Shown here piece by piece: positions 1 to 64,000 of a stretch of 64,000 nucleotides of DNA; positions within the stretch are counted from its first letter, which is position 1, and each line of letters starts with the position of its first letter. The notes beneath the pieces were generated by a model. That model was not told the origin of the DNA, made no database searches, and was given only the letters and a program-made list of their open reading frames with translations. Source of the DNA: an uncultured Chloroflexia bacterium (GTDB lineage Bacteria; Chloroflexota; Limnocylindria; Limnocylindrales; CSP1-4); the NCBI GenBank assembly GCA_963772565.1, contig CAVYXU010000033.1, positions 5,323 through 69,322 on the forward strand, in the 5' to 3' direction. Made by a program: the position numbers and the translations under genes.

Positions 1-1
1 G

Positions 2-196
2 CTGGAGGAGTTCATCGCGCTCGCGCGCAGCGTCGACAGCAGCACCATCAAGCGCTACGTGCTCGGGCCGCCATACGCCATCCACCCGCCAACAGCGTCC
101 ACCGGCGGCATCTACACGCTCAACCTTCTGACGGACCGCATGGCCAAGCTGTCGGTGGAGCTGTTCGGCAGCGACAGCCGGTACGCGGGCTCCTGA
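2..196 (+). CDS. Partial CDS (3' end), possibly LCP (LytR-CpsA-Psr) family
   Basis: Open frame from the window edge (LEEFIALARS...YVLGPPYAIHP...DSRYAGS*). Its TGA overlaps the next ATG. Family is guessed mainly from context at the head of a polysaccharide cluster. Confidence 0.4.
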   Translation: MEEFIALARSVDSSTIKRYVLGPPYAIHPPTASTGGIYTLNLLTDRMAKLSVELFGSDSRYAGS

Positions 197-1586
197 TGGT
201 CCGCCAGAACATCCGGCTCCTCCGACTGGCGCTCCTGCTCGGGGATGGGGCCGCGGCCGCGGGCCTGTTCGTCGCGCGTGTCGATGATCCGCTTCGGGAC
301 CGACTGGGAGCAGACGTGGATGGCCGCGGGGGCGCAGTGGTGGGTCTGGGCGGCCGGCTACGGCCTCCTGTGGGCCGGGGCCGAGTGGCTCCAGGAGCTT
401 GACCAGCTTCGTTCGCGGTGGACATTCCGGGGCGAGGTGACGGACATTCTCCGCGCCGGGGTCGTCGTGGCCGTCGGCGTGTTCAGCGTCCTGTTCCTCG
501 TGCACGCGCCCGATGTCAGCCGCCTGTTCCTCATCATCCTGTTCGCCTGCCAGGTCGGGCTGTCCATCGTCCAGCGACGAGCGCTGCGGGTGCTGCTGGC
601 GGTCGCCCGTCATCGCGGCCTCGGCGTTCGCCACCTGCTCGTCCTGGGAACCGGGCCGGAGGCGGTGGCGGTTGCCGAGCGGCTGGAGAATCACCCGGCG
701 CTTGCGCATCGCGTCCTCGGCTACCTGGGCCGGCCGTCGGAATCCGTGCCGGAGGTGCTCGGGCCGCTCGATTCGTTCGAGACGATCCTCAGCGAATTCG
801 TGGCCGATGAGCTGATCGCCGCGTTCGCCGCCGACGAGGTCGCCTACCTGGAGCCGGTTGTCTCACTCTGCCAGCAGACCGGCCGGCGAGTGCGGGTGGT
901 GCTCCGACCGGAGCTCGCGCCGATCAGCGGTGGACGCGTCGAGACCCTGGCGGGCCTCGAGATCCTCACGGTGTCCAATGGTCCCGATCGCGTGCTCGGG
1001 CTGGCCGCCAAGCGGATCCTCGATATCGCGCTGGCTGCGCTTGCGCTGCTCGTGCTGGCACCGGTCCTGCTCCTGGTCTCGCTCGCGATCTGGCTGGACG
1101 ACCGCGGACCCGATCCTGTTCCGCCAGACGCGGGTCGGGCTCCACGGCCGGCCGTTCCGGATGGTCAAGTTCCGGACGATGGTCCCGGACGCCGAGCTCA
1201 GACGCGCCGAGCTGACGCTGCTCAACGAGATCAGCGGCCCGGCGTTCAAGCTCAAGGCGGACCCCCGGACCACGCGCGTGGGCCGCGTGCTTCGCCGAGC
1301 CAGCCTCGACGAGCTGCCGCAGTTCTGGAACGTCCTGCGCGGCCAGATGAGCATCGTCGGTCCCCGCCCGCCGCTGCCGGACGAGGTCGCCGGCTACGAC
1401 CTGTGGCACCGTCGCCGCCTGTCGATGAAGCCCGGGATCACGGGGCTGTGGCAGGTCTCGGCGCGGCTTGAGGAGGAGTTCGACCGCTGGGTGGAGCTGG
1501 ACCTCCGGTACATCGATCGCTGGTCGCTCTGGCTGGACCTCAAGATCATGGTCCGAACGGTGCCGGCGATGCTGTCGGGCCGGTAG
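196..1586 (+). CDS. Priming polyprenyl glycosylphosphotransferase (WcaJ/CpsE-like sugar transferase), two frameshifts
   Basis: Joins ORFs 196, 245..1471 and 858..1586, with shifts near 265 and 1110. N-terminal TM helices, KRILDI, KFRTM, DPRTTRVGRVLRRASLDELPQFWNVLRGQMSIVGPRP, KPGITGLWQV. Confidence 0.9.
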
Positions 1587-1588
1587 GG

Positions 1589-2947
1589 ATGCCCGACGCG
1601 ACCAGGCCCAGCCGCCCCCGCTCGATCGTGGTTGTTGGCGCTGGCTACGTAGGGCTGGTGACTGCCGCGGGACTCGCCTTGGCCGGTCATCGAATCAAAC
1701 TCGTCGAGACCGCGCAGTGGCGTTTGGTCGCACTTCGCGCCGGCCGAATCCCGCTGCACGAGGACGGCCTCCAGGCCGCATTCGACGAGGCCGCCGCGGA
1801 GGGGAGGCTCGAGATCCTCGCCAAGCCGCCGGCGGAGGCGCCTGACCTCGTCCTCGTATGCGTCGGGACGCCGATCGATGACGCAGGCAGAAGCGACCTG
1901 AGCCAGTTGACGTCAGCCCTGATGGACGTCGGGCTGCTGGTGGCAGCGGGGGCGACGCTCGTGATTCGAAGCACGCTGCCGGTGGGGACAACCCGAAAGG
2001 TCGTCGATCAAGCCGGAGTCCCCGTTTCGAGAACGTTCACGAACCCGGAGTTTCTCCGGCAGGGCACGGCTCTGGCCGACTTCCGGGCGCCCTATCGGGC
2101 AGTGATCGGTCGGTACCCGGATGCCGATCTGGACGCACTCGCCGCCGTGATCGACGCACTCGTGCCTACGGGCGTCCCGACCCTCATCGTCGACGTCGCC
2201 GAGGCCGAGATCATCAAGAACGGCGCCAACGCCTTCCTCGCATTGAAGCTGTCGTTTGCGAACGAGCTGGCTGGGCTGGCTGAGCGGTACGGCGCTGACG
2301 TGGACGCGGTGCTCGATGGCATCGGTCGCGACCCGCGCATCGGCCGCACCTACCTTCGTCCCTCCTTCGGTTTCGGAGGTAGCTGCCTCCCGAAGGAGCT
2401 CCGAACGGTGGCCGAGGCTGGTCAGATGGTCGGCCTTCCGATGCAGGTGACGGCTGCGGCCTCCGAGGCCAATGGCAGTCATCAGAGATTGTTCGTCGAG
2501 CGGATCGCCGGGGCCGCGGGGGGCCTGCGAGGTCGGCGCGTCGCGGTACTCGGACTTGCATTCAAGGCGGGTACGGACGATGTCCGCGCGTCGCCCGCCG
2601 TCAACGTGGTTCGAATGCTCGGCGAGGCCGGTGCCGACGTGGTGGCCCATGACCCGGAAGCCTCGGCAAATGCGACTCGCGAACTACCGGGGCTCGCAGT
2701 GGCTGCGACGCCGCTCGAGGCGCTCCGGGGAGCCGACGTCGCCGTGATCGCCACGGAGTGGCCCATCTATCGGAGCCTCGACTGGGGGGAAGCCAGAGCC
2801 GCCATGGCTCATCCTGTCGTTGTCGACGGCCGACGGCTCCTTGATCCGGCCCAGATGTTAGGTCTAGGTTTCGACTATCGGGCAGTCGGGAGTCCCGATC
2901 CGCAGCCCGCCTCCGGCGACTGGGTCGCTGGCGAGCGGGCAGGATAG
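1589..2947 (+). CDS. ugd: UDP-glucose/GDP-mannose dehydrogenase
   Basis: GAGYVG Rossmann motif, NPEFLRQG, GFGGSCLPK catalytic Cys, GLAFKAGTDDVRASP. Confidence 0.92.
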   Translation: MPDATRPSRPRSIVVVGAGYVGLVTAAGLALAGHRIKLVETAQWRLVALRAGRIPLHEDGLQAAFDEAAAEGRLEILAKPPAEAPDLVLVCVGTPIDDAGRSDLSQLTSALMDVGLLVAAGATLVIRSTLPVGTTRKVVDQAGVPVSRTFTNPEFLRQGTALADFRAPYRAVIGRYPDADLDALAAVIDALVPTGVPTLIVDVAEAEIIKNGANAFLALKLSFANELAGLAERYGADVDAVLDGIGRDPRIGRTYLRPSFGFGGSCLPKELRTVAEAGQMVGLPMQVTAAASEANGSHQRLFVERIAGAAGGLRGRRVAVLGLAFKAGTDDVRASPAVNVVRMLGEAGADVVAHDPEASANATRELPGLAVAATPLEALRGADVAVIATEWPIYRSLDWGEARAAMAHPVVVDGRRLLDPAQMLGLGFDYRAVGSPDPQPASGDWVAGERAG

Positions 2948-2984
2948 GCCGCCAGATCGCGCCCCAGGCCGCTCGGGAGCAATC

Positions 2985-4289
2985 TTGATCGACATTCCGG
3001 CTGACCGGGTTAGTCATATCGTGACAGCGACCCTCGATGGTCTGGTCGCGGCGTATCGCGACGCCTTCGCCGAACGGCGGCTCGCATGGGCTTCGCCGCC
3101 CGTGCTGACGGTCGGCGCATACGTGGGTTTCTACGGTATCGGGCTCTTCCTCTCCGGCCCCTCATCCAACCTCCCCGCTATGGTCGTGGCGGTCGCCGTT
3201 GGATTTGTCGGCCTCTTGGCGGGCATCGGGCTGGGGTGGAAGGCCATCTCGGGGCCGACGCGTCGGAAGCCGGTGGCGCGGCCACTCCTCGTCCGCTACG
3301 GGTTCCTGCTGCTCGGTGTGGGCCTGGTTGCACTCGTTGCGTACTTCGCGAATATCGGCTATGTCCCGCTGTTTCAGTCGGGCCTCGAACAGGGCCGGGT
3401 GGACGCCGCGACTGAGGGCGGGGCGCCCCTGCGGGTCATCTCTCTCCTTGCGCTCCCCGGCGCATGGATTCTCGTCGCCCAGGCGACGGCCGTCCGCAGT
3501 CGTCGAGGGATCATCTTGGCAGTGCTTGCGGTTGCAGTCGTCGCCCTGGGCTTCGCGCTGACCGGGAACCGATCCCCCTCGTTCACGGCGATTGAGGTCG
3601 GGCTCGTTACCGGTCTCCTGGCAGCAGGCATAGTCCGTCTGGGTGGACGCGGCATGGCGCTCCTGGCCGTCGGCGGTCTTGTGCTGGTGCTCGGGGCGGG
3701 ACTATTCGGGGCATTTCGGTTGGCCTCGTCCGGCGGCCCAGGTGGTCCGCAGAGCCCAACCGCCCAAATGCCCGACTACCCAGCCCTGACCGTCATCACA
3801 ATCGAGGGATACCTCGTTGTGCCAATCAGGAACCTCGACTACACGCTGCAGGCAGTCCCCGATCGGATTGGATGGCGGCTCGGACTAACCTACCTCCAGC
3901 CCCTATTGACCGTGCTGCCAGGCAAGCAGACGACTTTCGACGCCGATCTCAAGGCAGCACTCGACCAGCACTACGCTGGCGGTGGGACGGTGCCTGGGCT
4001 GCTCGGCGAGGCCTACGCGAACTTCGGGGTGTTGGGCTGGCTTATCGTTCCGTTCCTCGCGGGGATCTTCATCACGATGCTTTACGGGGTGACGCGCGGC
4101 GGCCCGCCGGAGTTGGCCGTGCTTTACGCCTTTGCAGTCACCAACGTGTCGATCGGCGGGATGTTGAGCGGGCTCGCCGTCGCCAGCGTGTTTCCGTTCG
4201 AGGCTTACGCGGTCCTCGGTTTTGCGATCATAGGATTGCCAATCGCAGGACGATTCCGACTACGTCGGGACGGTGGAGCAGGAAGGTGA
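2985..4289 (+). CDS. O-antigen/oligosaccharide repeat-unit polymerase (Wzy-like)
   Basis: Many hydrophobic segments, TGNR motif and GEAYANFG motif; lies in the polysaccharide cluster. Confidence 0.7.
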   Translation: MIDIPADRVSHIVTATLDGLVAAYRDAFAERRLAWASPPVLTVGAYVGFYGIGLFLSGPSSNLPAMVVAVAVGFVGLLAGIGLGWKAISGPTRRKPVARPLLVRYGFLLLGVGLVALVAYFANIGYVPLFQSGLEQGRVDAATEGGAPLRVISLLALPGAWILVAQATAVRSRRGIILAVLAVAVVALGFALTGNRSPSFTAIEVGLVTGLLAAGIVRLGGRGMALLAVGGLVLVLGAGLFGAFRLASSGGPGGPQSPTAQMPDYPALTVITIEGYLVVPIRNLDYTLQAVPDRIGWRLGLTYLQPLLTVLPGKQTTFDADLKAALDQHYAGGGTVPGLLGEAYANFGVLGWLIVPFLAGIFITMLYGVTRGGPPELAVLYAFAVTNVSIGGMLSGLAVASVFPFEAYAVLGFAIIGLPIAGRFRLRRDGGAGR

Positions 4290-4993
4290 GCGTGCCCGGT
4301 TTGTGTTGGAGTCGAGTCGCGTCGAGGTGGGTCGCGGGTATCCGCTCTTTACTTGGCGGTGGATATCCGTCCAGGATTACCGACCTGAACTACGACGACT
4401 ACTGGCGCGGCTACGTCCATCAGGTCGTGGACCGGTTCCCGATCAGTGTGAGGCACCTCAGGCGAGGCGAGACGCGACTCGATATCGGCTGCGGGAAAGG
4501 GACGGGGGTCACCTACCTGGTGGCGAGCACCGGCGTGCTCGGTGTCGGGTTCGACATTTCTCCAGTGGCGGTCGAGACGGCCCGCTCCAAGGGCGTGGAC
4601 GCGAGAGTCGCCGCGGCGGTGGCCTCTGGCCCTGCGCTGGATTACCCGTTCAACACAGTCCTGACAGAGGAGGTCCTTGAGCACGTCGCGGAACTCGAGA
4701 GCGTCCTGGGTGGAATTCGCGACGACGTGGGCAAGCGGCTGATCCTCGCGTTTCCGAACATTGGCTACCTGCCGCATCGGCTGCGACTTCTGTTTGGGAG
4801 CTTTCCGGTTCCACGGGGTTGGCACCCCGGCGAGCACTCTCTTCTCTGGTATCTGTCCGATTTCGAGTGGTGGCTGAACCAACTTGGGTACCGGGTGGGT
4901 TCAGTTCAGGCCTCGAATGGCCTCCGAGGCCTCACTAGGGCTTGGCCAAGCCTGTTCGGAGATCAGCTCGTCTTGGCTCGACCCCGGCGGTGA
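4286..4993 (+). CDS. Class I SAM-dependent methyltransferase (MetW-like)
   Basis: LDIGCGKG, GFDIS, EVLEHV, FPNIGY. GTG start overlaps the wzy stop. Confidence 0.75.
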   Translation: MSVPGLCWSRVASRWVAGIRSLLGGGYPSRITDLNYDDYWRGYVHQVVDRFPISVRHLRRGETRLDIGCGKGTGVTYLVASTGVLGVGFDISPVAVETARSKGVDARVAAAVASGPALDYPFNTVLTEEVLEHVAELESVLGGIRDDVGKRLILAFPNIGYLPHRLRLLFGSFPVPRGWHPGEHSLLWYLSDFEWWLNQLGYRVGSVQASNGLRGLTRAWPSLFGDQLVLARPRR

Positions 4994-6111
4994 CCCCGCC
5001 CCGGATCGCGATCATTGGGCACGATGCGTGCTGCAACGCGCTGGGCCGCGCTCTCGTGCTCGCGGACCTGCTCGACCCACTGGGCAACGTTCATGTCGTC
5101 GCCTTCGGGGACTGCCTTTGGGCACCGGCCAAGGGGGGCCGGCCCGTCGAGCTCCTCGAACCGCCTGGGACCACCTCCGGCCTGCTCGGGGCCGCGGGCC
5201 GCCTCCGGTCGGCGATCCGGGGCGCCGACCTCATCGTTGCGGTCAAGCCGCGGATCCTTTCGTATGGGCTCGCGGCCATTGTCCGCGAGGGCCGTCCCCT
5301 CGTTCTTGACGTGGACGATCTCGAGCACCTCTTCACGCGCCGAAGACTTGGCTGGATGCGTCAGGTAATCGAGCCCGACCGCGAGCCGATCACGCGCCTG
5401 CTCGAACGCTGGCGTCGTCCCGTGTCTGCAGTGACGGTGGCGAGCCGAGCGCTCCAGCGGCGTAACGGCGGCACGTGGCTGCCGCATGTTCGCGACCGTT
5501 CCCTCCTCGCATCCCAGGCGCGCGAGGCTGGTCCCGCAACGCGTGCCCGACTCGGCCTCGACGCGATGTTCGTCGTAGGCTTCGTCGGCACCGTCAGGCC
5601 GCACAAGGGTCTGATCGCGCTGGCTGAGGCGGTGAGGCTACTCGGAAGTGATGCACGGCTCCTGATCGCGGGCAACGCGGGCGACGGACACGGCGTCGCA
5701 GATCTCGTGGCCCGATCCGGTGGCCGTGCCGTCATCATCGACGGCCCCATGATGAGTGAGCTTGGATCGATCCTCGGGGCGTGCGACGTGGTGGCGGTCC
5801 CCCAATCTCGAGCGCCGGAGGCGATCTACCAGTCGCCCGCGAAGTTGCTCGATGCGCTCGCAGCGGGCAGAGCGGTCGTTGCCGGTGACGTTGGCGATGC
5901 CGCCGAGCTGCTCGGGGGTGCCGGTCGCCTGGTCCCCTTCGGCGATCCGGCCGCACTCGCCGATACGCTAGTCGAATTGCGCGACGCGCCGATCGCCAGG
6001 GCGCAACTCGAGGCGGCGGCGCTGGCAAGAGCTAGCGCCGCATTCTCGCTGGATCAATGGCAGGCGACGATCGCGGGCGTCGTCGAACCATTCCTCGGTG
6101 CGTTGACCTGA
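4990..6111 (+). CDS. Glycosyltransferase family 4
   Basis: FVGTVRPHKG, SPAKLLDALAAG, GDVGD GT-B motifs. Confidence 0.85.
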   Translation: MTPPRIAIIGHDACCNALGRALVLADLLDPLGNVHVVAFGDCLWAPAKGGRPVELLEPPGTTSGLLGAAGRLRSAIRGADLIVAVKPRILSYGLAAIVREGRPLVLDVDDLEHLFTRRRLGWMRQVIEPDREPITRLLERWRRPVSAVTVASRALQRRNGGTWLPHVRDRSLLASQAREAGPATRARLGLDAMFVVGFVGTVRPHKGLIALAEAVRLLGSDARLLIAGNAGDGHGVADLVARSGGRAVIIDGPMMSELGSILGACDVVAVPQSRAPEAIYQSPAKLLDALAAGRAVVAGDVGDAAELLGGAGRLVPFGDPAALADTLVELRDAPIARAQLEAAALARASAAFSLDQWQATIAGVVEPFLGALT

Positions 6112-6112
6112 C

Positions 6113-7522
6113 GTGACGAGCTGGTTCGCGACCGAAAGGCCGGCCTCAAAGCTCCTAGCCCAGCTGATCTCTCATGTCGCGACTCGGGCGGTCCTGCTCG
6201 CCTCGACCGTGCTCGTTGCGCGGGAGGTGGGCGTCGCGAGCTATGGGCTCTTTGCGCTGGGGCTGGTCTTCTATCAGGCTGGTCTCCTTCTCCGCGACGC
6301 CGGCCTGGGCCAGGCATTGATCATCCTCGGCGGGGAGGACGCCAGGATGACCTGGCGGACCTTCATCGCGGCAAGCGCGCTTGGAATCTGCCTGGCGCTC
6401 CTGATCGCAGTGCTGAGCGAACCAGTAACGGCCCTGCTTGGCCTGCCCGAAGCGGCCCCCTTCGTAAGGATCCTGGCGCTTGCCTTCGGGATCGGATCGC
6501 TCGGGATCGCATCCAATGCGGCACTCGAACGGGACCTCCGCTTCACAGCCCGCGCGACGATCGAGGTGAGCTCGTATGTCGCCCTTGGCGTTGTGGCCAT
6601 GTCCGGCCTGTACCTCGGCTGGGGCGCCCTCGCGCTCGCCTGGGGATACGCCGCCCAGGGCTTGGTGCAGGCCGCGTTGGCGATGGCGGTCAAACCGCCC
6701 TGGCGGTACCGAACTGGTCGGACGCTGCGGTTCCGATCGTTCGCACGGTACGGGGGGCTCCTCTGGGCGTCCTCGATCCTGACCTACCTGGCCACGAACA
6801 TCGACAATGTCGTGGTCGCGGGGCTCGGGGGTGCGGCCGCGATCGGGGTCTATGCCCTGTCATACACGATCGGGACGATGATCGCCATAAGCCTTGCCCA
6901 GGTGCTCAATCGGGTCGCCCTGCCCTACTACGCCAGGGCGGTGGGCGACGCGGGGCGACTTGCCACATTCACCTCCGTCGTGCCGCTTTCAACCGCCTTG
7001 GCCATCCTGGCCGCGGCCCCTGTCATCGTGCTTGCCCCAGAGATATGTGACTTCCTCCTTGGCCCAGACGCCCCGTACTCACCCCTGGCGATCCTGGCCG
7101 CCTATGGTGTGGTCCGGGCCGTCGGGGTTGCGATCGGGACGGCCCTCAATGGGAGTGGCGCTGCGCGCCCTGTCACGATATCCACGGCCGTGAACGTCGG
7201 CCTGATTGCCGCCCTGGTGGTTCCCGGATATCAGATCGCCGGGCCGACCGGAGTCTCCATCGTCGTCCTCGCAGCACTGGCCGGCTCCATGGCACTGCTG
7301 CGGACCCCGGTCCATCGACACGGCGCATCGCTCGCGTTTCTCGCGGCCCCGGCGGTCGGCGTGTTCCTGCTCGTGCTCCTCGTCATTGGTCCGCTGGCTC
7401 CTGTCCCGATGTTAGTGCGGGTCGCTTCGGGCGCCGCCGCGATGCTGCTCGCGGGTGCATGGGCATGGCGGATCACGCGAGCCGGTCGATCGGACGTCCC
7501 AGCAGCCACGATCACGACATGA
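6113..7522 (+). CDS. Oligosaccharide flippase (Wzx)
   Basis: Many TM segments, DAGLGQALI, ERDLRF, NIDNVVV, GVYALSY. Confidence 0.85.
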   Translation: MTSWFATERPASKLLAQLISHVATRAVLLASTVLVAREVGVASYGLFALGLVFYQAGLLLRDAGLGQALIILGGEDARMTWRTFIAASALGICLALLIAVLSEPVTALLGLPEAAPFVRILALAFGIGSLGIASNAALERDLRFTARATIEVSSYVALGVVAMSGLYLGWGALALAWGYAAQGLVQAALAMAVKPPWRYRTGRTLRFRSFARYGGLLWASSILTYLATNIDNVVVAGLGGAAAIGVYALSYTIGTMIAISLAQVLNRVALPYYARAVGDAGRLATFTSVVPLSTALAILAAAPVIVLAPEICDFLLGPDAPYSPLAILAAYGVVRAVGVAIGTALNGSGAARPVTISTAVNVGLIAALVVPGYQIAGPTGVSIVVLAALAGSMALLRTPVHRHGASLAFLAAPAVGVFLLVLLVIGPLAPVPMLVRVASGAAAMLLAGAWAWRITRAGRSDVPAATITT

Positions 7523-8680
7523 GTCGCCCCACGCTGGTTTTCATCTCGCCCCATCCGGCAGGATCCACGGGCCTTCCCAACCGTCCGGCGCGCCTCCTGG
7601 CGGCGTTCATTGATGCCGGAGCTTTTGAAGAGGTGATCGTCATCAACCGGCTTCGGCCAACGGCCGCTCTCGGCCGGGCTGGCGGACGACGGTCGACATC
7701 CGGTGGGGGGCTCGCAGGCGCGATTCGCCCGCTGCCGAGCGGTGCGATCCTCATCGAGCATCCTTGGCCGTTCGGCGGACTCGAGCGGCGATTTGTCCAA
7801 GGCGTCCTCACTGCACGGGCCCGTCGGTCCGGCGCCGGAGTTGTCGCCTGGGTCGCAGATCCGAAGTCGGTTCCGGCGGTCGTACGGACTCGCGAGGACG
7901 GACTCTCTTGGCGGGTCGTGGTGGACGCCTATGACGCGTGGGACCGCTCGCCCCTCGTGCGTGGCGGGCGCCGCCTGCGAGCCGTGTCGGATGGATACGC
8001 CGCCGCAGCCTCGAGTGCCGACCTCATCTTCACCAATACGCTGGCGATGCGGGACCGACTCGTCGAACTTGGCGCCCGTGACGCCCGCCACCTGCCAAAC
8101 GCCTGTCCGCCGCTCGATCACCGATCGGCCCCGACCGACCGTCGGCGAGTCGGCCTTGTCTATGTGGGTCGCATCCACGAACGGTTCGACGCCGAGCTCA
8201 CCGTCGCCGTGGCAGATGCCCTCCCGGACACAATTCTGACGATCGCGGGCCCAGTCGAACGCGAGCCCGTGGGCTGGTCCGCTCTGGCAGGCCGGGCAAA
8301 CGTCCGGTTGCCGGGTCTCGGTGGAGCCCGAGGCGGCCCGCGATCTGATCGCCGCCGCCGCTGGCCTGATCGTGCCGCACCGAGTTGACGACTACACGCG
8401 CTCCCAGGATGCCATGAAGGCGTGGGATGCGATCGCATCCGGCACCCCGGTCATCTCGACGCCGATCCCACCCGCCGACGGCTGGCCGGCCGGATACGCC
8501 GAGGTGTGTTTCGAGACGGACGCCTTCATCGCGGCGGCGCGCCGTGCCGTGGACGGCGAGCTGGACATGGGCCGCCCTGCTCGACTCGCGTTCGCGGCCG
8601 AGAACCAGTGGTCGGCGCGAGCAGCCGTGGCGATCGCCGCAATCGACTCGCTGATCCTGCCCGGCGCAGGCCGACCGTGA
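7519..8680 (+). CDS. Glycosyltransferase (TuaH-like GT4), frameshift near 8320
   Basis: ORF 7459..8388 (LPNA, YVGRIHERFD) continues in ORF 8321..8680 (TRSQDAMKAWDAIASGTPVIST). Confidence 0.8.
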
Positions 8681-9691
8681 GTCTCCGAGTCACCGTCGGG
8701 ATCGTCCTGCACGAGAGCGCGGAGGACATCCGCGGGTGCCTGTCCGCGCTGGACGGCCAGACGCGTCCCGCGGATGCGGTCGTCGTCCTCGACAACGCCT
8801 CATCGGATGACGGCCTCGACAGGGCGCGGAGGGCGATGCCGCATGCCCGGACCGAGCGCTCTGCGGTAAATGTCGGCTTCGCCGCGGGGCACAACCGGGC
8901 AATGGCTCTCGAGCCTGCCGATGTCCACATCCTGCTCAACCCCGACTGCCGGCTTGCACCGGCGTTCATCGAGCGCTCCATCCAGGCGCTGGAGATGGAC
9001 GCGACGATCGGCGCCGTCTCGGGCCGGCTGCTGAGGTTCCGGGACGAGACGCCCGACGGCGGTCCCCTGGAAGAGCTGTCGGACGACGTCCTGGACTCCA
9101 CCGGGATGGTTGCATATCGGAATCGCAGGGTCCTCGATCGGTCAAGCGATCTGCCGGTCGCAGGTCGCGATCTCATCGCGGCGGACGTCTTCGGCACATC
9201 GGGGGCCGCCGCCGTCTACCGGCGGTCGATGCTCGAAGACGTGGCGTTCGGTGGCGAGTTCCTCGACGAGGGCTTCTTCGCCTATCGCGAGGACGTAGAC
9301 CTGGCGTGGCGAGCCCAGCTGCTCGGATGGCGCTGTCGCTATCAGCCAGCGGCGCTCGCGCGCCATCGCCGTCGCGTCGCCCCCGGGCGCCGCCGGCATG
9401 CTGCCGGCCCGGATCAATCGACTATCGGTCGCCAACCGCTGGCGGATGATCGCAAAGAACGAGTTGGCGGAAGGATGGCGACGCGATTGGCAGGCGATCA
9501 TCGCGCGCGATCTCCAGATCGTCGGGTTCTGCGCGATGCGCGAGCAACGAACGCTCCTGGCGATCGCGGACGTTGCGCGAGACGCGACGCGGCTGCGGGC
9601 TCGCCGTCACGATGTGATGCGACGCCGACGCGCTGACGACGACGACGTACTGGGCTGGTTTGGCGACCGCACTGAACGCCGAGTTGGGTGA
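8677..9691 (+). CDS. Glycosyltransferase family 2, frameshift near 9395
   Basis: VLDNASSDD, NVGFAAGHN, LLNPDC, FFAYREDVDLAWR. C-terminus lies in ORF 9398..9691. Confidence 0.85.
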
Positions 9692-9862
9692 CCTCGCCTT
9701 CCGGGGCGTGACCGACGAGGTCAGGACGGATCCGTGAGTCGTGTCGGACCGACTCGAGTCACCGGCGTCGGTGATCTCCCCACCGTGAGCGATCCGAGGG
9801 TGTCATCCCTAAGATAGGGGCGTGAGTCTCCTCATCACGTCTGTTCCCCCGGGGTCGTGGCG

Positions 9863-10558
9863 ATGGCAGAACTGACCTCGCTCTCCGCCCGCGGCCGATT
9901 CATCCGGGGGTTGGCCCGCCCGCTGTTGCGCCAGGTCGTTGCCGCGTCGGCGAGGTTGGAGCGGCTGGATAATGACGACCTTATCCGGGCGGGGGTCCTG
10001 AGCGTCGGGCGACACGTCTACGGGCGTCCTCGTGTCCTGGTGTGGTCTGCTCGCGACACGAAGGCCCTCGCCGGATCACGGGTACAGCATTGGCAACTAC
10101 GTGTCGATCGCAAACGACGTGGAGATCTTCACTGGCGGAGAGCACAACACCAACTGGGTGACGACCTACCCAATTCGCATCAAGTTCGGTTTGGCCGGAG
10201 CGGGTCAGGACGGGCACCCTGGGACACGTGGGGAGGTAACGATTGGAAACGATGTCTGGATTGGGCATGGGGCGCGCATCCTGTCCGGATCCAGCATCGG
10301 CGATGGCGCGGTCATTGGCGCTGGTGCCGTGGTCGTCGGGGCAGTTCGCCCGTATGGCATCGTGGTGGGCGTCCCGGCGCGAGAGATCAGGCGCCGCTTC
10401 ACACGGACGACGAGATCGGTGAGCTGCTCTCCATTCGCTGGTGGGATTGGCCTGACGAGAAGGTCATTGAAGAGGTGGGGGACTTGTGCGGCCCCGGAAT
10501 CTCCGCCTTTGTCGAAAAGCACGGACGGAGTCGCGATGGCCTCCACAAAGAAGCCTGA
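9863..10558 (+). CDS. CatB/Vat-related hexapeptide O-acetyltransferase, two frameshifts
   Basis: SIGNYVSIA, HNTNWVTTYP, IGNDVWIG, VGVPAREIRRRF, then LLSIRWWDW in another frame. Shifts near 10080 and 10403. Confidence 0.8.
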   Translation: MAELTSLSARGRFIRGLARPLLRQVVAASARLERLDNDDLIRAGVLSVGRHVYGRPRVLVWSARDTKALAGSRVQHWQLRVDRKRRGDLHWRRAQHQLGDDLPNSHQVRFGRSGSGRAPWDTWGGNDWKRCLDWAWGAHPVRIQHRRWRGHWRWCRGRRGSSPVWHRGGRPGARDQAPLHTDDEIGELLSIRWWDWPDEKVIEEVGDLCGPGISAFVEKHGRSRDGLHKEA

Positions 10559-11231
10559 CACCTACTACGAACACCCCAGGGTCGACTTCCTGACGTGGGT
10601 GGCCCCAAGTGGGACGAGCGTTCTGGATCTCGGGTGTGGGGCGGGCGCATTCGGGCAGCCTCTTCGGGATCTGGGGTTCGCGCACCTGACCGGGGTTGAG
10701 ATCGTGTCGGAAGCGGCCTCACGAGCACGTGACACATACGACCTGATCCTGGAGATGCCGATCTCCGAGGCTCTGCCCCGCATCACTGGGACGTTCGACC
10801 TGATCATCTGCGCCGACATTCTTGAGCACCTGATCGACCCATGGTCGGTGACCTCGGATCTCCGCCGGCTGGCGCATCCGAGCACGATTCTTGCTGTCTC
10901 GATCCCGAACGTTCGGTACTGGCGGGCGCTCGCTCGTCTGGCGGTCGGAAAGGGCTTCGCCTACGAGGAGAGCGGCATCTTTGATTCCACCCACCTGCGG
11001 TTCTTCACTCCCGCGGACGCTCTGAGGATGCTTCGTGACGCCGGATGGACGCCACGCAGAGTCGGTGCGCCACCGCCCGGTCACTTTCATGGGATGCGAC
11101 AGGTCGTCCGGAATGCGACTCGACAATGGACCAGCCAGTGGACGGCTCGACAGACCTGGGTCGGTATGCACGCTATCGTCCGAGCCGGCAGGCGCACATC
11201 GCTAGGGCGCGCCCCGGGGACCACCACGTGA
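10536..11231 (+). CDS. Class I SAM-dependent methyltransferase
   Basis: VLDLGCGAG, ADILEHLIDPW, SIPNVR, GIFDSTHLRFFT. Confidence 0.85.
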   Translation: MASTKKPDTYYEHPRVDFLTWVAPSGTSVLDLGCGAGAFGQPLRDLGFAHLTGVEIVSEAASRARDTYDLILEMPISEALPRITGTFDLIICADILEHLIDPWSVTSDLRRLAHPSTILAVSIPNVRYWRALARLAVGKGFAYEESGIFDSTHLRFFTPADALRMLRDAGWTPRRVGAPPPGHFHGMRQVVRNATRQWTSQWTARQTWVGMHAIVRAGRRTSLGRAPGTTT

Positions 11232-11313
11232 GACCGTCAGTTATCAGCAGCACGTGCGGAAGCAAGCTCGTTCGGCCCGCGGTCCGGACAGCGAATTGGG
11301 CGAGATCAGACCG

Positions 11314-12489
11314 ATGAAGATCGCGATCATGGGCACGCGCGGCGTGCCGGCGGCCTACGGCGGGTTTTGAGACATTCGCCGAAGAGCTCGGGGCGAGGCT
11401 CGTTGCCCGGGGCCACGACGTTACGGTCTACGGGCGATCGCATGTGGTTCCCGATGGACCTTCGCGAGCATCGCGGCATGCGCCTGCGCGTCCTCCCGAC
11501 GATCCGCCACAAGTACCTCGACACAGTCGCACACACAGGCCTGTCGGTCATCGACGGACTCTTCCGCCGGTTCGATATCGTCCTGATCTGCAACAACGCG
11601 AATGCGCCGTTTGCGCTCGTCCCGCGGCTCGCGGGTGCGAAGGTCGCGCTCAACATCGATGGCCTGGAGTGGCAGCGGGGTAAGTGGAACCAGCTCGGGC
11701 GGCTCTACTACCAGGCATGTGCATGGCTCTCGCCGCGTCTGCCGATCGTCTTGGTCTCGGACGCCCACGTCATTGCGCGCTGGTACCGCGAACGCCATGG
11801 AAAGCAGACGGTCTACATCCCGTACGGCTCGGACGCCCGGCGATTCGAACCCGGTGAAACCCTCACACGGTTCGGCCTCGAGGCGAACCGCTACCTGCTC
11901 TACGTCAGCCGGCTCGAGCCGGAGAACAACGCGCACGTCGTCATCGAGGCCTATCGGCGGGCGGGCGGGCAGGACGGCCTCGACGGTGTTCCCCTTGTTG
12001 TCGTCGGCGACGCACCCTATGCGACTAGACTACAAGGCGACGCTGGAGACGGCTGCCGCCTCGAAGCCCGGTGTCCTGTTGCCCGGCTACGTCTTCGGCG
12101 ACGGCTACGCCGAACTCCAGTCAAATGCCCTCGTCTATATCCAGGCGACCGAGGTGGGTGGGACCCATCCTGCCCTCGTCGAGGCGATGGGCCGCGGCGT
12201 CTGCATCGTCGCCAATGACGTTCCAGAGCATCGCGAGGTACTCGGCGACGCAGGGCGCTATTACGCCCGTAACGACGCTGACTCGCTGGCCGCTGCCCTC
12301 CGTGCCCTGGTTGCGGATCCTGCTGAGCGCCGACGGCTCGGCGAGTCCGCCCGAGCCCGTGCCCTGGCCGATTACTCGTGGGACCACGTGACCGACGAGT
12401 ACGAGGCGCTCTTCCGCCGGATGCGCGACGGGCAAGACGTGGCTGCTTCCGGAACAGCCTCGGCGATCCCGCCCGCTGACGTACCGTGA
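11314..12489 (+). CDS. Glycosyltransferase family 4 (DUF1972-type), three frameshifts
   Basis: MKIAIMGTRGVPAAYGGFETFAEELG, NIDGLEWQRGKW, SRLEPENN, EVGGTHPALVEAM. Shifts near 11368, 11450 and 12025. Confidence 0.85.
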
Positions 12490-14396
12490 GGCGAGTACGA
12501 ATTGCGGTCATCGCGCACGACAGCACCAACAACTTCCATTGGCGCGTTCCCGCGCGCCCGCCCAACGCCGTGATGTCCGCGGTCGCCGCCCGTCCCAGAT
12601 GGAACACGCGTTGGCCAGACGTCGCCTTCGCCGTGCTGGTCGTGATGACCTTCGTCGGCCTCCTCTACCTAGGTCGCTCACTAACCTTCTGGCAGGACGA
12701 ATGGTCCTTCATCGACTTTGACAGCCACGGGTCGCTGCTCGCGTATCTCGTTCCCCACAATGAACACTGGTCGACCGTTCCGAGAATCTTCTACGCAGCC
12801 CTACTCGCGCTGTTCGGCATGCGGTCATACCTACCCTACCTTTCCCTTCTGCTCGTCCTCCATCTCTTCGCCGTGGTGGCGGTCTACGTTCTCCTGGCTC
12901 GGCGCCACACTCGACTCATCGCCCTCGCAATGGCGGTGCCTCTGCTCGTGCTCGGCAGTGGCTACGGGAATTTGTTCTGGGCGTTTCAGATCGGCTTCGT
13001 TGGATCCACGGCAGCAGGCGTCTGGGCGTTGGTCGCGCTCGAATTGCCCGGCAGGCGTAATGGCGCGCTGGGCAGCGTCCTGCTTCTTGTCTCACTCGCA
13101 TCCTCGGGCATGGGCCTCTTCTTCCTTGCGGCGGCTGCCGTGCGACTCGTGGCGGAGGCCCGCCTGCGGGAGCGCATCCCGTCGCTCGCCTTGCCGACGG
13201 GCAGCTACATCCTGTGGTATCTGGCGTTCGGGAGAGCGGGCCTCGCCGAGCGCGGCCAGCTCGCGAGCCTATCCGAAGCGCTGGACTTTGCGGCACGAGG
13301 TCTACTGCACTCGATCGCTAGGTTCTCCGGGTTGGATGCCCAGTCGGGGTGGCTGGGGTCCACGATGGCAACCGTGGTCCTGCCGGCGATGCTGTTGTTC
13401 GCCGGGCTCATGACACTCGTGTGGATGGTTGTGCGGCGGCGCACGGTCCCGCCGCTGGCGCTGGCCGCGCTCACGGCGTTCATCGTCATGTACGCGGTCA
13501 TAGGCTTGGTGCGCGCGCAGCTAGCGAGTGACTTTGCGGAGAGGAGCCGCTATGTATACGTCGCTGCGTTCTTCATGGTCTTGCTGGTTGGGGACCTGCT
13601 TGCGGGAATTTCCTGGCAGGTCTACGCGAGCCGCGCTGCGACATTCGTGGTGGCACCGCTCTTGGTGCTCTCCATAACAACCAACGCTATGGAACTGAAG
13701 ACGGGGCGAGATGAATTTCAGATCTACGCGGATCTCACCCGGTCCTACGTGACGATCATCGAGCAGAGCCATGATCGGACCTGGATGGACCCCGCCGGGC
13801 TGCTGCTGGAGTGGCCAACCGTGGACGAGGTGCGCGCGCTCGTCGACCGGTATGGGAACCCTGCCGCTGACGAATTCCTGCCGCAAGTAGCGACGCGGCC
13901 AAGTGATGGCGCATTCGAGCAAGCACTCCTGCGGCTTGTTGGCCGAGGGTTCCGCGTGGGCTCGGGGCCTTCATCGTCGCCGACGAAGCTTGCGCTGCGG
14001 GTTGTCGCCTTCGACGGGACCCGGCCCGCGTCAGATGGTGTCTGCTTGGCGGTCGTGCCGACCGGCTCGAGTCCAAGTGTGACCGTTCAGGTTCCAAGCG
14101 GCACATGGATCGAGGTACTTGGCAGCGGCGGCATCGGCAGTGCACTGCTCGGCCATCAACTGCGCCCATCGCCCCGCACGCGGATCTCATTTGTGCTTAG
14201 CGAGGTCCCGGCAACGTATGTGCGTATCCCTGACATCGGGGACGGGACAACATGGCAGGTGAAAGTTGAACTGCCGAGCACCGGCATGCGCATGAGCCTG
14301 TGCTCCATCGGGCAAGCACCCGCAGCCGAATTGGTCGCGCGACCAGCCGAGACGTCGGCGAGAAGGTCCTTCGAATGGCCGAGTCCACCCGGCTAA
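12486..14396 (+). CDS. Polytopic membrane protein, putative GT-C-like glycan-modifying enzyme
   Basis: FWQDEW and PHNEHWSTVP in the first loop, many TM segments, SRYVY motif, soluble C-terminal domain. Start uncertain. Confidence 0.6.
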   Translation: MRRVRIAVIAHDSTNNFHWRVPARPPNAVMSAVAARPRWNTRWPDVAFAVLVVMTFVGLLYLGRSLTFWQDEWSFIDFDSHGSLLAYLVPHNEHWSTVPRIFYAALLALFGMRSYLPYLSLLLVLHLFAVVAVYVLLARRHTRLIALAMAVPLLVLGSGYGNLFWAFQIGFVGSTAAGVWALVALELPGRRNGALGSVLLLVSLASSGMGLFFLAAAAVRLVAEARLRERIPSLALPTGSYILWYLAFGRAGLAERGQLASLSEALDFAARGLLHSIARFSGLDAQSGWLGSTMATVVLPAMLLFAGLMTLVWMVVRRRTVPPLALAALTAFIVMYAVIGLVRAQLASDFAERSRYVYVAAFFMVLLVGDLLAGISWQVYASRAATFVVAPLLVLSITTNAMELKTGRDEFQIYADLTRSYVTIIEQSHDRTWMDPAGLLLEWPTVDEVRALVDRYGNPAADEFLPQVATRPSDGAFEQALLRLVGRGFRVGSGPSSSPTKLALRVVAFDGTRPASDGVCLAVVPTGSSPSVTVQVPSGTWIEVLGSGGIGSALLGHQLRPSPRTRISFVLSEVPATYVRIPDIGDGTTWQVKVELPSTGMRMSLCSIGQAPAAELVARPAETSARRSFEWPSPPG

Positions 14397-16174
14397 TTCG
14401 AACCACCGCAAGCCCTGATGGCCGAGCCGCGTGGCGACTCGATGCGGACCGCCCATGCCCAACCTGGGACGCTGGGAAGGTGGAGTGACGAGGCGCTCTC
14501 CCCAACCGTCTGCGGAATTGATGCAGCGGCTTGGAACGGGGCGAAGTGCGCGACGTACACGTGGAGGGCGAGCGTGCCGTCCAAGGCGGCGAGCGAGAGA
14601 CTGTCGCCGGCCCGAGCGTCAAGGTCGATCAGCCCTGAGGCGGACCTTATGATGGAGCAGGCGGCGCCGTCTGCATGCACGGTTACGCCGGCGGCCGCGC
14701 GCACGCGAGCCTGTCCAGTGAGCACGCCCACCGGGCCAGCGAGAAGCTCGTGTGCGAAGAGCCGCACGAGCGTCTGGTCCGCGGCCTCCCGCACGTCGAG
14801 GGCGGCGTCGTCGAGGGCAGCTTCTTCCAAGACGCCCGCCGGTCTCCCCAGTTGGTCGACCGCCTGCGTCCATCGTCGGAGATCCACGTACGGGAGCTGT
14901 CCAGGATCGATGGGCGCAGTGCCGTCGACGCCTGGCAGGTGCCGCACGAGGTACGCCGCGGAGAGCTGGCCCGTCTGGCCCTCCAGCCGCAGGTGCCACC
15001 ACGTGGTAGTAGGCATCGTGAAGTACGAGAGATTGCCCACGATGGAGACCGCGACGATGCCGGCAGCGACCAAGCGCACCACGACGCTCCGGTGGGCACG
15101 CAACGGCGCGAGCAGCTTCGGCGATGATCACGAGCGCGAACACCGCGCCTACGTAGATGTAGCGGCTTTCGTTGGCCTGTTCGATTCCCAGCTGGGATCG
15201 GGTGGCAGCGATCGAGCCATAAAACAGGAGGAGTCCCGCCAGCGCCCCCCACGCGCGGGCGCTCAAAGGTCGACGAGAGGCAGCCCACGCCACTGCCCCA
15301 ATCGCAAGGGCCAGCACGGTGGCGCCTGCGCCCGAGCCCAGCCCGGACACGCCTGCCGCCAGATGGAGCAGGCCTGCCATAACGAATGCCGGACCGGAAG
15401 TGATGGCGTCAATGAGCGCCTGTCGGCCCTGGCGCGGGCCAAAGAGGATATCCCAGAGCACATACCCTACCAATGGCAAGGCTAGGGCGGGAAGCACCCG
15501 CCAACGATCACTCGCAGCATCCCCTCCACGAAGATGGCGGCGCACCAAATCAGCCCTACACCCGAGGACGCCACGGACAGCAGGAGAAGTATGCCGGCTG
15601 CGACCTGCCGGCGGCGGGCTGGCCGATCGACATCAAGAAGCACCAGGGCGCCAAGCCCGAGAGAGATGGACGCGAGTTGCCCAACCTGGAATGCCCACAG
15701 GAGATCCTGGTAGGCGCTTCCCAGGAAGAGCAACAGCGCGGTCGCACCGAGTGCGATCTCCGAACCTACGCGCCTCCGTAGGACAGCAAACAGGAGCAGT
15801 CCGTTGATTGCGTGGAACGCCGCCAGCGTCGCCATGTACGGGACATACGACCCGATGCTGACGGTGCGGAAAAGAAACTGGTAGATCGCGATGGGAACCG
15901 TCGACCAGTGCTCGCTGTTGTGCGGTCTGAGGTACGTCTCAAGCGTGTTCCCACGGCGTTCCAGGATCCACGTCCACTCGTCCCACCAGAAACTGAGATG
16001 CCGACTCAGATATAGGACGAGTGCCGCCGCGAGCAACGCCAGGCCTACCGCGACTGCGACGGCGAGCTTCCCCGACAGTCGCACGTGGGCGTGGTTAAGT
16101 GGCCGCGGAAGTGCCGGCGCGGGCCCCGCCCTGCGATGCCGCGACATTGAGTGCTTGGTGGACGCCATCGTCAC
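14393..16174 (-). CDS. Paralog of the 12486..14396 membrane protein, two frameshifts
   Basis: FWWDEW, PHNSEHWSTVP, LLWAFQVG, ASSGVG, SRYIY. Assembled from ORFs 15482..16174, 14619..15548 and 14393..15103. Confidence 0.65.
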
Positions 16175-16514
16175 GGTCCTTCAGTCACAATGCGGTGCCT
16201 CCGATGGTTGGGACATTACTACCGATGCCTAGGCGCCTCGCCGGCTCGTGACGGCAAGCCTGGGTGGGCGCTGCGATCCAAAGGAGGCGGTGAGCCGGCC
16301 CTACGCGAATCGCTTGGGGAACCGATGCCGCGGTACTATCCCAATCGACGGCCGGAACGGGCGGCACGACCGTCGAAGGACCTTCTACTCCCGGGCCCTT
16401 GAGAATCGAGGTAGTCGGGCACTACGGTCGGTCAGCCGGGAGACATCGCACCCACGGTGCTGTGGGGGAGAGATCAAGCACGCCGGTGCGTGTCCATCGC
16501 CCGAGACAGGAGCG

Positions 16515-16820
16515 CTGGACATCGTGGTCGTGGGAGGAGCCGGGCACGTTGGGCTCCCACTCAGTCTCACCTTCGCGCACGCCCGCGTGCGGGCCGGCAT
16601 CTACGACATCGCCCAGGACACGCTCGATCGCATCCAATCTGGGAAGGTGCTCTACCGGGAAGCCGGCGCCGAAGCGGAGATCATCGTTCTCGGCGCACCG
16701 CACAACTCCTACCGCGGCCTGAGCATTGGCGGCCGCGACGACGGCGGATGTCTGGGTTGTGCTCGGCGGCGGTATCAGGCCGTGAAGGTTCTCGTGACCG
16801 TTGCTGCGGTCGCCATCGAG
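16515..16820 (+). pseudogene. Internally deleted nucleotide-sugar dehydrogenase relic plus a stub of an NAD-dependent epimerase
   Basis: N-terminus DIVVVGGAGHVGLPL joined directly to C-terminal IIVLGAPH...DVW...GGGIRP*. A GTGA overlap at 16782-16785 starts VKVLVT. Confidence 0.6.
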
Positions 16821-16829
16821 GAGGGATCG

Positions 16830-17979
16830 ATGCCTGCGACATCCGCCAGCTTCCGCATCCCGATCTTTGCGCTTCAAGCGGTTGCGGTCTTTGTCGCGGC
16901 TGCTCTGCTCGCGGGTTGCGGGTCCAACCCGCCGACGGTGTCGCCGCGAGGATCGTCGGTCGCCCCTTCGGCTGATGCCATGGCCTCACAGGCGCCGATC
17001 GCCAGCACGGCTCCCACGGCGGAACTCTCCGCCTCGCCCGCCCCGACCGCCGCACCCGGCTTCGCGTGGCTGGACGGCCTGCCGGCGAACCCCGGGACCG
17101 CGAGCCGTTTGCCCGTCGCCGTCATGATCGACGACAGCGTGGCAGCCCGCCCGCAGTACGGCTTCAATGCCGCGTCGATCGTGTACCAGGCGCCGGCGGA
17201 CGGCGGCGAGGACCGGTACATGGCGCTGTTCCAGGAGCTCGACGCGAAGCGCGTCGAGGCGATCCGGAGCGGGCGCCCGTACTTCGTCAACTGGGCGTCC
17301 GAGTACCGGGCGGCGTTCGCGCACTACGGCGGGGACGCGAAGACACTCAAGTTCCTCCCCGGGCTGGACGGAAAGGTCCTGTACAACGTCGATGCGCTGT
17401 TCGGCAGCGGGTCCGCGTTCCATCGGGACTCGAAGCGGAGCGCCCCGCACAACGCCTACTCCTCGAGTGATGCGGTCCGCGCGATCGCCGTGAAGCACGG
17501 GGCGCCCGCGACGATGCCAACGGACGTTGGCGTCCGCCCCTTTGCCGACGACCTGCCCGCAGACCAGCGCCCGTCGAAGGGTTCGATCACGATCCCGTAC
17601 AACCGGGGCACCACCGACCTACACCTACGACGCGAAGTCCAACGCCTACCTTCGCTCGGTCGCCGGCAAGGCGCAGATCGATGCTGCCGACGGCAAGCGC
17701 GTCACGGCTCGCAACGTGGTCGTGCTGTTCATGCGCCTGTCCATCGATCCGGAATCGGAGCCGGGCCACGCTCGGCCCGTGCTCGACCAGATCGGCACCG
17801 GGAAGGCGCTGGTGTTCCGCGACGGCAAGGTCATCGCCGGCACGTGGCGCAAGGACACGGCCGCCGGCCTGACCCGCTTCTTCGACGCCGCAGGGACCGA
17901 GGTCACGCTCGTGCGCGGGCGGATCTTCATCCAGGTCGTCGCGACCGGGACGAAGGTTACGTACGACGCCGCCGGCTGA
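16830..17979 (+). CDS. DUF3048 (YerB-like) lipoprotein, frameshift near 17615
   Basis: SD GAGGAGG, lipobox LLAGC, PVAVMIDD..ARPQYG, IRSGRPYF, RSAPHNAY. C-terminus in ORF 17527..17979. Confidence 0.85.
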
Positions 17980-18081
17980 GGATGACCGGGCCGCCGGCCG
18001 GCGACGACCCGTACGACGCCGCCGCTGGGATGACCGGGCCGCCGCCGGCGACGACCTGGCCGGCGACGACCTGGCCGGCGA
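17961..18081. repeat. About 50-bp tandem duplication spanning the stop codon, followed by 15-bp units
   Basis: gtacgacgccgcc...gatgaccgggccgcc...ggcgacgacc twice, then cggcgacgacctggc twice. Confidence 0.8.
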
Positions 18082-18154
18082 GCCGGCAGCCGAGCGACGA
18101 CCGGGCCGCCGGCAAGGGACGACTGACCGCCGCGCGGGTCGGTACCTTCGGGTG

Positions 18155-20102
18155 GTGCCCGCGGTCACCCCGCACTGCCAGCATCCGATTCGTGCAGCGC
18201 CTTCGTGCGGCCGTCGGCCGCCTCCGGGTCGGGCGTCGCGGATCAGCCGCGACATCGCGCCTCCATGCCGTCGCCTTCGTCGGCGGCTTCGTTGCCCTGG
18301 TGCTCGGGATCGCGGGCTGGGCGATCGCCGGCGGACCGTCCTCGATCGAGGACCTGATCATCGTCCTCGACTTCACCGTCGGGGGCACCGTCCTGCTCAC
18401 GGGAGCCCTCGTCGGCAGGGCACGGGCGGCAGAGGCTCGTCGCGCCGGTCAGCTGCAGGTGCTGCAGGGCGCGGCCAAACGGATGAGCGCGAGCCTCAGC
18501 TTCGCCGAGGTTGGCCGGGCCGTGGTGGAGGAGACCCAGCGCGTCATCGACTACCACAACGCACGTGTCTACCTGCTCGAGCCACCCGATGACCTGGTGC
18601 CCGTCGCGTTCGAGGGCCGCATCGGTGCCTACGACATGGTCGATCTCGACATCCTGCGCACGAAGATCGGTGAGGGGCTGACCGGTTGGGTCGCCCGCAA
18701 CGGGCATCCGCTGAGGATCGGCGATGTCGGGCGAGACCCGCGCGCCGCCACCATCCCCGGCACGGACGACGTCGAGGAGTCGATGCTGGTGGTGCCGATG
18801 CGACAGGACGATGCTCTCGTCGGGGTGATCACGCTGTCGAAGCTCGGCCTGTACCAGTTCGATGGCGACGACCTGCAGCTGCTGATGATCCTCGCGGACC
18901 AGGCCGCGACTGCGTTCTCCGGGGCATCGCTGCTGGCGGAGACCCGTCGTCTTGCGGCCGAGCTGCGCCAGCTGCTCGACATGAGCAGCGCCCTGACGCG
19001 GTCGCTCGACCCGCACGACGTGGCGAACCTGATGGCAGAGCACCTCGCCCGGGCTGTTGGGGCGGATGAGGCGCAGATCAGCGACTGGGACCATGTCAAC
19101 GACCGGGTCCGAAGCCTCGGAGCCTACCCGACGGACACCGGGGTCGAGGCCGCCGCGTTCTATCCGCTTGCCCCGTACCCGTTGACCCGCCGGGTGCTCA
19201 ACGAGGGGATGATCGCGTTCGTCGACGTCGACGACCCGGAAGCCGACAGCGCCGAGGTGGAGCTCCTGCGCGACGAGGGCATGGGCGGCCTGGTGATGCT
19301 GCCGCTGATCGCGAAGGGCGAGGCGATCGGGCTGGTCGAGCTGACCTTCCGCGGCCACCCGGTCGGCGACGCCGGCCCGATCACGCTCGCCCAGACGATG
19401 ACCCACGAAGCGGCGATGGCGCTCGAGAACGCGCGGCTGTACGAGACCGCCCGGAACCTCGCCGACCGCGACCCCCTGACGGGGTTCTTCAACCACCGGT
19501 ACCTCCACGAGCGCCTCGCCGAGGAGGTCGTGCGTGCCGTCCGCACCCGCGAGCCGCTCAGCGTCGTGATGCTCGACCTGGATGACTTCAAGCTCGTCAA
19601 CGACACCCTCGGCCACGTGTACGGTGACCGGGTCCTGGTGCATGTCGCGGACCTGATTCGCTCGACGCTGCGCAGGCCGGATGTCGCTGCGCGCTATGGC
19701 GGCGACGAGTTCGCGCTGGTCCTGCCGGAGACCGACCGTGAAGCGGCGGCGCACGCCGCCGGGCGCATCCTCGATGCCCTCCGGGACTCGCCGTTCTCCG
19801 CCGATGGCCGTCGTTCGTTCCCGATCGGCGCATCGATCGGCGTCTCAACCTACCCGGACGCCGGGCGAAGTGCGACGGACCTCATCGCGATCGCGGACGC
19901 GGCGCTCTACGCATCGAAGGCACGCGGCGGCAACCAGGTAACGGCCGGGGTGGAAGGCGAGGACGGCGAGACGGCAACCGGCGCCGATGCGGACGGCGAC
20001 GGCCGGCTGGAGCCGCCGGTACGAATGGCTGATCGCCGGCATGAGCAGCTTCCCGATCCGCCGGCGGTCGAGGTGGGTATGGTGGAGTCCGGTTCAGGCT
20101 GA
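18155..20102 (+). CDS. Membrane-anchored GAF-GAF-GGDEF diguanylate cyclase
   Basis: Two TM segments, two GAF domains, DPLTGFFNHR, RRPD I-site, RYGGDEF. Start is GTG 18155 (after TACCTT) with a +1 in the CCCC run near 18170, or GTG 18192. Confidence 0.88.
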
Positions 20103-20153
20103 CGCGTACGGAAGTACCGGGTCGAACGTCGCCGACAGTACTGTCCCTTCCCC

Positions 20154-21647
20154 TTGCCCCGCGACCCGCGCGGCCCCATCCTTCAGTTCCAGGTGAGAGT
20201 GGGCGAACGAGATCCTGGCAGCCGCAGGCGACGCGTCGAATGGCGCGCGCTGACTCGGCGCCCGTTCGTCCTCCTGTTCGTCGCCCTCGGCACGATCGAG
20301 GTCGTGCGCCTGGTCATCGATCCGCGTCCTCTGGACCTGGTCGTCCTTGCGCTGCTTGCCCTCGTCGGGTTTGCAGCCGTCCGCGAGCGCGAGGAGGTCG
20401 TGGGGCTCGAAGGCACGAGGCGCACCGAGGCAGAATCGTTCGCGCGCATCCTCCGCGGCCTCGCTCGATCCGTGTCACCCGACGCAATCGTCGCCGCGAT
20501 CGTCGAGGAGCTCGGCTCGGGGACCGGCGCCGATCACGTCGCGGTCGTCCGCCGCCGGCCCGACGCCCGCTACCTCGAGGTCATCCTGTCGCCGTCGCGA
20601 CCGGGAGCCCCGGCATCGCGTACGACGATGCCGCTCGCAGAGCTCGAGGATCCGGCCGAACAGGACGCACAGATGCGGGTTGCCGTCGCGGCCGCGCGGG
20701 GACGTCGGCTCACCGCGGTGCCCATCGAGCCGGACCCCGCCGGTGATCCCCAGCTCGCACCGCTCGGGATCACCGTCGATCGCCTCGGGACCGGTGGCGC
20801 CCTCGCCCAGGCCGGACGCGCCCGGCCGGACCGGGAGTCCGGCGGTGCGGCCGTCGCGGTCGCCCCGGTCGCCCCGGTCGCGCCGGCACGGACTCGGAGC
20901 GGCGTTCAGGCATCGCCTGCGAGCAAGGGCGCTGATCAGCGCATCGCGGATCGGATCGCCGCGCGGCTGCGAGATGCCTACGGGCTGAGCAACCTCGTCG
21001 CGGCGCCGCTGCGCATCGACGGCAGCGTCGAGGGCGCGATCGTTCTCTCGCGCCGCACGAGCGAACCCTGGCCCTCGAGCGCTCACCGGTTCCTGGCGGC
21101 GGCTGCGGCCGAGGTGTCCGCGGCCCTGGCGCGCGTGTACTCGCTGCGCGATGCGGAGACGCGCGCATCCACGGACGCGCTGACCGGCCTTCCGAACCGC
21201 CGGTACTTCGACGAGTACGTCGGCCTGCTGTCGCGACGACGCCGCGCCGAGGACCGGGTTGGCGTGCTGATGATCGACATCGATCGCTTCAAGAGGCTCA
21301 ACGACACCTTTGGTCACGGCGTGGGCGACCACGTCCTGCGCGAGGTGGCCCATGCGATCGCGGGCGCGGTTCGCGATGGGGACGTCCCGTCCAGGTTCGG
21401 AGGCGAGGAGTTCGCGGTCCTGCTCCGGAACCCGGGCCCCGAGATCGCGCTCGAGGTCGGGGAGCGCGTCCGCCGGTCCGTCGGCGATCTCGACCTGCGC
21501 AGGCTGGGCGTGCCCGGCGTGAGCGTGTCGGTCGGCGTGGCGGTCGCCAAGTCTCCGGACGTCGGCCTCGACCTCGTGATCGACGAAGCCGACAAGGCGC
21601 TCTACCGCGCCAAGCGAGCGGGTCGCAATCGGGTCGTCTCGGCGTAA
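20154..21647 (+). CDS. Membrane-anchored GAF-GGDEF diguanylate cyclase
   Basis: DALTGLPNRR, DIDRFKRLND, RDGD I-site, RFGGEEF. Confidence 0.88.
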   Translation: MPRDPRGPILQFQVRVGERDPGSRRRRVEWRALTRRPFVLLFVALGTIEVVRLVIDPRPLDLVVLALLALVGFAAVREREEVVGLEGTRRTEAESFARILRGLARSVSPDAIVAAIVEELGSGTGADHVAVVRRRPDARYLEVILSPSRPGAPASRTTMPLAELEDPAEQDAQMRVAVAAARGRRLTAVPIEPDPAGDPQLAPLGITVDRLGTGGALAQAGRARPDRESGGAAVAVAPVAPVAPARTRSGVQASPASKGADQRIADRIAARLRDAYGLSNLVAAPLRIDGSVEGAIVLSRRTSEPWPSSAHRFLAAAAAEVSAALARVYSLRDAETRASTDALTGLPNRRYFDEYVGLLSRRRRAEDRVGVLMIDIDRFKRLNDTFGHGVGDHVLREVAHAIAGAVRDGDVPSRFGGEEFAVLLRNPGPEIALEVGERVRRSVGDLDLRRLGVPGVSVSVGVAVAKSPDVGLDLVIDEADKALYRAKRAGRNRVVSA

Positions 21648-21672
21648 CCACGGTGGTCGAGGCGCAACGCGC

Positions 21673-21780
21673 TCACCGAGTGACGCCGGCCCCGAGGGAC
21701 GCCGTCACCGCGTGACGCCGTCACCGCGTGACGGTACCCAGTCGCGCCGGCCCCGCGTGACGGTACCCAGTCGCGCCGGT
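21673..21780. repeat. Tandem 16-bp and 29-bp repeats with palindromic GTCAC-N3-GTGAC core
   Basis: About four tcaccgcgtgacgccg-like units, then ccgcgtgacggtacccagtcgcgccgg twice. Confidence 0.75.
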
Positions 21781-21823
21781 TCACGCGGCTCGCACGACCT
21801 CACCGGCCCCGTACCATGCGGGT

Positions 21824-23738
21824 ATGCCCCGCACGCCCCGCGAGTCCGATGCCGTCCCCGACGCCCAAGCAGCCCTCGACGAACCGGACGGCGCCGAAGA
21901 ACCCGCCGGCGCACCCGACGGAAGTGTCCATCCCTTCACCAACGCGCGACCTCGCCCGTGTGTTCCACGAGATCGGGGACATCCTCGAGGTCAAGGGCGA
22001 GCTGGTGTTCAAGACCGTCGCCTACCATCGCGCGGCCGACGCCATCGCGCGCGCCCCGTTCGACGTCGCGTCAGCGTACGCGGCAGGGGACCGCCGGCCG
22101 ATCGCCGGCGTCGGCAAGGCGATCGCGGACAAGATCACCGAGCTGGCGACGACCGGCCGGATGGCCGTCCACGACCGGCTGCGCGCGGAGATCCCGGCCA
22201 GCCTGGTGGGCCTGCTCCGGATCCCGGGCGTCGGCCCGAAGACGGTGCGCCTGGTCTACGAGGGGCTCGGTATCGAGAGCCTCGACGACCTTCGCCGCGC
22301 CGCGGAGGCGGGGCACCTTCGCGGGCTCCGGGGATTGTCGGTCGGCACCGAGGCCCGGATCCTGGAGGGGATCGCCCAGCTGGAATCGCGCCCGCAGCGG
22401 CTCCTGCTGGACCGGGCGCAGCAGCTCTCGGATGAGCTCGTGGCACGACTCTCCGGCGCGCCCGGCGTACACCGGGTCGTCCAGGCGGGGTCGCTGCGCC
22501 GGCGGCGTGAGACGATCGGGGACCTCGACCTGCTGGTCGAGACGGACGACCCCGCCGCTGTCGTCGAGCGATTCACCGGCCTGGGCGGCGTCGATCACGT
22601 GCTGGGCGCCGGCAGCGCGAAGGCGAGCATTCGCCTGGTGGACGGCCCGCAGGTGGACCTGATGATCATGCCGCCGGGCACGGCCGGCAGCTACCTCGTC
22701 CACTTCACCGGATCGGCCGAGCACAACGTCCACCTTCGTGGCCTGGCGCGCGATCGTGGCTGGAGCCTGTCCGAGAAGGGCTTCGTCCGGCTGGACGAGG
22801 ACGGACAACCCGTGCCGGGAGCCGAGGCGAGCCCCACGACGTTCCCGGACGAGCAGGGCGTCTACCGGTTCCTCGACCTCGACCTCATCGAGCCCGAGCT
22901 GCGCGAGGATCGCGGCGAGATCGAGGCGGCCCGCGACGGCCGGCTGCCGCAGCTGATCGCACGCGCCGACCTGCGCGGCGACCTGCATACGCACTCGAAC
23001 TGGAGCGACGGCGTCGACACGATCGAGCGGATGGCAGACACCGCCCGCCGGCTGGGCTACGCGTACCAGGTGCTGACCGACCATTCCCAGAGCCTCGGGA
23101 TCGCGCACGGGCTCGATCCGGATCGGGTGGAGGCGCAGCGCGGGATCATCGCGGCGCTCAACGCGCGCTTCGCCGCGGAAGAGGCGGCCGGACAGCGTCC
23201 CGAGGGAGCTGATCCCGCGGGCTTCCGGCTGCTCCATGGCTGCGAGCTCGAGGTTCGAGCCGACGGCCGCCTGGACTACGAGGACGATCTGCTCGCCCGC
23301 TTCGATGTCGTCGTCGCCTCGGTCCACGTGGCCCGCCGGCAGTCGCGGGCGGAGCTGACCGGTCGGACGCTCAATGCGATCCGGAGCCCGCACGTCGACG
23401 TGATCGCCCATCCGGCCGGCCGGATGATCCAGTCGCGCGACGACCTCGACCTGGATTGGGACGCCGTGTTCGAGGCAGCGGCGGCTACCGGGACCGCGCT
23501 CGAGATCAACGGCTCGCCGCACCGGCTCGACCTCTCGGCGGAACGGGCTCGCCGCGCGGTCGAGGCGGGCTGCCTGCTCTCGATCGACTCCGACGCCCAC
23601 CGCACCGAGGAGCTGGAATACGTTCGCTGGGGTGTCGACCAGGCGCGGCGCGGGTGGGTGGAGCCGCGCCACGTCCTCAACACGCGCACCCGCGACGACG
23701 TGCTGGCCTGGGTCGCCGGCAAGCCCTCGAGGGTCTGA
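21824..23738 (+). CDS. polX: DNA polymerase X / PHP 3'-5' exonuclease, probable frameshift near 21945
   Basis: HhH IAGVG and IPGVGPKT, GSLRRRRETIGDLD, HFTGSAEHN, PHP HTHSNWSDG and DSDAH. ATG 21824 gives ...FTNA, which joins DLARVFHEIGD. Confidence 0.93.
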
Positions 23739-23756
23739 GGGCGATAGGATCGGCTG

Positions 23757-24593
23757 GTGACGGTCAACCTCCCGGACGAGCCGATCCTGGCGCGACGCGA
23801 GCTGGTGCTCGTGGCCGTCGTGCTGGTCGCGATGGCGCGCCTGGTCGACCGGGCCGACGCGTTCCTGATGGCGGGGCTGCTGCCGCTGGCCGTGCTCCTT
23901 GCCGGGGCGAGCGTGCTGCGCCGGGACGACACCAAGGCGCGGGCGCTCGAAGGGCTGGTGATCCCGGCGGTGCTGACCGGCGGCGCCGCGGCCGCCATCC
24001 AGCTGGTGCCTGCCGGGCTGGGGCTGGTGCCCGCGCTGGCAGCCCTCGCCGTGCTCCTCGATCGCGTGGTCGCTCTCGAGGTGCGCCTCGCCGGCCAGGC
24101 GACCGGTCCGACGGACGCCGATCGGTCGCGAGTGCTGCTGGCCGCGGTGGTCACCGCGTTCATCGCCTTCACCGGGATCGCCGCGCTCGTCCCGGGCGGG
24201 CTGGTCGAGGCGGCAGGCAGCAACGGGTCCGCGGTCGGGGCCGGCCACGGCCTGTCCGAGGGCTGGCTCGCGGTCCTGGCGCTCGACGACGCGCTGCTGG
24301 CCCTGCTGCTGGGATACCGCCTGGCCACGTTCCGCTACGGGACGGTCCGTGATGCCGCGAGATCGGCGCTGACCTACGGGATCGTGATCGCAGTCGCGGC
24401 CGGCGCCGCGCGGGCCGTCGACCTTGCCGGACTGGTGGGTCCGGCCGTGCTGACGCTGGTGTTCTACCTGTGGGATGCGCTCCATGACACCGCCCCGGCG
24501 AGGCGCCGGGATCCGCGGTTCCTGTGGGAGACCATCCTGCTGTTCGCGCTTGCGATCGTCGTGATCGCCTGGAACCTCCGGCTGCGCGTTTGA
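23757..24593 (+). CDS. Hypothetical polytopic membrane protein (DUF5656-like)
   Basis: Several hydrophobic segments, LTLVFYLW, leaderless-type start. Confidence 0.6.
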   Translation: MTVNLPDEPILARRELVLVAVVLVAMARLVDRADAFLMAGLLPLAVLLAGASVLRRDDTKARALEGLVIPAVLTGGAAAAIQLVPAGLGLVPALAALAVLLDRVVALEVRLAGQATGPTDADRSRVLLAAVVTAFIAFTGIAALVPGGLVEAAGSNGSAVGAGHGLSEGWLAVLALDDALLALLLGYRLATFRYGTVRDAARSALTYGIVIAVAAGAARAVDLAGLVGPAVLTLVFYLWDALHDTAPARRRDPRFLWETILLFALAIVVIAWNLRLRV

Positions 24594-24707
24594 CGCGATC
24601 CACGGAGGGTGCTAGAAACACGTGCCCGTGCCTGACGCTGATTCGGCGCGTCTGTTGATGCGTCGCATGCCTCCCGCGTCCCGATGGACCGAAAGGACGA
24701 CCACTCC

Positions 24708-25565
24708 GTGACCTTCCCCGAGATCGACGCCGCAGCCCAGACGCCCGCGGGTCAGATGCGTCTCAAGCGCCAGCTGGCCGAGCAGGCGATTGCGCATGCG
24801 TCGGCCGCCCGCTGGAGCGATGCTGCCGAGACGAACCGCCGGCTGATCGAGCTCGGCGCCGATTCCGAGGCCGAGAACCGGCTGGCCAAGGCGCTGTGGG
24901 AGCTGGGCGAGCTGGGCTCGGCCCGCGAGCACTACCAGAAGGCGCTGGCGCTCGATCCGACAAACCGCATCGCCGAGCGCAACATCGACCGGCTCAAGGT
25001 GCTGCTGGTGGAGGCGGGAGAAAAGACGGTGCCCGCCCTCCAGGGATCGAAGGCGCCGGTGAGCATCTTCGTCGAGGAGACCGGCAAGACCGGGTTCGCG
25101 CACCTGACCAACCTCGCGCGCCCCGCGGAGCTGGCCCAGGTCAACCCGGGTGACGCGGTCGAGCTGATCCCGGAGTCGAACCGCCTGATCGCCATCAGCA
25201 ACGGGGTCCGCATCGGGATCGTCGAGCCGCGGGTGGCCGCCCGGCTGCTCAAGCTCATCGCCGACGGCAACAAGTACCTCGCCGGCGTGACCTCGCTCGG
25301 TGATCGCGACGTGCGGCTGATCATCCGCGAGGTGTTCCAGGACCCCCGCAACTACGGCAAGGTGAGCTTCCCGACCGCGGCGAAGTCCACCGACCTCCGC
25401 CCGTACACCAAGGGCACGCTCGTCCGCGAGGAAGAAGAGCTCGAGGAGGATCTCGAGGACGACATCGAGGACGAGGAGATCGAGAACCTCGAGCGTGTCC
25501 TGCCGCCGGAAGAGACGACGGACGAGGCCTTCGAGGAAGAGACGGACGACCTCGACGAGTCCTAG
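24708..25565 (+). CDS. TPR protein with central beta domain and acidic tail
   Basis: NRLAKALWELG...ALALDPTNRIA, FVEETGKT, D/E-rich C-terminus; SD AAGGA. Confidence 0.8.
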   Translation: MTFPEIDAAAQTPAGQMRLKRQLAEQAIAHASAARWSDAAETNRRLIELGADSEAENRLAKALWELGELGSAREHYQKALALDPTNRIAERNIDRLKVLLVEAGEKTVPALQGSKAPVSIFVEETGKTGFAHLTNLARPAELAQVNPGDAVELIPESNRLIAISNGVRIGIVEPRVAARLLKLIADGNKYLAGVTSLGDRDVRLIIREVFQDPRNYGKVSFPTAAKSTDLRPYTKGTLVREEEELEEDLEDDIEDEEIENLERVLPPEETTDEAFEEETDDLDES

Positions 25566-25636
25566 CCGGCGAGCGATCGCACGCGGCCTGGATCTGACCC
25601 CTTTCTCATTCAACCCCGTTCTCGCTCAGCCCCGTT

Positions 25637-25794
25637 CGTGTCATCCAGGATCCACGCGCCTGTACGTCATCGATGGCGCCCGCGCAGGGCCCGATTTCTG
25701 GACACCTGGGCCTGAGGCGGCTGGCTGACCCGACCTGACGACCGGGAAGGGGGCATCGAGCGGTCGAACAGCCGCCTGGATACTCGTTGACACG
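25637..25794. ncRNA. Candidate rod-shaped structured RNA (6S-like size), strand uncertain
   Basis: Nested complementary blocks cgtgtca/tgacacg, tccagg/cctgga, ctgt/acag and tcgatg/catcga in an intergenic gap. Confidence 0.3.
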
Positions 25795-25974
25795 GATCTG
25801 GCTCGCCCGAGCGGCGGCGTGATCCGGGCGGCGGCGGTTGCCCGATGGCCGCCGCGCGATGAGCCTCCGGGCACGGAAATCGTTCGCTCGCGGCCTTCCG
25901 CGAGGTGACCTTCGGACCGGGGCCCCCTGATCCGCGCGCTGTAGCGTCGCGCCGATAAGGAGGCCTCCCCCGAC

Positions 25975-27195
25975 ATGCCCAACCTCGACACCGGGAACAC
26001 CGCGTTCATGCTGCTGTGCAGCAGCCTGGTCATGCTCATGACGCCCGGTCTGGCGTTCTTCTACGGGGGTCTGGTCGGCCGCCGGAACGTCCTCGCGATC
26101 ATGATGCAGTCGTTCGTCTCGATGGGCTGGACCACCGTGATCTGGTTTGCGGTCGGGTACTCACTGTGCTTCTCGGGTGATGTGGGCGGCGTCATCGGCA
26201 ACCTCGACAAGGCGTTCCTCAACGGCGTCTCGCTCACGAGCGTGTCGCCCAACGATTCGATCCCCGAGCTGGTGTTCGTCGCCTACCAGATGATGTTCGC
26301 GGTCATCACCCCTGCCCTGATCACCGGTGCCTTTGCGAACCGGGTCACGTTCAAGGCGTACATGGCCTTCCTGACCCTGTGGCTCCTGTTCGTCTACTTC
26401 CCGTTCGTCCACATGATCTGGGGCGGCGGCGTGTTGCAGCAGTGGGGCGTCCTGGACTTCGCCGGCGGGATCGTCGTGCACAACGTCGCCGGAATGGCCG
26501 CGCTCGCGTCTGTCCTGTATGTCGGCCGGCGCAAGGTGCTCGAGGGTGGACCGCACAGCATTCCGCTGGTCGCCCTGGGCACCGGGCTCCTGTGGTTCGG
26601 CTGGTACGGCTTCAACGCCGGCAGCGAGTTCCGCGTGGACTCGGTCACGGCCGTCGCATTCATCAACACCGACATCGCGGCGTCGTTCGCGGCCGTCATC
26701 TGGCTCCTCATCGGCTGGTGGCGTGACCGGCGGCCGACCTTCGTCGGGCTGCTCACCGGCGCGGTGGCCGGGCTCGCGACGATCACGCCGGCGGCGGGCT
26801 ACGTGTCGCCGACGACTGCCGCGATCATCGGTCTCGCTGCCGGGGCGGTGTGCTACAGCGCCGTGGCGCTCAAGAACCGGCTCCATTGGGACGACGCGCT
26901 GGATGTGTGGGGCGTCCACGGCGTGGGCGGGTTCCTGGGCATCATCCTGCTGGGCGTGTTCGCTACCACCACGTTCAACCCGGCCGGGACCGACGGGCTG
27001 CTCGCCGGCAACGCATCGTTCTTCTTCAAGCAGCTCGTCGCGGTTGTCGGCTCATCGGTGTGGGCCTTCGCGTTCACCTACGGAATGCTGTGGCTCATCG
27101 GCCGGGTCACGCCGGTCAAGGTCGATGCGCTGGCGGAGGAGCAGGGGCTCGACGCCGCGCTCCATGGCGAGACCGCGTATCTCGAAGCCGGCTAA
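25975..27195 (+). CDS. amtB: Ammonium transporter
   Basis: LMTPGLAFFYGG, DFAGGIVVH, WFGWYGFNAGS, DDALDVWGVHG; SD AAGGAGG. Confidence 0.96.
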   Translation: MPNLDTGNTAFMLLCSSLVMLMTPGLAFFYGGLVGRRNVLAIMMQSFVSMGWTTVIWFAVGYSLCFSGDVGGVIGNLDKAFLNGVSLTSVSPNDSIPELVFVAYQMMFAVITPALITGAFANRVTFKAYMAFLTLWLLFVYFPFVHMIWGGGVLQQWGVLDFAGGIVVHNVAGMAALASVLYVGRRKVLEGGPHSIPLVALGTGLLWFGWYGFNAGSEFRVDSVTAVAFINTDIAASFAAVIWLLIGWWRDRRPTFVGLLTGAVAGLATITPAAGYVSPTTAAIIGLAAGAVCYSAVALKNRLHWDDALDVWGVHGVGGFLGIILLGVFATTTFNPAGTDGLLAGNASFFFKQLVAVVGSSVWAFAFTYGMLWLIGRVTPVKVDALAEEQGLDAALHGETAYLEAG

Positions 27196-27277
27196 GGCTC
27201 GTTCCCGCTCGGCCAGCGGCACGACATCGGCAGCGCCGCGCTCCCGCCATCGCGACGCCTCTGCGACAATCCGGCGG

Positions 27278-30031
27278 ATGGTCGGTCGAGCGTTGCTCCT
27301 GCGTGCCGAGCCGGGTTTCAGCCTCCCGGCCTTCGAGCGGTTCGCGCCACCGCCGCCTCCCGCGATGGTCGCGGCGCGCCTCGACGCTGGCTCGGGCCCC
27401 GGCGACATCGTGCTGGACATGTTCGGGCGCGGCGGCTGGATCGCGCGCGCCGCCATCGACCGCCAGCGCAAGGCGGTGAGCCTCGAGACGACCCCGCTCG
27501 ACCGCCTGCTGGCGGAGATCGTCCTTCGACCGCCCGACCTGCGCCATTTCGATGCCGCGGTCCAGGCCCTGGCGGCATCCGCGCGCCGGGATTCGAGCCT
27601 CAAGGCGTCGATCAACGATCGCTTCGCGAGCCACTGCGCGACCTGCGACCGGCCGGTGATCCTGGACGAGGTCACCTGGACAGTCGAGAGCGTCGACGAG
27701 GACGGGCGTCCCGCGGGTCCGCAGCCGGTGCGCAAGCAATACCGCTGCCGGATCTGCCGCGACCAGCTCGGCGGCGCGGAGCAGCGCCAGGCGCCGGTCG
27801 ATGCGCAGGATGTCACGCTCGCCGTCGCGGACCCCGACGAGACGGCTGCGCGAGCGCGCCTGCGCGAGCGCTTCCCGGTCCTCGACGGCGGCGAGGCACT
27901 GCCGGACGAGCTCCTGGATCTCCACACGCCCCGGCAGCTGGCAGCCCTGGACGCGATCCTCGAGCGCGTGGAGGGTGACCTCCGGGCCGCACCGATCGCG
28001 GCCGCGTTGCGCCTCGCGTTTCTTCACGCACTGGCTCCCGCGAGCCGGCTGGCGACCTCGCCCGGCCGCGTCGCCCCGCTGCGCATTGCCGCCGGTCACG
28101 TGAAGCTGCCAGGCAGCGCGCACTGGCGGGAGCGCAACCCATGGCTCGCCTTCGAGGATGGTGTCCGGCTCGTGCGGGGCTTCGTCCAGCGGCTGGAGAG
28201 CGGCGCGTGGGGACCCGTGCCGGCCCGGCTGGGTGACGACCTTCGAGGCCTGGTCGAGGGGTCGGCCACGGCCGTCGTCAAGCTGGCCACGCCGGCATCG
28301 TTCAGCGCCCTCCAGCTCGAGGCGGAGCACCTCGCCGGGTCGGCGATCGTGCCCCGCGTGCGGATGGTCCTGGGCACGCCTCCGCCCCGTCCGTCGCCGG
28401 AGCGCCTCGCATGGGCGTACCAGGCAACGGCGTGGGTCCTCGGTCGTGAGGCTGCGGCGATGCTTGCCCTCGAGCCGCTGTTCGGACCGGCGGTCCGGCC
28501 CACCTGGGGCTGGCAGGCGGCCGCGCTGACGAGATCGCTGCGCGGGATCGAGCCGATCCTGGACCGTGACGCGCGGATCGTGTTCCTGCTCGAGGGTGAC
28601 GATGCGCAGGGGCTGGTGGCCACGGTGCTCGGCGGGGTCACGGCCGGCTACCGGCTGGCGAGTGCCCGGCTGCCCGAGGTCGGGCGTCAGGAAGGTGGCG
28701 TGGTGGAGCTGGTGCCGCCCGGCTCCGGTGCCGTCCCAGGCGGCCCGCGAACACGGGCAAACGTGACGCTGCCGCCCGTTCCCGGCCGCGCCGGTGATCC
28801 GGATCTGGTGCCCGCCGAGCGGTTGTTCGCGCCTCCGCAGCGTGCGGTCAACGCGCCGTTCTCGGCGCCGGATGCGGCGAGCGCGGTGGTATCGGCCGCC
28901 GTCGACGTGCTCAAGCTGCGCGGCGAGCCGGTGGGCCTCGACGGCCTGCTCGGCGAGATCCTGGTTGGCCTGGATCGGGCTGGACACCTGCGGCGCCTGG
29001 TTCGCCCGCCGTCACCACCGGATCCGACGGCCACAGCCGATGCTGCGGCAGGCGGTGAGCCCATCGAGAAGGAGGCGAACGGCGCGGCAGCGGGCGATCC
29101 AGCGGGCGGAAGCGACGGTCCGGCGGTGGTCGGGGCGGATCCGGCGGTCGATCACGTGGACAGGCTCCTGACGCTGGTGCGGGACGCGCTCGAAGGCGAC
29201 GGGGAACGCCGGCTGGTCCGGCTTGACGGCGACCGCTGGTGGCTGGCGGACCGGGTGGATCGCGATGGCGCCGCGGTTTCGCTCGCGGATCGCGTGGAGT
29301 GGGCGGTATACAGCCTGCTGTCGACGTCGGGACCGATGTCGGAAGCCGCCTTCCTCGAGCGGATCGCCGGCATGTTCACCGGGCCGGATCTGCCCGACGA
29401 GGCGCTCGTGCGCGCCTGCCTCGGCAGCTACCGGAGCCGCGCCAGCACGACCGACCACCTGTTCACCACCGACGACCTCGTCCGCAGGAGCCAGGAGCAC
29501 GGGCAGGAGATCGCCCGCCTCGTCGATCTCGGCCACCGGATGGGCTTCGCCTGCTGGATCGGTGCCCGCCAGCAGACGCGCCGCATCGAAGGGGTGCCGC
29601 TGTCCGATCTCCTCGATGATCGCGAGCTGGCCGGCCCCCCATACCTCGGCCGGATCCGCGCCGAGGACCTCGAGGAGGTGGACGTGATCTGGTACGTCCG
29701 TGGCCGGGCGGCCTTCCTGTGGGAGGTCGAGTGGACGGCGATGCTCAGCGAGACCGTCCTTCGCCGTCACGGCCGCATCCCCGCCGACGACCGCCTGGTG
29801 CGGTTCCTGGTCGTGCTGCCCGAGCGCGCCGAGCTCGTGCGCCACAAGCTCGAACGGTCGCCGCTGCTCCGGGCCGAGCTCGAGGAGGGCGCCTGGCACG
29901 TGCTCAAGGCGAACCACCTGCGGGAGTGGGCCGGTCGCGAGGACGCCTCGCTCGCGGACCTTGAGCCCCTGCTCGGGCTCGATCCCGCGGTTGAGCGAAC
30001 GGGTGATCAGCTGGCCATGTTCGGCGGCTGA
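27278..30031 (+). CDS. Large degenerate DNA methyltransferase-like protein with Zn ribbon and C-terminal PD-(D/E)XK-like domain
   Basis: GDIVLDMFGRGG (motif I-like), CATC/CRIC, GTPPP in place of DPPY, VDVIWY...LWEVEWT. Confidence 0.6.
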   Translation: MVGRALLLRAEPGFSLPAFERFAPPPPPAMVAARLDAGSGPGDIVLDMFGRGGWIARAAIDRQRKAVSLETTPLDRLLAEIVLRPPDLRHFDAAVQALAASARRDSSLKASINDRFASHCATCDRPVILDEVTWTVESVDEDGRPAGPQPVRKQYRCRICRDQLGGAEQRQAPVDAQDVTLAVADPDETAARARLRERFPVLDGGEALPDELLDLHTPRQLAALDAILERVEGDLRAAPIAAALRLAFLHALAPASRLATSPGRVAPLRIAAGHVKLPGSAHWRERNPWLAFEDGVRLVRGFVQRLESGAWGPVPARLGDDLRGLVEGSATAVVKLATPASFSALQLEAEHLAGSAIVPRVRMVLGTPPPRPSPERLAWAYQATAWVLGREAAAMLALEPLFGPAVRPTWGWQAAALTRSLRGIEPILDRDARIVFLLEGDDAQGLVATVLGGVTAGYRLASARLPEVGRQEGGVVELVPPGSGAVPGGPRTRANVTLPPVPGRAGDPDLVPAERLFAPPQRAVNAPFSAPDAASAVVSAAVDVLKLRGEPVGLDGLLGEILVGLDRAGHLRRLVRPPSPPDPTATADAAAGGEPIEKEANGAAAGDPAGGSDGPAVVGADPAVDHVDRLLTLVRDALEGDGERRLVRLDGDRWWLADRVDRDGAAVSLADRVEWAVYSLLSTSGPMSEAAFLERIAGMFTGPDLPDEALVRACLGSYRSRASTTDHLFTTDDLVRRSQEHGQEIARLVDLGHRMGFACWIGARQQTRRIEGVPLSDLLDDRELAGPPYLGRIRAEDLEEVDVIWYVRGRAAFLWEVEWTAMLSETVLRRHGRIPADDRLVRFLVVLPERAELVRHKLERSPLLRAELEEGAWHVLKANHLREWAGREDASLADLEPLLGLDPAVERTGDQLAMFGG

Positions 30032-30150
30032 CCGGGCTCGGGCGGCTGGCCCTGTTCGGCGGCTGACCGGGCTCGGGCGGCTGGCCCTGTTCGGCGGCTG
30101 ACCGGGCTCGGGCGCCTGGCCCTGTTCGGCGGTTGGCCGGCCGGGCGGCC
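30011..30150. repeat. 35-bp tandem repeat, three full copies plus one degenerate
   Basis: ctggcc(a/c)tgttcggcggctgaccgggctcgggcg(g/c) at 30011, 30046 and 30081; degenerate copy at 30116. Confidence 0.9.
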
Positions 30151-31569
30151 TCAGCTGTCGAAGCCGATGCCCAGGGCGTCGAGCGTGCGCAGGATCAGGC
30201 TGCGGCGGCCGCTCTCGGCGTCCGCCCGGATCACCTCGCGTCGCATCAGCTCCACGACCGGCGTCCGGGCCGGCTCCGGCGGGATGGGGAACGGCGGCGA
30301 GTTGACGAACCGCAGCCGCAGCAGCGGCGAGTCGGGCCGCAGCAGCCGGTCCCTGACGATCCCGGCCGCCCAGCGGGAGGCGCCGACACCGAGCCCCGTA
30401 TAGCCGAGCGCGTAGTGGACGCGACCGCCGAGCAGCTCGCCGAAGGTCACCGTGAACCGCGTGGTCGTATCGATCGCGCCGCCCCAGCGGTGCTCGAACC
30501 GGATCCCGTCCAGCTGCGGAAACGCGTCGACGAAGTGGCGGGCGAGCGCCTCGAACGTGTCGGGTCGCTGGTCGTGCGCGGGATCGACCCGGTTGCCCGG
30601 ATGGTAGATCGCGTCATAGCCGCCCCACAGGATCCGGTTGTCGGCCGTCTGCCGGAAGTAGTGGAACTGGTTGCCTGCGTCGGACATCCCCTCGCGGCCA
30701 CGCCAGCCGATCGATGCCTGCTGGCTGGACGACAGGGGCTCGGTGACCAGCACATAGTCGTACACGGGCACGAACAGCGGCACCAGGCGCCGGATCCACC
30801 CGCTGTACGCGGACGTCGCGACGACGACGTGGGCTGCATCCACGACGCCGCCCCCATCGATCTCTGCCCGGACACCGCGAGCGTGCCGGTGCAGCGCGAC
30901 GACGCGGCTGTGCTCGGCGACGACCGCCCCGCGCCGTTCCGCGGACCCGGCGAGCCCCCATGCGAGCCGGGCCGGGTTCACCATCACGTTCCGTTCCGGT
31001 CCTGCACGCACGCCCGCCAGCCAGCGCGGCGAGTGTACGGTCGCCTGGATCGCCTCGCGGTCGAGCAGCTCGAGCCGGACGCCATGGCGGGCCGCCAGCT
31101 CGACGTGATCGCGGAGGTCCTCGGCCTCGTGCGGCGCCACGGCGACGTCGAGCGATCCGGTCGCCTCGAGCTCGCAGTCGATCCCCTCGGACCGCACGAA
31201 CGCAACCAGCGCGGCCAGGTTTGCGACGCCCTCGCGCTCGAGGATGTCGAGCTCGTCCGGGTAGTGCAGCAGGGCATTGGCGAGGCCGTGGGTCAGCGAG
31301 GAGGCACAGAACCCGCCGTTCCGCCCGCTCGCGCCCCAGCCGACCCGGTCGGCCTCGAGCACGACGACCCGCAGCGAGGGCTCGGTGTCGAGCAGCTGGA
31401 TCGCCGTCCACAGGCCCGTGAACCCGGCGCCGATGATCGCGACGTCCGCGCGGATGGTGCCCCGGACGGGCGGGCGAACCGGGCCTGGATCACCGGTGGT
31501 GTACCAGTAGCTGCCGCCCGCAGGCGGGGCGTCCGCCTGGCCGGACGCCGTTCCGAAGGGAATCATCAT
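30151..31569 (-). CDS. FAD-dependent oxidoreductase (PuuB/DadA family)
   Basis: IIGAGFTGLWTA, GASGRNGG, WGGAID, GYTGLGVGA. Confidence 0.88.
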   Translation of the reverse strand: MMIPFGTASGQADAPPAGGSYWYTTGDPGPVRPPVRGTIRADVAIIGAGFTGLWTAIQLLDTEPSLRVVVLEADRVGWGASGRNGGFCASSLTHGLANALLHYPDELDILEREGVANLAALVAFVRSEGIDCELEATGSLDVAVAPHEAEDLRDHVELAARHGVRLELLDREAIQATVHSPRWLAGVRAGPERNVMVNPARLAWGLAGSAERRGAVVAEHSRVVALHRHARGVRAEIDGGGVVDAAHVVVATSAYSGWIRRLVPLFVPVYDYVLVTEPLSSSQQASIGWRGREGMSDAGNQFHYFRQTADNRILWGGYDAIYHPGNRVDPAHDQRPDTFEALARHFVDAFPQLDGIRFEHRWGGAIDTTTRFTVTFGELLGGRVHYALGYTGLGVGASRWAAGIVRDRLLRPDSPLLRLRFVNSPPFPIPPEPARTPVVELMRREVIRADAESGRRSLILRTLDALGIGFDS

Positions 31570-31657
31570 GGCCCCAATGTACGCGGATCACCAACCGGAT
31601 GACCGCCAGGACCTGCGGTATTCGTGTCCAGATGGCCATTGTGTTGCGAGATTCGTG

Positions 31658-31714
31658 TTGACGGCGCCGACGGCCGTGTGGCAGGATCGGACCCATCGTT
31701 CCACTGTCCGCAAC
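31658..31714 (+). promoter_or_regulatory. Putative promoter plus IclR-type operator
   Basis: TTGACG at 31658, TG-n-CAGGAT at about 31679-31687, imperfect palindrome GTTCCACTGTCCGCAAC at 31698-31714. Confidence 0.4.
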
Positions 31715-31817
31715 GCGTGTCCCGGGATGTGCACCCACCGGCACTCGGCGCGGACACCTGCCGTCGCGCCGCCAGCGGCGCGCTCGTTCCCGCGGCGGGA
31801 CTGCACCTGGAGGGATC

Positions 31818-33188
31818 ATGACCACCGAACGTGTCGCCCAACCCGCCCCGACGCTCAGCCGCGAGAAGCAGCGGGCGTTGTACCGCCGGGCCAGCAAGGC
31901 GATGCCGGGCGGTGCCAACTCGAACTTCCGAGCGTGGGGCGACGACACGGTCTACGTCGACCGCGGCAAGGGCGGCAACGTCTGGGACCTCGATGGCAAC
32001 GAGTACATCGACCTGCGGATGGGCTACGGGCCCGTGGTCCTCGGGCACGGCGACGACCGGGTCGATGACTACGTCAACGAGCGGATGCGGCTGGGTGTCA
32101 GCTTCTCGCTGACCAGCGAGGACGAGATCCGGGCGGTGGAGCTGGTCAAGGAGCTCACCGGCTGGGTCGACAAGGCGCGGATGACGGTATCCGGCACCGA
32201 GGCGACGATGCATGCGATGCGGGTTGCCCGCGCATACACGGGCCGCAACAAGATCGTGAAGTTCGAGGGCCAGTATCACGGCGTCCATGACTACGCCCTG
32301 ATCAGCGTCGCGCCCAATGACATGGCCGAGCTCGGCGACGCGGACAATCCGGTCGGTCTCGCCTGGGGCCGCGGCATCCCCGAGGCGGTCGCAGCCACGA
32401 TCATTCCGGCCCGCTACAACGACATCGATGCCCTGCGCCGATTGTTCGAGCGCGACGACGACATCGCGGCGATCATCGTCGAGCCGGTCCTTGGCAACGC
32501 CCAGGGGATCATGCCCAAGCCGGGCTTCCACAAGGCCATGCGCGCGCTGACCGAGGAGTTCGGGATCCTGCTGATCTTCGACGAGGTCAAGACCGGCTTC
32601 CGCTTCGCCCGGGGCGGCGCGGCCGAGTATTTCGGGATCAGGCCGGACCTGGCCACGTACGCGAAGGCGATGGGCAACGGCTATCCCGCGGCCGCGTTCG
32701 GCGGTCGCGAGGAGATCATGGCGATGCTGCCGTCCAAGGTCAGTCACGGGGGGACCTATGCGGGCAACCGCGTGGCCGCGGCGGCCGCCGTGAAGACCCT
32801 GGAGATCATTCGCGACACCGATGCCCTGGCCACGATCGAGGCCACCGGTCTCGAGATGCAGCGCGGGATCCGCGCACTGCTCGATGCGCGCGGCCTCGCG
32901 TACCAGATCACCGGCCATCCCTCCATGTTCGGGATCATGTTCACGGACATCGTGCCCAGCGAGTACCGCGACTGGGCCGATACCGACCACGAGCTGTACG
33001 ACGCGATCGCGATCGGGATGCACGCCCGGGGCGCCATGCCGGAGCCCGACAGTCGCGAGCCCTGGTTCGTATGCGAGGCGCATTCGCAGGGCGACACGGT
33101 GGACCGCGTGGTCACGATCTTCGGAGCCTCGCTGGACGCCGCGCTCGATGCGCGCGCGCACGGCGAGCTCGACGTCCCGGCGCTCTGA
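31818..33188 (+). CDS. Class III aminotransferase (HemL/GSA-aminomutase-like)
   Basis: SGTEATM, KFEGQYHG, IFDEVKTGFR, YAKAMGNG (PLP Lys), GTYAGN. Confidence 0.88.
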   Translation: MTTERVAQPAPTLSREKQRALYRRASKAMPGGANSNFRAWGDDTVYVDRGKGGNVWDLDGNEYIDLRMGYGPVVLGHGDDRVDDYVNERMRLGVSFSLTSEDEIRAVELVKELTGWVDKARMTVSGTEATMHAMRVARAYTGRNKIVKFEGQYHGVHDYALISVAPNDMAELGDADNPVGLAWGRGIPEAVAATIIPARYNDIDALRRLFERDDDIAAIIVEPVLGNAQGIMPKPGFHKAMRALTEEFGILLIFDEVKTGFRFARGGAAEYFGIRPDLATYAKAMGNGYPAAAFGGREEIMAMLPSKVSHGGTYAGNRVAAAAAVKTLEIIRDTDALATIEATGLEMQRGIRALLDARGLAYQITGHPSMFGIMFTDIVPSEYRDWADTDHELYDAIAIGMHARGAMPEPDSREPWFVCEAHSQGDTVDRVVTIFGASLDAALDARAHGELDVPAL

Positions 33189-33212
33189 GCTCCGTCACCA
33201 AAGGGGACCTGG

Positions 33213-33983
33213 ATGACGCTCGACGGGAACGCCGTCCGATCGGTCGATCGGGCTGCCGCCCTCATGCTTGCTCTCGGGGACAGCCACGGCGAGGCCGGCG
33301 TGACCGAGCTCGCGCGGCGTCTCGGGCTGCACAAGTCCACCGCGTCCCGCCTGCTGGCCACGCTGGAGAAGCGCGGGCTCGTGGAGCAGGACGAGGAGAC
33401 CGGCAAGTACCGCCTGGGCCTGGTGGTGATCCGGCTCGCGGAGCGGGCCGAGCGAACGCTCGACCTGCGATCGATCGCGATGCCCGAGCTCGACCGTCTC
33501 GCGCGAGCCACACGCGAGACCAGCGGCCTCGGCGTCCTCGACGGCGACCAGATGCTGACGGTGGCACAGGCGGACGGACCCAACCTGGTCGCGATGGGGG
33601 ACTGGACCGGCCGATGCGTGCCGGTCCACTCGGTTGCGGCGGGCAAGGTGCTGCTGGCGTCCCTGCCGGAGCGCGAGGTGCTTCGGCTCGTCCGGCGCGG
33701 CCTGGACCGGTTCACCGATCGGACGCTCACCCAGCTGGAGCCGTTGCTCGAGGAGCTGGCACGCGTCCGCCGCCGCGGCTACGCGGCGGCGTTCGGCGAG
33801 TACGACACCGGACTGAACGCGGTGGCCGCCCCGGTGCACGATGCGCGGGGGCAGGTGATCGCCGCCGTCGATGTCTGGGGCCCGGCGTTCCGCGTCACGC
33901 CGCGCCGCATCCCGGAGCTGGTGCAGCAGGTGCGCGAGACGGCCGCAGCCGTGTCCGTCCGACTCGGCGGTACGCCGGCCTGA
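33213..33983 (+). CDS. IclR family transcriptional regulator
   Basis: VRSVDRA, HTH LHKSTASRLLATL, HSVAAGKVLLA, RRGYA. Confidence 0.93.
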   Translation: MTLDGNAVRSVDRAAALMLALGDSHGEAGVTELARRLGLHKSTASRLLATLEKRGLVEQDEETGKYRLGLVVIRLAERAERTLDLRSIAMPELDRLARATRETSGLGVLDGDQMLTVAQADGPNLVAMGDWTGRCVPVHSVAAGKVLLASLPEREVLRLVRRGLDRFTDRTLTQLEPLLEELARVRRRGYAAAFGEYDTGLNAVAAPVHDARGQVIAAVDVWGPAFRVTPRRIPELVQQVRETAAAVSVRLGGTPA

Positions 33984-34017
33984 CCACCCGCCGGCCTTGG
34001 CGCTAGGCTTGGCGACC

Positions 34018-34983
34018 ATGAACATACCCGCCGACCTCCAGGACAGCCTCCTTTCGGTGCTCCTGCACCCGGTCCTCCCGATCGTCCTGATCATGGTCCT
34101 TGCCGGGATCGTGATCCGGCTGTCACACCGCCTCGTGCGCGGGATCGTCAAGACGCTGCTGGACCGCGAGGTGGCCGAGGGGACCGCGCAGGAGCTGTCC
34201 GCGGTCGAGATCCAGAAGCGGATGGACACGCTCGACGCCCTGGGCGCCGCGGTGATCCGGGGGTTCATCCTGGTGATCGCCCTGGTCATGATCCTGGACC
34301 AGCTCAGCCTCAACATCGGTCCTGCGATCGCCGGGCTCGGCATCCTCGGCATCGCCGTCGGGTTCGGGGCGCAGAGCCTCGTCAAGGACTACTTCAACGG
34401 GGCGTTGATCCTGATCGAGAACCAGTTCAGCGTGGGCGACGTGGTGTCGATCGCCGGCGTGTCGGGCAGCGTCGAGGACTTCAGCCTCCGCCGGACGACG
34501 CTGCGGGACCTCAGCGGCACGGTCCACACGGTGCCCAACGGAGAGATCCAGGTGGCGTCCAATCGAACCCGCGTCTGGGCCCGTATCAACGAGGACGTCG
34601 AGGTCGCCTACGGCAGCGACATGGATCACGTCATCGCGACGGTGAATGCCGTCGGCCAGGGCATGTACGACGATCCCGACTGGCGGCGCCAGCTGCTCGA
34701 GCCGCCGGCCGTCCTGCGGGTCCAGGCGCTGGGCGATTCAGGGGTGATGATCAAGGTGCTGGGCAGCGTCCGGGCGGCGGAGCAATGGGCCGTCGCCGGC
34801 GAGCTGCGTCGTCGGCTGCTGGACGCGTTCGAGGCGAATGGGATCGAGATCCCGTTCCCGCATCGGGTCGTCATCGCCCGGCCCGCGACGCCGGACCCGA
34901 TGCCCGACACGCGGGCCGGGAACGCCACTGCGGAGAAGGCCGCGAAGGACGCCGCGGAGGACGCCGAGGCGGGGGCCGGCTGA
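34018..34983 (+). CDS. Small-conductance mechanosensitive channel (YbiO-like)
   Basis: GFGAQSLVKDYFNG, ENQFSVGD, GTVHTVPNG, GIEIPFP. Confidence 0.92.
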   Translation: MNIPADLQDSLLSVLLHPVLPIVLIMVLAGIVIRLSHRLVRGIVKTLLDREVAEGTAQELSAVEIQKRMDTLDALGAAVIRGFILVIALVMILDQLSLNIGPAIAGLGILGIAVGFGAQSLVKDYFNGALILIENQFSVGDVVSIAGVSGSVEDFSLRRTTLRDLSGTVHTVPNGEIQVASNRTRVWARINEDVEVAYGSDMDHVIATVNAVGQGMYDDPDWRRQLLEPPAVLRVQALGDSGVMIKVLGSVRAAEQWAVAGELRRRLLDAFEANGIEIPFPHRVVIARPATPDPMPDTRAGNATAEKAAKDAAEDAEAGAG

Positions 34984-35047
34984 TCGCCTCCGTGCCGCCG
35001 GGGGTGCGCCGTTTAGAATGGCGCCCTGAACACAGTCAGAGGGTGCC

Positions 35048-37018
<1,971 letters not shown>

Positions 37019-37022
37019 CCGG

Positions 37023-37679
37023 GTGCCGTTCGGCTTCCTGAAGCGCAACAAGGCGGCGGACGACGTTGCCGCCGCCCCGGCCCATGCCGGGGGATCTCGC
37101 GCCGGCTCCCGGCGTGGTGTGCCGTTCATCGCGCTGACCGAGGACTGGCGGCTGTCGGGCCGGATGGAGATCTCGGGCCGGCTGTCGGACGCGCTCAACC
37201 GTCGCGAGGCGATCGCGATCACGGATGTGACCTGGGGCCCGCCGGACGGGTCGGCGCCGCTCGAGCCGGCACCGGGTCTCCAGAGCGTGGATCCGTACGA
37301 CCTGATCCTGGTGACCGCGGGCGAGGCGAGCCTGCCGCCCCTCACCGACGGCGAGCGCGCCGCGCTCAAGGTGCACAAGGTCGCCTACGACGTGGCCATC
37401 GAGGCGCCCCCGTTCCATGTCATCGGGACGGTGTACCTGCGTCCCGGATCTGAGCCCGAGAGCCTGCTCGACCGGTCGACCGAGATGTTCGTCCCCGTTG
37501 TCGCCGCGATCGCGCGGCTGGGCGACGTCGAGGTGACTGACCCCGAGGTCGAGGCGATCCTCGTCAATCGGTTCTACCTGCGCGGGGTCGAGCAGGTCGA
37601 CAGGCGCACGGGGGAGCGACACCAGAAGCTGCCGGGGCAGCCCCTGGGTGGCGTCAGCTGGCAGGACCGGTCGCGCTGA
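37023..37679 (+). CDS. Hypothetical protein, two tandem DUF6812-like beta domains
   Basis: Two similar halves: RLSGRM...RLSDALN and HVIGTVYL...ESLLDR...ILVNR. Confidence 0.6.
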   Translation: MPFGFLKRNKAADDVAAAPAHAGGSRAGSRRGVPFIALTEDWRLSGRMEISGRLSDALNRREAIAITDVTWGPPDGSAPLEPAPGLQSVDPYDLILVTAGEASLPPLTDGERAALKVHKVAYDVAIEAPPFHVIGTVYLRPGSEPESLLDRSTEMFVPVVAAIARLGDVEVTDPEVEAILVNRFYLRGVEQVDRRTGERHQKLPGQPLGGVSWQDRSR

Positions 37680-37745
37680 TATCGCTCGAGCCGCGCACGG
37701 TGACCCGAGACCGGTCGGCCGGGCGGGCCGACGTGCGGGTGGACG

Positions 37746-38975
37746 TCAGGCGCGCGCGCCGACGGTGCGACCGAACAGGCGCATCTGCGGCCTGGCCGGC
37801 TCCGGCGCGGTCACGCCCAGCATGCGGTCGGCGATGGCGTGGAAGTCCTGGGTGATCTTCTCCCGGGGCGCCATCTCGACGACCGTCTTGCCTTCGTTGG
37901 CGGCCTTGACCAGGAGCAGCCCGTCGGACCGGATCTGCGCGTAGGCCGGGATCCCGATCGCCTTCTCGAGGTCCTCGACGGACACGCCGCTGTTGGCCCG
38001 GTTGACGATCAGCTCCAGCCGCTCGCGCATGCCGAGCTCCTCGGCAACGTCGCGCAGCTGGACGACCGCACGGATCGCGGGCAGGTCGGGCGTCACGGGC
38101 ACGAGGATCCGGTCCGCGTGATCGAACAGCGCGCGGTTGAGCGGGCTGTAGGACGGATGAAGATCGATCACGACGAAGTCGACGCCGCGCCGGGCAACCG
38201 TCACGGCGGCGGCGACACGCTGCGGCTCGAGCACCTCGGTGTGGATCGGGCTGGATGTGAGCGGGAGCACCTTGAGCCCCGAGGAATGGACCGCCGCGAG
38301 CTCGTCGAACGAGAGCACGGGCCCACCGTCGAGCTCGTCGCGCCACGCGTCGACGACGGACTGGACGCCCTCCATGCCCAGCGACGTGGTCACGTGGCCG
38401 GTCACCGTGTCGGCGTCGACCAGCAGCACGCGCTTTCCCTTGGAGGTCAGCGAGGCGGCCAGGTTGGTGGCCAGGGTCGTCTTGCCGACGCCGCCCTTGG
38501 GATTGAAGATCGCGATCAGCTGGCCACGGTGGTTCCAGTCGCTCGACGCGATCGAGCTCTGCAGGACCGGTCCGCTGCCGTCGTCGACGGCCACCGACCG
38601 GATGCACATCGCCTCGACGCGCCAGCGGATGGACTCCGCGGAGTACGGACGCGTGATGTACTCGTCGTCCTCGCGACCCAGTGAGGACGTGTCGAGTCGC
38701 TCCAGGGTTGCCGCCTTGACGATCAGCAGCGCCGGGATGGGGTGCGTCGACTCCTCGAGGATGCTTCGGGCGGCGGCACCGTCCTCGGGATCGGTCTCGA
38801 GGTCGAGCACGGCAACCACCACGTCGCGGCGAGCCGCCAGCACGGCGGCGAGCTCACCGGCGTCGGCGACCGCGAGTGGCTCGAAGTTGCTGGAACGGAG
38901 CTCGGCTGCGATCGGCTCGCGCTCGCCGGCCGGGAGCATCACCGCGATGGCGGGGCGACCCGCAGATGTCGTCAT
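37746..38975 (-). CDS. Receiver-like domain plus MinD/CpaE-type ATPase
   Basis: Degenerate REC (VLDLE, YITRPY), deviant Walker A PKGGVGKTT, LLVDAD, VVIDLHP. Confidence 0.85.
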   Translation of the reverse strand: MTTSAGRPAIAVMLPAGEREPIAAELRSSNFEPLAVADAGELAAVLAARRDVVVAVLDLETDPEDGAAARSILEESTHPIPALLIVKAATLERLDTSSLGREDDEYITRPYSAESIRWRVEAMCIRSVAVDDGSGPVLQSSIASSDWNHRGQLIAIFNPKGGVGKTTLATNLAASLTSKGKRVLLVDADTVTGHVTTSLGMEGVQSVVDAWRDELDGGPVLSFDELAAVHSSGLKVLPLTSSPIHTEVLEPQRVAAAVTVARRGVDFVVIDLHPSYSPLNRALFDHADRILVPVTPDLPAIRAVVQLRDVAEELGMRERLELIVNRANSGVSVEDLEKAIGIPAYAQIRSDGLLLVKAANEGKTVVEMAPREKITQDFHAIADRMLGVTAPEPARPQMRLFGRTVGARA

Positions 38976-38979
38976 GGGG

Positions 38980-40653
38980 TCAGCCCTCCGACTCGGGGTC
39001 GCGTGCGGTGACGTTGATGACACCGTTGTCCATGTCAGTGACGCGGGCCGCGAACCCGGGCATCGTCGGGATCGTGTCGCGCAGCGACACGTCATCGCGG
39101 TGGGTGATGGCGAACACGAACTCGCCGTTCGGTCCCGAGGAGACGGTGACGCGCTGGACGCCCGGCGTCCGGCTCAGGTGCCGCTTGAAGCTGGCGATGC
39201 TGGCCACGGAGACCAGTCCCGTCACGGCGACCTGCGTATGGTGGAGCGTCGACTCGTCGATCTCCTCGCCGCCACCCGGGATCAGGCTCGCGAGCCGGTC
39301 GACGAGCGACTGGTCGAGCTCATCCGTCTCGGGCTCCGTCGCATCGGTCTCGGCGCCGCCAACCTCGAGGTCGGGCGCGATCGCGGCGAACGTGTCCTCG
39401 GCGCCCATGAGCCCGGCCTCGGCCTCGGCCTCGGCCATCGACGCGAGGTGATCGGCATCCGGCTCGACGACCGTCTCGCCCGCGACCATTGCCTCGGCCG
39501 CTGCCTCGAGCGCCGCGATCATCGCCGCGCGATCCGTGTCGTCGGCATCGGGCGTCGTGTCGGTGGCGCGGCCCGAGGGGTCGACCTCGTTCGCGCCCGC
39601 CTCGGTCGGCGTCTCGACGACGGCGACGGTCCCGCCGGGCTGCACCCAGCTCTCGTCCGCGCCCCACGGGTCGAACGCGGGGCTCGGGCTTCCGGTCTCG
39701 GCCTCGGTCGGGGTTCCGACGGCGTCGGTGTCGACGGCTTCGGCGCCATCGGCGACGGCTTCGGCCGTCGCGTCGGCATCGGCCGTGGCTTCGGCCGTCG
39801 CGTCGGCGGCCGGTGCGGGAGCATCCGCGACCTTGGCGATCGCCTCGGTCCCGGGCGTCGGATCAGCCGGCTCGTACGCCTCGACATCGAGGTCGTCGAG
39901 GTCCGCCCACGCCTCGAGGCCGGGCGGTTCGGGCATCGTCTCGGCGATGCTTGCCAGCCGCGCCGGATCCTGCTCCTTGAGCAGCCGCTCGAAGAAGGCG
40001 GCCATCTCGGCCTGGTATTCCGCGACCGTGCTCTCCACCGCCCCGACCCGTCGATCGATCGCCGCGGCATGCCCGGCGACCTCGGACTCGAGCGCCGTCT
40101 TGCGGTCAGTGATCTTGTGGTCCGTCTCCTCGCGGATGCGCGCGATCTCGGCCTTGGACCAGTCGCGGACCGACGCGATGTCGTCGTCGGCGCGCTGGCG
40201 CAGCGCGGCCGCGCCTTCGATGGATCCCGAGCGGATCTGCTCGACCACCTGGCGCGCATCGGCCTCCAGCTGGGACACGGCCTGCTCGCGGGCGGACTCC
40301 GCCGTCGTTCGCATCGCGGCGGCCAGGTCGGCGATCAGCTTGGACGGCTTCTTCGGCGGTGCCGAAATCTGGGGCTCCGCGACGCTGACGGTGTCGACCA
40401 TGGCCTGGGGCTCCTCGGGGATACGGGAGGTTGATGCGTCGGGGTCGGTTGGGGCTGCATCGGAGTCGGTCGTGTTGGGCTGCACGTCGGCATCGACCAC
40501 GGGCCAGGCTCCATCATCGGATCGCGTCCCCTGGGTGTCAGGCGTGCCTTCCGGCTCGACCGTCGCATCGGGGGACTCGGGCTGGTCGTCGTCGCGAGAT
40601 CGGTCCGAGCTCCACGGGAGCCGGAAGCCGGAGCGGGTGTCGGTTGATGCCAT
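38980..40653 (-). CDS. Hypothetical acidic coiled-coil protein with small C-terminal domain
   Basis: D/E/P/A-rich regions flank a heptad-rich segment; compact C-terminus; ends 4 bp before the ATPase start. Confidence 0.7.
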   Translation of the reverse strand: MASTDTRSGFRLPWSSDRSRDDDQPESPDATVEPEGTPDTQGTRSDDGAWPVVDADVQPNTTDSDAAPTDPDASTSRIPEEPQAMVDTVSVAEPQISAPPKKPSKLIADLAAAMRTTAESAREQAVSQLEADARQVVEQIRSGSIEGAAALRQRADDDIASVRDWSKAEIARIREETDHKITDRKTALESEVAGHAAAIDRRVGAVESTVAEYQAEMAAFFERLLKEQDPARLASIAETMPEPPGLEAWADLDDLDVEAYEPADPTPGTEAIAKVADAPAPAADATAEATADADATAEAVADGAEAVDTDAVGTPTEAETGSPSPAFDPWGADESWVQPGGTVAVVETPTEAGANEVDPSGRATDTTPDADDTDRAAMIAALEAAAEAMVAGETVVEPDADHLASMAEAEAEAGLMGAEDTFAAIAPDLEVGGAETDATEPETDELDQSLVDRLASLIPGGGEEIDESTLHHTQVAVTGLVSVASIASFKRHLSRTPGVQRVTVSSGPNGEFVFAITHRDDVSLRDTIPTMPGFAARVTDMDNGVINVTARDPESEG

Positions 40654-40880
40654 GACCGGAAGTTCCTCTGCACTCGGGCACCGAGAACCGGGCGTTGACC
40701 TGACAATAGGCGGGCCGGTGGGCTCCGGTGGAGTCGCTAGAGGTACCAGTGGGGCATCCCGGTGGTACCGGTGGGTAGGTCTGTGGCGTGGGCGCACCGC
40801 CCGGAACCGGTGATCGCGAGGGTGTGGGCTCGATCGGGCGGTCGCCGCGGCATGTGCGACAGGGCGACTACCATGACGGC

Positions 40881-41984
40881 ATGGAGCCCGTTCACGATCC
40901 CCTCGACCCAACGGCCGGCACCCCGCTCGCGCCGGCCACCGCGCCCCTGGCGTTCGACGGACGCCCAGGCATCCCGGACCGTCGAGGTCGCGCGCTGCGC
41001 GACCTCCGGATCTCGGTGACCGATCGCTGCAACTTCCGGTGCCCGTACTGCATGCCGGCCGAGGTGTTCGGCCGCGACTTCGCGTTCCTGCCGCGGGCGG
41101 AGGTGCTGTCGTTCGAGGAGATCGCGCGTCTGGCCGCCATCTTCGTCGGGCTCGGCGTCGGCAAGCTCCGGATCACCGGCGGAGAGCCCCTGGTCCGGCG
41201 CGACCTGCCGGTGCTGATCGGGCACCTGTCCGGGTTGCGGGCGGAAGGCGGCATTCCGGTCGACCTCACGTTGACCACGAACGGCTCCGCATTGCGGGCC
41301 CTGGCCGATCCGCTCGCCGAGGCCGGACTTCGGCGCGTCACCGTGAGCCTCGACTCGCTCGACGACAGGGTGTTCGGCGCGATGAACGGCGTCGACTTTC
41401 CCGTGTCGCGGGTGCTCGAGGGCATCGCCGCGGCCCGGACCGCCGGCCTCGCGCCGATCAAGGTCAACACGGTCGTCCGGCGCGGCATGAACGAAGCCTC
41501 GATCATGCCCCTCGTCCGGTGGGCGCGCGAGGAAGGGCTGGTCCTGCGGTTCATCGAGTACATGGATGTGGGGCACTCCAACGGCTGGCGGCTGGACGAC
41601 GTCGTGCCGGCGGACGAGATCCTGGCCACGATCGACGCGGAGCTGCCGCTCGAGCCGGTCCCCGCGAGCTACCGCGGCGAGGTGGCCGGGCGTTATCGGT
41701 TCCGCGACGGGTCGGGCGAGGTCGGCGTGATCGCGTCCGTGAGCGCGCCGTTCTGCGGCGACTGCACGCGAGCCCGCCTGTCCGCCGAAGGGCACCTGTA
41801 CACGTGCCTGTTCGCGGTTCATGGAACGGATCTCAAGACGCCGTTGCGAGACGGCGAGTCCGACGCCGACGTCGAGGCGCGGATCCGGGCCGTCTGGGGC
41901 GCCCGAACCGATCGGTACTCGGAGCTTCGAAGCGCTGCCACGGAATCGCTCCCGAAGGTGGAGATGTTCGCCCTGGGCGGCTAG
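40881..41984 (+). CDS. moaA: GTP 3',8-cyclase
   Basis: LRISVTDRCNFRCPYC, TGGEPL, FCGDCTRARL...CLF, C-terminal GG. Confidence 0.97.
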   Translation: MEPVHDPLDPTAGTPLAPATAPLAFDGRPGIPDRRGRALRDLRISVTDRCNFRCPYCMPAEVFGRDFAFLPRAEVLSFEEIARLAAIFVGLGVGKLRITGGEPLVRRDLPVLIGHLSGLRAEGGIPVDLTLTTNGSALRALADPLAEAGLRRVTVSLDSLDDRVFGAMNGVDFPVSRVLEGIAAARTAGLAPIKVNTVVRRGMNEASIMPLVRWAREEGLVLRFIEYMDVGHSNGWRLDDVVPADEILATIDAELPLEPVPASYRGEVAGRYRFRDGSGEVGVIASVSAPFCGDCTRARLSAEGHLYTCLFAVHGTDLKTPLRDGESDADVEARIRAVWGARTDRYSELRSAATESLPKVEMFALGG

Positions 41985-42057
41985 CCGGCGTTCGGCCGGG
42001 ATCGCATCGCGCCGCCGCGGTGCCCGCGGCGGCGCCGCGACGCGCGAGGGTGCGCGC

Positions 42058-42166
42058 TCGTCCACAGGTCGTCCACAGGCCGGGGAAACTGGTGGATGAT
42101 CGGCCACCGGCCGGCCCGTGGTTCGTGGACAACCCGCTTGGACGCCGTCCGCCGCGCCCGTAATGT
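42058..42166 (+). promoter_or_regulatory. DnaA-box-like cluster plus sigma70-type promoter
   Basis: TCGTCCACA at 42058 and 42069; reverse-strand boxes at 42091-42099 and 42124-42132; TTGGAC(42138)-17 bp-TAATGT(42161). Confidence 0.6.
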
Positions 42167-42171
42167 GGGTC

Positions 42172-42420
42172 CTGCCCGAAGGGGCCGATGGAGGCCCGGA
42201 ACGGAGGCGATCGCCTCAAGCCCGTTCCACCCGGCCGGCTGAGATCACCTCAAGGCCACGCCGGCGTCTGGTCCGCGATCACATCAAGGATCGACGCTCT
42301 CCGGTCGCTTCGGGCGCTTCGTTGCCAGCGTCGGCAGCCCGCAAGGGCAGTCGCGGTGGGCGCCCGGAAGGACGTGACCGGCATCCCGGTGTCGGTACTC
42401 CCTCCGGGCGTCGAAGTTTC
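42172..42420 (+). ncRNA. Candidate novel structured ncRNA with three 34-nt-spaced GAUCRCMUCAAG hairpins
   Basis: Own promoter, about seven hairpins including a GCAA tetraloop, periodic 12-mer at 42209, 42243 and 42277. Confidence 0.6.
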
Positions 42421-42528
42421 CGGCACTCGAATCGGTCATCGCGTCGTGTGCGACCGTGCGGGGTGGGCGCCCGGCGGCGGGTGCCCGGGTCAGGCCCGCC
42501 CGGCGCTGCGCAGGCTATCCTGCCCCCC

Positions 42529-43416
42529 ATGAGTGACGCCATCCCCCGGGGATCAATCGACCGGTCCCGCCCGATCACGCCCGTGGAGCAGCCCGCCCGT
42601 CTGGCCGCGCTGGTCGAGGCCGTTCGGGGGCGCACGGACCTCATCCCACGCGCCGGCATCGTGCTCGGGTCCGGGCTCGGCGATCTCGCGGATGGCCTCG
42701 ACAACCCCGTTGCGATCCCGTTCGCGGAGCTGCCGGGCTGGCCCGTCGCGACGGCGCCCGGGCACGCCGGCCGGCTGCTGCTGGGAGGGCTCGGCGGAGT
42801 CCCCGTCGCGATGCTCCAGGGTCGTCTCCATATCTACGAGGGCAATGACCCCGGACTTGTCGTCCAGCCGGTGCTGCTGTTCCGTCAGCTTGGCGCCCAG
42901 CTCGTGGTGCTGACCAATGCCGCGGGCGGCGTGGACCCGACGTTCCGGCCCGGGACGCTGATGGTGATCTCGGACCACCTCAACCTGACCGGGCGCACGC
43001 CGTTGCTGGGACCCAATGCGGATGAGCTCGGGCCGCGGTTCACGGACCTGACCGACGTCTGGTCGCCGCGCCTTCGCCAGCGGCTCCGCGACGCGGGCGT
43101 TGCCGAGGGCGTGGAGCTCGCCGAGGGCGTCTATGCGGGCCTGCTCGGTCCCTCGTACGAGACACCGGCCGAGGTGCGGATGCTCCGCACCATGGGCGCC
43201 GACGCCGTCGGCATGTCCACGGTGCTCGAGGCGATCGCTGCACGCTGGGTCGGGCTCGAGGTCTGCGGGGTGTCCCTGGTGACGAACGCCGGCGCGGGGT
43301 ACAGCGGCCAGCCGCTGAGCCACGCCGAGGTGCTCGAGGCTGCCGAGCGTGCCGGCCCGGACCTGGCGCGAGTGATCCGACGGTTCCTCGGGAGCCTGCC
43401 GCCCCCGCCTGGCTGA
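42529..43416 (+). CDS. punA: Purine-nucleoside phosphorylase (trimeric type)
   Basis: VLGSGLG, GHAG, GRLHIYEG, TNAAGG, GPSYETPAE, VGMST. Confidence 0.95.
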   Translation: MSDAIPRGSIDRSRPITPVEQPARLAALVEAVRGRTDLIPRAGIVLGSGLGDLADGLDNPVAIPFAELPGWPVATAPGHAGRLLLGGLGGVPVAMLQGRLHIYEGNDPGLVVQPVLLFRQLGAQLVVLTNAAGGVDPTFRPGTLMVISDHLNLTGRTPLLGPNADELGPRFTDLTDVWSPRLRQRLRDAGVAEGVELAEGVYAGLLGPSYETPAEVRMLRTMGADAVGMSTVLEAIAARWVGLEVCGVSLVTNAGAGYSGQPLSHAEVLEAAERAGPDLARVIRRFLGSLPPPPG

Positions 43417-43492
43417 CGGGCGGTCTTCGCCGGGCGTGGCGATGCCCCGCCCGAGGGCGGGGCATCGACCGGGAGGAGGGAGCGCGACCGGG

Positions 43493-44311
43493 CTAGCGGC
43501 GAACCGGGCCCAGCGCGTAGAAGAGCGAGCCGACGAACGCGGCGCCGAACACCGCGAGGAGCAGCAGGGCGATGCCAGCGCCGGACGAAGCCGGAGCCGA
43601 GTCACCCACGGTGTCGGTGGCGGGCGCCAGGATGGCGTCGACCCCGACCGCGGCCGTCAGGCTCTCGCCCTGGAGCGACCCGATCGCGAACACGCTGTAC
43701 GCGTGACCAGCGGCAAGGTCGAGGGCGGGCGGATCGAGCGGACACACCGTGTTGTCGGAACTGGCGCAGACCTTGAGGTCGTACGAGCCTGGATCAAGCG
43801 TGAGGTAGCCGGTGGCGTCCGGGTAGGCGAGGTTCTCGACGACCTTCGCGCCGCCGTCCTGGGTCAGGACGTCAACCGCCGGGGTGTCGGCCGAGAAGTG
43901 AACGACGCGGACGAGCGTCTTGTCAGCGACCGGAGTCGCGTCGTCGGTGATGATCTGGGCCTCGATCGAGGCGAGCACGTTGGTCGCCGCGATGGTGTAG
44001 TGGGTTCCGGCTGAGAGGACAACCCCGCTTGCGTCGATCGGGCAGATCGAGGCGTCGGCGGCCGCGCAGACCTTGATGTCGTAGGTCCCCGCCGGCAGCG
44101 CGACATACGCCGACAGGTCGCCGAACTCGAGCCCGGCGAGCGGGGCGCCGACCTTGGTGCCGTCGACGTATACGTCGACCGCGGGTGCATCGGGCGAGGC
44201 GTGGAGCACGCGAACCATCGCGTCGTCCGCCGCTGCGACGGGAGCCGCGAACGCGCCGAGCATCAGGACCGAGGCAACGATCGCCGCGGGTCGTGAAAGG
44301 TTCCTGGACAT
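43493..44311 (-). CDS. DUF4397 secreted protein with sortase-like C-terminal anchor
   Basis: Signal peptide, two VRV(L/V)H.S.D.PAVDV repeats, APATD followed by a TM segment and RR; SD GGAGG. Confidence 0.88.
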   Translation of the reverse strand: MSRNLSRPAAIVASVLMLGAFAAPVAAADDAMVRVLHASPDAPAVDVYVDGTKVGAPLAGLEFGDLSAYVALPAGTYDIKVCAAADASICPIDASGVVLSAGTHYTIAATNVLASIEAQIITDDATPVADKTLVRVVHFSADTPAVDVLTQDGGAKVVENLAYPDATGYLTLDPGSYDLKVCASSDNTVCPLDPPALDLAAGHAYSVFAIGSLQGESLTAAVGVDAILAPATDTVGDSAPASSGAGIALLLLAVFGAAFVGSLFYALGPVRR

Positions 44312-44374
44312 TGAGTCTTCCTCCTGGTGGTTGAACGGTCGCGGTGATCCGGGTCTGGGGCCCGGCCGGAACCG

Positions 44375-44448
44375 TCGTACAACCTATGTATAAGGTACGT
44401 CGAGACATTACCCAGGAACCGGAGCGATGTCAAGACTCTGTATAAGGT
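44375..44448 (-). promoter_or_regulatory. Sigma70 promoter overlapped by 11-bp direct repeats (CarH/LitR-like operator)
   Basis: TTGACA(44433-44428)-17 bp-TAATGT(44410-44405); five nnnnTnnAC(A/G)n units. Confidence 0.65.
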
Positions 44449-44574
44449 AGCGGACAGGAACACGCGAAGGGCAGAGCCTTCGTATACGGCGTGGGAAGGC
44501 CGCGGGCTGGGCTCTGCGGCGCGGGCTGCCGGCGCGGGCTGCCGGGGCGGGCTGCCTGGGCAGGCCCGCGGGCG

Positions 44575-45432
44575 TCAGCGGACCGGCAGGTCCCGCCCCG
44601 CGGCCTTGGCTGCGTCGCGCGTCTGGGCCCAGGCCGCGAGCACGTTGTCCTTGTGCGGCCGGATCGGGCAGTGCTCGTCGCGATTGTTGAACTCGTCGCA
44701 GTAGCCCAGCGGCACGCATTTCGGGGCCAGGAACGAGCCCAGGAACGGCGACACGCCGAAGACCTCGTGCCGGATCAGCTGGAACAGTCGCCGGATCTCC
44801 CACTGGGCCATGGTGCACAGCCGGAGACCCGACATATGGATCAGCGCCCGCAGGTTGGTCGTCATCACGAGGTTGGTGCGGGTCGCGTTGGGGAACACGA
44901 ACCGCGCGTCCTCGCCGGGCACGCCCGCGCCGACCAGCTCCTCGTACAGGCCGAGCGCGCCATCGACCTGCTCCTCGTACCGCGCCCGGAGCTGCGAGTC
45001 GCCCTCCGCGATCGTCGCCGGCAGCATCGTGGCCGCGCCCTTGTATTTGACGTAGCGCTGGCTCTGCTGGTCGAACGCGACCCCCGCGCGGTGGCGCACG
45101 AGCTGGTGCGACAGCGTGCGCGACACGCCGCTGAGGGCGAACGTGAACACGATGTGCTCGATCGTGGAGCCGTGCCCGGACTCGATCACGTTGCCGATCA
45201 GGCGCTGCATGCTGGCCGGGGCGACCTCGCCCTCGACGGCCCGCCGGAAGATCTCCTGCGGCTCCAGCTCCGAGTAGCAGGTTCGACAGGCCGTGTACAC
45301 CAGCGGCACGTAGTAGCGCTCGACGATCGCCTTGTCCGGGAACAGGAGCGATGCCTTCATGCCCAGCTCGTGGCGGCCGGGATTGCGCGGGATCGTGGAC
45401 TTCGTGCGCTGGGGAGCGGGCGCCTCTGCCAT
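44575..45432 (-). CDS. thyX: FAD-dependent thymidylate synthase
   Basis: GHGSTIEH, SHQLVRHRAGVAFDQQSQRY, EDARFVFP, AQWEIR. Confidence 0.95.
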   Translation of the reverse strand: MAEAPAPQRTKSTIPRNPGRHELGMKASLLFPDKAIVERYYVPLVYTACRTCYSELEPQEIFRRAVEGEVAPASMQRLIGNVIESGHGSTIEHIVFTFALSGVSRTLSHQLVRHRAGVAFDQQSQRYVKYKGAATMLPATIAEGDSQLRARYEEQVDGALGLYEELVGAGVPGEDARFVFPNATRTNLVMTTNLRALIHMSGLRLCTMAQWEIRRLFQLIRHEVFGVSPFLGSFLAPKCVPLGYCDEFNNRDEHCPIRPHKDNVLAAWAQTRDAAKAAGRDLPVR

Positions 45433-45458
45433 CTGCGCAGTCTAGCGTCAGGGGCCGC

Positions 45459-46784
45459 TCAGGCGGCGACGCGCACCACGCGCGGCGGGCGGTCAACGTG
45501 GCGGAACCACAGCCAGTACAGCGCGGTGGCCACCGAGTACAGGGCGATGATCGTCACGAAGTTGACGGCGTAGCCGCCGTCGAAGCCCAGGGTCGCCTGG
45601 AGGACCGCGTACCACGTCCCCCCGATGACCCAGCCCACCTGCCACAGCACGCTCATCGCGGCCGACAGCGTGGCTCGCTCGACCGGCGACACCTGCTCCA
45701 TGGCAAACGCTGTGAAGATCGGGTTGCCCGCGTTCATCAGCGAGTTGCGAACCGCCATGGCCAGGATCACCGACCACAGGATGGGCGAGAACCCGAGCAC
45801 CGCGAGGAAGGGGATGCTGGCGCCCTGGACGAGGACGACCGAGGTGATCTGGCCGAATCGCCGAGCCAGCCGGGGCTGGAACAGGATCGCTGCCACGGTG
45901 CCCATCGAGGTCACGGCGAACACCGCGTTGAGTGAGGCAAGGTCCAGGCCGAACTTGCGCTGCACGTACAGGTTGAGGAACGGGATCACCTGACCGGCAC
46001 CGATCGAGATCAGGAAGCCGGGCACGACCAGGCGTGCGAACACGCCGCGATTCCGGATCGTGATCCCCAGCAGCGTGCGCGAGCGGCGCGGGTCGGGCGG
46101 GAACGCGGCCGGCTCGCCGAAGCGTCGCAACCGTGGACCGGCGATGGACCGGGGGCGATCGTCGGTCAGCCTGGTGACGATGGCCAGGCCGGCCAGCACC
46201 AAGCACACCATGATGACCAGGATCACCCGGTACGTCCCCGGCCCCGCCGGGTCAAGCCCCACCGCGGCAGCGACGACGCCGGCGACGAGGCCGCCCAGGA
46301 TCGCGGCGACGATGTTGGTGACGTTCTGGATCGCGAACTGGAGGGCGAACAGCTCGTTGCGGTGCGACCGGTCGCTGTGCTCGGTGAGGTACGGCGAGAG
46401 CACCACCAGGAAAGCCTGCTGGCCGGCCGCCCAGACGGCCGCGAACGCGATCAGGGCGGGCAGCGCATCGGAGACCAGCAGGCCCACCAGGGCGAACAGC
46501 GACGCGAGCAGCCCGCCCGCGAAGATCCGCCTCCGGCCGAGCCGGTCAGACGCGGCGCTGGCCGGGAACGCAACCAGCGCGCCCGCGACCGATGCGATCG
46601 TGGACACGAGCCCGATCGTCGCGGTGCTCAGCCCCAGCGATGCGAGGTACAGGTTGAAGTCGATCCAGTAGAGGCTGAGTGCGGCGCCGGCGACCAGGCT
46701 GATGACCAGGAGCAGGCGCGCGTCGCGATGGAAGCGGCCGAGCGCGGCGAAGGAGACGCCGCGCGATCGGCGAACGGGCGTCAT
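45459..46784 (-). CDS. MFS transporter
   Basis: About 12 TM segments, SDRLGRR motif A. Confidence 0.9.
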   Translation of the reverse strand: MTPVRRSRGVSFAALGRFHRDARLLLVISLVAGAALSLYWIDFNLYLASLGLSTATIGLVSTIASVAGALVAFPASAASDRLGRRRIFAGGLLASLFALVGLLVSDALPALIAFAAVWAAGQQAFLVVLSPYLTEHSDRSHRNELFALQFAIQNVTNIVAAILGGLVAGVVAAAVGLDPAGPGTYRVILVIMVCLVLAGLAIVTRLTDDRPRSIAGPRLRRFGEPAAFPPDPRRSRTLLGITIRNRGVFARLVVPGFLISIGAGQVIPFLNLYVQRKFGLDLASLNAVFAVTSMGTVAAILFQPRLARRFGQITSVVLVQGASIPFLAVLGFSPILWSVILAMAVRNSLMNAGNPIFTAFAMEQVSPVERATLSAAMSVLWQVGWVIGGTWYAVLQATLGFDGGYAVNFVTIIALYSVATALYWLWFRHVDRPPRVVRVAA

Positions 46785-46813
46785 GCGTAAGAGGCGATCG
46801 TCGCGCGCGACGT

Positions 46814-46884
46814 GCCGGAGGGCCGCCGACCGCCGGAGGGCCGCCGACGCCGGAGGGCCGCCGACCGCCGGAGGGCCGCCGGCC
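46814..46884. repeat. 18-bp tandem repeat, four copies
   Basis: gccggagggccgccgacc units. Confidence 0.85.
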
Positions 46885-46960
46885 ACCGGAGTGCCGCAGG
46901 CTGCCCCGCGTTGGTGTCGCGAACCGGCGATGTGGCGTGCCCGTCATCGGGCGCCCGGGG

Positions 46961-47194
46961 TCAGTAGTAGTCGGAGCACGAGAGGAAGTAGCCGCACCGG
47001 CAAATGAGCTTGCACTTCCGCTCGTCCATCTGCGCCCCGCAGTTGGCGCACACGAGCACGAGCTCACCCGGATCGTCGGGCTCGACGTCCTCCCGACCGG
47101 ACCCGCCGCGGGCCGAGGCCGCCGGGGTCGCGTCGCCGATCAGCCGGATCGGGCTCGCGGGGTGATGGTCGAGATGGGTCCCGGACGCGTCCAC
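46961..47194 (-). CDS. Small Cys-rich zinc-ribbon protein
   Basis: CANCG...KCKLICRCGYFLSCSDYY; TACGAT 7 nt before the GTG. Confidence 0.7.
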   Translation of the reverse strand: MDASGTHLDHHPASPIRLIGDATPAASARGGSGREDVEPDDPGELVLVCANCGAQMDERKCKLICRCGYFLSCSDYY

Positions 47195-47212
47195 GCCCGC
47201 CATCGTACGCTG

Positions 47213-49882
47213 TCAAGACCCGGCGGATGGACCCGACGCGAGGCTGTCGGCGAGCCCGAGCGCCCGGGCCATCGCATCGGGGCGCGGCCAGGCGGCGCCC
47301 TCGTCCAGCGCCGCCCGAAGGGCGGCATCGGGCGTGTCCAGATCCGCGGTCACGATCGGGCCCGTCGGCCACAGGCCAGCGAGGTGCACGCCCGTCTCGG
47401 CGCTCGCCTGGCGCGATGCGCCGGCGATCCGGTAGGCCTCGACCTCGCGTCCGGCGAGCAGGAGCGCGCTGGGCAGCGCGGACAGGCACAGCACCAGCCC
47501 GGAGACGTCCCCCGCCCGCTGGAACTCGCGGAGGGCGGCGCCGAGGTCGGAGCCCGCACCGGCGGTGTTGCCGGCGAGCGTCCTCGCGAACGCGCGGGTG
47601 AAGTGAGCCCAGGCAATCCAGAAGGTGTCGCCCATCCGCTCGAACAGTGCCAGCGCCTCGGTCGCCGCCGTCTCCGCCTGCCCGGTCTCCCGGCGATAGC
47701 TGTGGTGCTCGGCAAGCGCCCACAGACCCTTGGCGCGCCCGTCGTCATCGCCGATCCGCGTCCAGATCTCGAGCGCCTCATTGAGGAACGGACGGCTGTC
47801 GTCGGCGAGCCCGGCGATCCACTCCTCGGTCGAGGCGCTTGGACGACTCGCGAAGAAGTGGTTGTAGAGCGCGTTGGCGAGCTCGCCCTCGTCGCCCAGC
47901 CGTCGGGCCATGACCTCTGCCTCGGCGTAGTTGGCGTTCGCGGCGCGCATGTCGCCGCTCCAGTAGGCGAGCCCGCCCGCGGCTTCGAGCGCGTGGAGGC
48001 GTCCGGCCGACGGATCGCCGCCCCAGCCCGGCATCGCCAGCACCCGATCCACCCGGTTGCGTCCCTCGATGAGGTGCCCGCGCATCTGCCAGAAGCGCCA
48101 CGCCGCGTGGACGAACGCGGCGGCCCCCTCGCGGTCGCCGGCCGCGACCAGGTTGTCGACGGCCGCTCGAAGGTTGTCGTGGTCGTCCTCGAGGCGGTCG
48201 AGCCAGCGGGCGCGGTCGCCGGCACCACCATCGCCGGCCGCCTCGCTGATCAGGGCGAGGAAGGCGGCCGCGTGGCGCGCACGGAGCGCATCCAGCTCGC
48301 CGCGCTCGGCAAGCTGCTCGAGGGCGAACTCGCGGATCGTCTCCAGCATCGCGAACCGGACATCGCCGTGCGCGTCATCGGTGATCCGCACGAGGCTCTG
48401 CTCCGCCAGGCGCTCGAGCCCGGCCAGAACGTCCGCGGGAGGGTCGTCCGTGTCCAGCGCGCACACGCGCTCCACGAGCTCCAGCGGACCGCCCCCGGCG
48501 AACGTGCCGATCCGCGCGAACAGGCGCCGCTCGTCCGGCTCGAGCAGGTCGTGGCTCCAGGCGATCGCCCCGCGGAGCGTCCGCTGCCGCTCCGGCAGGT
48601 CGCGACCGCCGGAGCGCAGGAGGCCCAGCCGGTCGTCCAGGCGGCTGGCCATCGCCGCGGGCGCGAGGAGGCGGATCCGGGCCGCCGCGAGCTCGATGGC
48701 CAGCGGCAGGCCGTCGAGCGCGGTGACGATCTCGGCCACGTGGCGACCGTTCGCGGCCGTCAGGGTGAAGTCCGGTCGCACGGCCATGGCCCGCTCGACG
48801 AACAGGCGGACCGCCTCGGACTCCATGAGCGTGTCCACGTCCGACGCTCCCCTCGGCGGGAGGGACAGCGGCGGCACCGGGAACTCCTGTTCGCCCGTCA
48901 CGCGCAGCGGCGCCCGGCTGGACGTGATCACCGTGAGCTGCGGCGCTGCGCGCAGCAGATCCGCGACCAGCGGCGCTCCGGCGACGACCTGTTCGAAGTT
49001 GTCGAGCACGAGCAGGGCCGTCCGGTCCCGGAAGTGTTCGACGACGCGCTCGAGCGGCGGCTGGCCCGGGGCGAGCAGCCCGACCGAGGATGCGATCGCG
49101 GACGCGATGAGGTCGGGGTCGGTGACGGCGGCCAGCGGGACGAACCACGCGCCCCCGGGAAACCGATCGACGCAGTCCCCCGCGAGCGCCAGCGACAGCC
49201 GCGTTTTCCCGGTTCCGCCGGGGCCCGTGAGCGTGAGCAGGCGCGTGCCGGCGAGGAGCGCCGACGCATCGGCCAGCTCTGCGCGGCCGACGAAGCTCGT
49301 CAGCTGCGGCGGCAGGTTGTTGGGCGTTGCATTGAGGGTACGCAGCGGCGGGAAGTCGTCGGCGAGGTTCGCGGAGGCGACCTGGTACAGGTGCTCCGGC
49401 CGGGTCAGGTCCTTGAGCCGGTGCTCGCCGAGGTCGCGCAGCCGGATGTCGGCGGGCAGGTCCGCCGCCAGGGCGCGCGTCGCGTCAGTGATGAGCAGCT
49501 GGCCGCCATGGGCCGCCGAGGCCACGCGGGCGGCGCGGTGGACCTCGAGCCCAACGTAGTCGTCGCCGACCACCTGAGCCTCGCCGGTGTGGACGCCCAT
49601 CCGGACCCGGACGGGTCCCGAGGGCCACTGGTGTGCGGCGATCGACCGCTGCGCGGCCACGGAGGCCCGGATCGCCGCCGAGGCGGACCCGAACGCGACG
49701 AAGTGGGCATCACCCTCGGATCCGAACGGAACGCCGCCCTCCGCGATCGCCGCGTCGGTCACGAGCGAACGCTCGGTCGCGAGAAGCTCGCCGTAGGCGG
49801 CGTCGCCGACGGCGGCGACGAGCTTCGTCGACCCCTCGATGTCGGTGAACAGGAAGGTGACGGTTCCTGTCGGGAGGTTCAC
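47213..49882 (-). CDS. Class III adenylate/guanylate cyclase-STAND ATPase-TPR protein (copy 2)
   Basis: FLFTDIEGST, EGDA, VHRAAR, GPGGTGKT, VLDNFE, GLPLAIEL, helical repeats. Confidence 0.92.
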   Translation of the reverse strand: MNLPTGTVTFLFTDIEGSTKLVAAVGDAAYGELLATERSLVTDAAIAEGGVPFGSEGDAHFVAFGSASAAIRASVAAQRSIAAHQWPSGPVRVRMGVHTGEAQVVGDDYVGLEVHRAARVASAAHGGQLLITDATRALAADLPADIRLRDLGEHRLKDLTRPEHLYQVASANLADDFPPLRTLNATPNNLPPQLTSFVGRAELADASALLAGTRLLTLTGPGGTGKTRLSLALAGDCVDRFPGGAWFVPLAAVTDPDLIASAIASSVGLLAPGQPPLERVVEHFRDRTALLVLDNFEQVVAGAPLVADLLRAAPQLTVITSSRAPLRVTGEQEFPVPPLSLPPRGASDVDTLMESEAVRLFVERAMAVRPDFTLTAANGRHVAEIVTALDGLPLAIELAAARIRLLAPAAMASRLDDRLGLLRSGGRDLPERQRTLRGAIAWSHDLLEPDERRLFARIGTFAGGGPLELVERVCALDTDDPPADVLAGLERLAEQSLVRITDDAHGDVRFAMLETIREFALEQLAERGELDALRARHAAAFLALISEAAGDGGAGDRARWLDRLEDDHDNLRAAVDNLVAAGDREGAAAFVHAAWRFWQMRGHLIEGRNRVDRVLAMPGWGGDPSAGRLHALEAAGGLAYWSGDMRAANANYAEAEVMARRLGDEGELANALYNHFFASRPSASTEEWIAGLADDSRPFLNEALEIWTRIGDDDGRAKGLWALAEHHSYRRETGQAETAATEALALFERMGDTFWIAWAHFTRAFARTLAGNTAGAGSDLGAALREFQRAGDVSGLVLCLSALPSALLLAGREVEAYRIAGASRQASAETGVHLAGLWPTGPIVTADLDTPDAALRAALDEGAAWPRPDAMARALGLADSLASGPSAGS

Positions 49883-52656
49883 GAGCGGTCCCCAGAGCCT
49901 GCCGCATCGGGCACCGTCCCGGCCGGCCCGGCCCCCGCGCTGGCCTCCGGAGCGGTCTCGCTCAGCGCGTACCGCACGCCCTCCTCGAGCGTCATGGCCG
50001 CCCCCTCCGCCGCGTACCGATCCAGCTCGTCGGGGGGGATCACCTCCCGCACGGACGCGTTCGCGCCCTCCTCGAACGATTCCTCGACGAACCGGGCAAG
50101 GTCTGCACCGGATGTCTGCTGAAGTCGACGCGCGAGCCCGTGGAGCCGCCCGGCCTTGACCCGATCGCCATCGATTGCCGCGACCCACGACAGGCGGTCG
50201 AACATCATCGTGACCCCGGCGACATCGCCCGCGGCATCGAACATGTGCAGTGCGTCGGTGAGGAGCTGGCGGGCCCGCGCCAGATCGCCCAGCTTGAACA
50301 GCGCCGAGCCGAGCTGGCGCATCGCCCACGCCTCCTGCGTCCGGTCGCCAACCTGGCGGTACAGCCGCAGCGCCTCCTCGAGCGGTGCCTGGGCCTGCTC
50401 GTTCTCGTTGAGGAAGTAGTGGTGGATCCCGATCCCCCACAGGGCGTTTGCGGTTCCCTTGGCATCAGCCGTACCGCGGTACAGCTCCAGCGCCTCGGTG
50501 AGGAGCGACAGGGCGTGCCGGCGGTCCTCCGGCGTCGCCATGCCCCCGATCGTGAAGCAGAACGAGAGGTTGTACAGCGCGTTGGCGACGTCGGCGGACG
50601 AGCCGGTCGCGCGCCGGATCGCGAGCGCCTCTTCGTAGGGTGGGCGCGCGCCGGCGAAGTCGCCGTGCCAGTAGGCCACGCCACCGGCGGCTTCCAGCGC
50701 ATCGGCGCGCAGCGGGGTCGCCGCCGCCGCCCACGGCTGTACGAGCAAACCCTCGAGGCGGCGACGCGCCTCACGAAGGTGGCCCCGCTTCTGCCAGAAG
50801 CGCCAGCTGCGGGCCGCCAGCGCCAGCGCGATCTCCGGCCGGGCCGCCCCCTCGGACCAGTCGAGGGCAGCGCGGATGTTGTCGTGCTCGAGCTCCAGCT
50901 TGTCGAGCCATCGCCGCTGATCGTCACCCGCCAGCAGCGGCTCGAGACGCGCCGCCAGGGCAAGGAATGCGACCGCATGCCGCTCGGGCAGCTGCTCTGC
51001 GTCGCCGGACGCCTCGAGGCGCTCGAGCGCGAACTCCCGGATCGGCTCGAGCAGCGAGAACCTCGGCTCGCCGTCGGCGTCGCCGGTGCGGACCAGGCTC
51101 TGGTCGGCGAGCGTCGCCAGCCCGTCCAGCATGTCCAGGCCGGGATCCTGGCTCCCGCCCGCGACGGACTCGGCGCAGTCGAGATCGAACCCGCCCGCGA
51201 ACACCGCCAGGCGCTCCAGCAGCAGCCGGTGACGATCGTCGAGCAGCTCGTGGCTCCACGCGATCGCCCCACGCAGCGTGCGCTGCCGTTCGGGAACGTC
51301 CAACGCCCCGGCACCGGGCAGGTCGAGCCGCTGCTCCAGCCGCTCGTGGATCGCCGCGGGCGTGAGGTACCGCAGCCGGGCGGCGGCCAGCTCGAGCGCC
51401 AGCGGGATCCCGTCGAGGTGCGACACGATCGCGGCGACATCGCCCGCATTGGCATCGGTGAGCTCGAACCCCGGTCGAACGGCCGTCCCGCGCGCGATGA
51501 ACAGCTTCACTGCCTCGAACCCGGCCAGGCTGGCGGCGTCCTGTCGCCGAAGCGGAGCCGACAGCCGCTCGCGCTCCATGAACCCCAGCCGCTCGAGAGC
51601 GATCGGCGAGGGCAGGCCGGACACCGGATACTCCTGCTCGCCCGAGATCCGCAGCGGCGATCGGCTCGTTGCCAGGATGTGGAGTCTGGGCAGCGCCTTG
51701 AGCATCTCGGCGACGATCGGCGAGGCCCCGGGTAGCTGCTCCAGGTTGTCGAGCACGATCAGCACCCGGCGACCCGCCAGCGCGTCCACAAGCTGGTCGA
51801 TCGGGGCCTTCTCGACGTTCTCAGTGCCTCCGACGGTCCTGGTGATCGTGGGGACGATCAACAGCGGATCGCGCACCGCGGCCAGCGGGACCCACCACAA
51901 TCCGTCCGGAAACCGCTCGGCAACCCCCGCCGCCAGCTGGAGCGACAGGCGGGTCTTGCCCGTCCCTCCGGGGCCGGTCAGGGTGAGCAGCCGGGTCCCA
52001 TCGACCAGCGCGCTCGCTTCGGCGAGCTCGCGCTCGCGTCCGATGAACGAGGTCAGCTGCGTGGGCAGGTTGTTCGGCCGCGCGTCGAGCGAGCGGATCG
52101 GCGGGTAGTCGGCCGGCAGGCCCTCGACGACCAGCTGCGCGATCTGCTCGGGCCGGAGGTCCTTGAGGCGATGTGCCCCGAGCGAGCGGAGGCCGAGGTC
52201 ATCGGACATTCGTCCTTCGACCCTGGCGGTCGCGGATTCCGACAACAGCACCTGGCCGCCATGCGCCGCCGCCGCGACGCGAGCCGCGCGGTGGACATCG
52301 TGACCAACGTAGCTGCCGTCGGGATCGAGCTCACCGGTGCCGGCGTGGATACCCATCCGGACCCGGACCGGGGCACCGTCCGGCCATGACTCACCGGCAA
52401 GGTCGCGCTGGGCATCGGCGGCGGCCAGCACGGCCGCGAGCGGATCCCGGAACACCGCGAAGAAGCCATCGCCCTCGGTCGCGACCTCGTGCCCCTCGTG
52501 GCCGGCGAGCGCTGATCGAATGATCTGACGGTGCCGCGCAAGGATCGGGCTCCACGCGGCAGTGCCGAGGGTCTCGACCAGGCGGGTCGAGCCTTCGATG
52601 TCCGTGAACAGGAAGGCGATCTGACCGGTCGGGCGGTCGAGGGACAACACCGTCAC
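49879..52656 (-). CDS. Class III adenylate/guanylate cyclase-STAND ATPase-TPR protein (copy 1)
   Basis: FLFTDIEGST, EGDG, VHRAAR, GPGGTGKT, VLDNLE, GIPLALEL, TPRs. Confidence 0.92.
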   Translation of the reverse strand: MTVLSLDRPTGQIAFLFTDIEGSTRLVETLGTAAWSPILARHRQIIRSALAGHEGHEVATEGDGFFAVFRDPLAAVLAAADAQRDLAGESWPDGAPVRVRMGIHAGTGELDPDGSYVGHDVHRAARVAAAAHGGQVLLSESATARVEGRMSDDLGLRSLGAHRLKDLRPEQIAQLVVEGLPADYPPIRSLDARPNNLPTQLTSFIGRERELAEASALVDGTRLLTLTGPGGTGKTRLSLQLAAGVAERFPDGLWWVPLAAVRDPLLIVPTITRTVGGTENVEKAPIDQLVDALAGRRVLIVLDNLEQLPGASPIVAEMLKALPRLHILATSRSPLRISGEQEYPVSGLPSPIALERLGFMERERLSAPLRRQDAASLAGFEAVKLFIARGTAVRPGFELTDANAGDVAAIVSHLDGIPLALELAAARLRYLTPAAIHERLEQRLDLPGAGALDVPERQRTLRGAIAWSHELLDDRHRLLLERLAVFAGGFDLDCAESVAGGSQDPGLDMLDGLATLADQSLVRTGDADGEPRFSLLEPIREFALERLEASGDAEQLPERHAVAFLALAARLEPLLAGDDQRRWLDKLELEHDNIRAALDWSEGAARPEIALALAARSWRFWQKRGHLREARRRLEGLLVQPWAAAATPLRADALEAAGGVAYWHGDFAGARPPYEEALAIRRATGSSADVANALYNLSFCFTIGGMATPEDRRHALSLLTEALELYRGTADAKGTANALWGIGIHHYFLNENEQAQAPLEEALRLYRQVGDRTQEAWAMRQLGSALFKLGDLARARQLLTDALHMFDAAGDVAGVTMMFDRLSWVAAIDGDRVKAGRLHGLARRLQQTSGADLARFVEESFEEGANASVREVIPPDELDRYAAEGAAMTLEEGVRYALSETAPEASAGAGPAGTVPDAAGSGDRS

Positions 52657-52672
52657 CGCTCCTGGCCCGCCC

Positions 52673-53101
52673 CTACGTCCTGTGGTCGGTGGTGACCTCG
52701 CGCAGCCGGCTGGCGACCACCCGCAGCACCGACAACGCGACCCCCGGTTCATCGTGGAGCACGCGCTCCATGTCCCAGGACGGAAGTGCCAGGCACTGCG
52801 TCGGTGCGTCGGCGACCACCTGCGCAACGCGGGGCCCGCCGTCGAGCACCGAGAGCTCGCCGAAGAACTCGCCCGGTCCAAGCGTGGTCACGACGGCGCC
52901 GTCGCGAACGATTCTCACGCCACCGTCGACGATGACGAAGAAGCCCGTCCCGATCTCACCCTGTCGCGCGATCACGCGGTCGGCCGCGAACTCCACCTCG
53001 ATGGCGACGGCGGCGGTCGCGGCGAGACCCTGTTCGTCGAGGCCGTGGAACAGCCGGCATGCGCCGATGATCTCCGCTCGCCGGTCCTGGGTCAGGGGCA
53101 T
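52673..53101 (-). CDS. Stand-alone cyclic-nucleotide-binding domain protein
   Basis: RQGEIG, FFGELSVLDGGPRVA; no HTH. Confidence 0.88.
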   Translation of the reverse strand: MPLTQDRRAEIIGACRLFHGLDEQGLAATAAVAIEVEFAADRVIARQGEIGTGFFVIVDGGVRIVRDGAVVTTLGPGEFFGELSVLDGGPRVAQVVADAPTQCLALPSWDMERVLHDEPGVALSVLRVVASRLREVTTDHRT

Positions 53102-53322
53102 CGGTCCCTCCGGTTCGGTGAGTGGGCCATGGTGCGCTGCCCGCCCGCTCGCGTCAACGCGGACGGGGCTCGCGCCGTGGCAGCGGCGGCGTCCCAGCTG
53201 CGTTCGCGCGGCGCCTGGGCCGCCTTGTCTCCGCGGCGTCCGGGCCCCCTTCGGCCGAGTATGAGAGCATGCCGCGGACACGCGGGGGAACAGGGCGCGA
53301 CGGTTGACAGGAGGCTTCGGCG

Positions 53323-53745
53323 ATGGCCACGCGAGAGGAGATCGCAGACATCCTCGCGGGGTTCGCGATCTTCGGAGATCTTCAGACCCCACAGCTGGTC
53401 GGCGTCGCGAGCGCCTTCGAAGAGGTCTTCTTCCCCGAGGGGGACCGCGTCCTGCGCCAGGGACTCACCGGCTCCGGCTTCTACGTGATCCTCGAGGGCG
53501 CGGCCGACGTGATCGTCGACGGGCAACAGCGCGCGACCCTCCACCGGGGCGACTTCTTCGGCGAGGTGTCGATCCTGCTCGGCGAGCCGCCGACCGCCGA
53601 CATCGTCGCGACGTCCGCGATGCGCTGCATCGTGATCGCGGGGCCGGCGGTCGAGGCGTTCCTCGTCGCGCATCCGAAGATCATGTACCGGATGCTCCAG
53701 GCTCAGGCTCGTCGCCTCCGGAACGCGAACCGCTGGCGGATCTAG
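53323..53745 (+). CDS. Stand-alone cyclic-nucleotide-binding domain protein
   Basis: RQGLTGSGFYVI, FFGEVSILLGEPPTA; SD GGAGG. Confidence 0.88.
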   Translation: MATREEIADILAGFAIFGDLQTPQLVGVASAFEEVFFPEGDRVLRQGLTGSGFYVILEGAADVIVDGQQRATLHRGDFFGEVSILLGEPPTADIVATSAMRCIVIAGPAVEAFLVAHPKIMYRMLQAQARRLRNANRWRI

Positions 53746-53748
53746 GGC

Positions 53749-55275
53749 ATGCCGGTCGACCCCCGCCCGTTCCCGCCGGGCGAGTACCCGGTGATCGTCA
53801 TCGGCAGCGGCCCGGGTGGCCTGCAGCTGAGCTACGGGCTGCGCCGCCACGGCGTTCCGCACGCGGTGCTGTCCGCGGACCCCTCGGCCGGCGGGATGTT
53901 CCGTCGCTGGCCCTTGTTCCAGCGGCTGTTGTCGTGGACCAAGCCGTACGCGCCAGAGAAGCGGGCGACGCGCGAGTACGAGCGGTTCGACTGGAACAGC
54001 CTGATCGCGGACGAGCCGCACCTGCGCGCCCTCCAGGCCGAGACGATGGACGGGTCCTCCTACTTCCCGTCCCGCCAGGAGATGGAGACGAACCTCGTCG
54101 CGTTCGCCGATCGCGCCGGGATCGACATCCGCTACGACTGCCGGTGGGAGCGGACCCGGCGCGAGGAGGGCCCGGACGGGATGACGTTCGTGCTCGGGAC
54201 GAGCGACGGTGAGTACCGCTGCCGGATCCTGGTGCTCGCCGTCGGCGTGGCGCAGCCCATGACCCCCAACAAGCCCGGCATCGAGCATGCCCGCCACTAC
54301 GCGGACACCCGCGAGGCGTCCAGCTACGCGGGCAAGCGCCTGTTCATCATCGGGAAGCAGAACTCCGGGTTCGAGCTTGCATCCGGCCTCGCGTCCTGGG
54401 CGTCACAGATCGTCCTGGCATCGCCGTCCCCCGCGAAGCTGTCCGTGCAGACGCGCTCGCTGGTCGGGGTCCGCGCACGGTACGTGCAGCCGTTCGAGGA
54501 CAACTACCTGGGCATGGGGGTCTCGATCCTCGACGCCTCGATCGATGGGATCGCCCCTGCCGGCAACGCGTATCACGTGGACCTCAAGCGCACCGACACG
54601 GGTGCCCCGATGCGCGTCGAGACGGACGAGGTCATCGCCGCGACGGGGTTCAGCTGTCCGCTCCTGGACCTGCCGGAGCTGGGTGTCGCGACCTTCGGGC
54701 TCGCGCGCCTGCCGGCCATCACGCCGATGTGGGAGAGCACCTCGGTGCCGGGCATCTACTTCGGCGGCACGATCAGCTCGGCGGCCCCGGGCCTCAAGAA
54801 GCACGGCATCCCGTCCTACTCGGGCGCGATCCAGGGCCACCGCTACAACGACGTGATCCTCGCCCGCCATATCGCGGAACGCCACTTCGGCGTCGTTCCG
54901 GACCGGCCGGCGCTGGCCGAAGCCGACGTGCTCGGCTACCTCCTCCGCGAGGCGACCTGTGCGCCCGAGCTGTGGCACCAGAAGGCGTATCTCGCGCGCG
55001 TGGTGTCGGTCACCCCGGCCGACGGGATCCGCGACGAGGGGATCGTGCCCCTGGTCCACGCGCTCGACGGCATGACCCAGGACCTGGTCGCCATGACGGT
55101 CGAGGCCGACGGCACCGGCCAGATCTACCCGGTCGCATACGTCCGCAAGGACGGCCGCCTGACCGAGCACGCGCTGCCCTCGCATCCGCTCCTCGACTAC
55201 GCCACCGCCGATCATCGAGCCGCGCTGGCGGGCGCACTGGCCGGCCTGTTGCCCGGGTACGGGCGAGGAGCATGA
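53749..55275 (+). CDS. NAD(P)/FAD-dependent oxidoreductase
   Basis: IGSGPGG, GGMF, IIGKQNSGFE, ATGF, GIYFGG. Confidence 0.85.
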   Translation: MPVDPRPFPPGEYPVIVIGSGPGGLQLSYGLRRHGVPHAVLSADPSAGGMFRRWPLFQRLLSWTKPYAPEKRATREYERFDWNSLIADEPHLRALQAETMDGSSYFPSRQEMETNLVAFADRAGIDIRYDCRWERTRREEGPDGMTFVLGTSDGEYRCRILVLAVGVAQPMTPNKPGIEHARHYADTREASSYAGKRLFIIGKQNSGFELASGLASWASQIVLASPSPAKLSVQTRSLVGVRARYVQPFEDNYLGMGVSILDASIDGIAPAGNAYHVDLKRTDTGAPMRVETDEVIAATGFSCPLLDLPELGVATFGLARLPAITPMWESTSVPGIYFGGTISSAAPGLKKHGIPSYSGAIQGHRYNDVILARHIAERHFGVVPDRPALAEADVLGYLLREATCAPELWHQKAYLARVVSVTPADGIRDEGIVPLVHALDGMTQDLVAMTVEADGTGQIYPVAYVRKDGRLTEHALPSHPLLDYATADHRAALAGALAGLLPGYGRGA

Positions 55276-55490
55276 GCCGCCTGCGGCAGGCCTGGTGTCA
55301 GCAGATTGACAGCCCTGCCCGCCCCGATTCTGGGCGCACATACGGCAACCTTGGCGGGTGACGAATTCGTTTCGGGTAGGCTGCCGCGCGTGACACCCCA
55401 CGACACCCGATCCATCGCGCCCGGCAGGGCTGCTCCCGCCGTTCGCCCAGCCCCGCACGCGGGCTCGGGGCTCCTGGCCCGCACACTCCG

Positions 55491-56402
55491 ATGACGGACC
55501 CGGTGCTGATCGTCGCGATGCTCGTGCTCGCGCACCTGGTGGCCGACTTCGTGCTCCAGAACGACTGGATCGCACTCAACAAGGGCAGGGGCGGTCGAAC
55601 TGGATTTGCGGCGCTGGCCGTCCATGGCGGCCACGTCGGGTTCTGCCTCATCCCGGCCGTGCTCGCGTTCGGCCTGCCCGGGCTCGTGTACGTGGCGCTT
55701 GTCGTCGGCTCGCACATGGCGGTGGACCGCTGGAAGGTCGCGGCGACGCGGCGTGCCATCGCCAACGCCCAGGACCTCGCTCGCCACAGGGCTGCCGCGG
55801 GTGCCGCCGCCGACGCCAGCCGGTCGCAGCTGGGTGCCGCCTGGACCCCGATCCCCGGCCTCCTGTTCCTCGCCGACCAGGTGCTGCACCTGACCATCGC
55901 GATCGTCGGCTGGCTGGTGATCCTGGAGGGGACGGCGCTCGTGCCGCAGTTCGTGGACTTCGCCAACGCCGTGCTCCGTGACTGGGACCGGTCGGCCGTC
56001 CACGCGACCATCCTGACCGGGGTGGTGCTGGTCAGCGTGTTCATCGTCAACACGCGCGGTGCGTTCTACTTCGTCCTCTCGCTCGTGACGCCCCGGGAGA
56101 TCAGGGAGGCGGACGGTTCGACGTCTGCCGCGCCCGCGACCGTGTCCACGCTGCCGACCGGTGCCGCCGCCCGGGTCGGCACCACGATCGCGGCGCTCGA
56201 GCGGATGCTCATCGTCGCCTTGCTGCTGGCGGGCGCGCCGATCGTGATCGGGTTCGTGATCCTGGCCGACACCGCGGCGCGATTCCGGCAGCTCGAGGAC
56301 CGGGCGTTCGTGGAGTACCACCTGCTGAGCTCGCTGGCCAGCCTGTTTGTCGCCATCGGCAGCGGCATGATTGCCCAGGCGGCGCTCTCGTCGCTGGGCT
56401 AG
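55491..56402 (+). CDS. DUF3307 membrane protein
   Basis: AHLVADFVLQ, SHMAVDRWK, ADQVLH, ALER. Confidence 0.8.
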   Translation: MTDPVLIVAMLVLAHLVADFVLQNDWIALNKGRGGRTGFAALAVHGGHVGFCLIPAVLAFGLPGLVYVALVVGSHMAVDRWKVAATRRAIANAQDLARHRAAAGAAADASRSQLGAAWTPIPGLLFLADQVLHLTIAIVGWLVILEGTALVPQFVDFANAVLRDWDRSAVHATILTGVVLVSVFIVNTRGAFYFVLSLVTPREIREADGSTSAAPATVSTLPTGAAARVGTTIAALERMLIVALLLAGAPIVIGFVILADTAARFRQLEDRAFVEYHLLSSLASLFVAIGSGMIAQAALSSLG

Positions 56403-56418
56403 GACCGGGCCTGCCGGC

Positions 56419-58468
56419 TCATACCAGCCGCCGGGGTATCCGCTCCGACCAGGCTCGCTCGAAGAACGGCGCGCCATCGAGGCGGACGTCCAGGTCCACC
56501 CGGACATCGAACGTCGCCTCGTCCGACGCGATGGTCCCGGTCGCCCGGATATCGACATCGAACCCGTTGCCCGTCCAGCGGTAGACCACGTCAGTGTCCA
56601 GCCGCGCGTGCGCCGGGTCGGCGTCGGACGCGGTCAGGACGAGGCGCTCCGAGCTGTACACGCGGGAGCCGTCCTCGAGGATGCTCGCCCCGCCCTCGCC
56701 GATGGTCACCGCGACGGTGCCCGCGATGACGTCCTCCTCGATCCGCCATACCGGCGGCTCGTCCTCGCTGCGGCCGACCTCGCGCAGCCCCGCCGGATCG
56801 GTCCGGAAGGCGGGCGTCCGAGCAACCGAGGCACCATCGGGCAGCACCGGCAGGACCAGCCGGGAGGGGCTGGCCGGACCCCAGTGGATCCGCACCTCGC
56901 CGGGCTGCGGCGAGGGCCACAGCACGGGCCAGTACCCGGTCAGCACGGTGAGCCGGATCCGGTGACCCGGCGAAAAGCGGTACCCGGTGGCGCGGAGGGG
57001 AATCCGCACCTCCTCGACCCGGTCCGGCGCCATCGGGCTCGGGTCGTTGTCCGAAGCGCGGTGGGTGAGGTTGAGCGCGCCCGTCGCGACAAGCGCGGAG
57101 GTGCCGTCCGGCGACACCTCGGACAGGCGGACCACGCAGGTCGCGACCGGCATCGTCGTGGAGACGTGGAGCACCGCGGCGGGGATCCCGATGACCGACA
57201 TGGCCTGCGGCAGCGGATCCGAGGTCCACGTGGCGCCGCGGCTCTCGTCGGGACGCAGGTCGCGGGCCAGGCCGTTGGGGTGCCAGCCCGCGCCCCACGA
57301 GAGGGCACCGGTCGTGCCGGCCGTGGCGCGATGGGGGATCGAGGTCACGCCGGTGTCGGTCGCGGCCGGCTCCCCGAGCGAGCCGTCGCCGAGCGACAGC
57401 TCGACCGGGCTCAGGCCCGGCACGGGCAGCGCCGTCGCAGCCCGCCAGCGGCCGGGCCAGGCGGCCGGGAACGCAACGGGCTCCGCCCAGGTGTGCTCGA
57501 ACCAGACGACCGCCGGCTCGCGATCCCAGCCGTTCTCGACGCCCTTGAGATAGCGATCGAAGAACCGCACCATCTCGTGGTACCAGTTGAGGTTCGGGCC
57601 CGGGTACGCATCGTCGGGGAACGAGTGGACCCAGTTGCCGACCAGCGTCCGCACTGCGGCGTTGCCGCATCGCTCCTGGATCCGGAACGCCGGGTCGACG
57701 TACGAATCGCTCCAGCCCGCGATCTGGAACACGGCGCACTCGAGCGCGTCGTAGTCGGGGGCAAGCGATCCGCGCCGCCAGTAGGGTCCGTCCGTCTGCT
57801 CGCGGATCCACTGAGAACAGCCAGGGCGGCGTCTGCTCGAGGCGCTCCCGCCACTCGTCGCGCCAGCCGTCGCCGCGGAACGCGGGCAGCGGCGGCATCG
57901 CGTTCATGCCCAGCTGGCTGACGGCGTACTGGCTCTTCTCGCTGGCGGTGACGCAGCCACCCCGGAAGTGGACATCGTCCCGATACCGGTCGTCGGTGGC
58001 GTACATCGGCAGGATCGCGCGCAGGTGCGGCGGGCGGAGCCTGGCGACCTGGATCGAGGTGAAGCCCCCGTAGCTGATGCCCCACATCCCCACGTTGCCG
58101 TTGCACCACGGTTGCGCCGCGAGCCACTCGACGGCGTCGTAGCCGTCCTGCGTCTCGGCCTCGGTGTACTCGTCCACGGCCACACCGGGCGAGCTGCCCG
58201 TCCCGCGGACGTCGAGACGGCACAGCGCGAACCCGCGCGCCGCGAGCCACTCGCCGCGCGCGACGTCCGAGTTGCGGCGCCAGTTGTCCTTGCCGTAGGG
58301 GATCATCTCGAGGATCGCCGGAACCCCCGCATCCGGCGTACCGGCGCGTGGCCGGGGCAACCACAGATTGGCCGACAGCTCGAGACCGTCGCGGACGGGG
58401 ATCCGGACATCCCAGCGGACCTCGACCTCGTGGTCGGGTCGGCTCGTGTCGCCGGCGTCGGTGCTCAC
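56419..58468 (-). CDS. CocE/NonD family serine hydrolase, frameshift near 57812
   Basis: IPVRDG, PYGKD, DVRGTGSS, WGISYGG, GWSDSY, GNWVH, PepX C-terminal domain. Confidence 0.9.
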
Positions 58469-58616
58469 GCCGACGAGGATACCGGCGGCCCGATCCCGCC
58501 GGCCGATCGCGCGCGGCGGATCTCGTCCGGCGCAACCAGGAACGCGGGCTTCGACGGGCCGGGGCTCCGCCTCCCGGTCAGGACACCCACGGGCCGTCAA
58601 CCGTTACCGTGTGCGG

Positions 58617-59267
58617 GTGACGCACGACGACGAGCACGAGCGACCGGCCACCGGTCGACCGGCCACCGACCGACCGGCCGCGGAACCCGCGATCGCACAC
58701 GCCATCGGCCAAGAGGGCGCGCAGGACATCGGCCCATGGCGCCGCCGGTCGCGGACGCGCCCGTATGCCAACCCGTGGATCGAGCTGTTTCATGACGAGG
58801 TGGATCGGCCGGACGGGAGCCCCGGCATCTACGGCGTCGTTCACTTCCTGAGCGCGGCCGTGGGGGTCGTGGCCACCGACGAGGCGGGCCGCCTGCTCCT
58901 GGTCGGCCAGCACCGCTACGCGCTCGACGAGTACAGCTGGGAGATCCCCGAAGGTGGCGTCGGGGCCGGCGAGGCGCTCGAGGCAGGGGCGCGCCGCGAG
59001 CTGCGCGAGGAGACGGGCTACGAGGCCGACCGGTGGCGCCACCTGTGCCGGATCACGGTGTCCAACTCGGTCACCGATGAGCGCGGCGCGATCTTCGTCG
59101 CGAGCGGTCTCCGCGCGGGCGCCGCAACGCCGGACGGAACCGAGGACCTTGCGCTCCGGTGGGCAACCCTGGACGAGGTCATGGCGGAGATCGACGCGGG
59201 CGAGATCCACGACCTGATCACGATCGCGGGCGTGTGTCGGTACGCGCTCGAGATCCGCGGCGGCTGA
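58617..59267 (+). CDS. Nudix hydrolase (ADP-ribose pyrophosphatase-like)
   Basis: WEIPEGG...GARRELREETG Nudix box. Confidence 0.9.
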   Translation: MTHDDEHERPATGRPATDRPAAEPAIAHAIGQEGAQDIGPWRRRSRTRPYANPWIELFHDEVDRPDGSPGIYGVVHFLSAAVGVVATDEAGRLLLVGQHRYALDEYSWEIPEGGVGAGEALEAGARRELREETGYEADRWRHLCRITVSNSVTDERGAIFVASGLRAGAATPDGTEDLALRWATLDEVMAEIDAGEIHDLITIAGVCRYALEIRGG

Positions 59268-59319
59268 CCAGCCCCGCGACGGCTGACCCGCCCCGCGCCG
59301 CGGTTGACCCGCCCCGCGG
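59261..59319. repeat. About 20-bp tandem repeat, three copies, spanning the Nudix stop codon
   Basis: cgg(c/t)tgacc(a/c)gccccgcg at 59261, 59280 and 59301. Confidence 0.75.
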
Positions 59320-59408
59320 GCCCATCCTCGCGCGCGGCGGCTCCGGACCCGTAGCATGGCGCAGCAGTGTCCCCCCGCGGCCATTGCCCTGACGATCGAG
59401 GTGGTCAC

Positions 59409-60653
59409 GTGTCCGTCGAGCCCGACACCCTGAACCGGATGGCGCGCGGCGCCTTCGAGGCGTCGCTGCCCGGCACCGCGTACGTCACCCGGGACTTCCT
59501 GGATCTCGAACGAGAAGCGATCTGGTGGGCCGAATGGGTGGCGGTCGGCCGGGTCGAGCAGCTGCGCGGGCCGGGCGACTTCCTGGCAGCCGACGTCGCC
59601 GGGGAGCGGGTGATCGTGCTCCGTGATCGCGCCGGCGTGCTGCGCGCCCACTACGACCTGTGCCGGCACCGCGGCTCCCGCCTGACGACCGCGGACCAGC
59701 GTCAGGGACCCGCCACCGGCGAGGCACCCGGACCATCGGGCACGTTCAAGGGGGTCATCCGCTGCACCTACCACTCGTGGTGCTACGAGCTCGACGGCCG
59801 GGTCCGCAACGCGCCGTTCCTGGGCGAGTCGGACGCCTTCGACCCGGAGCTGTTCGGCCTTCACCCGGTGGCGGTCGACACCTGGGGCGGCTGGCTGTTC
59901 GTCAACCTGTCACCCGAGCGCGTGGCGGCGGGGCAAACGCTGGCCGCCCAGCTGGGCGAGATCCCCGCACGGATCGCGCGCTATCCGCTGCCCGACCTCC
60001 GCGCCGTCCGGCGGATCGTGTACGACGTGCGGGCCAACTGGAAGGTCATCGTCGAGAACTACAACGAGTGCTACCACTGCGCGGGGGTGCATCCCGAGCT
60101 GTGCCGGATCGTGCCAGCGTTCAAGGAGCGCGGCGGGTCCAACCTCGACTGGGATGCCGGCGTGCCGCAGGCGGACGGCACCTTCACGTTCACCCTCAGC
60201 GGGACGAGCGACCGCGCACCGTTTCCCGGGCTCGACGCGGGCGAGCAGGTGAGGCACAAGGGCGAGCTCGCGTACCCGAACCTGATGATCAGCCTGTCGG
60301 CCGACCACGTCGCGTCGTTCATGCTCGTCCCCCGCGCCCCCGATCGGACGCTCGTCGTGGTCGACTTCCTGTTCCACCCGGACGAGATCGCCCGGCCCGG
60401 CTTCGATCCGTCGGACGCGGTCGACTTCTGGGACCTCGTCAATCGCCAGGACTGGGCGGTGTGCGAGGGCGTGCAGGAGGGCATGACCTCGCGTCGCTTC
60501 GAGTTCGGCTGGTACGCGCCCATGGAGGACATGAGCCTGGACATCCGGCGCTACCTCGCGACCCGGCTGGGCGAGGACGCCGTGACTCGGGTGGCTCCGG
60601 GTCCGCCCGCGGATGCAGCCGGCAGCGCGGCGCCAACCGGGGACCGCGCATGA
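59409..60653 (+). CDS. Rieske non-heme iron oxygenase alpha subunit (GbcA/Stc2-like N-demethylase group)
   Basis: CRHRG...CTYHSW Rieske ligands, NWKVIVENYNECYHCAGVH, QDWAVCEGVQ. Confidence 0.88.
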   Translation: MSVEPDTLNRMARGAFEASLPGTAYVTRDFLDLEREAIWWAEWVAVGRVEQLRGPGDFLAADVAGERVIVLRDRAGVLRAHYDLCRHRGSRLTTADQRQGPATGEAPGPSGTFKGVIRCTYHSWCYELDGRVRNAPFLGESDAFDPELFGLHPVAVDTWGGWLFVNLSPERVAAGQTLAAQLGEIPARIARYPLPDLRAVRRIVYDVRANWKVIVENYNECYHCAGVHPELCRIVPAFKERGGSNLDWDAGVPQADGTFTFTLSGTSDRAPFPGLDAGEQVRHKGELAYPNLMISLSADHVASFMLVPRAPDRTLVVVDFLFHPDEIARPGFDPSDAVDFWDLVNRQDWAVCEGVQEGMTSRRFEFGWYAPMEDMSLDIRRYLATRLGEDAVTRVAPGPPADAAGSAAPTGDRA

Positions 60654-61840
60654 GGCAGGACTGGGATGTCGTCGTGGTCGGGCTCGGGGCGCTCGGCTCG
60701 GCGGCGGCCTGCTGGCTGTCCGCACGCCCCGGCGTCCGCGTGCTCGGGCTGGAGCAATTCGAGATCGGACACTCGCTGGGCGCGTCGGAGGACGTCAGCC
60801 GCATCATCCGCCTCTCGTACCACCGTGGCGACTACATCCGGTTGGCGAGGCGCGCCTACGAGACATGGGCCGAGATCGAGCGCCTGAGCGGGACGAGGAT
60901 CGTGTTCCGGACCGGCGGTCTCGACATCGGGCCGAGGGAGACGGGGCATGGCGTCGCCATCGACATCGCCGAGTACCGACGCGCGATGACGGCCGAGGGC
61001 GTGTCGTTCGAGGACCTCGACGCGGACGAGATCATGCGCCGGCATCCCGCCTGGCACCTCGACGATCGCCATGTCGGGCTGTTCCAGGCCGATGCCGGGC
61101 TTGCCGATCCGTCGCGCGGAAATGCCGCACACCGGACGCTCGCGATCGCCCAGGGGGCCGTGCTGCGGGACCGGTCGCCGGTGGCGAGGATCGAGGACCG
61201 GGGTGGCGAGCTCACCCTCGTGCTCGACGGCGGCGAGCGGATCCACGCGGGCCACGTGGTGATCGCCGCCGACTCCTGGACCAACGAGCTGCTGGAACCG
61301 CTGGGCATGGCGCTGCCCCTCACGATCACCCAGGAGCAGGTCAGCTGGTTCACGCCGCGTGTGGATCCGACCCTGTTCTCGGCCGGGCGGTTCCCGATCT
61401 GGATCTGGATGGACGAGCCGTCGTTCTACGGCTTTCCGACACACGGCCATCCGGGGCCGAAGATCGGACAGGACGTCGGCGGGCGCGAGGTCACCAACGC
61501 GAGCCGGACATTCGACCGGGACGAGGACGCCCACGCGCGCGTGCTGGCCTTCCTCGACGCGCACCTGCCGGGCATGGCCGTCGAGCCGTTCCTGACCAAG
61601 ACCTGCCTGTACACCCTCACACCCGATCGCGACTTCGTCGTGGATGCGCTGCCGGAGCACCCGGGCGTCCACGTCGTGCTCGGCTCGGCGCACGCGTTCA
61701 AGTTCGCGTCGGTGCTGGGTCGGATCCTCGCGGAGCTCATCGTTGACGGCGCAACCCCCTCCGCGCCGGAGCTTGCCGGGTTCCGGATCGACCGACAGAT
61801 CCTGAGCGACCCGGGTCCCGCGAGGACCTTCATCGTCTAG
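60650..61840 (+). CDS. solA: Monomeric sarcosine oxidase / N-methyltryptophan oxidase
   Basis: VVGLGALGS, SRIIRLSY, CLYTLTPDRDF (covalent FAD Cys), HAFKFA. Confidence 0.85.
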   Translation: MRQDWDVVVVGLGALGSAAACWLSARPGVRVLGLEQFEIGHSLGASEDVSRIIRLSYHRGDYIRLARRAYETWAEIERLSGTRIVFRTGGLDIGPRETGHGVAIDIAEYRRAMTAEGVSFEDLDADEIMRRHPAWHLDDRHVGLFQADAGLADPSRGNAAHRTLAIAQGAVLRDRSPVARIEDRGGELTLVLDGGERIHAGHVVIAADSWTNELLEPLGMALPLTITQEQVSWFTPRVDPTLFSAGRFPIWIWMDEPSFYGFPTHGHPGPKIGQDVGGREVTNASRTFDRDEDAHARVLAFLDAHLPGMAVEPFLTKTCLYTLTPDRDFVVDALPEHPGVHVVLGSAHAFKFASVLGRILAELIVDGATPSAPELAGFRIDRQILSDPGPARTFIV

Positions 61841-62025
61841 TGAGCGCACGCCCCGCCCCGGCGGGTCTCGCGGCCGCGGGCCGTCCCGCGCCGCGGGTCG
61901 TGCCACACGGAAGTTGCATACACCCTATTCACTGTGCAACCCTCCGGAGCACCGTCGGCGCATCCGGCGATGCCGGCCCGTGTCCCAAGCGTCACATGGT
62001 CGAGCACAGGAGGAGGAACCCCAGC

Positions 62026-63927
62026 ATGCCTACGTCTGCGCGCCTTCGTATGGCACGCTCTGTCGCCGCCGTGTTCATGGCCCTGTCGGTGCTGCTGCCG
62101 GCGGCTGCGCCGGCCGCGGCTGCGAACGACCTCACCCTCCGCGTCGGCACGACGCAGGACCTCGACGCGATGAACCCGTTCCAGACGGCGCTCGTCGTCG
62201 GGTTCGAGGCGTTCACCCTCAACTACCAGCTGCTGCTCGGCTTCGACGCCAACCTCGAGCCGAAGCCCGAGTTCGCCGATTCGTGGACCAAGTCCGACGA
62301 CGGCCTGACCTACACGTTCAAGATCAACCCGGACAAGAAGTGGTCCGACGGGACCCCGGCAACATCGGAGGACGTGCGCTGGACGTACCAGTTCATCCTC
62401 GATGCTGCCAAGAGCGATGCCGGCGCCACGTGCCTCGGCTACCTCGATCCGTACCTCATCAACGCCAGCCTCAGCGCCGTCACCGCGCCGGATCCGCAGA
62501 CGGTCGTGCTGACCCTCGACCGGCCGGATGAGCGGATCCTCCAGTCCTACGTGCCGATCCTGCCCAAGCACATCTGGGGCACCCAGACGATCGACACCAT
62601 CTGCGACTTCCAGAACGAGCCGCCCGTCGTTGGCTCCGGCCCGTACCAGGCGCAGCAGTGGCAGACCGGCCAGTTCGTCAACTTCGCGAAGAACCCGAAC
62701 TGGCAGGGCGATCCGCTCGCGGCCGACACCGTCGTGCTCCAGATCTTCAAGAGCTCCGACACGATGGTCCAGGCGCTGCGCTCGGGCGAGCTTGACTACG
62801 CGCACGGCGTCAATGCCGACCAGTTCGACGCGCTCAAGGGCCAGCCCAACATCGAGCAGAATGCCGGCACCGCCAACGGGTACACGGAGCTCGGGTTCAA
62901 CACCTACGGCACCGGGACCGGCAACGTGATCAAGGGCGGTGGCCCGTCCACCAAGGCGCTGCAGGACGCAGCGTTCCGCGACGCCCTGGGCTACGCGATC
63001 GACAAGAACCTCCTGGTCGACAAGGTGCTCGGTGGATACGGGGATCCCGGCACGACCGAGGTCCCGCCGTTCCAGACCCGCTGGCACAAGGAGCCGGCCA
63101 CCCCGCGCACGTTCGACATCGAGCTGGCCAAGCAGAAGCTCGACACAGCGGGCTACAAGCTGGACAGCTCCGGCAAGCGGCTGGACAAGGAAGGCAAGCC
63201 CATCAGCCTGCGGCTCGTGTTCCCGGACACGGAGAGCACGTATCCGCAGTCGGCGCAGTTCATCCAGTCGTGGTTCGCGGAGCTGGGCATCGAGGTCACA
63301 CCCGCGCAGTACGACTCGGACACGCTGATCGACAAGATGCTCTCGCCCGAGGCCGGCGACTACACGGCCGACTTCGACATGTTCATCTGGGGCTGGGGCG
63401 GTGACGTCGATCCGAACTCCCTGCTCGAGATCTTCACCTGCGACCAGATCGGCGGTTCGTCCGACAGCCTGTACTGCAACCCGGCCTACGACGACCTGTT
63501 CAAGAAGCAGAACGCCGCCACCTCGTACGAGGAGCGGAAGGCGATCATGGACCAGATGCAGGACCTCATCTACAACGAGGCCCCGTATCACATCCTGTTC
63601 TACGACGCCAACCTCGACGCCTGGCGGACCGACAAGTTCTCGGGCTGGCAGCTCCAGCCCACGGAGAACGGCACGCCGCTGTTCGGCTATGGCTCCTACG
63701 GCTACACGGTGCTGACCGTGGCCGGCGCCGAGCCCAGCCCGAGCGCGTCGAGCCCTGATTCCGCAGCCTCGCAGGCAGCGACGCCGGCCCCCAGCGGTGA
63801 CTCCAGCCAGCCCGCGTCGAGCAGCGACAATACGCTGCTCATCGTGGTGGTGGTCATCGTCTTGGTGGTCGTCGCCGGTGGCCTGATCCTCGCCCGCCGG
63901 CGTGGTCCCAAGGCCGAGGAAGAGTAG
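62026..63927 (+). CDS. ABC transporter substrate-binding protein (family 5, Opp/Dpp) with C-terminal TM anchor
   Basis: SD AGGAGG, signal peptide, WSDGTPATSEDV, ILPKHIW, GSGPY, S/P-rich linker, TM segment, RRR. Confidence 0.92.
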   Translation: MPTSARLRMARSVAAVFMALSVLLPAAAPAAAANDLTLRVGTTQDLDAMNPFQTALVVGFEAFTLNYQLLLGFDANLEPKPEFADSWTKSDDGLTYTFKINPDKKWSDGTPATSEDVRWTYQFILDAAKSDAGATCLGYLDPYLINASLSAVTAPDPQTVVLTLDRPDERILQSYVPILPKHIWGTQTIDTICDFQNEPPVVGSGPYQAQQWQTGQFVNFAKNPNWQGDPLAADTVVLQIFKSSDTMVQALRSGELDYAHGVNADQFDALKGQPNIEQNAGTANGYTELGFNTYGTGTGNVIKGGGPSTKALQDAAFRDALGYAIDKNLLVDKVLGGYGDPGTTEVPPFQTRWHKEPATPRTFDIELAKQKLDTAGYKLDSSGKRLDKEGKPISLRLVFPDTESTYPQSAQFIQSWFAELGIEVTPAQYDSDTLIDKMLSPEAGDYTADFDMFIWGWGGDVDPNSLLEIFTCDQIGGSSDSLYCNPAYDDLFKKQNAATSYEERKAIMDQMQDLIYNEAPYHILFYDANLDAWRTDKFSGWQLQPTENGTPLFGYGSYGYTVLTVAGAEPSPSASSPDSAASQAATPAPSGDSSQPASSSDNTLLIVVVVIVLVVVAGGLILARRRGPKAEEE

Positions 63928-64000
63928 GGCGCGACCAGCCGCTTGTTGAGCGGGAGCTGGCGGAGCGCGACGGCGTCTCCGCCAGCGACCAGCCGCTAGA

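Follow-up and report, generated by a model that had tools for sequence, protein, structure and literature searches.

A structured RNA gene of a new family in the moaA-PNP interval of Limnocylindria, with DnaA-box-like sites at its promoter

The interval between moaA and the purine nucleoside phosphorylase (PNP) gene holds a structured RNA gene at positions 42172-42417 on the + strand of the window (the entire 64-kb stretch of DNA analysed here), confirming the first observation made on this DNA. The RNA belongs to a previously undescribed family that occurs in only two families of Limnocylindria, a class of uncultured soil bacteria (Chloroflexota) whose genomes, as used here, are almost entirely MAGs. 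It is probably a stable, abundant and independently transcribed small RNA (sRNA) of a new family, the loops of which would serve as trans-acting modules and the promoter of which would be under DnaA-type control. The features of the locus, in coordinates of the window, are as follows.

42058-42066, + strand: DnaA-box-like site 1 (TCGTCCACA), which opens a direct pair with an 11-nt period
42069-42077, + strand: DnaA-box-like site 2 (TCGTCCACA), second of the direct pair
42092-42099, - strand: DnaA-box-like site 3, inverted (GTGGATGA read on the + strand), at a reverse-box peak of the family
42125-42133, - strand: DnaA-box-like site 4, inverted (+ strand reading GTGGACAAC), lying 5 nt before the -35
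42138-42166, + strand: promoter with -35 TTGGAC (42138-42143), 17-nt spacer and -10 TAATGT (42161-42166), from family conservation
42172-42417, + strand: RNA of about 245 nt, its probable 5' end placed 6-8 nt past the -10 and its 3' end taken from A-tailed RNA contigs
42173-42186, + strand: closing stem, 5' strand (UGCCCGAAGGGGCC), helix 1 with compensatory changes
42198-42228, + strand: hairpin 1 (helix 3), loop motif GAUCGCCUCAA at 42209-42219
42232-42263, + strand: hairpin 2 (helices 5 and 6), loop motif GAUCACCUCAA at 42243-42253, of which 9 nt equal the 16S tail
42270-42292, + strand: hairpin 3 (helix 8), 13-nt loop GCGAUCACAUCAA at 42275-42287, the commonest loop type of the family by the loop logo (252 units)
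42303-42316, + strand: closing stem, 3' strand (GGUCGCUUCGGGCG), from the RNAalifold consensus
42316-42417, + strand: domain 2 (helices 10-14), with the stem GCUUCG/CGAAGU, a GCAA-capped hairpin (42335-42350) and a long hairpin (42358-42412)
42376-42398, + strand: block GACCGGCAUCCCGGUGUCGGUAC inside the long hairpin of domain 2, with a 14-nt core GGCAUCCCGGUGUC invariant in 22 genus relatives
42516-42531, + strand: PNP context outside the RNA, a -10-like TATCCT (42516-42521) followed by 7 nt and the ATG at 42529 (leaderless-type), recurring in genus relatives

At Rfam 15 gathering scores no match was obtained in the entire 64-kb window, an E-value scan of 41950-42600 returned only a chance-level HTT-AS1_3 (E = 4.8; 13.8 bits, cut-off 70), and the sole match on nine related loci was a neighbouring tRNA, with no riboswitch among them. 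The first-pass annotation, which proposed an Rfam scan, had described the RNA as unannotated, and this description stands, with no Rfam family found. Nor had it recognised the RNA as RNase P, SRP, tmRNA or a riboswitch. SRP, RNase P and tmRNA sit elsewhere in the genomes, and a known housekeeping identity was rejected. The literature searched gave nothing on non-coding RNAs of Limnocylindria, and the loop words occurred only in unrelated papers.

The + strand folds at -138.9 kcal/mol with z = -5.07 (none of 200 shuffles was as good) versus a weaker z = -2.70 for the - strand, so that the fold z-scores, together with the G-U pairs, favour the + strand. Across 22 genus relatives the block is 73-95% identical, with conservation stopping at about 42419, and RNAalifold gave a consensus of 75 pairs with 96.8% of cells paired. 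Compensatory changes on both sides were observed at 18 of these 75 pairs, compared to 10.7 +/- 1.6 in shuffles (0/500 reached 18) and 2-7 in slid controls. The closing stem of 14 bp (42173-42186 / 42303-42316) links the 5' end with the RNA's central part and encloses the three hairpins, and its helix 1 (10 pairs) carries three compensatory pairs with 95.5% of cells paired. Two compensatory pairs were found among the six of helix 3 in hairpin 1 (GC to CG in 3 sequences and GC to AU/UA in 9), and another two among the four of helix 8 in hairpin 3. Domain 2 is the nearly invariant 3' part that closes the transcript, with compensatory changes in helices 10, 11, 12 and 14.

Several stems read from the letters at first recur in this consensus, namely GGAACGG/CCGTTCC (42198-42204 / 42222-42228), GGTCC/GGATC (42270-42274 / 42288-42292) and the GCAA hairpin (42335-42350). 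The second copy of the motif is indeed enclosed by a helix, the pairing of which has been redrawn as CGGC.GGC with GCC...G.CCG (42232-42263). The 3'-most helix, GGGCGCCCGG/CCGGGCGTC at 42358-42367 / 42404-42412, is in the consensus as well, but its proposed role as a terminator found no match in the consensus scan. A further helix, GACGCT/AGCGTC (42293-98 / 42327-32), had to be rejected because it would cross the covarying closing stem and its 3' half is not conserved. In 38 one-hairpin relatives (set A2) the closing stem was the only helix returned by RNAalifold, since the inner stems were too variable for MAFFT to align; loop-closing pairs were counted by register instead, and the first two pairs of the loop-closing stem were 75% and 88% paired, compared to 20-75% and 11-66% with the partner slid.

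The locus is non-coding, as evidenced by 62 of 63 pairwise indel runs that are not multiples of 3. A candidate coding frame at 42118-42528, in frame with PNP, was rejected given these frame-breaking indels and the absence of a Pfam family. The + strand is open in 16/22 relatives, which is what a G+C content of 71% gives.

The three hairpins display GAUC(R)C(M)UCAA loops with a period of 34 nt, and the 12-mer copies GATCGCCTCAAG (42209), GATCACCTCAAG (42243) and GATCACATCAAG (42277) lie at exactly the spacing originally reported. Within the 64-kb window the pattern GATCRCVTCAAG is found three times, where 0.05 occurrences would be expected, and none of 100 shuffles reached this count. Tandem Repeats Finder listed periods of 12, 11 and 9 nt only, the 11-nt one being the box pair, and no 34-nt array, because the spacers differ. 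Over 252 units the loop logo reads G-M-G-A-U-C/U-R-C-M-U-C-A-A, a 13-nt loop, and the modal loop spacing is again 34 nt (50/107 spacings). One, two, three, four and five loop copies are carried by 91, 8, 41, 3 and 2, respectively, of 146 distinct RNAs, the single-hairpin form being about 195 nt long. Hairpins with a repeated loop motif, as first described, are therefore borne out, but their multivalency is not a family-wide property, given that 91 of the 146 RNAs are single-hairpin.

Copy 2 of the motif reads CGGCUG-A-GAUCACCUC, and the resemblance to the 16S 3' tail that had been noticed is real, because the 16S 3' end in four closed relatives reads GCGGCTGGATCACCTCC, continuing TTTCT. On this basis the RNA had been proposed as a decoy, imitating the 16S 3' tail so as to titrate a tail-binding protein (Era, RbfA, bS1 or bS21), a weak reading which we consider quite unlikely. 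It draws on the same copy 2 and on a lineage 16S ending in GCGGCUGGAUCACCUCCUUUCU, with the motif 1-3 nt past a helix strand as in 16S, on the abundance of the RNA in RNA libraries, and on a KhpA-type KH protein encoded in G000, a genome of the source genus. According to a review of Era, its KH domain reads GAUCA together with the helix 45 base, and the second A in this motif is important. Era itself, however, was not found in five of five genomes in which all candidates were scored with TIGR00436 (four of them closed), nor in any of 151 class genomes at E <= 1e-30 with 15 of about 25-40 candidates scored per genome, all 10 bacterial controls being positive. The TIGR00436 matches in the five genomes were GTPase halves of other GTPases, two of which are Obg and IF-2 by family scan and the others presumably Der and MnmE. 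The KH_2 matches comprised one of 61-68 bits, which we take to be ribosomal protein uS3, a KhpA-like one and weak ones, none of them coinciding with the Era-like GTPase matches. The loops speak against a decoy as well: the anti-SD-like CCUC is not their conserved part and occurs in 0/91 single-hairpin RNAs, a match to the 16S tail over GAUCACCUC is present in only 44/252 loops, GAUCA keeps its second A in 167/252 and has G there in 85/252 (34%), and most RNAs are monovalent. The 16S-tail likeness is a derived trait of those members that have several hairpins, and Era was not found in their class.

Members of the family have a scaffold in common, composed of four DnaA-box-like sites at fixed promoter positions and the closing stem GCCCGAAGGGGC/CCUUCGGGC. 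R1, the covariance model for the full-length RNA, has matches in 112/151 family genomes, spread over 41/49 genera, and on contig C33 it matches 47488-47746 (42166-42424 of the window). A degenerate pattern from the domain 2 block retrieved at least 120 genome records, and R1 confirmed 100/100 of the pattern-found records searched. The same scaffold recurs in short paralogs of ~65-80 nt, present in 2-4 copies per genome, one type of which carries a different loop. A second model (R2) for these short genes matches 93/151 class genomes, distributed over the families f1 (41/44), f4 (50/50; 1-4 per genome, mostly 2-3), f3 (1/49) and f2 (0/6), and none of the sampled genomes of other Chloroflexota families. 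Several of the short genes are followed by apparent convergent gene ends (judged by eye, not gene-called) and one by a tRNA (Rfam-confirmed), and they are therefore not leaders. What is gained is a well-supported new RNA family with a usable covariance model and high depth in soil and paddy RNA libraries, as well as a clear instance of an sRNA evolving by modules, the hairpins numbering from 1 to 5 and one scaffold bearing differing loops.

Soil and paddy metatranscriptome contigs cover 42182-42417, within the transcript of about 42172-42420 that the first-pass annotation expected, and the contigs of four runs fall on 42170-42428. This RNA evidence comes from 4 of 20 listed runs, two of which (X1 and X2) have near-identical figures and may be one data set, and the contigs give neither strand nor level. 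One 241-nt RNA contig corresponds to 42183-42416, and others continue as 24-26 A past 42416/42417, which places the 3' end before PNP. The depth of the RNA was high in the four runs; outside 42170-42428 they gave only low-depth contigs of X10 at 41837-41910 and 42651-42687, where missing cover does not count as evidence.

The constant position upstream of PNP raises the alternative that the RNA is a cis-acting 5' leader of this gene, attenuator- or riboswitch-like, and that the abundant RNA is its terminated or processed form. Nearly all of 50 compared loci retain the order moaA-RNA-PNP, but conserved gene order alone does not amount to co-transcription, and since moaA is also kept upstream, general synteny could explain the constant presence of PNP. 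In other genera, in at least 25 of 154 downstream contexts (sorted by patterns, with 75/154 falling in no class), a conserved hairpin GCGGGCCUC...GAGGCCCGC directly after domain 2 sequesters the PNP Shine-Dalgarno sequence, burying the GGAGG before the ATG, so that in some of these genera the RNA resembles a leader of PNP as well. At loci L030 and L024 a different RNA, which shares the promoter and the 5' start, stops about 35 nt short of an ORF read by us as NUDIX-like. In the source genus, on the other hand, the RNA-PNP spacer varies from 30 to 400 nt and is unconserved, while PNP keeps TAnnnT-N6-8-ATG; the recurring form before PNP in genus relatives is TA(T/G)(C/G)CT-N6-8-ATG. The earlier view that PNP has its own -10, and that the RNA is probably not merely its leader, agrees with TATCCT at 42516-42521, N7 and the ATG at 42529 in this genus, and with an RNA that ends, in A-tailed contigs, at 42416/42417. 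A canonical hairpin and T-run follow domain 2 in two related loci (L054 and L059), the short RNAs, alike in scaffold and loop, seem by eye to face convergent genes, or face a tRNA, and the nine loci gave no Rfam riboswitch. A leader function is thus unlikely in our judgement, and an independently transcribed sRNA is the preferred reading.

The promoter TTGGAC-17-TAATGT, as it had been pointed out, was found at 42138-42143 / 42161-42166 and is conserved across the family. A simple consensus scan of 41900-42700, in which it falls below threshold, gave no promoter and no terminator, and the promoter is therefore called by family conservation, the family consensus being TTGAC / TAnCGT (T-11 0.88, A-10 0.98 and T-6 0.97). 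In 141 distinct promoters, forward boxes are fixed at -113/-112 and -102/-101 (exactly two in 106/141), and reverse boxes peak at -81/-80 in 119/141 and at -48/-47 in 114/141, with the cores RTCCAC/GTGGAY at -113, -102, -81 and -48. In G006 and G180 these cores, GTGGACAAC among them, also form a cluster next to an AT-rich stretch of the dnaA-dnaN spacer. The sites at these conserved positions thus resemble the organism's own oriC DnaA boxes and point to a putative DnaA-regulated promoter; it is this likeness to the spacer boxes that suggests DnaA binding. In G000 the composite box-N5-TTG...TAnnnT occurs four times, compared to none for the reversed pattern, and three of the four precede this RNA scaffold.

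DNA elements that titrate or reactivate DnaA are known, such as datA and DARS. The conserved element could likewise be DNA, a DnaA-box cluster with phased GATC acting on DnaA in this manner, and its transcription incidental. Four boxes at fixed positions, the same core clustered in the dnaA-dnaN spacer and three GATC sites with a 34-bp period would be in line with this, as would the preference of DnaA for pairs of nearby sites reported in PMC11317965. However, compensatory changes and strand-specific G-U pairs reveal selection on RNA pairing, and the RNA is found in RNA libraries with a defined 3' end. The loop conservation reaches well past GATC, most relatives have a single GATC-bearing loop, and the last box is fixed 5 nt upstream of the -35, as for a regulator of the promoter, all of which makes a DNA element with incidental transcription very improbable.

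If the moaA-PNP RNA is an sRNA under DnaA-type control, as we prefer, the constant scaffold of promoter and closing stem would carry exchangeable loops working in trans, and DnaA occupancy of the boxes would set transcription, tying the RNA to replication status. The loops are most likely single-stranded seeds that would pair with other RNAs, and in the source genus the CCUC variants could base-pair with GAGG(U)GAUC, which is Shine-Dalgarno-like; otherwise the loops may be binding sites for some RNA-binding protein. What the data show is the RNA with its structure, 3' end, expression, distribution and modularity, as well as the conserved positions of the boxes; we infer the partner, action in trans and DnaA binding. 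Full loop complements are rare in G000 (five other 11-mer sites on either strand), and 9-mer loop complements before start codons are not enriched (9/93 versus 9/140 and 12/136 for control words). Pairing between the loop and the G006 rRNA operon reaches -13.9 kcal/mol, no better than for shuffled loops (mean -13.5, best -16.7). A bolder reading, to which we assign little likelihood, is that Limnocylindria may run a set of DnaA-controlled modular sRNAs, of which the moaA-PNP member multiplied 16S-tail-like loops, and that replication status may be passed on post-transcriptionally through occlusion of strong Shine-Dalgarno sequences or titration of a 16S-tail reader. If true, chromosome replication would be coupled to translation and nucleotide salvage. 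The proposed link between the replication initiator and sRNA expression is testable, and the papers listed by the literature search gave no example of it.

By size and abundance the RNA also invites comparison with 6S RNA, and it might be the lineage's functional counterpart of 6S RNA (or Ms1), an abundant RNA polymerase binder. The single-hairpin form is about 195 nt, within the common size of about 195-250 nt, the depth in RNA libraries is high, and 6S is otherwise unaccounted for in these genomes, RF00013 matching 0/5 (four closed) though SRP, RNase P and tmRNA were found; this miss says little because the same search was positive in only 5/14 control genomes. Unlike 6S RNA, the 5' end pairs with compensatory changes to the middle of the RNA, not to the 3' end, and a distinct domain comes after it on the 3' side; a long rod with a central bubble is lacking, and the short paralogs of 65-80 nt are too small. 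A 6S counterpart is therefore highly unlikely.

Among sponge RNAs, CsrB, RsmY and RsmZ are likewise abundant sRNAs with several hairpins, each with one conserved loop, and with copy numbers that vary among relatives. The parallel to CsrB/RsmZ drawn initially ends there: the loop logo (252 units) is GMGAUCRCMUCAA with no GGA, 91/146 RNAs have one hairpin, no Rfam match was obtained, and CsrA (PF02599) was found in 6/151 class genomes and 0/5 of the source genus, G000 included. The 16S tail bound by Era (helix 45 and GAUCACCUCC) has in common with the loops that GAUCAC(C)UC comes 1-3 nt after a helix strand, with 9-nt identity in 44/252 loops. The sRNA family consensus, however, is GAUCACAUCAA, its second A varies, and Era was not found in the class. 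6C RNA of Actinobacteria, RsaE/RoxS and LhrC are loop-seed sRNAs of Hfq-poor Gram-positive lineages. They resemble the present family in their stable hairpins, in C-containing, G-poor loops as would-be seeds and in having more than one loop per RNA and more than one paralog per genome; Hfq was found here in 0/151 class genomes. They differ in being unrelated in sequence and structure, with no Rfam match here, and the present family has a closing-stem scaffold, a large invariant domain 2 and a DnaA-box promoter. CcnA of Caulobacter, as reported in PMC8959179, is a non-coding RNA tied to the cell-cycle master regulators CtrA and GcrA that pairs with their mRNAs; the present RNA would be tied to such a regulator in a similar way, with the difference that the link there is to CtrA and GcrA, whereas here it would be to DnaA, as suggested by the boxes.

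The features that the first-pass annotation had listed between moaA and PNP, the purine nucleoside phosphorylase gene, were found in place when the sequence of this 545-nt gap was checked. The 12-mer GATCRCVTCAAG occurs three times in the window (42209, 42243 and 42277) versus 0.05 copies expected, and the + strand of 42172-42420 folds with z = -5.07 against shuffles (- strand, z = -2.70). The window search of Rfam 15 returned no family for the moaA-PNP RNA, and the proposal of an unannotated structured RNA is borne out. BLAST against 41 relatives detected the RNA block in 23 of 24 same-genus genomes with 73-95% identity, and the matches always stopped at query positions 318-342 (window 42417-42441), mostly around 42419, beyond which the sequence is unalignable among these relatives. 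Aligning 22 members of the genus (A1) gave a consensus structure of 75 pairs, arranged as follows.

40788-41984: moaA (Pfam Mob_synth_C and Radical_SAM)
42173-42186 with 42303-42316, + strand: closing stem of domain 1, with three hairpins inside (A1 consensus)
42316-42417, + strand: domain 2, built of an outer stem, a hairpin with a GCAA cap and a long hairpin enclosing the block GACCGGCAUCCCGGUGUCGGUAC (A1 consensus)
42529-43416: PNP (Pfam PNP_UDP_1)

Standard pairs fill 96.8% of the paired cells in A1. Two-sided changes occur in 18 pairs, versus 10.7 +/- 1.6 for column shuffles (0 of 500 reached 18), and sliding the partners by 1-3 columns left only 2-7 such pairs. G-U pairs are numerous in the fold and would become C-A on the opposite strand, indicating that + is the RNA strand. 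The region is not coding, given that 62 of 63 pairwise indel runs within it are not multiples of three and that the in-frame upstream extension of PNP matched no protein family. A 432-codon open frame (42118-43416) starts upstream of the RNA and enters PNP in frame; it was rejected as an N-terminal extension of PNP on the missing family match and the frame-breaking indels in relatives, and is a by-product of 71% G+C.

Expression was examined in four metatranscriptome contig sets (X1, X2, X3 and X10) among 20 runs holding part of the stretch; X1 and X2 are from soil, with nearly identical figures, and are possibly one data set, while X10 is from rice paddy. RNA contigs in all four occupy 42170-42428, as read from coverage, since contigs carry neither strand nor level. 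X3 provided a single 241-nt contig over 42183-42416 with 9 differences. Summed word depth came to 1,853 in X10 and to about 5,100-5,300 in the libraries of 31 million letters; these values pool relatives and gauge expression poorly. The X1 and X2 contigs extend to 42416/42417 and continue with 24-26 A, at the point where conservation ends. An A-tail at this site on the + strand is consistent with an RNA of that strand ending there.

The order moaA-RNA-PNP is retained in nearly all of 50 loci compared, and the junction to PNP is of two kinds among 154 downstream contexts, 75 of which the patterns used left unclassified. At least 54 contexts, including the window's genus and others, carry a TAnnnT box 5-9 nt before the PNP start codon (leaderless-type), behind an unconserved RNA-PNP spacer of 30-400 nt; two such loci have a canonical hairpin and T-run 3' of domain 2. 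In the window, TATCCT is followed by 7 nt and ATG (42516-42531), and TA(T/G)(C/G)CT-N6-8-ATG recurs in genus relatives amid unconserved sequence, so that PNP appears, from its sequence, to be leaderless here. In at least 25 contexts from other genera, conserved sequence right after domain 2 pairs GCGGGCCUC with GAGGCCCGC, forming a hairpin that buries the GGAGG Shine-Dalgarno of PNP before its ATG. At three such loci (L047, L056 and L058) it lies in the roughly 75 nt between RNA and PNP, has a conserved 28-nt loop and matched no Rfam family. In these genera the element may also act as a PNP leader. For the window, the A-tailed 3' end and the separate promoter-like arrangement of PNP lead us to favour an independent sRNA.

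A degenerate pattern of the domain-2 block matched at least 120 genome records. Among the 80 matches listed, 76 were MAGs labelled Chloroflexota, Chloroflexi, Chloroflexia, Anaerolineaceae or Candidatus Limnocylindria/Limnocylindrales, and 4 stood under other taxon labels. A covariance model of the full RNA (R1) matched all 100 pattern-found records searched, as well as 112 of 151 genomes and 41 of 49 genera in the window's taxonomic family (the tally counts the unpublished genome G121). Elsewhere in the class its matches were weak (families f4, 4/50; f2, 1/6; f3, 0/49). Matches come in length classes of about 195, 260-295 and 350 nt owing to differing hairpin number: among 146 distinct RNAs, 91 carry one loop copy, 8 two, 41 three, 3 four and 2 five, with one uncounted. 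Loops most often lie 34 nt apart (50 of 107 spacings, which range from 21 to 72). Over 252 units the loop reads G, A/C, G, A, U, C (232) or U (20), A (167) or G (85), C, A (171) or C (81), U, C, A, A; C-G-type pairs close it, with 75% paired at the first pair and 88% at the second. Where an RNA has three hairpins, the CCUC type predominates in copies 1 and 2 and the CAUC type in copy 3.

The first-pass annotation had likened copy 2 to the 16S rRNA tail and proposed a decoy for Era or another RNA-binding protein. The likeness holds, as the 16S rRNA of this lineage ends in GCGGCUGGAUCACCUCCUUUCU, and the Era KH domain reads GAUCA, both adenines especially, plus the base of helix 45 (PMC10582724). 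Four results weigh against a decoy for Era. CCUC is restricted to multi-hairpin RNAs, with no occurrence among the 91 that have a single hairpin, and 44 of 252 loops match GAUCACCUC; 85 of the 252 loops have G for the second adenine of GAUCA; most of the RNAs (91/146) are monovalent; and Era itself was not found. In the window's genome (G000) and four relatives (G006, G180, G067 and G061; four of the five closed), with every candidate scored, the Era model matched only GTPase halves, of which two are Obg and IF-2 and the tandem and 450-aa matches are read as Der and MnmE. The KH_2 matches comprised one uS3-like protein, one KhpA-type protein and a weak remainder. Across the class, with 15 candidates scored per genome, 0 of 151 genomes had an Era match at E <= 1e-30, versus 10 of 10 bacterial controls. 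Most CPR phyla, placed near Chloroflexota, are described as having lost era (PMC10582724). The usual sRNA partners are also not on hand, since Hfq was detected in none of the 151 class genomes and CsrA in 6. In the same five genomes Rfam 6S RNA gave no match, whereas SRP, RNase P and tmRNA were all detected.

The scaffold extends beyond this locus. G000 has three loci with a common promoter and 5' start, one in the window and two elsewhere.

G000:C84:4690-4766 (L222:1501-1577), - strand: short paralog of 77 nt with the same putative DnaA-box promoter, closing stem and one hairpin of the window-RNA loop type
G000:C57, about 4668-4761 (L188:1419-1512), - strand; in a relative, L189:1548-1673: paralog with the shared promoter and closing stem and another loop

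In all three RNAs, 5' GCCCGAAGGGGC pairs with 3' (G)GUUCCUUCGGGC. The C84 loop reads GAUGACAUCAA in G000, against GAUCACCUCAA in relatives (L027-L029, L182). The C57 hairpin loop, AGGUGCUUGCAUCAG (AGGUGCUUGCAYCAG), differs from that of the window RNA, with one copy in G000 and two in G006, which suggests one scaffold with exchangeable loops. An ORF of 309 aa without Pfam family, with its own TATGAT-N7-GTG arrangement, lies about 120 nt downstream of the C84 paralog, and a chromate-transporter gene lies downstream of the C57 paralog in G000. A one-hairpin module model (R2) matched 93 of 151 class genomes (f1, 41/44; f4, 50/50; f3, 1/49; f2, 0/6; f5, 0/1), counting the unpublished G273, G248 and G254, with 1-4 matches per f4 genome, mostly 2-3; genomes drawn from other Chloroflexota families gave none. 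Several short copies precede apparent convergent gene ends, by reading, and one precedes a tRNA, indicating stand-alone sRNA genes. Among the paralog loci scanned, Rfam matched no scaffold-RNA locus.

Across 141 distinct promoters the boxes keep their places: RTCCAC at -113/-112 and -102/-101, and the inverted form GTGGAY at -81/-80 and -48/-47. Between the last box and TTGAC lie 5 nt. The family -10 is TAnCGT (T 0.88, A 0.98, T 0.97). The window boxes are as follows.

42058-42066: box
42069-42077: box
42092-42099: box
42125-42133: box

The same cores, including GTGGACAAC, cluster beside an AT-rich stretch in the dnaA-dnaN spacer of the closed relatives G006 and G180, and we therefore read the promoter boxes as putative DnaA boxes. 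That spacer (L195:5300-5650 and L196:5420-5660, respectively), with 5-8 GTGGAY/RTCCAC boxes and then the AT-rich stretch, is likely oriC. The box-plus-promoter composite has four copies in G000, and its reversed pattern none. Of these copies, three drive RNAs of the scaffold, the other a BTAD-domain gene. This fourth copy (L242:207-1050, G000:C64:36606 onward) precedes a bacterial transcriptional activator domain gene whose leader has a strong AAGGAGGUG site. At G000:C30:2177-2262, three clustered CGTGGAC boxes precede by about 100 nt a promoter-like site, TTGACC-17-TATCGT, which has a long leader; the gene behind it is presumably class II ribonucleotide reductase-like, judging by its start.

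The loops are the most conserved single-stranded parts of the RNA, and two of their three variable positions vary by transition alone (C/U, A/G), so that pairing with an unchanging G or U would be preserved. With a constant scaffold, hairpin copy number varying between genera, several loop types on one scaffold and loop divergence within single RNAs, these features fit a trans-acting sRNA, whose loops would serve as seeds or protein sites, better than the rival readings. Loop complementarity showed no excess to rRNA or to start regions. Control by DnaA, if the boxes are read correctly, would link the RNA to replication and perhaps, with PNP adjacent, to nucleotide salvage. In the literature library searched, no paper joining Limnocylindria and non-coding RNA was found, the loop words had no relevant context at the level of search results, and titles and abstract openings gave no comparable case of DnaA boxes with a small RNA. 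Regulatory sRNAs built of repeated hairpins are a known kind; what is new here is the RNA family, with its scaffold, loop and promoter.
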